A stretch of 63,528 bases of DNA, the filler included, from Hausera hauseri (Eukaryota): assembly GCA_046269625.1 (NCBI GenBank). It is 13 parts of 13 records of this genome, joined end to end, with 100 filler letters (N's around TTAATTAATTAA, not from the genome) between each part and the next. Parts side by side here need not be neighbours in the genome. Positions count along the whole stretch, not along the records: positions 44,666 to 49,325 come from JBJURY010485909.1; 12 more parts are not named here. One strand, 5' to 3'. Made by a program: the position numbers and the translations under genes. The notes beneath the pieces are model-generated. The model saw nothing but the letters and a program-made list of their open reading frames with translations. It was not told the origin of the DNA and did not search any database. This document shows, one piece after another, positions 1 to 63,528 of the stretch. Every line of letters begins with the position of its first letter. Within the stretch, counting starts at the first letter, position 1.

Positions 1-12696: not shown

Positions 12697-13545
12697 TGGC
12701 GACCACGTCAGGACGAACATACAAAATTGAAGAGATCGGCCTGGATAAATTCTTTAATACAAAGGTATTTGTAAGTGAAGGAACTATAAAGAAAACCACT
12801 GAGAGGACTACTATTACCCCAACAGAAGAATTTGAGTTGTTTCGAAGAAGAACCATGTCTACTTTCGCAAATTTGAATTTGGTTAGATATTCAGGAGAAC
12901 CGTCAGAACTTGACGACTTTATGTTGGTTTATGCGGCATAGGCCGATGGCCTAGAGTGGGAGAACAAAGAAAAGATAAAACGTTTAGTCGCTCATTTGGA
13001 AGGCATAACACTTCAGGCATATTTACAAATTGAAGAAAAAGAAAAAATTTCATGGGACAAGTTTGTCGATGCACTTAGAGAAACTTGGATCCCGACCCGT
13101 CCTCAAATGCAAAACTAAGAAGTCTACGGTCTAGAGTCCAACTACCAGGAGAATCTGTTAATAAATTTGCTTTTGCCCTTCAACTACATGGTAAACGATA
13201 CAAGGAAGAATTGGAGAATAAAGATACTGCTAAAGATGATAAAGATGCACCTAAGATTTTCGCAATGGAGCCTATTCTGACAGATTGCTTTATCACTGGA
13301 TTTAATAGCCCCAAGCTTCAAAGGCAGTTGATCAAAAGTGATGTTTCTACTCAGAGTGAGCTAATAAGAAAAGCAATAAATTTTGAAAACGTAGAGAACA
13401 AACTAAATCAAATTAATTAAAAATCACTTAGTAACAATCAAATTTCAAGTAGTAATTTTAGACCTCTAAATCCAAGTTAAAATTTTAGGCGGACTAACTA
13501 GGCGTGGCGAACCCCGTCGTGGAAATATGGACAGGCCGATTGAAA
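12697..13545 (+). mobile_element. Ty3/gypsy remnant: PBS and decayed gag
   Basis: ...CCAACA then TGGCGACCAC (PBS-like) at 12697. Gag-like MSTFANLNLVRYSGEP..DF...W..KEK...L..HLEG..LQAY and QLPGESVNKF...FITGF, with a stop and a frameshift. Confidence 0.7.
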
Positions 13546-13645
13546 NNNNNNNNNNNNNNNNNNNNNNNNNNNNNNNNNNNNNNNNNNNNTTAATTAATTA
13601 ANNNNNNNNNNNNNNNNNNNNNNNNNNNNNNNNNNNNNNNNNNNN

Positions 13646-13730
13646 CCGACATCATCGGGCCGAAAACTCCGCACCCGCTTGTACCCGACCACGATGGGCC
13701 ACGGGACAACACAGCACTGTGGCCATCACA
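13646..13730 (-). repeat. Putative LTR 5' end (TGTGATGGCC...), cut by contig end
   Basis: GC-rich 85-nt segment starting TG on the minus strand, with an abrupt switch to AT-rich flank. Similar in style to the other LTR starts. Confidence 0.35.
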
Positions 13731-14744
13731 ATGATCAGAGGATATTATATTCCCTAAGAATACCAAGAGTTGTTAAAGCCAGATATACATTTACAAAATA
13801 TCAAAAAATGCAGGCTTTCAGAAGTCAAGAAACAGAAGCGGTTTGTTATTAGCTCGATGTTTGTTTTTCAATGAATAGTGAGTCAGAAAGGCCAAATGCC
13901 AGAATTCGGCATCATATCAACAATCATCTATTTCATCCAACATTTCTTTGTGGCAATGAAGTAAAGTAAAAAATGCTCCATTGAATATCGAGTAGAATGA
14001 ATCTGCTAATCCCTTGGTCGGTGCATCGTAGTTGCTGCAGTTTGTCTCAGAATATTTCAGAACCAAAATAACATCGACGTCGGTGAATCAAACTATTGCA
14101 TCCTCGCGAATAATATCGTGTACTTTTAAACTCTCGATATTTCTTAGAAACAGAATAATATCCATCAATTTAGATCAAATTATATTACGAACGATAAATC
14201 ACAAAAAGACATCAGATCAAAATTATCCGTGCAACAAATACCAAAATGGAGATTGTGAAAAATTTCAAATTGAAAACAACGCCAAATTGTGATTGAACAA
14301 AAAGTTGCAAAAGTTAAAATGGCTAAGAATTTCAAAATTCAATATGTAAATGCAAAGATATTAGATCTAAAATAGAATTCAATATGGCATATCGAAAATC
14401 AGAATTCAAAAAGGTAATGTTGTGTATTTTTTTTAAATTATTTAAACAAATTCAAGTTCGTTATCATAACTCCTACTGTCAGGGGCTAAAGAAACAACAG
14501 CCGAATCGATTTTGTTTAAGACATCAGAGTAATAAGAATAGGAAGATGCAACAGAGTATATCTAAACAAACGTCAATTTGTAAAGCTATTCGCATCTTGA
14601 TAAAATCTGAACGCAAGTTAACAAAACCAAGCATTGAATGGCAGCATTTCCAATGGGAAACACCAATATGTTAAACCGATCACGGTCGATAAAGGACACA
14701 AAATCGACAGTAAAATGAAATGACGAAATTCAGATAGTCTACAC

Positions 14745-15330
14745 AATCTCGGGCAGACGACCGGTGCCATTTGATAACCAGCTCGTGCGTAATCAGACCG
14801 TAAATTCCAACTGAGCCATGAACTGGGGAAATTTTCAGCAGGTTAGAATCGCAGCGATGAGCAAACCACCGGCATCTATGTCACCTGTAATGGCAGACCA
14901 ACCAATAAGTGGTGATAACCTACCAATGATTGAACTCAACTACGTATTATAGATCGTTATTCATTTCAATGGAGTATAGATAATAATATAAAGGATCAAA
15001 TTGAGTAAACCAATGCGAAATGAGTACGGTGAAAAATAAAACAGTATAGATAAGCCAACAATTGAACTCGTTGTAGCAAATAGTATGGCATGTAAGGGGC
15101 TCAATTTGCTGACTACGAATGGTCGATTTCGAGTACGAACCATTTGGGAATCAAATGGTATTTTCATGACCTGATTAAAAGCATTCGCTGATAGACTAGT
15201 AGACAAAGTACCGGCACTGGCAATCAGCAACAACCATGGATCGATTGTACTGGGGGTCATGAGACTGCCACAGCAGGCAGTCGGCACTACGAAACATGTA
15301 AGTCGGATTTGTGCCGAGTTTCAAATAAAT
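14745..15330 (-). pseudogene. COX10: Heme O synthase (protoheme IX farnesyltransferase) intronless pseudogene
   Basis: SANAFNQVMKIPFDSQMVRTRNRPFV...LILYIIIYTPLK*...PLIGWSAITGDIDAGG...SWNLRSDYARAGYQM. Contains stops and frameshifts, and no intron is seen. Confidence 0.85.
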
Positions 15331-15659
15331 ATCCATTTGCTAGGATAATGGTAACTTGGCATTGAGTGCGCTGTGTGACATGATATAATCGACAGATTGT
15401 GATGGTGGATTTTTAGGATAGACAAACAATTCCCCATTGACAACGACATCAGCTGGGGGACATTTACTGCAGTGAATGACAGACGTAATCCACACTAACA
15501 CATGCCGGCTGGAGACATTCCGGACGGTAAATTATCACGGAACTGCCATCAGATAACAAGAAAATCGTGACAAAACCAGATAAAACACGGACGACCGGTT
15601 TACCATGGTAAATACACGGTTGATTCGGCAACGGCGAGAAATTGTGTCGGATCGTCATT

Positions 15660-16190
15660 TTAGCAAATCGTACGGCAGTCCGATGTAGCGCAATGATAGA
15701 GAAATATGGTGGAAATGTTCAGCAATCGTGGATTCGTTGACTGATGCAAATTTCGACAGGTCTTGACGACGGTCGGCAAGGGGACTGAACTTCGGCCGAT
15801 ATCGGTGTCGCACAAATAAATGAAGGCGGTGATTGCTGTGATGACAATGTCAATGTTTGGTGACGATAAACAATTCAGTAATGACCGGAAATTGTCGTTG
15901 TTGCAAATTATCGAATGATATAGTTGATTTGCACAAATGTTGCAAATACCAATAACTGAATGCAATTTAATGTCCTCGGTACTGTCCTGTTGCGTTAAAC
16001 AATAAAAAAATACGTCCAGAACGTTCAATCCAACCAAATGTCAATGATTACGATAATTGTACGCAAAATTTGCAAGACTGGTAACGATTTGGTTTCGATG
16101 ATAAACTTGATCAGATTGTTGGTATTCGGAAATTAACTGTTCTAAATATTGAAAACGTTCAGCAAATCCCGCGGCAGCACGTCCAAAATT
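15660..16190 (-). pseudogene. ARMC7: Armadillo repeat-containing protein 7, intronless pseudogene
   Basis: RFQYLEQLISEYQ...QIVTSLANFAYNYRNH*HLVGLNVLDVFFYCL...GICNIC matches the ARMC7 signature YLQ.LV.EFQ...QVLANLANFAYDP.N. One in-frame stop. Confidence 0.8.
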
Positions 16191-16204
16191 TAAACAAAAT
16201 TAGT

Positions 16205-17225
16205 AGGATTTCCGAGTCGGGGAATGGGGCCAACTATGTACCCGACACGGCGGCAACGGACGTCCGGCCATGTCCAACCAAATGAGCCAAAGGGCACCGG
16301 CCGCTACGGGCACCACATCACCCCCCCGTGGTAAAGTGAAAACTATGAAGATTAAAACACGGCAAAAAGGCGCTAAACGAAAAAGTGCATGTGTCTATCA
16401 GTCTTAGTGAGGACAAGACGTTGGGTATCTTCTATCGATTTTTCCCTGCTATACTTGCTAAATGTAACTCTGTGTGTTTTGTGTTTATGTGATGTGTTTT
16501 TTTTGCAGAGGTTGAAGTTGGGGAAAATTGTCGAATTTTGTTGTGAGTGTTGTATCGCGAAAAGATGTATCAGAATGAAGAGAATAAGAAGGTGAAAGGG
16601 GAAGAGATTTTTGAAAACGGATGGTTAAATGTATTCAAGAAAGTGCTAGAAAATGGAGAAATGATAAAAGATGTAGTGGCGGATAAAGGAAGAGAAAGAG
16701 AAGTTGGAGTAGAAGTTGGAATTGAATTGTGAGAGAGTGGAAGTAGAAGATGAAACAGAATTAGTAGTAGAGGCAGGAAGAAAGATAGGGATAGAAGTAA
16801 AGAAAGGGGGGAGTTGCGAAACGGAAATGAAAGGAGTAAAAGGTGATGTGTCAAGAGAAAGGGAGAAAGAAGGCGCCGAAGATGAGGAAGGTATGGAAGA
16901 AGAAAAGGAGAGAGAGGGAGATGATGGCGAAAAGGTAAAAAACGGAAGAGAGCAAGAAGACGGAGAAGGCGAAGGAAAGTAGTTGGAAGGTGGTGTGTAA
17001 GAGGCTGGAATTATGAAAGGGGCAGATGGAGAGATTGGTGAATTGGAAGTGGTGTTTGATGGAGGAAGTACTGTAAAAGGAGAAAGAAGGTTGTTATGAG
17101 GGGATGAAAGAGGTGTGAAAAAACTTGAATGTGCAAAATCAAATGGAAAAAAGGATGAATTTTCAAAGGAAAAGGACCAGTCAGTTTTTAAGGAAGTATC
17201 TGATGGGATAATTGAAAGAACAAAC
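16205..17225 (-). mobile_element. 3' end of a CsRn1-type gypsy element: Ser/Pro-rich integrase tail, polypurine tract (16327-16321) and first ~115 nt of the LTR (16320-16205)
   Basis: The reverse complement is closely similar to about 25050-25990 (SSPHNNLLSP..LPPSNTT, RVTFSKY, G-run, TGATGTGGTGCCC). Confidence 0.85.
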
Positions 17226-17430
17226 ACTAATTTGAATGAAGCAGAACAGAACGATAATGCAGTTATTTATAATATTGCACAAACAGAAGAACAACTGGAT
17301 CCTGAAGAAAAGAAAAAAATTATTTATCGCTGCGGGCACTGTAAAACTTTAATTTTTACCCGACCAACCCTGTCGAGACACTTAATAAAACATACAAACA
17401 CACGACCTTTTCAGTGTGAGACATGTCTAA
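17226..17430 (+). pseudogene. C2H2 zinc-finger gene fragment
   Basis: YRCGHCKTLIFTRPTLSRHLIKHTNTRPFQCETC: one finger, a linker and the start of a second finger, truncated on both sides by repeats. Confidence 0.6.
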
Positions 17431-18166
17431 GTGATGGGAGGGATGAATCCCACTTGTAACCAGCTATTTCTCTTTGATCATTATTTGCCAGAAAACTGTC
17501 TTCTTCGCTCTTTCTGCCCTCTTGTTGCCCTGTCTTTGCCCTCTGGCTGTTTTGTATCGCTCAAGTTTTCCAACTCCTTATTTCTAACATTGTCAGTTGT
17601 GAAATTAGCTCTACTATAGAGTGTATAATGTTAACACAACTGTACAAATTTGACCATTTAATTTTGCGAAATTGAGGGTCAAGGGCCTTGCTCTAGATGC
17701 AGACTTTTAGTGGTGGGGCTTAAACCGGCACACTTCTGATTACTAACTGGTGTTTTTACTGCTGATCTATAATGGCAACACTTATCGGCAACACTCGGTG
17801 TTTATTCAGTCAGGTTTGTGGACCTCACCAGAGTCTATCGCAGCTTGTCAATGGGTGCGAGGAACACAGAAACACCCTGACGCCAGTCTGCTGCAGTTCA
17901 GTCACACAGTACTGACTCACCATGGGGGGGCGGAGCAATGCAAGACTTTGGTTTGTGGGAGGGGTTAACAGTTTAAATTTGCATATAACTGCAACAGTGA
18001 GAACATTTAGTGGGCTATAAAAGTCTTCATAGGTAGTAAATATGTTGCATTAAACTTTGTTTTATTNNNNNNNNNNNNNNNNNNNNNNNNNNNNNNNNNN
18101 NNNNNNNNNNTTAATTAATTAANNNNNNNNNNNNNNNNNNNNNNNNNNNNNNNNNNNNNNNNNNNN

Positions 18167-21100
18167 GACAGAGGGAATTTTTCAGGACAACCTGGCTGAG
18201 CTCAAAATCCATAAAGTGATTATGAAACTGGAGGCCACATACATCAATGTTGATGGCGAAGAATCCGATAGGGCCCTCAAGACCAAAAATAGACCCATAT
18301 TGGAAAACACCAGTATAGCAGAACGGATGCAAGAGGAGCACGAGAAGCTAATCCGTGAAGCCGGGAAGAGCCAGGATATGAAGAGCGGATGGACTCTGGC
18401 AACCGTCAAGAGATTGCTTGTGTATCTGCACAAGTATTCTCCCATGCGGAGCAGTTCATATATTCAGCTCCCTGATTGGATCGCTAATAAAAAAGAATGT
18501 GTCAGTGTCCATAATAATGACAACATATGTTTCATTCTATCAAAACTCGTAAAGATCAAAATCATGCTTCACGACTTTAGCTATATAAGGATGTGCAGCA
18601 CAAATATGACTTCCATTAGTGCATCAAGTTCCCTCCATCCATAAATGAAGTTAAAAAATTCAGAAAAGTCAATAACATGTCCATCAATATATTGAGATTG
18701 TATGAGGATGATAAATTCTATCCCCTACAGATATGCGATATAGAATTGGAAGATCATAAGGATCTGTCCTACTATACGATGGAGAAAAGAAACATTATGT
18801 TTGGATCCAAAACTTTGAGCGGTTAGTCAGATCACAAATTACGAAACATCATGGACAAATAGAAATATGTAAACGATGTTTGTCCCATTTCAGCGGTGAT
18901 GTAGCTGTGGAGAAGCTGAAACAGCACAAGATGTACTGCAACAACAATTATTGTATCAGGCCAGATTTTTCCAAGGAGGATTACATTGAATTCAAGGAGT
19001 TCGAGAAGAAGATGAAGTTTCCAGTAGTTATCTATTGTGACTTTGAAGCGATCATGCACCCAGTTCAGAGTTGCAGTCCTAATCCCCAACATCGCAGCAC
19101 AACGGCATACCCACATCATGAGCTCTCATCATATTGCATGTATACCAAAGGACTGGACAGTGAACCAGTCCTTATTCAGGAGTCCAGGCGCAGCAGCTAA
19201 TTTCATGAAACGACTTGAAGACATGGCTCATAGGATTGGAGATATGCTACAGCAGCATAAGGATACAATGAACATGTCGAAGCAACAAGAAGAATGGCGC
19301 AAGGCAAAAGCATTTTACTTGTGCTCCAAATCATTCACTAAGGATAATTATAAAGTCAAGGATCATTGCCATTTTACAAGCAAATATCGGGGCGCAGCAT
19401 GGAACAACTGTAATATACGTTGAAAAACATGTACATATGAGCCGGTAGTGTTCCGTATTCTCGGTGCATATTATTCCCATTTCATTGTTAGGGAATTGGG
19501 CAGCATCGAAGGAAATATTAACGCGATCCCTAATAGTGAGGAAAAATACATCACATTTACGAAACATGTTGGAAGAATCAGGCTTCGCTTCGTAGATGGT
19601 TTCCATTTTGTGTCGTCTTCACTTGACAGTTTAGTGAAGAACTTCCCGGCAGAAGAACCATGATTGCGTAATATCATTAGAAAACTGGATGAGACCTCAT
19701 TGCCGGCCAAGAAGGATTTTTACAATATATTTTCTGATTGCGATATTAATAATATGGACTACCAGCATGCTCAGAACGTCTGGCATGTATTGAAATGCCG
19801 AATATTAGGAGAATACAGCGACATATACCCCAAGACGGACGTGCTGCTTCTGACGGATATCTTTGAGAGTTTCAGGGATGTTAAGATAAAGAGCCATGCA
19901 TTGGATCTGGCTCATTTCTTTACGGCTCCAAGGATGAGCTGGGCAGCAGTGCTGAAATATACAGGTGTCCGTCTGCAGATCGTAAAGGATTACGACATGA
20001 TGCTCATGATTGATTGAAGCATTAGAGGTGGAATATGCTAAGTCATTCACCGGTATAGCGAGGCCAATAACACGTATATAACCCAGTAGGATCCATCCAA
20101 GAAATCGTCATATATACCATACCTATATGCCAACAACTTGGATAGATGGGAAATGAGCGCCACATTGCCATATGATAACTTTAAGTGGGTCGAGCATCCT
20201 GAAAACATCCCTATACTGGACCTGGATCCCACTGAAGATACGGCATATATACTGGAGGTAGATATGGAATATCCGGCTTCTATTCACGCAAGGCATCAAC
20301 AGCTGTCTTTCCTCCCTGAGAGAAAGCATCCGCCCCATGGAAAGCATAGAAAGCTGCTCTGCCATCTGGATAGTAGGGAGAGGTATGTAGTCCACTTCGT
20401 AAATCTCCAGCAGGTGGTCAGGAATGGACTCTGTATTACTAAGATCCATCTGGCCCTGCAGTTCAGCCAGTCAAACTGGCTGCAGCCGTACATAGATCTT
20501 AATACGAAGCTGTGGACAAATGGCAAGAACGATTTTGAGAACGACAAGTTTAAGCTGTACAACAACAGCGTTTTTGACAAGACCATGGCGATTATCCATA
20601 ACAGGATCAACATCAAACTGGCCTGATTAGAAGCGAGCAAAGAAGCCCATTGCCAAGCCTAACTTCCACAACAGCACCATATATGCTGAGAACTTGTCAG
20701 CATCTATATGCTGAAAACATTTTTGCAATTCAACAAGCCCATATATGTAGGTATGGCAATACTGGACCTTTCAAAGACCTTCATGTACAAATTCCACTAT
20801 GACATCATGGTCCCTAAGTTCGAGTCCATGCAACTGATGTATATGGATACTGATAGCTTCATCTATCAGATCCATACAGGTGATATTTATAAAAACTTTG
20901 CTAAGTTGGCAGAGCATATGGATACGTCTGACTACACAAAGAAGCATCCGAACTATTCAATCGCCAAGGAAGAAATCCTTGGGAAATTCAAAGACAAGGT
21001 GAATGGGGCAATCATCTAGATATTTGTAGCTTTTAGGTCCAAAATGTATGCCATTGATATATGTGGCCAAGTAAAGAAGCAGACTAAAGGGGTTCAAAGG

Positions 21101-21313
21101 GCGACCTTAGCCAAGAAGATTGGCTTCAATGACTATGTGACAGTTCTGCATGAGTAGACTCACATTATTTCAGAGATGCGAAGGATCTAGTCTAGAGATC
21201 ATAACATTGATAGTGTAACATTAGAGAAGAAGAGACTAGATTGGATGGATGACATGAGGCAGATCCTGGGTGATGGGATCCATGCACTACCTCACGGACA
21301 TGTGGCATTGTAA
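18167..21313 (+). pseudogene. Polinton/Maverick protein-primed DNA polymerase B (EndoVII/HNH-containing type), decayed copy 1
   Basis: KSGWTL, NNDNICF, HYVWI, IYCDFEA, KDHCHFTSKYRGAAWNNCN (EndoVII-like), KTDVLLLTDIFESFR, YANNL, KLYNNSVFDK, YMDTDS, LGKFKD, LPHGH. Many stops and frameshifts. Confidence 0.9.
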
Positions 21314-22060
21314 ATATGTACATATTGTTATTATTTGTTTCATATATCTTGTGTAGAAATATTGTGTTGTCTTCTTGACCAAATAATGTGGGATAATAGG
21401 ATAAGGCCAAGTAAAGCTAAGTAACTATTATGTAGGATAAGGCCAACTAATTTCATAATACATTTATTTCATAACAATATAACTTTGTTATAACGCTAAA
21501 CACTTTTTATAGTGTGTGAGGGTAAAATGCGAGCAACTTGAGAAATGAATGATTAAGATATGTGGTGTGCATGTACATGTCTGTGGATGTAAAGTGAAAC
21601 TAACCTGAGAAAAGGTATAGCTCAGATATATGTATGTATGCTTGTGCTTGTACTTGTCTGTGAATATATAGTGCAACTAACTTGGGAAAATGTATAGCTC
21701 AGATATATATCTGTGTGTTCATGTTTGTAAAATACAAGTCATATTTAGCTAATATGGGTAATATGCAGGTAAAACACGGGGAGTATGTATGAAATAGGAT
21801 TTATATATATAGAATATGTTGGGTGTGAAATACAGACAGCATATATGGGTAATTTGCAGGTACTATATATGTAATATGTTTGTAATATAGCTAATAAAGA
21901 TAACATATAGATAACATATGTCCTATCAAAGATGTGTATGTGAAGCTAATCAATAAATCAATACATTAATCAATACTTTAATCAGTACCCTAATCAAATG
22001 CACTTATTAATAAACCAATGCTACACATCAATACTTGTATTACTTTGTCATTATTTCAAA

Positions 22061-22225
22061 AAGAACAGTACGTGTGCCATTTGTCTAGAGGAGAGGAATC
22101 AGTTCAATGCAAGAATAGCAACATGTAAAGATCACATATTTCGCACTGTATATCTCAAATCTTGGATGTAATACAACAATACTTGTCCAATTTGTAGGAA
22201 AGTATGTAATTATGTCGTTGTTCAA
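22061..22225 (+). pseudogene. RING-finger (C3HC4-like) gene downstream of pPolB, degenerate
   Basis: KNSTCAICLEERNQFNARIATCKDHIFRTVYLKSWM*YNNTCPICRKVCNYVVVQ, homologous to ORF 59259-59456. Not in the ORF track. Confidence 0.75.
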
Positions 22226-22325
22226 NNNNNNNNNNNNNNNNNNNNNNNNNNNNNNNNNNNNNNNNNNNNTTAATTAATTAANNNNNNNNNNNNNNNNNNN
22301 NNNNNNNNNNNNNNNNNNNNNNNNN

Positions 22326-25300
22326 TGCACCAAATACCACCTAGTCGCAACACCTTGTCTACAACTCATACCTCAACTGCATCCAGTCACGATGCATCGA
22401 CATCATCGTTGCCTTCTGATTTACAGCAATACATTTCGTCCTCCTGCACGCGTCTGTTGCAAAAGAACAAATCATTCATATAACCTCAATCCACCTTTCA
22501 TCACACAGTAACAGCACATCAAAGACCAATACGGCAAAAGGTCCACTAGCTATCGTCTCGCCGCAGACAGGCAGTGGAGGCTAAGTTTCTCGACCTCGAA
22601 AAATCAGGCATAATCAGGAGATCAAAATCACCCTGGTCTTCACCACTACATGTTGTTCCAAAAAAAGATGACACCTTTAGCCCATGCGGTGATTACCGCC
22701 AACTTAACACCATAACAACAATAGATGCCTACCATTTACCATTAATCAACGATATTCTACACAGGCTCCATGGTTCGACCATCTTTTCCTGCATTGATCT
22801 ACATAAAGCATACCACCAAATTCCCGTGACACCAGCAGACATTCCAAAAACGGCTGTAATTACACTTTTCAAATTTTTCGAATACCTCTTTATGCCTTTT
22901 GGACTCCGTAGTGCTTCCCAGACCTTCCAAAGGCATATAGATACTATCCTATCAGGTTTAGACTTCGCCTATCTCTATATTGATCATTTTAATTGCATCA
23001 GCTTCCTCTAAGCAACTCTCCGAACACGTACGTTTGATCTTCCAACTCTTGCACCAAAACAATTTGCAAATTAATTTCTCTAAATGCTCCTTTTTTCAAC
23101 ATAAGGTCAACTACCTAGGACATGTTATTAGCTCATCCGGACACTCACCTCAGCCAGACCGCATCACACAGCTCAAAAACATACAACTACCACATACATC
23201 CACAGAGATGCGTTCTTTCCTCGGAACCTTGTACTTTATTCATAAGTACGTTCCACATTGCTCTACTCTAACCGCTCCATTTGCATCACTAAGCTCTGGC
23301 AAGAAGAAACAACCTATTCAATGGACCGCCAATCTACTCCATGATTTAGATCGCCTCAAAGACAATTTAAAAACTGTGGAAATCCTGGCCTATCCAGACT
23401 CCCATGCAAAACTTTTCTTAACCACCGACGCATCCACAACAGCTGCAGGTGCTGTCCTCCATCAAGTTAAAAATAAATCCCATGAGCCATTGGAATTCTT
23501 TTCTCGAAAATTCACAGCACAAGAGCAAAGATATTCCACTTTGATCGAGAATTGCTTGCAATAGTCCTTGCCATAAGACACTTCAAACATCTCCTAATAG
23601 TAGAAACTTTTACCGTACAAACGGACCACAAGGCCCTGCTTCAAATTATTACCATGAAATCGCCTTCTCCACATCAGGAGAGGCAAATATCGTATTTGTC
23701 AACATTTAATTTTCAAATTAAACATTTAAACGGAATTGACAATTTAGTAGCTGACTTTTTGTCCCGATTGGTCAGCTCGATTGATTTTACACCAATTTTC
23801 CTCAATCCAAACTTCAGCAAAACCAGCCACCTCCTGACATCCTTAAATTTTTTAAATCGTGTAAGACCATCGACGATATGGCCCTTGACACCTCCAAACC
23901 TAATAATCCCAAAATCATTCTTCCTGAGTTCCTTCAAAAGGAAGCGTTCCACAGCGTACATTCGCTGCATCATCCCGGTACCAAGGCCACTTTTCAACTT
24001 TAACAACGCCAAGTAGTATGTCCGTCGATGCGCTCTGACGTGCAGGCATGGGTTAGGCAGTGTGTGGCATGCCAAAAATACAAAGTTACTAAGGACTTAA
24101 AGCCACCACTATTTCATTTCCCCTTCACGTCTCGTTTCGAATATGTTCACATTGACCTTGTAGGCCCATTACCCTTAGACAACGGCCACCAGTTCATCCT
24201 CACCATGATTGACCATTCCTCACGATGGCCAGAGACTGTCCCGCTTCGGAGCACCAACACAGAAACCATCTCAGACGTTTTCATACGCACTTGGATCAGC
24301 AGGTTTGGATCACCTCGCCACATCATTTCGGACCAAGGTCCACACTTCGAATCCAACCTGTTTAAAGCTCTTGTCAATCGATTGGGAATTTACCACATTC
24401 ACACGTCACCATATCATCCCCAATCGAATGGCCTTCTCGAACGCTTTCACCGAACGATGAAAACGTCTCTTAAAATCCTTGCTGAGTCCAATCGCCGTTT
24501 GACTACACTTCTTCCGTACGTTCTGCTTGGCTTGCGGAACACACCATCTATTTTTACAGGCTGTTTACCTGTAGAAGCATTATTTGGCACTTCCATCAAA
24601 TCATTATTCAAAATGACTGAGCTGGACAATACTCCTACAGACGAAACTATACAAGCGGCACAGAGACACTTCGTTGAGATTAGCAAAGACTCATTTTGCA
24701 GATTGTTACATGCAAATACACCCTACATACCCGACGATTTATATACTGCCAAATTCGTTTGGTTAAAGAATCAGACGCCGTGTGGTTCTCAGCCTCAGTA
24801 TGTCTACCCTTACAAAGTAATTCGTTTACATTCTCACAACATCATCATTCTCAAAGACGACAAAGAAGTAACCGTTCACATCAATAATGCTAAACCGGCC
24901 TTCTTCATTGACGACACGTATTCCGTCGAAACCACTTCTCCACCAACATCTTTGCACGACGCGCAGCAATCTAACAATCCACCTTCCATCTCTGCCCAGT
25001 TTCTTTATCCACTTATGACTACGTTTTCCCGTAAAACTTCCACTTCAATTTCTTTTCACACTTCACCTTCTTTCTCCCCATCCGATTTTGCACTTTCCAG
25101 CCTTCCACCACCTCCTTCATCTCCTCACAACAACCTGCTTTCTCCCTTGACAGCACTTCCTCCATCAAACACCACTTCGACTTCACCAATCTCTCCATCT
25201 ACATCTTTCATCATTCCACCCTCTTGCACAACACCCTCCAACTACTCTCCCTTGCATACTCCATTTTCTCGCTTTCTTTCACCTTGTATCTCTTCGCCAT

Positions 25301-25797
25301 TTTCTCTTTCGCTCTCTCCTTCTCCTCCCACACCCTCCTTATCGTGGGCGCTTTCTTTCTCACTTCCTTCTCACACATCAACTGTTACTCTTTTCACTTC
25401 CGCTTCACAACTTTCTACTCTCTTTACCTCTTTCTCTATCACTTTCCCGCTCTCTACTACAATTTCTGTTTCACTTTTCACTTCCACTCTCTCACATAAT
25501 TCAATCCCAACTTCCACTCCAACTCTTCTCCGTTCCCCTTTATCCGCCAATGAACCTTTAATCACTCTTCCGTCTTCAACAATCTCGCCTTCTCCTTCAC
25601 TTTCTCTTCTATATTCTGACTCACCTTTACACGACACAACACTAACAACAAAAATCGACAATGTTTTTCCCCAACTGCAACCTCTGCAAACAAACACACA
25701 GCATACAAACAAAACACGCAGAGTCACATTCAGCAAGTATAACAGGGAAACATCATTAGAAGGCACCCAACGTCTTGTCCACACTAAGACAGACTGA
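22326..25797 (+). pseudogene. CsRn1-type Ty3/gypsy pol (RT-RNase H-integrase plus long Ser/Thr/Pro tail), frameshifted
   Basis: [42 protein letters not shown](D), TTDAS, TDHK, HHPG...C..C, VHIDLVGPLP, ISDQG, YHPQSNGLLERFHR. Confidence 0.92.
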
Positions 25798-25871
25798 CAT
25801 AGACACTTTTTCGTTTTGTGTTTTCCTTTTTTTTCTTTCGTCTTTACCCTTTATAGTTTTCACTTTTCCAC

Positions 25872-26050
25872 GGGGGGGGTGATGTGGTGCCCACAGCGGC
25901 CGGTGCCTTCTGGCCCATTTGGTTGGACACGGCCGGGCGTCCGTTGCCGCCGCGTCAGGTCCATAGTCGGGCCCGATCTTCCGCCTCGAGATCACCACGA
26001 GATAGCGGTGTTAGTTCTCACTCGTTCAATCAAAATTCATCTCCTTCTGT
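25872..26050 (+). repeat. Polypurine tract (G8, 25872-25879) and 3' LTR starting TG at 25880; LTR end not determined
   Basis: CCAC-GGGGGGGG-TGATGTGGTGCCC, with the same start at 16320 (minus) and related starts at 49658 (minus) and 55966. Confidence 0.75.
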
Positions 26051-26661
26051 ATTTTTGGGCAGTGGAAAAATTCTTATTCAAAGTGCAAAAGAGCTCAGTC
26101 GATAACAAAAAAGCCAGTACATTCCGTCAATACAATTATTGAAGAGACAAATGGAAACGCCTTGATATCTTCTCGATTACCTTTCGGTTCCTCTAATCTG
26201 TATGTAAACAAATGTCTACTGACGAAGGTTAGCAAAAAATGTTTTATCCTTCACAAGTTTCCAAAAAAAATCTCTCTGATCGAATCAAAGGCTCCACCAA
26301 CTTTGACAAAAACGTGTAGTACAACTAAGGCATGGAATCGTATCCGAACCATTTCATAGACCAAGGCGACATCTGAAGCATCATAGAAAAATCAGTTTTT
26401 TATACACGCCTGCAAATCAAATTTGATCGTCAGGCTCATCGTACTCATTTTGCCGATAACGTTGTTTCAAACTCAGCCCAGAAACACTGTTGCAACTTAT
26501 AGTTGTCTTGAGAACGTTTCGTAGATCAGATCATTGTCAATCAAAGACTACATATTCGAACNNNNNNNNNNNNNNNNNNNNNNNNNNNNNNNNNNNNNNN
26601 NNNNNTTAATTAATTAANNNNNNNNNNNNNNNNNNNNNNNNNNNNNNNNNNNNNNNNNNNN

Positions 26662-27303
26662 GGAGACGTTTCTTCATAGCCCTTCTACATTTTATTTTTA
26701 GCCTGTGTAATTATCTGTTTACCGTTCTGCAACACAATGCAATATTATCCTGCCCTGCAATCTCACATTTGCGGAGAAAGGCTTCCTGCGAACACAGCTT
26801 GAGATTTCTCATTTCTCAATTTTTTCCCGTGTTTTCTCCATTTGATTCAATTGAGCCACAAGCATTGTATTTCTAAATATGAGAAAATGCATAGCATTTC
26901 ATAAAACCGAATACCTTGATAGCATTCCGAGTAGCACCGATAGAAAGTGCTAATATTGCAGATATCTCATTTAGAGATTTGCCAGACAAATACAGTGTTA
27001 CTACCCTTTCTCTCAAATCTTTACTAATGCCAGCCTTTCTACCCATATTTCGCAATGTATTTAAAGATGTTCACAAAATTTTAACTAATCATTTGCCGTA
27101 AATAAACAAAAAAAATTCCTGTTTTAAGTGGGGTGTGCTTATTTTTTGTCCAGTAAAAGGCGCTTGTCAAAGAATCTACTTTTCCCCATCAAATAGGTGT
27201 TTTGTGAGTTTTCAATTTTCAGTATTTCTTAATTTAGACATGATTTAACAACCCCTTTAAATTTCCAAAGTTTTGTCGCTAACTAAGTTTTTGTCCATAG
27301 ATG
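26662..27303 (-). mobile_element. Tc1-like transposon left arm, with an intron-containing transposase N-terminus
   Basis: TA|CATCTATGGACAAAA terminus at 27303 and an inner TGGACAAAA repeat near 27150. MGRKAGISKDLRERVVTLYLSGKSLNEISAILALSIGATRNAIK (27046-26915), then a 42-nt GT-AG intron, then KYNACGSIE (paired-like HTH). Confidence 0.75.
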
Positions 27304-27305
27304 TA

Positions 27306-27575
27306 TTGAGGATGAGAAATATCCGATTATTGTCGCAATGTTGAAGCTAAAGATTTTGCAAGGTAAAACTATCATTTTCATGCGTAGCGTTGATAAATGC
27401 TACCGATTGCGAATGTTGTTGGATTCGTTTTTTATTCCATCAGTTGTTCTAAACAATGAATTACCACTGGAATCGAGGAATCATATTCTCAATGAATTCA
27501 ATCGAGGAAAATATGATCTACTGTTAGCAACGGATGATGAATTACTGGACAACGAGCAGAGTACAACTGCTGTAA
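27306..27575 (+). pseudogene. DDX56: DEAD-box helicase DDX56/Dbp9 fragment
   Basis: EKYPIIVAMLKLKILQGKTIIFMRSVDKCYRLRMLLDSFFIPSVVLNNELPLESRNHILNEFNRGKYDLLLATD, bounded by a Tc1 end and a retroelement remnant. Confidence 0.8.
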
Positions 27576-28169
27576 AAAATAATTTATGTCAACATAATGT
27601 TGGTAATGTGATGACTTTTAATTGTTTGCTGCTATTTTGATTACATTTGAGGTTTGCTGTTTTCTTGAATGGGCTTTCTTGTCTCTCATTTATTACATTC
27701 CGATCATCTTGCGTAAAATTGTAGTTTTCTGTTACTTAAAATAATCTTCTTTGAGTGCCAACTGATAACAACCGGATCTGATGGAATTTCTTCCGTAACT
27801 ATTTCAATTATCCTGATCCAGTAACATCGTGCTTAGTCTCTATTTCATCTAATACCTCTTTTATCGCATCTATTAGCTTTTAAAATGTCGATGGCCGCCA
27901 ACTATCGTTTATCGGCAACTGTAATCACAAATTTTACAAATTCCACGCACTTTTGGCGTGAATTGTCCTATGTCATTAATTTTCTGTTTGTTTCAACACT
28001 ACATTTCTGAACCTTTGATCTTATAACAGTCTTTCGTCATTTTCCATTCTAGTTCAAACTTCACAAATTGTCGGTCAAATTCGGTACAAGCTCATTTAAT
28101 AATATAATGAAGTCAAGGCTATCATAGAATAAATGACGACGGCTGCTCTCGTCCTCCGGTTTCCCCGAA

Positions 28170-28479
28170 TGTCAACCCGGGCTGTTTATTTATAGCAATC
28201 ACAACACATTCTATTGCATTCCCATACCTATTTTACGTCTTCAAGCACGCAGGTTTTCTACAAACACTTTCCATTCCACACAAAATTCACATGATAAACC
28301 TAAAAATATATGTACAGTATACTTATATACAACGTCACCATTCACTCACTCCGTTCTGTACATAACACTCATACTCACACACATACCTATATATACTATA
28401 TACACCTTTCTTCTTTATACCTCAAGTCTTCCGGATTACCCAACTAGTCAGTAGGGTTCCAACAACTGTCGTTTTAACA
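28170..28479 (-). repeat. Putative 310-nt LTR (TGTTAA...TTGACA) with decayed internal sequence extending left to about 27580
   Basis: TG...CA ends with imperfect 6-nt inverted termini, AATAAA near the 3' end, and a purine-rich PBS-like segment following it. Confidence 0.5.
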
Positions 28480-29250
28480 TGGAAACAACATTGGTGTCAG
28501 AGAATTTCCTACAAATTTGTCAGAACCGACATGCTTAACAGAAGTTTTAGTAAAGAAACCACAGTAGCTCCGTTTAATGGATATCAGTTTATGAAAATCA
28601 TGCCAAAAAATAATTTTTATTCTGAAGTTGAAAATATAAATATTCCTTTTAAAGCCATGCTTCCTAATGGAATACTCTTATCGACAGACACTGAATTTTC
28701 CAATTCGAAAAGCAAATTAGAAATATTTTTGGAAAATGGAAATATTTATATTCCGCTGAATTTTGGTCAAGAAGACAAGAAATTCAAGACAAACGAAAGT
28801 TGTTTCGATGGAAATTGGCATTCTGTAAAAGTTGAGAGAAGAGCAAGGAATCTAAAATTATGGATTGATAATACGATGTACAATATGTATATTCAAGGAA
28901 TAAGCAACTCATTATCCAATGACCTACTAATTGTGGGACGAAATAATAAATCGGCTATTCAGTATTTTGTGGGGTATATGATGCATTTTACGTTCAATGG
29001 TTTAAACTATTTTAAAATGACTGAAACGCAGTCTCTTTTAAATATAGAAGTTACCGCGTCACTTGGATACGCCGAATAAATGAAACAGTTCCCCATTCAT
29101 TTTATAACCAGCAGTTCATACTTGTTGAAAAAAATCAGCATTTTTGATGACTTTCGCTTGGAATTTTACATGAAAACGTTGAAAGAATCGGGAGTGGTTT
29201 TGTTCCTTGAAAGTGATTCCGGTGGCTATCTAATATTTGAAATGGTGAAC
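28480..29250 (+). pseudogene. Neurexin (alpha) laminin-G/LNS4-LNS5 fragment, intronless
   Basis: KETTVAPFNGYQFMKI..SEVENINIPFK...DGNWHSVKVERRARNLKLWID...FVGYMMHFTFNGLNY...PIHFITSSSY...FYMKT..GVVLF..GYLIFEMV is collinear with neurexin LNS4 into LNS5. In-frame TAA at 29077-29079. Confidence 0.75.
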
Positions 29251-30560
29251 AGTGAAAACTCGTCGGCAAATTCTGAATCGGATATATGTCGATTTGAAAT
29301 GCGTCGAAATGCCAAAAAAGAGTTTCATAAAATGGTCAACGAAAATATTGAAGTGACAATGCGCGAACATTATTTGAGCGTATTTACATCGATGCAACAA
29401 ATTAGAAATTATTGTGAATCACTCCGTGCCATTACGCAATATCACACACTAACAGAAATGAACAATTTTCTAGACTATGATTCCGAAGAAGCCGTTTGTA
29501 ATCTTATGAAGACGTCTTGCAATGAAAATTATCGATGGATTATTTGCAGTTTAGGTGATCTTGCTGCTTTGACGCAACGGATTGTTATAAATAATTCTGT
29601 TCTGAGCGACATGGCTAATAATTACCATTCGACTGTTCGTCAATACAGCTGTATGAATTTAACCAATTTGACATTTGGTATCAGCGAGAACAAAACGTTT
29701 TTGTGCTCAATAAAACCCGTTTTGCGAACTCTTGTTGATTTTCTCTCCAGCTACAGTGAAGAAGTTAGACAAGTGTCAACATCTGTTATTAGACATCTAT
29801 CATGGAAAGCCGATGACGATACAAAAGTTCGTTTAAGATACGCCAATGTTTCAACTGTTCTTATATCAGAAGTTTTCAAATGCGCTAGAGAAAGTTGTTT
29901 ACAATCTGTTTTAAGTGCCCTTTTAAAAAAAGGTCACAGTCTAAGGAAAATAATGTGGATATCTTCGAGGTACCTAAATCGCTGGCATATTTTGTTGACG
30001 TTCTCAGTTTTAAGACGATATCTCTCGTTGAAAATAGTGGATGAATTTTGCGCAATTAATAAAAAATATCGATCTATTTTACATCAAAATAGTACATTTC
30101 AAATTCTACTAAAGCATTTACGTTCTTCCAGCTTAACAGTTGTTGGCAATGCCTGTAGTACCCTATGCAATTTTCCTATAGGTTCTTCAGAGGATCAGAA
30201 ACTGTTATGGAACCTTGGAGCAGTCGAAATGTCAAAAATCTTGTACATTCAAAACATCCATCAATATTTACCGGTTCTGCTACAACATTCAAAAATTTAT
30301 TATCGGCAAGCGCATCTCTAAACGTTGCTGAACATGTGCTTGTAACGGCACTTAAAAGTAATTCTACAAGTAGTTCAAACAGTCCTGATTCCTCAGTTAG
30401 AATAATAAGACCATCACCGTCTCTACACGTTAGGAAGCTCAATGCACTTGAATCGAATATTGAAAATATTTTACGAGACAACCAAATCACACCGTCGGAT
30501 AGTAAAGGAATGCACGAATTTTCCTTAATTGATAGTCCATTTATCACTAGTTACTACAAC
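29251..30560 (+). pseudogene. APC: Adenomatous polyposis coli armadillo-repeat fragment, intronless, frameshifted
   Basis: QIRNYCE, AVCNLMKTS, VRQYSCMNLTNLTFGISENKTFLCS, VIRHLSWKADDDTK, LQSVLSAL, HLRSSSLTVVGNACSTL, KNLVHSKH, PSLHVRK are all collinear with APC. Confidence 0.88.
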
Positions 30561-30845
30561 AGGCAAAACGTTAATTCTAATCTTAAAAAAGCCTTGTCGC
30601 TGGACAGCGAATTTCATCCGGCATGGAAATATCTGGGCATTCTGTATTTGCGGCATGTCAGTTGGTCTGATCATATAGTTTACGATACCCAACATTGTCT
30701 GTCTACGGCACTTAACATCAGCGACACTGTCGATCGAATCAACGATTTAGAATCGGAGTTTCTACTCGGTATACTTTACATTCGAAAGAATTAATCAGGT
30801 TTGGCCTCTGGGGTATTCCAAAAGTTACAACTCGAATTCGGACAG
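30560..30845 (+). pseudogene. TPR-protein fragment fused in frame behind APC
   Basis: LKKALSLDSEFHPAWKYLGILYL...TQHCLSTALNI...LLGILYIRKN*SGLASGVFQK shows TPR-like periodicity. Parent gene not identified. Confidence 0.5.
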
Positions 30846-32073
30846 ATCACCCGTAAGATGACGCGGTTGACCTGCAAGGACATCGATCTGCAGTCTCCAC
30901 AATACAACATGATACCACCGATTATGGCGAAACCTGTACACGATAAGGTGAGATTCACCATTATACATTGTTCGGTCGGCGAATATTTTTTATACATTTT
31001 TTATTCACAATATTTCTTACCCACTTTTCCCCTACTTCTTTGTCCATTATATATTTGACACAACATCGCCTTCCCTTGGTTTTATAAGTAAGGAAATATC
31101 TGAATCTTTTTACATAGTCGCAACAGTAGTTTTGGACATGCTGTATATTCATATAAGCGTTTAGCCCATACCATTCGTTGTAAGATATCCAACTACGTGT
31201 TCACGACCCTTCTTAGATCACGTTTTAAAAGTCCATATTCCGATCTCTAAGATTCGTCGAAAACAAACCGATTAATGATTACAGTACACCTTTTACAATG
31301 TGCCTACTGTTTGTCATTTGTCAAAATCAAGGTGTCAGTGAAAAGCTACTTCCTCTATATGGGTTCACATCAAAATCTCAATCTACCATTGGTAATAATC
31401 GAATACTGACGGAACAGATTATAAACTTAACTATTCCGTAAAAGTTAAAAATCTCATCGTAACAAAAATTCACATCAAAATTATACTTAATTATAATCCG
31501 TCGAATAGTATGCAAGTTAGTGGAGTATTCAGTTTTTCTTTACGAGATTGTGGAGTAAGTTGATAAACATTACATCGTGGGGAAATTCGGATTATTATTC
31601 ATCATTTTATATTGGTCCATGTTGGCAGCATTACCTTGTCTCTTTCTTTATAATTCAGTCCGTTTTTGGTCGTCTCGAGTATTTGACCTACAACTTTTAT
31701 CAAGTGAAGGCATCCTTGAATGACGAATATTGCTAATATTCTGACAGGACTCCTGCCATCTTTGGAATTCTAAATATTTTCAGCCAAACATTTCTTTTCC
31801 TTATTACTCAGATGTTAAATTTCGTCTATTCTATTCAACCGTTCTTGCACTTTATCCTTCGTCCACGACAGTTTTTCGAGATACCGTGCACTCGCAAGAA
31901 TTCGTGAACTTGATGATGGCTACAGAAATTACTGAAGTGGTCCATTCATCTTATACTCTTGAGTTGCAAACAAACCATGGCATGACCAACCAATCAACCT
32001 TCTGTCCTACATCAATGAGTCCCACGCCATAGTGTGTTTCGTTACCACACCAACCACTTGAGTTTACACCGAC

Positions 32074-33420
32074 TATTTTCTTTTATTCTTTCTAAACAAT
32101 CACCATTTACTAACACACAGAATGACAAATTCGGTAGATGCATCCTACATACACAACTACGCATTACACGTCGCCAACATCGATTTTTATCTTACGTACA
32201 ATAATCTACCAATAACTAACGCCAACCTCCGTAACCTTTCTGTACCTTCAACCCATTGCATCATAATTCACATACACATTCGCATACTTGGTGGAATGGA
32301 ATCTTCACCTACCATTAACACCACTGACAGAAATATCTCCAAAACATCACATTTTGCGTTGAACCAAAAATCGTCGATCGTTACCACGCCATCTTCTTTC
32401 AGTAGTGATGCTTCTTCAACCTCGCCAGTCAAACACGCTTCTCAGTGCACGGAGTATTTTATTGACCATGAACAGTCTAACAAAACGTGGCTTAGCTTCC
32501 ACAAACTTTGGCTGCAATCTAACAACATCACTGATCCAGTAACTAAAGCCCATAACCTGCTTTGTCTTCTACCAACAACTGTAAAAACGGCCACTCAGGA
32601 TCTGCTAGATATCTTCCAGAAAACTGATCTATATACCAATCTTTACAACGCCGTTTTAAAATTTATGGAACCATCTATGGACTCAATAATTCATCGTTTC
32701 TTCAACGAGAATGCTATGGGGACGCAAAAACCATTTGATTTCCTCAGAACTTCACTCGTGCAACTTCAAATACTTGGCGTGACTAAACAACATAACGCCG
32801 ATCTTTTGCGCCGCTACTTCCTGAACGCATTGCCCATACAAATTAGGGCCTTACTTACTGTCGTTGAAGAATCGACAACACGAGATAAATTGACCGAACT
32901 GGCGGACAAAACATACGAGATTTTGAACGAACACACTCAACTTGTCATTTCTGCAGCAGTTACTACCAACAACGTTACACTGGAACAGCAGTTAAACGAA
33001 TTACGCGCCGAAAATGCGGCACTCCAACACACCATAAACACTATCAATGATAAATTGAATAACATTTCTTTACATCGTCGTAATGTGCCTTCGTCTAATC
33101 GAACACGTTCTCCTTCCGGAAATCGAACACCGTCACCTGTGAGGTCTTTCGTATGCAACTACCATACCAAATTTAATAACAACGCAAATAAATGTTGCTT
33201 AGGTTGTAAATATTATTCGCCAAATCTAGATTCAAGTAATATAATTTGCGTCTATCATTCAAAATTCGGTCCTAATGCTAGGAGTTGTATTACTGGCTGT
33301 ACATACAAAACTAACAAAAACTATTCCATCGACAGACGTGCCAACATCTCTAATAGCAGCCGTTCTAGTTCCCCAATCCAAAAAACTAATTTAGCCGCTA
33401 GTATTCTCGGCAGATACTGA
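32074..33420 (+). CDS. CsRn1-type gag with two Cx2Hx9Cx3C motifs, preceded in frame by a ubiquitin-like segment ending RILGG (32074-32295)
   Basis: The frame is open from 32062. MGTQKPFDFL...FLNALPIQIR..L...LAD is the capsid-like part, followed by CNYHTKFNNNANKCCLGC and CVYHSKFGPNARSCITGC. Confidence 0.8.
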   Translation, partial: YFLLFFLNNHHLLTHRMTNSVDASYIHNYALHVANIDFYLTYNNLPITNANLRNLSVPSTHCIIIHIHIRILGGMESSPTINTTDRNISKTSHFALNQKSSIVTTPSSFSSDASSTSPVKHASQCTEYFIDHEQSNKTWLSFHKLWLQSNNITDPVTKAHNLLCLLPTTVKTATQDLLDIFQKTDLYTNLYNAVLKFMEPSMDSIIHRFFNENAMGTQKPFDFLRTSLVQLQILGVTKQHNADLLRRYFLNALPIQIRALLTVVEESTTRDKLTELADKTYEILNEHTQLVISAAVTTNNVTLEQQLNELRAENAALQHTINTINDKLNNISLHRRNVPSSNRTRSPSGNRTPSPVRSFVCNYHTKFNNNANKCCLGCKYYSPNLDSSNIICVYHSKFGPNARSCITGCTYKTNKNYSIDRRANISNSSRSSSPIQKTNLAASILGRY

Positions 33421-34414
33421 CAATGGCAATCTATCTAATTCCTTTAGCCGACACGTTTCATTTGCCGTTTTCACATTAAAAGCTATTATCTCCAATCCTA
33501 ACATCCAATCCATAGATGTTCTCATCGATACTGGTGCAGCGATATCACTGCTTCCATTTTCCTTTCCGGTTCAACATGCTCCATCTAAAATCAAATGTTT
33601 ATACACTGCATCTGGTCAAGCTCTTCGTGTCGCCGGAACCTGCAAACTTTCTTTTACTCTACAAAATTTTCCCTCGTCATTTCATTGGACGTTTACAGTC
33701 GCTAACGTCCACACTGCAATACTTGGCTCAGATTTCCTTTCACATCACAATTTACTAGTTGACTGTAAACGACACTGTTTGAAAGCAAATACATCTGAAA
33801 ACCTTAATACAAAAATAGACAGCATCACAACGATAACACAGTACACGTTAAATAAGCCATCTATTTTAAAACACTCGGTACTTCGTTCTACTCCCAATAA
33901 CAATGTGGTATTTTCTGTAAAATCACTGAACACTAACACTTACTCAAATACGGCTCCGGACAAGGCCATACACTTGATTCCTCATCAACAACTAATCATA
34001 TATCAAGTACTGCTAGAAATCTCGGTTTATCATCAGTTACAACATTCCAAGAGCTACCCACAAGTTTACAACAATTTGTTCATACCTCTTGCCCTCGGAT
34101 ACTTCAGAAAGAGAGGAATTTCACTCCAGTAAATAGCATTTACCACCACATAATTACAAGACATCAAAGGCCAATTAGACAAAAGGTCTGTCCATTGTCA
34201 CCGTGACGCAGACAGGCAGTAGAAGCCGAATTTATGAAACTAACACAATCAGGTATCACCCGCAGATCTAAATCACCATGGTCTTCTCCTCTCCATGTTG
34301 TTCAAAAAAGATGGATCTTTCCGACCATGTGGCGATTATCGTCAACTTAATACGCTAACAACAATGGACGCATACCCATTACCATTAATCCAAGACATAT
34401 TACATCGATTTAAT
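33421..34414 (+). pseudogene. Ty3/gypsy protease and RT N-terminus, decayed, cut by contig end
   Basis: [56 protein letters not shown]. Confidence 0.85.
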
Positions 34415-34514
34415 NNNNNNNNNNNNNNNNNNNNNNNNNNNNNNNNNNNNNNNNNNNNTTAATTAATTAANNNNNNNNNNNNNNNNNNNNNNNNNNNNNN
34501 NNNNNNNNNNNNNN

Positions 34515-35389
34515 GTGTGTGACGCACAAATCGATTTTTACCTCAAATATTTGTCTAAAAACGCATAAAAGTTCACGTGTTCAAAGTCCACATGTACGTA
34601 GAAAATTTGTTTTTCCTCTTCTGTACGTTGATGAAGATGCGTAAAAACTTTGCGACACACATATCCATAATCAGTAGCCGATGATCGATCGATTGAATCC
34701 GGATCGGCCAATTTCCATTCGGACACCGTTATCGGATAGCTCGCGCCTTGGGCTTTCGTTCCATATAATACTCAACACTGGCCGCCTTCATTAGTGCACA
34801 CACGGGCGTCTGTGATGTCATCGGTGCATCGTGCACTCTTCTTTCCGGTACCGTTCGGCTAGTCGCTGCCCAATTGCCGCGGGACCCGTGCCCGCTTATC
34901 GATAACGTTTCCCACTTTCCCATAAACTATTTGCCGGTCCTGGCTCACTTTTTTGCCCGAGCCCCTTGCTTCGCCTACATCCCATCGACTTTGGTCCTTC
35001 GGTTTTCGATGCGCCTTTGCTTTCCCATCATTTCTATGTGCCACACACCTCCGTGCACCAATTCCTTCTTACATCCGCTTTTTTTCGTGCACTTCTTCTG
35101 CTTTCGGGGGCACCGTGCACCGTGTATGGTGTGTTTTTTGCAATCTACGTCGACGAATCTATCCGGCCGTGCGGATGTGCGCATCAAGTACGCTTCGGAT
35201 TGGCTGCATGCGGGGGATGAGCCAGGACCGGCATTTTCAACTACTCAACTGTTGTTACATTTCAATGAGCAATTACAAACTATCAAATTCTGATTTAGCG
35301 GACAGACCAGGGGGCAGGGATTTTCCAATTCTACCCAAGCCGCGCGACCAGGTGGACGGCGTAAATGCGAACGCGGCCAACATATCGAC
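34515..35389 (-). repeat. GC-rich repeat, probably a long LTR, inserted just upstream of a gag
   Basis: The right-hand 140 nt are homologous to 4487-4623. No recognisable protein in any frame. Confidence 0.4.
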
Positions 35390-35399
35390 TTACGCCACA

Positions 35400-38359
35400 A
35401 TGGACAGTTTCGCGAACTAATTGCTGCCCACCAAATTCAGGAAAGGCGATGACGTGGAGAAGTTCAGTAAAGAATGTGAAAAATTTTTTAAATATATTTA
35501 CACCCCGGCGGCAAAGCGAAAGATCATGGTTGAATGTCCCTTGGAGGAAGATGCACTAGAAAGATACGAGGCAGTAGATGCAAGGATAATGGGATATCAA
35601 AACCGACTACGGAAGGCTTTCGCCCGATCCTCAACGCTATGAGAAGATCTAAAAGAAGCGCTCGAGTACAGAATGAATGGAGCGGAAGAGGAGGCTTACT
35701 TCGAGGCAATCGAAAAACTTCTAGACAAAGTCATGAAACGCAATCTTTCACGCCAGGCTCTGAAAGAGGAACTATTGTTCCAATGTTGTAACAATAGAGA
35801 GATGTGAAGAGGATATGCCTCAGTGACAAAAGAGACGCGGAAACAATAAAGGAGAAAATACGGAAGATACATAAGGTAAAAAATGAGACAGAAGAAGTCA
35901 TCACGGTCAAGGAGTAACAGGGGATCGGTAGAAGCTACCAGGATGTGGCAGCACAAAATATCAGGAAACACGTTCCTAGAATCAACACCATCCCAATTAG
36001 AACATCAAATAATAGTTTAAAGTGTTGGACATGCCAGAAGGAAGGACATACGAGCCGATCTTGCACCGTACAGAGACCGACAAAATGCTTTGGATGCGTA
36101 AAAGAAGGACGCATAAGCAGGCAGTGTCTCGAAAGGAAACCAACAAGATGTTACGGGTGTGGTAAGCTAGGTCACATGAGACGAAATTGTACCAACCTTA
36201 GCTGTGCGAGATGCCACCATATTGCACATACCGAAAAGCTGTGCTACACCAGGCTGGAGGATGAAAGAGAACCAGGATGGGATACATACAATGTGAAAAG
36301 AAGGTACGGGAATAATCTGTACAGAAGACGGGGAAAAGTCGCAAACGTAGAGGAAAAAGAAACAGAATCGGAACAGAAGTCAGTTGCCCCAAAAGGCAGA
36401 GTTTCGATAGAAGTGGAGCAAATCGGGGCACTACAATAGATTCAGGCTGCCTAAATATCGTTATGTACAATAGTAGTAGTATATCAAACAGTATAGACGG
36501 ATCAAGAAGAAGGGAACACGGAGATGTGGTAATGGATAAAAGGAAACGGAAAAAAGTACGGAAATTTATGAAAATGGCAAATTTCTAGGAAGTATCCATC
36601 AATGGAATGGAGGAAAGTGGGAACGATACGCAGATCTTCATGCTAAAAGAATTGTATGTCGAACAGATGTCATACAGGAAGTTTAATGGACGACCAGGAA
36701 TCAAATTAAAGATACAAGACAGATGGGAAGATTACTTATTGGAAACGGTGGGCCAGAGTAAACGTCATACACACACAGAGAAATCAGATACCACACTACG
36801 ATGTGCGAACAAAAGACTCTTAGATTGCCTGGGCACAACGACAACAGACGTAGAAATCAAGGGTCTAAGGAGACGTGTAACATTTCTGGTAGTGTCGGAA
36901 TTACTCCCAGAAATAATATGTGGCGTGTACCTACAAAAGACATTTGGAATAGAACTGGGATGGAAACGCACGGAAGCGGGAACATTACAGCAAGATATAT
37001 GCAACCTGGAAGCCAAGTTCGGCCGTGAGGTGACTAACCAAGAACGAGTTAATAGGGCGACGGAAGTTCCTAAGGTGAGTGACAACAAAGAGCTACTCAA
37101 CATTATACAGAAATACCCAGAGGTATTCATGGACGACAAGTGTGACATAGGGTACACATCTCTCATCAAACACAGAATGGACACGACAGGAGCGCTGATT
37201 AATATCAAACCTCATAGGCAACAGTATACCTTGAAAAAAAGATCGACGAGACCATCCGAAACCTATGGCAAAACGACATTATCAAGCCATGTAACTCAGC
37301 ATGGAATACACCAATGATATGCGTATTGAAGAAAGACAAGAACGATGTCAGAATATGCCTGGATTTCAGACAGCTGAATATTATAACGGAACGGCAGGCC
37401 TTCCCCATGCCTAACGTGGTAGAAATAGGGGACAGGTTATACGGACCAAGTTTTTCACGTCAATCGACCTAGGGAATGAATATTACTAAGTTGAGCTAGA
37501 GGAAGACTCCAAATTGAATACGGCGTTTTCAAACAAATTAGGGCAGTTCTGTTTCAACAGGATGTCATTCGGTATAGTAGCAGCCTCGGGCACCTTCCAA
37601 GAACTAATAAATAAAGTACCAGGAGACATTGAACAAACAGTTGTATACCTAGATGATATACTAATCTTCTCTAAGACTCTAGAAGAGCATTATAGTATAC
37701 TAGAAAAGGTATTGCAGCAGATCACGCAAGCAGGTCTCAGATTTGCGAAACCGAAGTCAATCTTGAACGACAGCGGAAAATGTTTTTTGGGAAGCAAATT
37801 TGGAGAGTTTTACAAGGAATACGAAATTAAATCAATATTCAGTAGTCCGTTTCAACATCAATCTAACGGGTTGGCAGAAAGGGTCACTCGACGTGCTCGG
37901 CATATGTTGGTAACCAGTGCAACAGGAATGTTGGGCACAGCATGGTGAAAGTCACTACCGAAAATTGAATTTTCGATAAATGTCACAGTACAAAGCACAA
38001 CGGGACATTCACCGTTTGAAATCGTTTTTAGACGAGAAATCAACTTGCACGCTACTGGAGGAGTCACAAGACAGACCGATAATGGCAAACTGACACAAAA
38101 TGTTACAAGACTATTACAGAGACAGCTAACCGAATGGAAAATTTCGAGGGACGAAGAGAGGGAAATGAAATTTTGAAATTGGACAAAAAGTGTTCGTGAA
38201 AGTAGACCCTGAGAAAAGAAGAAAAGATTTTCTCAGTTCGAAAAACCGTATCAAATAAGTCAACAAATTTCACCGCATCAGTGGGAGCTAAAAATATGGA
38301 AGGTGATAAAATGATTCGAAGAAGAGTGGAATGGTTGAAGAGAGAACAAGAATCGTAAA
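35400..38359 (+). mobile_element. Ty3/gypsy element of a different family: gag with four CCHC-type knuckles, protease, RT and internally deleted integrase
   Basis: Gag MDSFAN*LLPTKFRKGDDVEKF; knuckles CWTCQKEGH, CFGCVKEGR, CYGCGKLGH, CARCHHIAH; RICLDFRQLN, FNRMSFG, YLDD, FQHQSNGLAER; purine tract at about 38358-38372. Confidence 0.85.
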
Positions 38360-38636
38360 GGAGAGGGGAAAGTAATGGCTCAAAAAATAATAATTAAAAT
38401 TATTATTTATTTTTAATTTGTTTCAAAATTGGAATTGAATAAATTGTTTTAACAACTTTAATTCGAGTCCAATTTGTGTTGAAATGCACGATAATAAGCC
38501 AATGGATACTACGGATTTCGATCTGCCGATTTTGCCNNNNNNNNNNNNNNNNNNNNNNNNNNNNNNNNNNNNNNNNNNNNTTAATTAATTAANNNNNNNN
38601 NNNNNNNNNNNNNNNNNNNNNNNNNNNNNNNNNNNN

Positions 38637-39150
38637 ACCTCGAAATTTGGCGGGTGATGTCTATGCAATTTTACAACATAGCATAAGAGCTTTGCAGTTA
38701 AAGAAACATTTAATCACATTTTAGAATTGCACAATGTCTTCCCCAGCTTAATATGATTGATGAGGCCAATGATCGCATCAAATATTTGCAGCACAAATTT
38801 CCCGGGCACATGGGAAAAATCCAAAAAGCCACCGAACACGATAAGAAATTCACTGATAAAATACCAGATTTTATGGTAAAGGTGAATAAGAAAAAGAGAA
38901 ACACACTTATGCGATTTGCTGTCATCCCATCTAATCACCATCCTCGTTGTAAAAATATATCAAAATATTCCGATATAGGTCCGTATGATGGTGACAAAAA
39001 TATTCAATCTCCTGTAGTTCAAACGAAATTCCTCGACATTGCAGGCAATACACCAATAAAATCAAATGACAATCATCCCGAATAGAAAGAAAATGGCCGA
39101 CTATAAGATCTAAACAGATCGAAATCCGCTGAGAGTAAAAACGCTGATCA
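38637..39150 (+). pseudogene. Possible C-terminus of an RLE-type (R2/R4-like) non-LTR retrotransposon
   Basis: ETFNHIL..C (zinc-knuckle-like) followed by IPDFMVK...FAV...ISKYSDI, resembling the PD...D/E...K..KY restriction-like endonuclease motif. Degenerate. Confidence 0.4.
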
Positions 39151-39741
39151 TTTATTATGTATCGCCTTTCAACTCTTGTCGACAATGGCTCACCAAATCA
39201 CGAAAGGAATAACGTATCTAGCAGTTGAATTTTAGCAATTTCAACATAGCAAATTCATGATACATGCTTATCCTAATATGTTGCGGAATTTCAATCAATT
39301 CTCTAAGACAACCAATGATATTTATATCAACAAGATACCGGTCCAGTCTATCTATTCTTTATCGAAAGATATTAACCTCACATTGGAATATACAACTCGT
39401 CGTAAAGTTAACAATGAAACATCGAAAAGGCAACGACCGATTTAGTTTACTCTTAATTCTTTGCTATGGAAAATACCATTTGACTACAAAGACAAATACA
39501 ATAGAGTGAGTGAAAGAAGCGACAAAAATGTTACACTCAAACAAATAGTAATTGATGATGAGAGTTTCTGCTGCCCTGTTCTTGTGCCATCGGTCGGTTT
39601 CTCCAACGAGAGTTGTTTTATCACGGTGTTTCGGCGTCTTCATGGCAGGGCCACGACCTTGGCTGACCAGCCAATAGCCGTGGGGCGGGCGGCACAACGA
39701 GCGGAGTAACCAATTCACTCAACCAGCTGCTTAACGTCCGC

Positions 39742-41121
39742 TATTTCGTCTTATATTTTTTAAATAACGCACATCTTTACCTCAAATACTGCATAAACAG
39801 GCACTGCACACACCTTTTATCTATCTTTAGCCTTTTCTCTTAACACTTCTGATGTTTATCTGTCCCACCACGGCTCAATTCTCCACCCCTTTGACTCACT
39901 TTCTTCTCTTACTCATCCAATCACTCATCTTTCTCTCCACTTCCGGTGTGGATTTGACCCCAATCCTTCATATTCTAATGAAAACTTTAAGAAACCGTAC
40001 CTGTCGTTCGTGTTGTAGATGTGCACCATCCACTTCTCCTAATCTTCCCTGTGTTGAGTTCTTTTAGACAAAAATCACTCTAGTCGTACATGGTTTCAAT
40101 TCCATGTACAATGGCTTAAAGCCAATCATATAAGCTATTCTTTCATGCGCACCAACAGCTTATTAATCCTGCCCTCGGCCAACATCAAGCAACAAATTAC
40201 CAATCTTTCCGACATCTTTGCTTCTTCCACATCCATCAGGGTACTTCTTACTGTCGTCGACGACCTCACGGCGATTAAAAAACTAGCCGTACAATTTGAC
40301 AAAGGCTTCAAAATTCTGCAAAAAACAATCATTACCAATAGTTGCGGCAATAGTTCATACATCATTACGTGCAGACACTACCCTATTTGCACAACAATTG
40401 CAAACGATGCACAAACAGTACGACACTCTGCACCAATCAATTTCGGTCATCACAGCTCAGTTAAATAATATGACTGTGCCTCGATGAGGTGAGTCCCGTG
40501 TCTCGCGAGATCGTAGCCTCTCCAGGCACTAATTGAGGTCCAAATTTCTGGCTGAACAAATGATTTGCATCTATCAAAACAAATTCCGCACAGATTCAAA
40601 GAAGTGTCTCTTGGGCTGTCGATTCTACAACGAACGCTATGCAGTAGACAACCCTATTTGCACCTTTTATGCTAAATATCAGTTTCAAGCTCGGTCATGT
40701 GTTTCGGGATGTAAACACGATAAAAATAGCTCCAATTCTGCGTCTTTTCCTTCCTCTTCTTTTTCTCAACAGTTTTCAAAAAACTAATAACGTTACCAAA
40801 TGCCACGGCACATTCTGGAATAGGCGATACCTTACTATCAGCTGGCCGTCTTAATACCCCCTCTGCAGTCTTTCTGTTGAAAGCTGCGCTTTTCCTGACA
40901 AATCTTCACAGATCGATTTCCTCATCGACTCAGGATCCGTTTTTTCACTTCTGCCATCGTCTTTGGTTCCTACGTCTAATAATTCTTCTTTGCCTTTGCT
41001 TTTCACAGCTAGTGGTCAACTCTTTCGAACTGCAGATGCCAAAGAACTAATTTTCACCTTCTGCAACTTACCAGACAAGTTTGTATGGAAATTCTACATT
41101 GCTAATATTAAATATCCTATA
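39742..41121 (+). mobile_element. CsRn1-type gypsy remnant (Ubl-like segment, internally deleted gag, protease), interrupted by a Polinton terminus
   Basis: Homologous to 32074-33750 and to 54203-52960 (minus): double CHCC region, A AAA AAC TAA at 40778-40787, FLIDSGS protease. It stops abruptly at IKYPI. Confidence 0.8.
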
Positions 41122-41123
41122 AG

Positions 41124-44100
41124 AGTAAGGGGAAAGTGGGAAGTCTGTATCACCCAGGGGGTGTGTGAGAATGGATAAATCGATAGTGCACATGTGCTAA
41201 CCGCTAGTGCACATGGAGCTGTAGACAGCTGCACTTTCGGTCAACCAGCAGATCGTGTGCGGCCAGGAAATCTGGGCCAATTATAAGTAGGGGGAAAACT
41301 GGCAGTCTGCCTAACCCCCCTCGGGGGCTGTGCGCGTCGATAAATCGATAGTACACATGTGCTAATCAATAGTGCACATGGAGCACTATCGATCGGTAGT
41401 GTGCTAGGCAACGGTGCCCCTAGGCACCGTTGCTATGCACATTTTTGCACATTTGACAAATCGATTGCTGCACATTGCACAATTGATCGAATCGATCGGG
41501 ACAAAGTATTAATCGATAGTGCACATCAGTGCACATAGATTAATGCACAGTGCAGGTGTGCTTCACATATGCAAGTGTGCGAAAATCAATAATATCGGAT
41601 TTCCAATAATCCCAATATTGATGATTAGCACCCGGCACCGGGTGCAATCGGAAGTATACATGATGGACTGTGTGTTTGTGCAGTTAGAATTTAAATATAT
41701 TGATTGGTTTTCGAATAATTGCTAACTGAGGGAGAACCCGCATAGGCCTTTCCGGTATAAATTGAAAATCAATAATATCAATATGGCACATATACTGGCG
41801 GATGCAGTACTTGATTTACTATAGTTCAATGCAATACTCGAGTGAGGTGTGCTCTTGGATACGGTTGCCAAGGCACTTTTTCACTTTTCACATTTTTATC
41901 ATTGTGCAGCGTAGGATTGATGAAATCGATTGGGGTCAAGTGCATGCAGATAGAGCACATCGAGATGCACCTTGATATATACTGTGCAGTGCAAAAACAC
42001 GTGCAAGTGTGAAAAAAATCAATAATATCGGTTTTCCGATATTTCCAATATTGATGATTAGGACATGTTATCGGGTGCAATCGATTGGAAATACCATGCA
42101 CTATATGAATGTGCATTTGGAATTTAAATTTATCGAGCCTATTTCGAATAATATCGATCCAAAGTGCAACTGAGGCAGAATTCTCATGTTTTTTAGGTCC
42201 CAAGGAAGCATAATTCGATATTATAATTAGCGGGGACAGATAGGAAATCGCACATGGCGATCTCGAATCTCAAGCCAGATATTCGAATTTCGAATATTTT
42301 CAAGCTCAAATACCGAAGTTCGAACTGCTCGAAAAATCTAACAACGGCCTTCGATTCCTCTTATACGAAAACCTCCTTATACGTAAAATTATTCCATAAA
42401 AATGATCGATATAGATATAAAATCAATATTTCGAATTAAACAAAATGTGCATTTAAAGCCCAATAAAGCGGAAATCAATAAATCTATAAGTGGGGTGGGA
42501 CAGGAAAGCATATATGCAGAATCGGAATATGATGTTAAATAATCGAATTTGAGCTTTCAAGTCGAATATTTAGCTATTTGAACTCGAATATCGGTCAAGC
42601 ATGCATTATTTGAAGAATCTGATCACTGCATTCGAATCCTCATATATGAAAAGCTTAAATTTGGCGCCAACATGCATTTAATTTAATTGATGCATTAAAA
42701 CAAAAGTGCGTTAAAACCAATCAATAAGCGGGGCAGTACATTGTGATATGCATATATTTTTTCATTATTTCCAAATTCACTTCAACGAATGGTGAGTTTT
42801 TAATTGTGCTCCTCAAATAATTGGTTGATTTTTAGATATGCAAACTTTACGGAGAATGCTTGGCTCAAATCCACGAGCCTGAAAATTGTCACAGTATTAT
42901 GAAAAAGTACTTTAGTCATATTTACAACAGGGTTCAGTATTATATATGCCCTACATGTGAGGTAGTGTGTCAAACAAATTATGAAGACTTTTACAATGTC
43001 CATAAACAGAACTTGATTTCCTTCACCAAATCGAAAAAACAAATATTCAATACCAATGTGCAAATAACGACTTTCGTGCCAAAGGCAAATCAAGGATTCA
43101 GTTTATATGTCTATTGCACATGTGCAATACACAACCCTTAGAATTGCCACAATACTATGAGGAGCTATTATGGACACAAATTCAATAGGATCCTCTATTA
43201 TATTTGCCCAGTATGTGAGACTGTATGTGATGGAAAATACGTACAGTTTTATGAAGATCACAAACATCATTTAACTAACTTCGCATCAAAGTCAAAGAAG
43301 ATCATCTTTAATGAACATATGCCAGTTACACTGCCTGCAGTACAGCCAGATGCAGGACTAAAACGCGCATCAGGCGTAGCGTCTCCATCAAAGAGTCAAT
43401 GAAAGCGGCCAGTTGCTGCTGCAGCATTAAAGAGGAAATGCCGCAAATATGTTATTCATGCAACTGGTCAAACAACCATCAAGGAGTTCCTGGAGTACCC
43501 AGAGGAAGAAACAGAGGGAATTCTCCAGGCCAACATAGCTGAGCTGAAGTCCATTAAGGCTAATATAAAACTTGAGGCCACATACGTCAATGTTGATGGC
43601 GAAGAGTCCAAAAGGGCCTTGAAGACCAGAAATAGGCCCATTTTGAAGCCACCAATATAGTAGAATGGCTGCATGAAGACCATGCAAAGCTGACCCGTGA
43701 AGTCGATCAGAGCCAGAGTAAGAAGAGCGGATGGACTATGGCAACCATCAAGAGTGCTTGCGTATGTGCACAGATTTTCCCCCATGCGGGGTAGTTCATA
43801 TATTTAGCTTCCTGATTGGATCGCTAATAAAAAGCATGTGTTAATGTCCATAATAATGACAACATGTGTTTCATGTATGCCATTCTATCAAAACTGGTAC
43901 CGGATCAACATAATGCTTCAAGAGTTTGGTAGTATAAAGATGTGAAGCACAACTATGACTTCCAATGTATCACATTCCCTCCATCCTTAGATGAAATTAA
44001 GAAGTTCAGTCAAATCAACAACATATCAACCAACATCTTTGGATTGGATGAGGAGGATAAATTCTATCCCTTGCAGATATATGATAATGAATTGGAAGAT

Positions 44101-44565
44101 CATAGGGATCTGCTCCTACTAGACGATGGAGAAAAGAAACATGTTTGGATAAGGAATTTTGAACGTCTAGTAAGATCCCAAATTACGAATCATCATGGAA
44201 AAATTGAGATATGTAAGCGATGCCTGTCTGATTACAGTGGCGATACTGCAGTGGACAAGCTTGCAGAGCACAAAATGTACTGAAACAAAAATTACTGTAT
44301 CAGGCCAGAATTTCCCTAGGAGGACTATATTGAATTCAAGGAGTTCGAGAAAAACATCAGGATCCAAATAGTTATCTATTGTAACTTTGAAGCTATTCTC
44401 AGACTAGTTTAGACATGCACTCCCAGTCCTCAACATAGCAGTACAACGGTATATCAATATCATGAACTCTCATCATATTGCATGTATGCCAAAGGACTGG
44501 ACAGTGAACCATTTCTATTCAGAGTTCCAGGTGCAGCAGCACATTTCATGAAACGACTTGAAGAC
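41124..44565 (+). mobile_element. Polinton/Maverick left end: two tandem AGT-starting termini (41124, 41286), palindromes, subterminal repeats and pPolB N-terminus
   Basis: AGTAAGGGGAAAGTGG and AGTAGGGGGAAAACTGG are related to the reverse complement of 58622-58810. Degenerate direct repeats with periods of about 430 nt (41570/42000) and about 260 nt (42230/42490). Confidence 0.8.
42789..44565 (+). pseudogene. pPolB copy 2, N-terminal part: ATG-only exon, 44-nt intron, two Cys/His repeats, terminal-protein and protease-like region
   Basis: ATG|GTGAGT...TTTTAG (42792-42835) splices in frame to ICKLYGECLAQIHEPENCH. Continues through KSGW, NNDNMCFMYAILS and IYCNFEA, and is homologous to copies 1 and 3. 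Confidence 0.8.
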
Positions 44566-44665
44566 NNNNNNNNNNNNNNNNNNNNNNNNNNNNNNNNNNN
44601 NNNNNNNNNTTAATTAATTAANNNNNNNNNNNNNNNNNNNNNNNNNNNNNNNNNNNNNNNNNNNN

Positions 44666-45100
44666 ATTTTTAATTTGATTAATAATCGGTTCATAGTCCA
44701 CTGTCCGAATACCGAGTACAACAATTTTCCACTGCTAAACACTGACACAGAGTGGGCAAAACGATGTCAATCTCAGTGCAGGAAACAGTTCGGGTTCATA
44801 TGTACATTCAGCAGCGGTCATTGCTAGTTTGTACAGATTGATTGTTTGGTGGTAGTCTAACTGAATCGTTACCGTTATTGATTGGATTTTGTCAATGACA
44901 ATCCCGAATGGTAGTAGTTTTTCAGCTGTGATTGGTTTGCGACAATTCATAATACGACATTTTCAAGATGGAAATACGATGTATCTAAAATCCGGTGGAC
45001 ACTTGAGGACGTACTGCCTCGGCTTCCATAGATTAAAAGGCAGTGTGTTAATGTCACACTCGGTAACATGTCCACGATAGTTGATATTAGCTAAAATTAT
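44666..45100 (-). pseudogene. TATA-binding-protein (TBP)-fold protein in a Polinton
   Basis: ILANINYRG...YIVFPS*KCRIMNCRKP...IQSITVTIQL..TINLYKL...CTYEPELFPALRL...VSV/FSSGKIVVLG corresponds to both TBP repeats. One stop (44965-44963), one frameshift (about 44737), and a start probably mutated (ATA at 45100). Confidence 0.75.
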
Positions 45101-45195
45101 GGAAACAGTGTTTATACTATAACTATTTATATGCGTGTAATACGATTATAAACAAATAATGTGGTGCGCAAAGGTTGTATTATTACTATTATTAG

Positions 45196-45830
45196 ATGAA
45201 GCTGCAGAATGATGCCATTTTCTAGATTGCAGGCCTCAGTACAAGTGGCAAAACACACTTTGTGTGTAAACTATTGAAGAACTACCATGAGATGTTATAT
45301 TCACCGCGGTATAATCATGTATACTGGCATCAGGGTGTTGGTGATGATAATGATAAGTCCGGTTTGACAAAACGGGAATTTTGTAAACTAAAATCATCGA
45401 TAACGTTAATTATTGGGTTTGATGAGAACTGTTCAGAGAGATTACGCAACGAAGCAATCGGACTTCAACAACCTGTCCACAAAGATTGCACGACACCGCA
45501 ATGTGATGGTTATTTTCATTACGCAAAATATGTTCCATCAGGGCGGCCAGCATCGAACAAGTAATCTAAGCGTACACAATTTGGTGTTGTTCAAAAATCC
45601 CTGTGATCAGACTAGCATTGATTATGTTGCACGAAAAGCATTTCCTCACAATCGAGCCTATTTTATAGATGCATATCATGATACTACGACCGAACCACAA
45701 GAATACTTGTTCATCGACTTTACACAACAGTGTCCCGGTGACATGCGTCTACGAACAGACATTTTTATCAGAAAGGTGGTATATGTGCCTATCAACAAAT
45801 TCGAAAATCGACGACATGATTGTGATAAAA
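45196..45830 (+). pseudogene. Polinton A32/FtsK-like genome-packaging ATPase
   Basis: IAGLSTSGKT (Walker A), LIIGFD (Walker B), LSTKIARHRNVMVIFITQNMF, RTSNLSVHNLVLFKNP, YLFIDF..MRLRTDIF. Stop and frameshift present. Confidence 0.85.
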
Positions 45831-45832
45831 AT

Positions 45833-46015
45833 ATGAAGAATTTCCGCAAAACAATAGTTAAACGTAAACCTACTACCAAGCTGGTGTCCGGCGGCAAGAA
45901 ACATGTATCAAAGCGAACCATGGCTACAGTCAAGCAATTAATCAATTGTGTGTTTCATCGAACAACAACAGCAGCAGCTAGACGCAATTTACCGTCACAG
46001 TGGCAACGGTTATAA
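45833..46015 (+). CDS. Small basic protein, possibly a virion core protein (currently in frame with the ATPase)
   Basis: K/R-rich MKNFRKTIVKRKPTTKLVSGGKKH with an adenain-like xxGG site, located between the ATPase and the pX-like gene. Confidence 0.35.
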   Translation: MKNFRKTIVKRKPTTKLVSGGKKHVSKRTMATVKQLINCVFHRTTTAAARRNLPSQWQRL

Positions 46016-46021
46016 ACAACT

Positions 46022-46369
46022 ACGTCTCATCAACATCAATACGTCCAAAAAATGCAATTCAAACGTAGTCAGAAGTACTTCATTGCATAGCTCAATGCAC
46101 CTACGACACATAAGCGAAACATGCTACAATCGTTTGTAGCAGACGATTTGATGGAAATTTTAAACAATATCGTTGTGGGTCACGTTGACATTGGCAATGG
46201 AAAGCGGAATTTACTATAGTATTGAAAAGGATTCATTTACCTTGCCAACGCTCGAAGTAAACGAATGAAACGAGAGGTCATGTACCAGCAAGACGGCGGA
46301 TTCCTTAATGCAATTCTACCGATTGTAACGTCATTACTAGGTGGACTCATTGGTTCTTCAGCAGCATAG
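46022..46369 (+). pseudogene. Polinton/adintovirus pX-like (membrane-active amphipathic peptide) precursor
   Basis: ...LMEILNNIVVGHV...KRMKREVMYQQDGG|FLNAILPIVTSLLGGLIGSSAA*: a Q.GG-FL cleavage-like motif plus amphipathic tail. Internal stops, and ACG where ATG is expected. Not in the ORF track. Confidence 0.65.
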
Positions 46370-46480
46370 TATAAACAATGACGGTAAGTATATGATGATT
46401 CGGCGAAATGGGTGCATGGTTTTCATCTTTCTGTCCCAGTTTACCGAATCTTTCATTTACGTTTCTTTCTAATTGTTATA

Positions 46481-47546
46481 ATGCAAGCAAAACCGACACC
46501 ATCGACGGCAACTATGGGCGATGTGTGGTTCGACCGGCGTCATCCCGTCGGCTATACTGGCGTCGACAAACTGGCAAAGACTGTCACACAGACTCGGCAA
46601 CAGACCCAACGTTGGCTCCGGGAAACAGTTTGAATGGATCCTAAACAAATCGATAAGACGGCGGTTTCCAACTTGTGCATACCGTGCTGCTGGTGTAAAT
46701 AATGTATGGCAAATTAATCTGATGGAAGTGATTTCGAACGCCAGCATCAATGATGGGTATAGGTAGGTGCTGACATGTGTTGATGAATTTAGTCGTTTTG
46801 CACGTGCAATTGCTGTAAAATCTAAATCCGGTAAAAAGATTGCCGACGCTGTTCAGACACTGATACAACAACAACAACCGAAGCATTTACAAACGGATTT
46901 GGGTAAGGAATTCTACAATGTCCACATTGCAGCGGTCTTGAAACGGTTCGGCGTAAACCACTACTCGGTGTTTTCCCAATATGAGGCTGAACTCGTTGAA
47001 CGATTTAATCGAACATTGCGCGGTCGCCTAAACAAATTCATTACGAAGCAAGGCAACAAACACTGGGTTGATGTAATGCCGGATATTATTTACGCATGCA
47101 ATCATTCTACACATCGTGGCATCAATGGATTATGGCAGGTTGACGTAATCGATGATTTGGACATGTGGCTTTATCAAAACTTAACATAACGACAACAGGC
47201 AATTAAACACCCAAAATATAAAATCGATGCTTACGTACGTATTTCGAAAATAAGTACGACGCCATTCATTAAGAATTTCAATCAGAACTGTAGAGATGAG
47301 GTTTTCCGCATTTCGGCGATCAACACAAAACAAACACCTGTCATGTACGTTTTCGAGGATGAAAACGGTGAGGAAATAAGCGGTAAATTCTACAAACAGG
47401 AACTGCAGGTACTGCCCGAGAAACCCGATGCATATCGCATTCACGAAATTCTACGTTCACATGGCAAAGGTTCGAATAAACAATATCTCGTCAAGTGACA
47501 CGCATACACTGCACCGAGTTGGATTTTTGCATCGCAGATTGAGTGA
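46481..47546 (+). pseudogene. Polinton retroviral-type integrase with C-terminal chromodomain
   Basis: WFDRRHPVGYTGVDKL, WQINLME, LTCVDEFSRFA, LQTDLGKEF, VERFNRTL, YVRISK, GKFYKQELQ, YRIHEIL...QYLVK*..SWI. Confidence 0.9.
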
Positions 47547-48608
47547 TGAGCATTTATTTGGAACTTGATAGTAACAGATCATTATCACAACATACCAACG
47601 AAAATGACGGCAATATAGTTAAACGGTTTACCATACACTTGGACCAACCGGTCGATTTGCGGCACGGAGCCTGGGAATTGGCTTTGACGGAATATACATT
47701 TACGTTTTCAACAATGACAACAGTCAGAACAGTGGTATTTACTTTACCCGACAAGAAACGAACCTTATTTCAAGTTGTTTGCGGACAATCTGACACAATA
47801 ACCGATATACTCTTTGAAATTATTCACGACAACATTTCTCAGTTTATGCTTATTTTTCAAACTATCGTATGAAACTAATGCCTCAAAATCCAATGGAAAT
47901 GCAGTTTGAATCCATAGCTGATGGTTAGGCATGAGGTTTTCAATTAGTCAATGTACACTCGGAACATCTACGGCTAGGTGGACATGTTATTATTGGTAAA
48001 AATTTGGACCTTTCATCCAATGCGGAATCCGATATTATAGTAAAGTGGACTAAGTCAGAATCAGTCTTCCGCTCATATATTATATCACACAATTTACTAA
48101 TGAATACGGAACTGAAATTGTGTGAGTACGTCAAGAAAACAGCTACATTAGCCGTAAAGACATGTGAAATAAACGCATATGGCCATATTTCGACTATACT
48201 ACATGAAAATGTTACATATTTTGCCTTTGATGAATTATTGGTTCGGAATCTGGGTTTTTCAAAACACAAATTCTATCAAAACATTGTTGGACGATATATT
48301 ATTGCCAAATACAAAGCACAACTCTGGAGCATTTAATAGAATCACCATTTTAACGGACTTAACCGTATCCGTACTCGTTGGTGGAGAACGTAAACAACTA
48401 CTGTCTTCTATCGAAATGGATTTTGACACGTACAAAACAACGGGTGAAACTGTTCGCGTTAATATGCTCCGACCCATGTACTTATGATTGTCTCACAATA
48501 TTGTGCAGTATTTCCGTTTATATGCTTGATGAATTTTGGGAACCCATTAAATTTCCGTTAGAGTCAACGACATATTTGACGTTACATTTTCCACGCCATC
48601 ACCGATAA
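47546..48608 (+). pseudogene. Polinton minor capsid (penton) protein, paralogue 1
   Basis: N-terminal IYLELDSN...FTIHLDQPVDLRHGAWELALTEY and C-terminal TDL...LVGG..QLL...RPMY...PIKFP...YLTLHF match the Polinton penton termini. Frameshifted. Confidence 0.7.
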
Positions 48609-48647
48609 TAAACAAACTGCACAATCATCATTGACATCATTGTGAAT

Positions 48648-49325
48648 ATGAGTATTTATATGGTGTTGCTGAGCAATAGTTGTCCGACGACTCGTCCGCA
48701 CAATTCAGCTAGTGAATGCGTTGTTGATTGGAACAATCCTTTGGATTTATCTGGAAAATGGGAGGATGCACTAACGGAATTTAACTTTCACTATGCACCG
48801 GTGACATTGAAAGATAGTATGAAAATAACGTACAAAAGGACTGTTACTGAAACCAAAACACATTCTTGTCCTCTGATACTTACTAACAATAAAATAACAG
48901 TTGGAAAATCGGCCATTTGAACGACCAAAGCAAATTACGGTTCACATGGTAAAATCGGTGTCTTTATTTTAGATCAAAACTTACATGTTATGGTAGATTT
49001 TGAATTTACCGTTACCTTTGAGTTCTCTGAAATGGCGCAGAAATTTGGATTCAAAAATACAGGGTACAAAGATAAACATATTAAAAGTGAATATGTGATT
49101 GGCCCAAGCTTAAGTCCCGTATATTACCAGACAACTGTGAAATTTACCTATACAAAAGAAAGGGTGTCAACGTCATACGTATCGATTGGAGACAATGTCT
49201 ATTGCGATTCTGAATCAAATCTGTGTCAACACTTTTCAAAGCAAAAGCACAAGGCGATATTTAAAGTTTTCGAGTCAGATGCAAATGGGTACATTAAATT
49301 TGAACTGGCTAAGGATATTGTCGAC
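48648..49325 (+). pseudogene. Polinton minor capsid (penton) protein, paralogue 2, cut by contig end
   Basis: MSIYMVLLSNSCPTTRPHNSASECVVDWNNPLDLSGKWEDALTEFNF has the same L.SN...N....PL.L.G.WE.AL.E signature. Confidence 0.7.
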
Positions 49326-49425
49326 NNNNNNNNNNNNNNNNNNNNNNNNNNNNNNNNNNNNNNNNNNNNTTAATTAATTAANNNNNNNNNNNNNNNNNNN
49401 NNNNNNNNNNNNNNNNNNNNNNNNN

Positions 49426-52400
49426 CTAAAATCTTAAAGGCAAAGGCAGAGGAAATGATTCCAGTAAAAATAGTATCAGACTGGATGGACGAGAAAGAAC
49501 AAGAGTTCACTACGCGCTCCCTTGTATTTCGACTGTCAAACAAACATATGCCAAAAGGTAAAGAGGCAGGACGAAAACCGTGCCGGCCTAGCTGCACCGA
49601 AAAGTGACCCGATTGCCAAAAATGGAGGGACATGTCCTATGACTGTGGCACTATATCATCCCCGCCCCGCGGCAGAAAAGAGACTGTAAAGCAAAACAGA
49701 AAGGGGCAAAACGCAAAAAAATGTTTGTGTCTATTGGATTTTGGTGTATATGTGGCGTTGTATTCCGTCTACGAATTTTTCCCTACTGTAGGTACTAACT
49801 GTCACTTTGCATGACTTATTTGATTGATTTGTGCTTGGCTGTTGAACGAAATTTTGTGGTAGACGTTTTGTAAGGTTTACTGATTCAATGTGCTTTGTTG
49901 CTTGTGGTGAAGGCGTTGAAGATGGTGAAGAGAATAAATAAAGCAAGAGAGGCAAAGAAACGAAAGGCGGTGGGGATCATGAAAGAGAGGGAAGAGAGGC
50001 AGTGGAGAAAACGGAATAAGCGATGTAGGTACAGTAAGCGGTGCGGAAGATGAGGATGATTTAGTGTGAGAAAAAAATGGTTGCTGCAACGGAGCGAAGT
50101 CGTGGAGAAAGTTTGAGGAAGGAATGGAAGGAGTGAGAGTTGAGTTAGTGTTGGAAGTAGAATCGGCATCCAGATTGTCGTCAACAAAGAAAGCGGGCTT
50201 AAGTTTCAAAATGTGGACGGTGCAGAGTTTGTCGTGGCGTAATGTGGTAGCTGTATGAGATGAGAGGTGAAGGAGTTTGTATGGGCCAACATACTAAGGT
50301 TGAAAACCCAAAGGTGTTTGATCCTTCAGTCATACAAACTTGGCTGAGTATAAATCCTTCGGAATGTACGATTTGTTATTGTTAAATAAAATGGCAGAAC
50401 AAGTCTGAGCTGACCTCAACGAAGTGATACTGTGCCGCTCAAATGTTTTCATTTGTCGGATTGTCGTCGAGGTCGGAAAGTTCGAACAGAACCCGTATTG
50501 GAGTCCCAAAAAGTGCGTCAGCTGGAGCACAACCCGTGGTGGTGGAAGGAGTCTTGCGCTAACCGAGCAGAACAAATGGTAGGATGGATGTCCAACTGCG
50601 ATAATTGTCTGCCGAGATTTTTAAAGAAATTTTCATTGTTCGATGGAACCTTCCAGGAAGGCCATTTGATTGTGGATGGTACGGCGTTGTATGGAAATAT
50701 GATATCCCCAAGCATTTAGCAAGCGATTTAAAGAGTTCCGATTCGAACTGCGGACCTTGGTCCGTTATAATGTGCCGTGGGGATCCAAAACGACTGATCC
50801 AGATTTTAATAAAGGCATCTGCTACTGAATCAGTGTTTGTTGAATGGAGATAAACAGCTTCAAGCCAGCGAGACGCACGATCCATCATAGTGAGAATATG
50901 TTGATACCCGTTGTCAGAAAATAAAGGACCAACAAGATTAAGATGGACGGTATGAAAACGTGATATACAGGGGAAATGATAAAGCGGCGGTTTAAGTTGT
51001 ATGTTAACTTTGTATTTTTGAAAGGCTATGCATTCCTTAACCCTACCGTGTACATCTGTGCACATTGATGGCCAAACTGCGTGACATTGGAGCAAGAGAA
51101 ACGTGGCTTTCGAGCCTGGATGATGAAGTGAATGCGTGTGATGGAAAGCTGGTTTCCGCAAAGAAGGATCAAGAATGATTTTTTTATTACCGGGGTTAGA
51201 TGTGTCGTATGCAATGCAATCAATGATTTAGAAGGATTTGAAAGAGCTCAGAATATCAGCAGACGGTTGATTGAGCTTTAGAATTTCGGTAGAAAATATT
51301 GGTTCAACCGTAATTGAGCCGATTGACTGCGACAGGAAATACGCGACCAAATTCTTAGTACCTGAAATATACTTTATGACAAAACTAAATGTACACAGGT
51401 ACGATATCTGTCGTTCCTGCCTCGGTGATGGCTGTTTTACTGACATGATGTGCAGCAGAGGCTTGTGGTCCGTTTGGATGACAAATGGACTAGAGAGGAG
51501 GAGATGCTTAAAATGTTTTACTACCAGAACTATGGCTAGTAGCTCACGATCAAATGTTGAATATCGGCTTTCTGGTTGTGTGAGTTTTCGAGAGTAAAAT
51601 TCCAAAGGTTCATCGACGCTGTTGGAAATCTGGTGTAGTATTGCACCAGTAGCTATGGTAGAGGCATCGGTGGTAAGTATTAGCTCCGCGTGGGATTTTG
51701 GATAGGCCAGTATTTCGACCGTTTTTAGGCCTTCACGCAAGTAATCGAATTCGGTGACTAAATCGGGAGTCCACTGGATTAACTGTCTTTCTTTCCAGAT
51801 GAGAGGTGTGCGAAAGGTGCTGTAAGCTCAGAGCAATGTGGTACTTATTTATGGACGAAATGTAGTGTCTCAAAAAAATTTGTCATTGATGTAGTGGTCG
51901 TTGTAGTATTACATTTTTCAATTGCTGTAGTCGATCAGGTTGTGGAAAGTGGCCGTGAGGAGCGATGATGTGGCTTAAGAAATTGACACGTTTCTGAAAG
52001 AAGTTGCCCTTAGAGAAGTTAACTTGTAAGTTGCTATAATGTAGTCTGAAAAATAATTCGGAGATGTTCATGGTATTGTTTGACGGAGTTGGAGGCAACT
52101 AATATGTCACCGATGTACGGATGAGCAAAATCAAGGCCTGAGAGAACGGTGTCGATGTGGCGTTGAAAGGTATGGGCGGCGTTACGTAAATCGAATGGCA
52201 TAAATGTGTATTTGTAAAGGCCAAATGGAGTGATGACAGCAGTCTTTAAAATGTCATAGGTGCAACGGGAATTTCATGGTAGGCTTTGTGCAGATCTATT
52301 GTGGAATAGGTATTGGTGTTGTTAAGACTGTGCAGGATGTCCTTTATGAGCGGTAATGGGTAAGCATTTATGATGGTTAGATTGTTTATTTGACTGTAGT

Positions 52401-54203
52401 CGCCACATGGTCAAAAATGCCGTTTTTTGCTACTACATGTAATGGTGAAGCCGATGGTCATTTTGACCTCAGAATGATACCAGATTTTTCGACTTCGTTA
52501 AACTCTAATTCAATGGCTTTTCGTCTACGAGGAGATAATGGTCTCACCTTTTTTCTGATAGGTCTTTGGTGTTGGGTGACAATGAGGTCATAAGTTGTTG
52601 ATGGGGGTTTAAAACTAGAGTCCTCTTAGTATGCGAAAACAAGAAGAAATGATGTAGGATTTGAGATTGAAATCTAGTGATAAAAATGATTGAGGCATAT
52701 TATCAGAGGAGGCGATAACTGTGATTGGCGAAAAACGAACGACATCACCGCCACCAACATTCGGTTTAACCAATTGTTTTAAAATCGACTTCGATATTTG
52801 AGATGTTATTGAGAAAATACATAAACTTCTAGATATATAATTATTAACCGACGAGCGATTTGCCAAATTTTCATGTGAGTTCGCAGACTAAGTGCCTGTT
52901 GAGCTGTCTGGTAGACAATTGTTAACGTTCACGACGGGGTCTCTACGTATCAAACAGCCATACTTACAGTCAACTAGCATGTCGTGTGGGGCCAAAAAAT
53001 CTGAGCCGATTATTGGCGACTTAATATTGGTCACATGGAATTTCCAGTCAAACTTGACTGCCAAGTTTGAAAATGTAAAAACCAGTTCCGTGGTACCTGT
53101 GAATCGCAAACGTTGATCGCTGGCAGTGAAAAGCTGGGGAGAAGAAACTGCAATGGATGTATGGACGAAGGACAAAGGGAGGAGTGAAAAGGCAGCTCCT
53201 GAATCGATAAGAAAATTGATATGTAGAGTATTGCTAAAGAACAGTGCAGCTTTTAACAGAAAAACTGCGGAGGCGATGTTAAGATGGCCAGAAGACTGAG
53301 CGGTATTGCCTATACCGAAATGTACCGTGACATCTGGCGGTGATTTTAGTTTCTTGAAGATTGTGGAGGAAAAGAAGTTGAATGATATGAAGGAGGAGAA
53401 GAAGAAGATAAAGAAAAACTGAAGTTGTTTTTGTAATGTTTACATCCCGGAACAAACGATCTGGCTAGAGAGTGAAATTTTGTGATAAATTCAAATAGGG
53501 CTGTCCACCGCAAAACGCGCGTCATAAAATTTACAGCCTAAGAGACATTTCTCTGCGTTTCTGCGAAATTTATTGTAATAAAAACAAGTCATTCATCCAC
53601 CTGGGTATTTAGAACGAAATGAGTTCCTGGAGAGGCTACGCTCACGCGATGCACGGGTCTCACCTCGCCGAGACATAGATAGATTTCTTAGTTGGGCCGT
53701 GATTGCTGAAACTGAGTGTTGTAGAGTATCGTATTTTTTCTGCATTAATTGTAGTTGCTGTGCAAAAATAGTCGTATATATTTGCAATGGGGTATGTGTG
53801 GTTGCTGCAGCTACGGGTTGTGAGTTGTTATTTTGTAAAATTTCAAAACTTTTATCAGCCAATAGGGCGAGATATTCAATCGCCGTCGAGTCGTCAACAA
53901 CGGTAAGGAGAGCTCTGATGGAAGTGGACAATGAGGGGAGGAAATGACGACGAAGCAAGTCTGCAATGTTGGTGGGGGTAACGTCAAGAGTACTTAGGTA
54001 TGAAAAAGAGGTCTGCAGAAAGTCAGAATGCTTTTGATTGCCTATAGCATGTTCTTTAAAGTATTTCTGTATTATACTATCAATCGATGGATCGGTAATA
54101 TGAAGAACAGACTTATAAAGCATGTCATATGGTGTTCAAAAAGTAAGGATATCAGCAAGATTATTAATTTGATGCTTGATATTTGCTGGGAGAAGTAACA
54201 AGC
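49426..54203 (-). mobile_element. CsRn1-type Ty3/gypsy element, near-complete gag-pol with PPT (49670-49659) and partial 3' LTR (49658-49426), decayed
   Basis: Gag (54203 to about 53345), FLIDSGA protease, RT, TTDAS RNase H, HHPG..C, ITDQG, YHPQSNG, Ser/Pro tail, and GGGGCGGGGA-TGATATAGTGCC. Confidence 0.9.
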
Positions 54204-54715
54204 NNNNNNNNNNNNNNNNNNNNNNNNNNNNNNNNNNNNNNNNNNNNTTAATTAATTAANNNNNNNNNNNNNNNNNNNNNNNNNNNNNNNNNNNNNNNNN
54301 NNNTTAGAAATTTATTATAAAAGTTGGTATAACAATTAGCTCATTCACTCATTAAATGAGTCTTGTTTTCATCCTTTTTGAAATTTCTCGACTTTATATT
54401 GGCTATTTATTCAATTGACTTTGAATTAAATTCACACATCAATATTCGTTTAAATTCCTCTTCACAGAAGTAATAAATTAATTTAATCATGCAATGATTC
54501 AGTCATAACTGTAACAAATAAACAAGTATAATCTATTTAAACAACAAACAACTCATTCTTCCAATGACGTTTTAAACACATCGGGTTTAAATACAAGGTA
54601 AAACCATCGAACGGACCCAAAAGCCAAAAGGAGTCATGCTCTGGGGGGGAATTGTACAAGGTGCCAAAACCCCTCTGGTGTTTGTACCCGAAGGCGTGAA
54701 AATCAACCAAGAAGC

Positions 54716-55921
54716 CGCTTTTTCAAACAAATTTTTTTATTCAGTAACTTATAAACGTTTACAATAAATGTCAATAAATGACTAACTTGAGTCCAGAACA
54801 GTCATTTTTGCTCGAAATGGCCGCCTTTGGCATTAATGCACAGATTCAGCTTCTTTCGGAAGTCATCGATGGCCTTGTTGACCGTGACCAAAGGAAGAGC
54901 GGCCCATTCTAGCTGCAGTGACCTATTCAGAGCGGCAACTGACTTATGACATTTGCGCAGGCCTTCGACTCCTGAATACTCCAGATTGAAAAGTCCATCG
55001 GGTTGGTATCAGGCAAGTAGGGGCGCCAACCTTGAGGAAGGAAGAAATTGGCGAAATTGGCCCTAACTCATTTCACGGTTTCTGGCCCTGTGTGCCGGAG
55101 CGAAATCTTGTTGAAAAATCCAATCTTCTTCGTCAAAGTGCTCCCTGGCCCAAGGAAGTACAACTGACTCAAGGGTCCGCGAACGGTAGGCTTCTTGGTT
55201 GACTTTCACGATTTCGGGGACGAACATCAGAGGGGTTTTAGCACCGCATACGATTTCTCCCTGACCATAACTCCCTTTGGCTTTTGGGTTACCTGTTTCG
55301 ATGGTTCTGCCTTGTCGAGGAGGTATTGGAGCCCAAATTCTACCATTTTGACGGTTGTAGTTTTGCTGAACGGTGAAAATCTTCTCGTCCAAACAAAAAA
55401 TCATCTGATGGCGTCCATTTGCGAATCAGCGTTTTAGCCTTTTACATCTCGCGACTCTTGTGGCGTTTATTTGGTCGGTGAGAAGCTGTGCTTCTTGTTC
55501 CTGGTGCGCTTTGTGTTTAAGCTCCTTCTTGAGAATCTTTTGGACCGATGATAGAGCGATTCCGAGCCTTAGAGTCAGCTTTTTTGTGAAGTGTCTGTTC
55601 TGATGTACAGGTTCCAGTCGAAGATTTCTTTAATCTTTCTGAGGTTGACTGAAGAGTTCGCAGTATTCGGGCGACCATTTGAGGACGGTCCTCATTACTT
55701 CAAGTCTTTTGAAATCGTTTGACGGCATGGCGAACTGTCGATTCGGGTACACATTACTTCTCACTTGCCAGACATTTGAAAGACTTAAAACCAACATGAG
55801 ACGTTAACAGTATAATGAAGCGGAACTCAAGAGGAACAAAATAAATAAAAAAATTAAAATTTACATAATTTAAAGAGGTTCCGACTCTTAACAAAACCGC
55901 AAGAACTTTTCGGCCAATCTG
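54716..55921 (-). mobile_element. maT (DD37D) Tc1/mariner-superfamily transposon, decayed
   Basis: TA|CAGATTGGCCGAAAAG terminus at 55921. LDEKIFTV, QQDFAPAH, WRPYLPDTNPMDFSIW; the second and third D are 37 residues apart after correcting one frameshift. Confidence 0.8.
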
Positions 55922-55965
55922 TAGTATAGTTTCAATGAGATGATTGAAAGACTTTCGAATAGTCA

Positions 55966-56095
55966 TGATGTGGTGCCGAGGTCTCAGGCGCGAACCTAAT
56001 TTTTGGCAGTCAGGTCACCACTTGGTGTCGTTAGGCCGGGACGATTTCCGGCTTGACTGTCACCTTTTTTGACGTTTGTTCGATGGTCGATCGAG
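55966..56095 (+). repeat. LTR fragment of the CsRn1-type family
   Basis: TGATGTGGTGCC start, with about 125 nt similar to the LTR at 49658-49530 (ttttggca.tc.ggtcac...ggtg...taggccgg). Confidence 0.65.
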
Positions 56096-57513
56096 TAGTC
56101 AATTCTCAACCATTCCTCCAAAAGACAGTCACAGTTAAACACAATTCAACCCAAACTATCACATATTACCTATTTCCCAGCGAAATTTGTCTAATTTTTG
56201 TCAACTTTAGATGTGTATCAATCGAAAACGATCAAGAATCGAAATCGACTGGCTATCAAGCAACCGGTAATTGCTCAAAAGATGAACAGTTACAAAGTGG
56301 TATAAAACTGAAAGACGAGGAAATCGCACATCTCCAATACCAGCTGCAATATGAATCCCCAAATTTCCAGTCACTATTTAAAGAAGAAGCCTTAGTGAAT
56401 GATCCACTAATTTCCGCATCACAAACTTTTCTTCTCTGTTACAGGTTAACTTATTTAGTTTCTTCAGTTAGGCCTTCGATTTCAAATCTGGATAATATAT
56501 CGCCTTTTATCCCAAATCCTTTGAATAATCCCCAACGTAGTACAATATCCATATTACATAATTCCGGCATTCTACAGAATTCCAGTTCTAATTTCGACAA
56601 TCATGTAAATACTTCAACTCAGATGCTTGCAAATAGTGATCCAGTAAACACTGCAATCAATACAAATACAAACCTTTCGAATACCTGATGAGAAATGATC
56701 TGTTTGACTTTATTCCAAGTTCTCTTTCAGCAATAGTTCAGTTGTCTTTTAAATCGATTAATGTCATTCTTAATTTCTAAGAAAACAGAATTTCAAATTA
56801 ATTTGTGTGAACAAGTGCCCAAGTAGTTACACTATCGACTTACCTGGCCTTTCTTTTATTCTTTCTGTGTGTGTACAAAAATATTTCTGTTGTTTTAATA
56901 TTTCAATTGACTTTCGGCCATGAAATTAATTTCAGTTTCAATTGCGATCACGACATTTTACGATTAAAACGTTACTTTGAACCAATTTGTAAACTGTGAT
57001 TTCAAATCTATTTCCTCGTTTTCAGTTTTTTCTTCATTAACTCGGTGTTGAAATAAATAATGTATGTTGGTTTTATTGCTTCTATAAAATTCCCGAATGG
57101 AATTGATCATTTTTCAAGAATCGGGGTGCATAAACCCGTTACTAATCATGGTGGGTTTAAGCACTTCGAAAGGTTGCATTATTTTTCTGATAAAATGTCT
57201 TTCGATAGATTCGCAGGTTCGTTTACGGATAACAGTAGGACAACAATTAATAGAAATGTCGGCCATGAAAGACCTTTGCCATGTATGAGACATGCATGAA
57301 AAGTTTTAGAAAATATTTACAAATGTTATTAAGTTTAAGAAACACAGAAAATGTACAAGTCAGAATCATCATGTATACGGCTCCCAAAGCGCTATCCATA
57401 TTCATGAGAGACACTGTTTTAGCCAAAGTGTTCCCGTGAGTGATGATCCCTTTGACAATAAATGTCACAAACGTGGAATAGAAATTATAATTTATAGGAC
57501 CAAAATAAACATA

Positions 57514-58521
57514 CGTTGTTCGTCCAATAATGATCCGGAATTAAATGGAAAGAGATAAAGAGTAACGTTTACTACTGCATGAATAGAAAGTTAAACATAC
57601 CTAGGCAATTACTGTTCTATGTATGATCCATTATTCCTTCCAACCCTGTACCAATGCTTCTTCAATTCATGGAACCCAGTTTCGAAGAAATTTGGTGGCC
57701 TTATTTGAAAAAAGTCTTAAACTATTTGTATTAATTCGTCTTTATCACCGAACTGCCGACCTCTGAGATGTTTTTTCAAATGCGAAAACAAGAAAAAATC
57801 GCATGGCGCCAAGTCTGCTGAAAATGGGGGATGGTCAAGCAATTTGAAACCAAGGTTGTTAATTTCAGTGGTTGTGAGGGCATTTGTGTGAAAAGGAGCA
57901 TTATCTTGTAAAAGGAAGAGATTCATAACTCTGGACTTTCGTCTCTTCCTTCTAGCTTTCTGCAATAATTCCACATAATAGGCTAAATTAATCTTGATCT
58001 GTTTATCTGGAAAATCAAGTGATACAATACAACGGAAGTCCCAAAACAGTAAGCATGAGAGATTTCTGTGGGCAGTTGATGATTACAGCTTCATGTTTGC
58101 AACTTCATTAGGAAATTTCCATTCTTCTGACTCACACTTTGATTCAGGTATGTATTGTGTATTGTTTCTGCAACACAGGAATCGACTTTCACATATTTCA
58201 AAAGTTAGGAAGCGTAAAACAAAGCGAGTAGACAATTTCCTTAGTCTGATTTCTTTCAGAATTGAGGTTAGAGATCCCTTACCGATATTAAGTTGTACAG
58301 AGAGCATTTTTCTTGTAATACGACGGTATTTCTCGCCATGTTTTCCAATTTTTCTATAGCAGAATCAAAGGTTTATTTAGGGCACCCTGGACTTTTTTCA
58401 TCAAAAACATCCTGCCGGCCATATTTGAACTGACCTACCCAACTGTAAATAGTGGATTTAGAAGGACTATCTTCGCCGTATACCTTATTCAACTGTGAAA
58501 TAATATATTCCATTTAAACTT
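57514..58521 (-). mobile_element. mariner (DD34D-type) transposon, decayed, 5' end cut by contig end
   Basis: LLQDNAPFH...LLDHPPFSADLAPCDFFLFSHLKKHLRG, with an upstream HTH segment. TIR-like TA|CGTTGTTCGTCCAATAA at 57514. Confidence 0.8.
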
Positions 58522-58621
58522 NNNNNNNNNNNNNNNNNNNNNNNNNNNNNNNNNNNNNNNNNNNNTTAATTAATTAANNNNNNNNNNNNNNNNNNNNNNN
58601 NNNNNNNNNNNNNNNNNNNNN

Positions 58622-58810
58622 TTGTGCACTGCGTAGCGATCGATATGTCAAAAGTGCAAAAGTGCCCTTAGCAACGGTGCCTAGCGGCACCGTTGCTAGG
58701 CACTTTATGTATCGATAGTGCACAGTGTGCACTATCGATCGGCACATGTGCAAAATCGGTTAACCCCCTTCCCCCTGGCGGTGGGCCAGGACCGCCATTT
58801 CCTCCCTACT
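58622..58810 (-). mobile_element. Polinton terminal inverted repeat end (AGTAGGGAGGAAAATGG on the minus strand) with two perfect hairpins
   Basis: Related to 41286-41470. Hairpins at 58669-58698 and 58711-58739. Confidence 0.75.
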
Positions 58811-58812
58811 AA

Positions 58813-59124
58813 CGTCATTACAAACTGACGTGGGAAGAATATAATATCCATTTTTGCAGAGATTTCCTCATGCGAGACATTGACACTATGTAGGACATAT
58901 GTGAAGCCACGTTCTACGTCAAGAATCAAGCTGATGGGCGAAAGAAAAAGATATTTAACATTACATTGCCAGAATTACGAATATGTAGATATGAATGTGG
59001 CAAATTGGTAGCTAGATTAAAGAACATTACATGTATTTATCGTGAAAATGGTTTACACTGTGCTTATAAACAGTGTCTAACGTTATGTCCAAGTTATGTA
59101 AATAATGAAATAAATGTTTTATAA
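58813..59124 (+). pseudogene. Cys-rich unknown ORF, 5' end removed by the adjacent Polinton terminus
   Basis: About 100-codon frame RHYKLTWEEYNIHFC...CRYECGK...CIYRENGLHCAYKQCLTLCP with one internal stop, convergent with the RING gene. Confidence 0.35.
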
Positions 59125-59258
59125 AAATAGTTGATTTTATAAGACAAAAAACAGTAAAAACATGTATTAAAAACTAATCACATAACGGCTTCGTTACTGT
59201 CATATTCACATTCTGTGTCATGCCAGAGATCATGTATGGTCTTTATCAGACACCATAC

Positions 59259-59456
59259 TCACAACACGTACAGACACTGATCTTCTGCATCTTGTATAGC
59301 GACATAATCGCATTTTGTCCTGCATTTTGGGCATGAAATTTTGCAACATAGCCATTTCTGATGACACCCCACACAAAAAGTATGTGTGTCGCAAGTTGCC
59401 ATACGCATCGTCTTTTCTACCATCTCCTCCGGACAAATTGGGCATGTTTTTGCCAT
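59259..59456 (-). CDS. RING-finger (C3HC4) protein, putative E3 ubiquitin ligase, Polinton-associated
   Basis: CPIC-x13-CDTHTFCVGC..KWL....CPKCR has the complete ligand set. It has the same position and orientation relative to pPolB as 22061-22225. Confidence 0.8.
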   Translation of the reverse strand: MAKTCPICPEEMVEKTMRMATCDTHTFCVGCHQKWLCCKISCPKCRTKCDYVAIQDAEDQCLYVL

Positions 59457-59672
59457 TAGGAATAATGAAATGAATATTAATAAGAAATGACATACTTCAT
59501 TGATTTTTGCATTTGAATTTCAAATTTATTGATTTATTTACTTGGCCTATATAGTATATAATTAGTTTTATTTGATATTATCCCACATTACTTGATCAAG
59601 AATACAACACGATATTTTATATAAGATTTATTAATACAACAATACAACACGTCGTAACAAATACAAAGCTAT

Positions 59673-62600
59673 TCACAGTGCAGCATGCCCGTGAGGTGGT
59701 GTGCTTATTCCATCTCTCAGATTCTGCCTCTTGTCATCCATCCAATCTAGGCTTTTCTTCTGTAGTGTTACTGTCTCAATATTATGATCCCTAGACTGGA
59801 TCCTTTGCATCTCTGATATGACGTGAGTCTGCTCATGTAAAACTCTCACATAATGCGCAAAAGTAATCTTGGCTAATGTAGATCTTTGAACCCCTTTAGC
59901 CCGCTTCTTTACTTGGTCACATATCAATGGCATACATTTTAGATCTGAGAGCCACAAATCTCTAGATGATTGCCCCATTCACCTCGTCTTTGAATTTCTC
60001 AAGGACCTTTTTATTGATAATTGAATAGTTTGGATGATCCTTCGAATAGTCCGAGGTATCCATATGCTCTGCAAACTGGGCAGTCCTGATAAATGTCATC
60101 TGTATGGATCTTATAGATAAAATTATCAGTATCCATATACATCAGCTGCATGGATTTGAACTTGTGGACCATTATGTCATAATGGAATTTATACATCAAT
60201 GTCTTTGATAGATCCAATATTGTCATACCCACATATATCGGCTTGTTGAATCCCAAGGATGTTTTCAGCATATGGATGCTGACCATGTTCTCAGCATATA
60301 TGATGCTGCTGTGGACGTTAGGCCTGGCAATAAGCTTCTTTGTCCGCTTACAGTCACATACTAACTCGATGTTGACCATGTTGTGGATATTTTCCATCGT
60401 CTTGCCAAAAACGCTGTTATTATACAGCTTAAATTGATCTTTCTCAAAGTCGTTCTTGGCATTTGTCCGAAGCTTGGTATTCAGATCAATGTAGGACTGC
60501 AACCACATGGACTGACTGAACTGTAGGGCTCTATGGACCTTAGTAATGTGAATTCCATGTTTAACTGCCTGCTGGAGATTGATGTAATGGACTACAACCT
60601 CTACCTATTACCCAAATGACAGAGCAGCTTTCGTGGCTTTCCATGGGGCGGTATCCTGCTTTCATGGAGAAAAGGCAGCTGTTGATGCCTTGTGTGGATG
60701 GAAGCCGGATATTCCACATCCACTTCCAGTATGTAACCCCTATCTCCAGTGGGATCCAGGTCCAGGATATGGATGTCTTCAGGATGCTCGACCCACTTGA
60801 AATTATCATATTGTAATGGGGCGCTCATTGCATATCCATACAAGTTGTTGGCATCCAGGTNNNNNNNNNNGTATGATATATATGAGAAATCCTTGGATGG
60901 ATCGTACTGGGCCATATACTTGTTGTTGGCCTTACTATATCGGTGAATGGCATGGCATATTCCGCCTCTGATGCCTCTCAATCATAAGGATCATGTCGTA
61001 ATCCTTTATAATCTGCACCATGACACCTGTATATCTCAGCATAGCTGCCCATCTCATTCATGAAGCCGTAAAGAAATGAGCCGGATCCAAAGCATGTCTC
61101 TTCATCGTAACATCTCTAAAACTCTCAAAGACATCTATCAAAAGCAGCACGTCCGTCTTGAGGTATATGTCGCTGTATTCTCCTAATGTTCGGCATTGAA
61201 ATGCATTTTAGGTATTCTGGGCATGCTGATAGTTCTCATTACTGATATTACAGTCCGACAACTAACTATAAAAGACATTCTTGGGCGATAATGAAGGCTC
61301 ATCCAGTGTTTCCCATGAAGTTATGTAGTCATAAGAAAGCACTCCTTTCCTTTTAACCAAATCAAATAATAGGAAAGAATCGCTTCGTCTCCCTGAGTTT
61401 TTCTGCTTGCGAGGTTCTTCACTAAACTATTCAGTGAAGTCGACATGAAACAGAAACTCTCTATGAAGCGAAGCCTGATTCGTCCAACATGCTTAGTGAA
61501 GATGATGTATTTTTCCTCACTGTTGGTGATCACATCAATGTTCCCATCAATTTTTCCTAAATCTAGGACTATGAAATGGGAATCATAGCCACTGAGATTG
61601 TGGAACACTACAGGCACATGTGCGCATGTTTTGCAACGCAGATTGCAGTTGTTGCATGCTGCCTCTCGATATGCACCTGTAAAATAAAAGTGATCCTTGA
61701 ATTTATGATTATCCTTGGTGAAGGACTTGTCGCACAAGTAAAATGATATTGCATTGCACCATTCATCTTCTTGATGCTTTGACATGCTCATATTATCTTT
61801 ATGATGCTGAAGCATGTTTTCAAGCTTATGAGTTATATCTACAAGTCGTTTCATGAAATGTGCTGCGGCACCTGGACCTCTGAATAGAAATGTTTTATTG
61901 TCCAGTCATTTGGCATACATACAATACGATGATAGTTCATTATATTAATATGTCGTTGTGCTGCTATGTTAAGGATTAGGGCTGCAACTGTAAACTAGTC
62001 TGAGAATAGCCTCAAAGTCGCCATAGACGACAATTGGAACCTTGAGCTTCTTCTCGAACTTCTTGAATTCAATGTAATCCTAATTGGGAAATTCTGGTCT
62101 GATACAGTAATTGTTGCTGCATTACATCTTGTGCTCTGTAAGCCTGTCCACTGCTCTATTACCGCTAAAATGAGACAGGCATCACTTACAGATCTCAATT
62201 TTTTCATGATGACTTGTAATTTGGGATCTTACTAGACGTTCAAAATTCCTTATCCAAACATAATGTGTCTTTTCTCCGTCATCTAGTAGGAGCAGATCCG
62301 TATTATCTTCCAATTCATTATCATATATTTGCATGGGATAGAATTTATCTTCCTCATCCAATCCAAAGATGTTGGTTGATATGTTGTTGATTCGACTGAA
62401 CTTCTTAATTTTATCTAAGGATGGAGGGAATGTGATACATTGGAAATCATAGTTGTGCTTCAGATCGTTATATAGCCAAACTCGTAAAGCATTATGTTGA
62501 TCTGGTACGAGTTTTGATAGAATGGCATACATGAAACACTTGGTGTCATTATTATGGACAATAGTGCAAGCGTTTTTCTGCCGAATCCATTCTGTGAGCT

Positions 62601-63528
62601 GGATATATGAACTGCCCCGCATAGGGGAGTACTTGTGAACAAACACAATAAATATCTTGATGGTTGCCAGAGTCCATCCACTCTTCTTTTCCTGGCTCTC
62701 ATCGACTTCAGTAATCACCTTCGCATGCTCTTCATGCAGCCATTCTATTATATTGGTTGCTTCAAAAATGGGTCTATTTCTGGTCTTGAAGGTCCTTTTG
62801 GACTCTTTGCCATCAAAATTGACGTATGTGGCCTCACGTTTCATATTGATTTTAAGGTCTTTGAGCTCAGTCATATTGTCTTTAAGAATGACTTCTGTTT
62901 CATCCTCTGTGTATTCCAGGAACTCCTTTATGGTTGTTTGACCAGTTGCTTCAATAACATATTTGCTGACTTTTCTTTTTAATGCTGCAGCATTAACTGG
63001 CCGCTGCCTTTGGGTTTTTGGTGGAGTCGGTATGCTTAATGGGCCTGATGCGCCTGATGGGTCTGATGCGCGTTTTAGTCCTGAACCTAGATGTACTGAT
63101 GCATCTGGCTGTATAGATGTATCTAGCTGTACTGCAGGCTGTGCTGCAACTGGCTTATGTTCATTAAAGATGATCTTCTTTAACTTTTATGCGAAGTCAG
63201 TCAAATGATGTTTGTGATCTTTATAAAACTGTATGTATTCTCTATCACATACAGTCTCACTTCCTGGGCAGATGTAATAGATGATCCTATTGAATTTGTC
63301 AAAAATAACTCCTCATAGTATTGTGACAATTCTGGAGGTTGTGTATTGCACATGTGCAATACACATATGAATTTCACCTTTGATTTTTCTTTGGCACGAA
63401 AGTCGTTATTGACATATTGGTACTGAATATTTGTTTTTTCGACCTGGTGAAGGAAATCAAGTGCTGTTTATGGACATTGTAAAAGTCTTCATAATTGGTT
63501 TGGCACACTACCTCGCATATAGGGCATA
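59673..63528 (-). pseudogene. Polinton pPolB copy 3, nearly full length including the N-terminal Cys/His repeats
   Basis: YYICP repeats, KSGWTL, NNDTKCFMYAILS, HYVWI, VFHNLSGYDSHFI, LDANNLYGYAM, KLYNNSVFGK, YMDTDN, PHGH. Frameshifts and stops, plus a 10-N gap at 60861-60870. Confidence 0.92.

Follow-up and report, generated by a model that had tools for sequence, protein, structure and literature searches.

A divergent TBP-fold gene family of Polintons and its candidate cognate promoter box

Results

The window analysed here (63,528 nucleotides of Hausera hauseri, filler included, assembly GCA_046269625.1) consists of 13 short contigs joined by N linkers, and the assembly appears to be of animal type because retrotransposon, Helitron, DDE and eukaryotic gene fragments are present in it. 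The contig of interest (44666-49325) is an internal fragment of 4.66 kb, at the left edge of which lies a decayed Polinton gene for a small TBP-like protein, hereafter mini-TBP (44666..45097, minus strand), recognized by its TBP matches, by frame reading and by its family profile (E 4.4e-54). An earlier note, made from the sequence alone, had described a two-repeat TBP-like gene of ~145 codons, which frame reading, Pfam, PDB matches and a structural model bear out. Indeed, the minus-strand frame from 45100 spans 145 codons and contains LANINYRG, IVFPS-stop-KCRIM, IQSITVT and YEPELFPAL in one frame, whereas FSSGKIVVLG, listed with these four motifs in the same note, is not found in a single frame: FSSGK sits in the neighbouring frame, with two compensating frame changes at ~44723-44745. 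The first in-frame stop is a TGA at 44965-44963 and a second main-frame stop (44737-44735) falls inside the off-frame stretch; the ATG found in relatives at the start position (45097-45095) is absent, and the 3′ end is missing where the gene reaches the scaffold linker at 44665, i.e., the contig edge. This copy is broken and would make no protein, and the ATPase and integrase next to it contain breaks as well, so that the gene is decayed like its neighbours, as had been noted.

Four to six public runs carry many diverged copies spanning the whole window contig, and several contigs from public runs bridge the junction between mini-TBP and the ATPase. In four of these runs, the start and stop lesions of the window are lacking from almost every other copy, and many copies differ at the frameshift too, so that the breaks belong to the window's member of a multi-copy family. 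Note that read depth at the contig is not usable as a copy number.

With stops read as X, the gene matches Pfam TBP at E 2.6e-5 (24.4 bits against a cut-off of 22.9) in the C-lobe only, and all 33 matches of a PDB sequence search are TBPs or TBP fusions (best E 4.3e-8). The model predicted from the X-read gene (pLDDT 93.5) superposes on yeast and human TBP with Z 12.1 and an rmsd of 2.6 Å over 140 of 145 residues, the next unrelated fold reaching Z 6.7, and the predicted model of an intact relative (P0002) gives Z 13.6 to TBP, with an rmsd of 2.5 Å over 146 residues. At the level of predicted structure, the two-lobed TBP saddle encoded by the window gene, once its lesions are read through, is thus confirmed.

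The rest of the contig is made of Polinton genes, in agreement with the earlier note. An A32/FtsK-type packaging ATPase in two frames (45196..45805, plus strand), 58% identical to the ATPases of TBP-bearing Polinton loci and belonging to a family that matches Pfam Pox_A32 at E 1.7e-6, lies head to head with mini-TBP, its ATG at 45196 being 98 nt from 45097 and hence within the 100 nt that had been stated. It is followed by a small conserved basic ORF, c4 (46043..46354, plus strand; family match E 3e-27), a relative of which resembles the adenovirus protein-X family Adeno_PX weakly and below the cut-off (E 0.005), by an rve integrase interrupted by a frameshift and stops (46469..47540, plus strand; Pfam rve E 6.9e-9, 50% identity to the integrase of locus L045), and by two tandem ORF remnants (47543..49325, plus strand), the second cut by the contig end. 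These remnants belong to a family that lies between the integrase and the major capsid gene in related loci; the family gave no Pfam match, and we call it penton-like on the basis of gene order. The contig therefore holds both the packaging ATPase and the rve integrase of a Polinton/Maverick. The pPolB, protease and major capsid protein genes are absent from its 4.66 kb, and are found together with mini-TBP, ATPase and integrase on single contigs in three related loci (L009, L031 and L084), in which the ATPase or integrase is 46-58% identical to that of the window.

A canonical TATA box (TATAAATAG, 45123..45131, minus strand) lies 34 nt before the position at which mini-TBP would start and is presumably a host-type early promoter of this gene, judging from its sequence. 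A motif scan also revealed the box YATAAACR facing mini-TBP 19 nt before its start (45109..45116, minus strand), and, on the plus strand, upstream of the ATPase (45147..45154, ATG at +49), before c4 (46011..46018, ATG at +41) and upstream of the integrase region (46370..46377, ATG at +38). In total, five strict boxes are found on the contig when 1.5 are expected (P ~0.03), three of them preceding the ATPase, c4 and integrase, and the box at 45147..45154 has no majority difference listed in the four runs with other copies.

Elsewhere in the window, three contigs carry pPolB: two of them score best in sum to the TBP-bearing L084 (34-36% identity), and L093, in which no TBP was seen within 5.5 kb, shows 39-42% identity over shorter stretches. 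An exonuclease-like ORF lies tail to tail with pPolB at 58819-62886, a layout also seen in the TBP-bearing L031. Besides this pPolB, two other fragments of the gene, both decayed, occur on separate contigs (18213-21310 and 43651-44562), and laminin-G and armadillo-repeat ORFs are found side by side on one small contig (28366-30318).

Among 36 candidate homologues of mini-TBP, 32 scored E <= 0.001, mostly open and 141-184 aa long, and 64 clusters (at 50% identity) were recovered at E <= 1e-30; longer or fused forms amounted to 1 among 7996 scored candidates, which is weak evidence. When the best 80 of 89 metagenome loci with a TBP-like gene were kept, core Polinton genes were present on 41 of them (many are close relatives, and the counts are not independent), 30 showed only accessory ORFs shared with core-gene-bearing elements, and 9 had neither, i.e., 7 giant-virus-like or cellular near-canonical TBPs and 2 short contigs. 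Conversely, among 21 Polinton loci fetched through their ATPase, 2 carry the mini-TBP family, 1 an unrelated TBP and 18 none that was detected, so that mini-TBP marks a subset of Polintons. Linkage to Polinton genes is thus seen from both sides. The position of mini-TBP within the element varies, and the head-to-head layout pointed out in the window does not extend to the family: mini-TBP and ATPase share a strand in 24 of the 27 related loci that have both. An adenain-like protease and a double-jelly-roll capsid are present in related loci; the capsid profile had no PDB sequence match, and the capsid label rests on ESM Atlas. As a source of animal Polinton controls, IMG/VR was of no use, yielding one NCLDV-like TBP locus and two distant ATPases, with no capsid match.

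Other observations were made on these loci. A different, divergent TBP stands directly before a TFIIB-like ORF (Pfam TFIIB E 7.5e-7, PDB TFIIB E 5.5e-6) in the Polinton L094 (4708-5828, plus strand), where YATAAACR precedes 0 of 5 genes. Since near-canonical TBPs also occur on Polinton-like loci, namely two in tandem after the protease in L075 (2026-3582) and one with PC4 and an integrase in both L079 (1013-2891) and L080 (1-2555), Polintons appear to hold several TBP types. A leucine-rich-repeat ORF follows a YATAAACR box two genes downstream of mini-TBP in L032, L033, L040, L050 and L051, and an ORF of L103 (10673-11950, plus strand), a contig with a Polinton-type ATPase remnant, matches the Pfam Pertussis_S1/Scabin-like ADP-ribosyltransferases.

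Intact family proteins are ~150 aa long. In P0002 numbering, and among 45 sequences, N6, F40, M48, S71, E99 and F101 are present in all 45, R46, E97, N115 and F117 in 44 and R105 in 43. Three of the four intercalating phenylalanines are kept (F40, F101 and F117; the third falls inside the off-frame stretch of the window copy), and the first, in the N-lobe, has no aromatic counterpart. At six positions set by sequence alignment, which we take to be DNA contacts, plant TBP has Val, Val, Thr, Asn, Ile and Leu, and the family shows Asn, Arg, Met, Ser, Arg and Asn almost without exception. The C-lobe departs little from that of cellular TBP and contains the YEPELFP stirrup, in which E97 and E99 align to the TFIIB-contact glutamates of human TBP (E284/E286); these acidic residues of the C-lobe stirrup are described as TFIIB contacts in PMC7221094. 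In the N-lobe, which the same paper gives as the binding surface for TFIIA, TAF1, Brf1 and Mot1, no helix of four or more residues was found in either predicted model (window gene and P0002), where the alignment to plant TBP has gaps. Both N-lobe helices are missing from the window's subgroup, and a second subgroup (L054-L063, L087) keeps them with the basic patch absent. The missing phenylalanine and the partial loss of the N-lobe stirrup could weaken DNA binding.

A TBP tree of 51 rows (23 of the mini-TBP family and three named insect TRFs, with no TRF2 or host-genome TBP), built by a quick method and with long branches, recovers the family as a single clade (SH-aLRT 99), separate from that of the cellular TBPs (97), which includes the insect TRFs. 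In AU topology tests, for which one very long row was left out, grouping with the insect TRFs was rejected (p 0.019), and grouping with giant-virus-like TBPs (p 0.37) or with other Polinton TBPs (p 0.67) was not. Within this sampling, the family is not nested among host TBP/TRF paralogues.

The upstream regions of late genes (ATPase, c4, integrase, penton, pX, capsid, protease and PLA2X; n=100 after de-duplication) were compared with other regions of the elements, 'late' being assigned from gene function and not from timing. An unbiased 7-mer count gave ATAAACA as the top word of these regions (70/100). In TBP-bearing loci, ATAAAC[AG] was present in sense in 84 of the 100 and in antisense in 1, when 6.5 were expected from shuffles; the 16 others have no box within 150 nt. 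Upstream of TBP and accessory genes, the word was found in 15 of 116 regions; for late genes of related Polintons without a detected TBP, the count was 1 of 46. Per locus, the box occurs in 31 of 34 family-bearing against 1 of 15 TBP-less loci; the latter are mostly partial contigs (the greater part of the element is covered in L088, L091 and L100 only), so that TBP absence is not proven in them, and they are more GC-rich on average. The box precedes all 11 late genes of the ATPase-fetched loci with mini-TBP, 0 of 8 in the four loci with unrelated TBP types, and 3 of 5 in another four loci, tallied separately, where the family member is partial or divergent. Exceptions are L071, which belongs to the family clade (0/1), and L064 (0/1), and L068 has the box at 3 of 3 genes though two signature residues are missing. 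These gene-box counts are not independent: the ATPase tree places the family-bearing elements in two firm clades and as single rows without settling how these are related, so that the mini-TBP gene and the box may have been gained once.

The box also shows a defined geometry. An ATG lies at +32 to +41 after 107 of 192 boxes, whereas the seven words used as controls reach 20-26%; the figures are 2 of 29 for TBP-less loci and 141 of 692 at the equivalent spacing for AATAAA. The cytosine at position 7 is strict, as the YATAAA[ATG]R words show no ATG spacing; YGTAAACR is neither enriched nor spaced (9/40), and ATAAACG is accepted at 20 of 96 sites. In some cases the box falls within the coding sequence upstream, where it is read in one or the other of two frames (YKQ/HKR and INK/INV), which suggests that constraint acts on the DNA. 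A TATA box usually stands ~30 nt before the transcription start, and because the ATG peaks at +32 to +41, the spacing fits a start ~30 nt past the box, which would leave a very short leader; no Inr consensus was found downstream of YATAAACR. The mini-TBP gene itself follows another pattern: YATAAACR is present in 3 of its 55 upstream regions, and TATA+Inr in 12 of the 55, against 0 of the 100 late-gene regions, some accessory genes having TATA+Inr too.

Two side observations concern these regions. In a divergent family member with two signature residues changed (L071, 141-1857), YATAAATA replaces YATAAACR before PLA2X and ATPase, a possible specificity switch at this one locus. In addition, L002, L009, L015, L028, L045, L060 and L084 all have an out-of-frame ATG 31-36 nt past the box that precedes the integrase, which points to a small unannotated ORF before that gene.

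Discussion

Our results show a conserved Polinton TBP-fold family that is distinct from cellular TBP and paired with a candidate cognate promoter. The earlier note had proposed that such an element carries its own promoter-recognition factor, and the co-occurring, oriented and correctly spaced box argues circumstantially for this proposal; the role itself we infer. We consider it probable that mini-TBP is an early-expressed element factor that marks YATAAACR, recruits host TFIIB and Pol II, and thereby turns on the late genes. In such a scheme, a host-type TATA(+Inr) promoter would drive early synthesis of mini-TBP, which would bind YATAAACR via its saddle, using three intercalating phenylalanines and the polar Asn, Arg, Ser, Arg and Asn where cellular TBP has Val/Leu/Ile/Asn. 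The intact YEPE stirrup would recruit host TFIIB, host Pol II would start ~30 nt downstream of the box, just before the ATG, and the packaging, capsid and integrase genes would be switched on, while the loss of the N-lobe helices would free mini-TBP from control by TFIIA, TAF1, Mot1 and Brf1. A bolder version, in which a single protein of 150 residues, the smallest TBP yet, runs a two-step transcription cascade in a lineage of animal Polintons by reading YATAAACR and acting through host TFIIB while blind to host TBP regulators, has in our judgement an even chance of being right.

Among the other readings, the most serious, though unlikely, is that YATAAACR is read by the host's own TBP, as a weak TATA variant, and that mini-TBP is otherwise employed, for example as a TFIIB decoy or a repressor of host or element promoters. 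Host TBP could indeed read the box, since the title of PDB 1qn3 gives wild-type TBP bound to a TATA variant, C(-25); moreover, the box-ATG spacing suits any TBP, conservation within mini-TBP is highest in the TFIIB stirrup, and the association of gene and box may go back to one event. However, a host reader fits poorly with the strict C at position 7 and with the missing ATG spacing of YATAAA[ATG]R, and the invariant polar residues of mini-TBP lie on the DNA-facing strands and not on the outer surface. Anecdotally, host-type TATA...TCAGT promoters precede c4 and capsid genes, i.e., the same genes, in the TBP-less L086, L088 and L090 (seen by eye; a regular expression gave 0/46).

It is less likely again that another factor reads the box, either a host Forkhead protein or an element product (c4, c2 or the exonuclease-like ORF), with mini-TBP as one subunit. 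ATAAACA fits the Forkhead consensus RYAAAYA, the herpesvirus ORF24 requires five partners, and the elements carry several conserved ORFs without known function. The strict orientation (84 sense, 1 antisense) nevertheless speaks against this reading, as do the lack of enrichment or spacing of YGTAAACR and the acceptance of ATAAACG; moreover, c4 is also present in TBP-less elements that lack the box, and the two TBP-bearing clades carry different accessory ORFs. That the box serves the upstream gene as a poly(A) or termination signal, being a one-letter variant of AATAAA and often close to that gene's 3′ end, is very improbable and was rejected, since it lies within coding sequence before the stop codon, keeps a fixed distance to the next ATG that AATAAA lacks, and also precedes genes with no co-oriented upstream neighbour (window position 45147). 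The weakest reading, a one-off host TBP/TRF capture that was non-functional and decayed in place, has the broken window copy in its favour and is hardly credible against the mostly full-length and open homologues, the 64 clusters, the separate clade with rejected insect TRF grouping and the other copies that differ at the start and stop lesions, and it was rejected on these family data.

The preferred reading, that mini-TBP marks YATAAACR for host TFIIB and Pol II, provides a named factor and predicts both its 8-bp target (YATAAACR, with TATAAAAG as the contrast sequence) and the distance to the start site. It is the mini-TBP family that is of value here, the window copy being a dead fragment. 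The timing of capsid and packaging genes bears on whether Polintons are active viruses; if the bolder version is true, these 'transposons' schedule capsid-gene expression as true viruses do, and their Pol II promoter system is an orthogonal one. A TBP of altered specificity would also be an experiment of nature on how TATA is recognized, and could serve as an orthogonal promoter tool.

The earlier note had also held that the core genes of Polintons include no basal transcription factor. We found no paper analysing a Polinton TBP or YATAAACR (subscription journals and Repbase reports lay outside the search), but a 'TBP' label on MELD viruses with adintovirus-like PolB is already in print in Starrett et al. 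2021 (legend of Fig. 5 in PMC8502044; legends of Figs 5-6 in bioRxiv 10.1101/697771). In these legends, the label is an entry in the section on non-animal datasets, with no analysis, family or promoter attached, and may or may not refer to the mini-TBP family; the first part of the supplement text of PMC8502044 mentions neither TBP nor TATA. Maverick, Polinton and ATAAAC occur together in one paper, PMC8905726, and the 'TATA' of PMC12220804 is an author name.

Compared with cellular TBP/TRF (PF00352; PDB 1cdw, 1ytb and 1qn3), mini-TBP shares the two-lobed saddle (Z 12-13.6), the C-lobe helices, the YEPELFP motif and three phenylalanines, and differs by its size (~150 aa against a core of ~180), the loss of the first phenylalanine, a polar DNA face, a separate clade, and N-lobe helices that are missing (window's subgroup) or non-basic (L054-L063). 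The TBPs of Nucleocytoviricota likewise lack the eukaryotic N-lobe regulatory signature, according to PMC7221094 and to BFVD matches. In the former source, their adapter positions have diverged and a viral TFIIB is often present, whereas mini-TBP keeps both glutamates and no TFIIB gene was seen beside it; a common origin is compatible with the AU test (p 0.37).

The closest functional likeness may be that of KSHV ORF24 and EBV BcRF1, which combine a viral TBP fold, a polar DNA face and a deviant TATA box at late genes with the use of host Pol II, ORF24 reading the TATT late box (PMC12529657). A deviant TATA box specific to late genes was found here as well (84 of 100 late-type against 15 of 116 accessory regions), BcRF1 is a weak structural match (E 8e-4), and the herpesvirus TBP mimic with its TATT box may be taken as a working model for mini-TBP and YATAAACR. 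ORF24, as presented in the same paper, is a large protein in a six-member complex; it binds Pol II directly and is predicted to be incompatible with TFIIB binding, whereas mini-TBP is reduced to the bare saddle, retains the TFIIB stirrup and has no Pol II-binding N-terminal domain; it is ORF24-like at most, and not a member. Finally, with Polintons/Mavericks (adintoviruses) in general, the elements described here share pPolB, the rve integrase, the A32-type ATPase and, in related loci, the adenain-like protease and the double-jelly-roll capsid, and the TBP-bearing lineage is set apart from other Polintons by an extra basal transcription factor and a lineage-specific promoter box.
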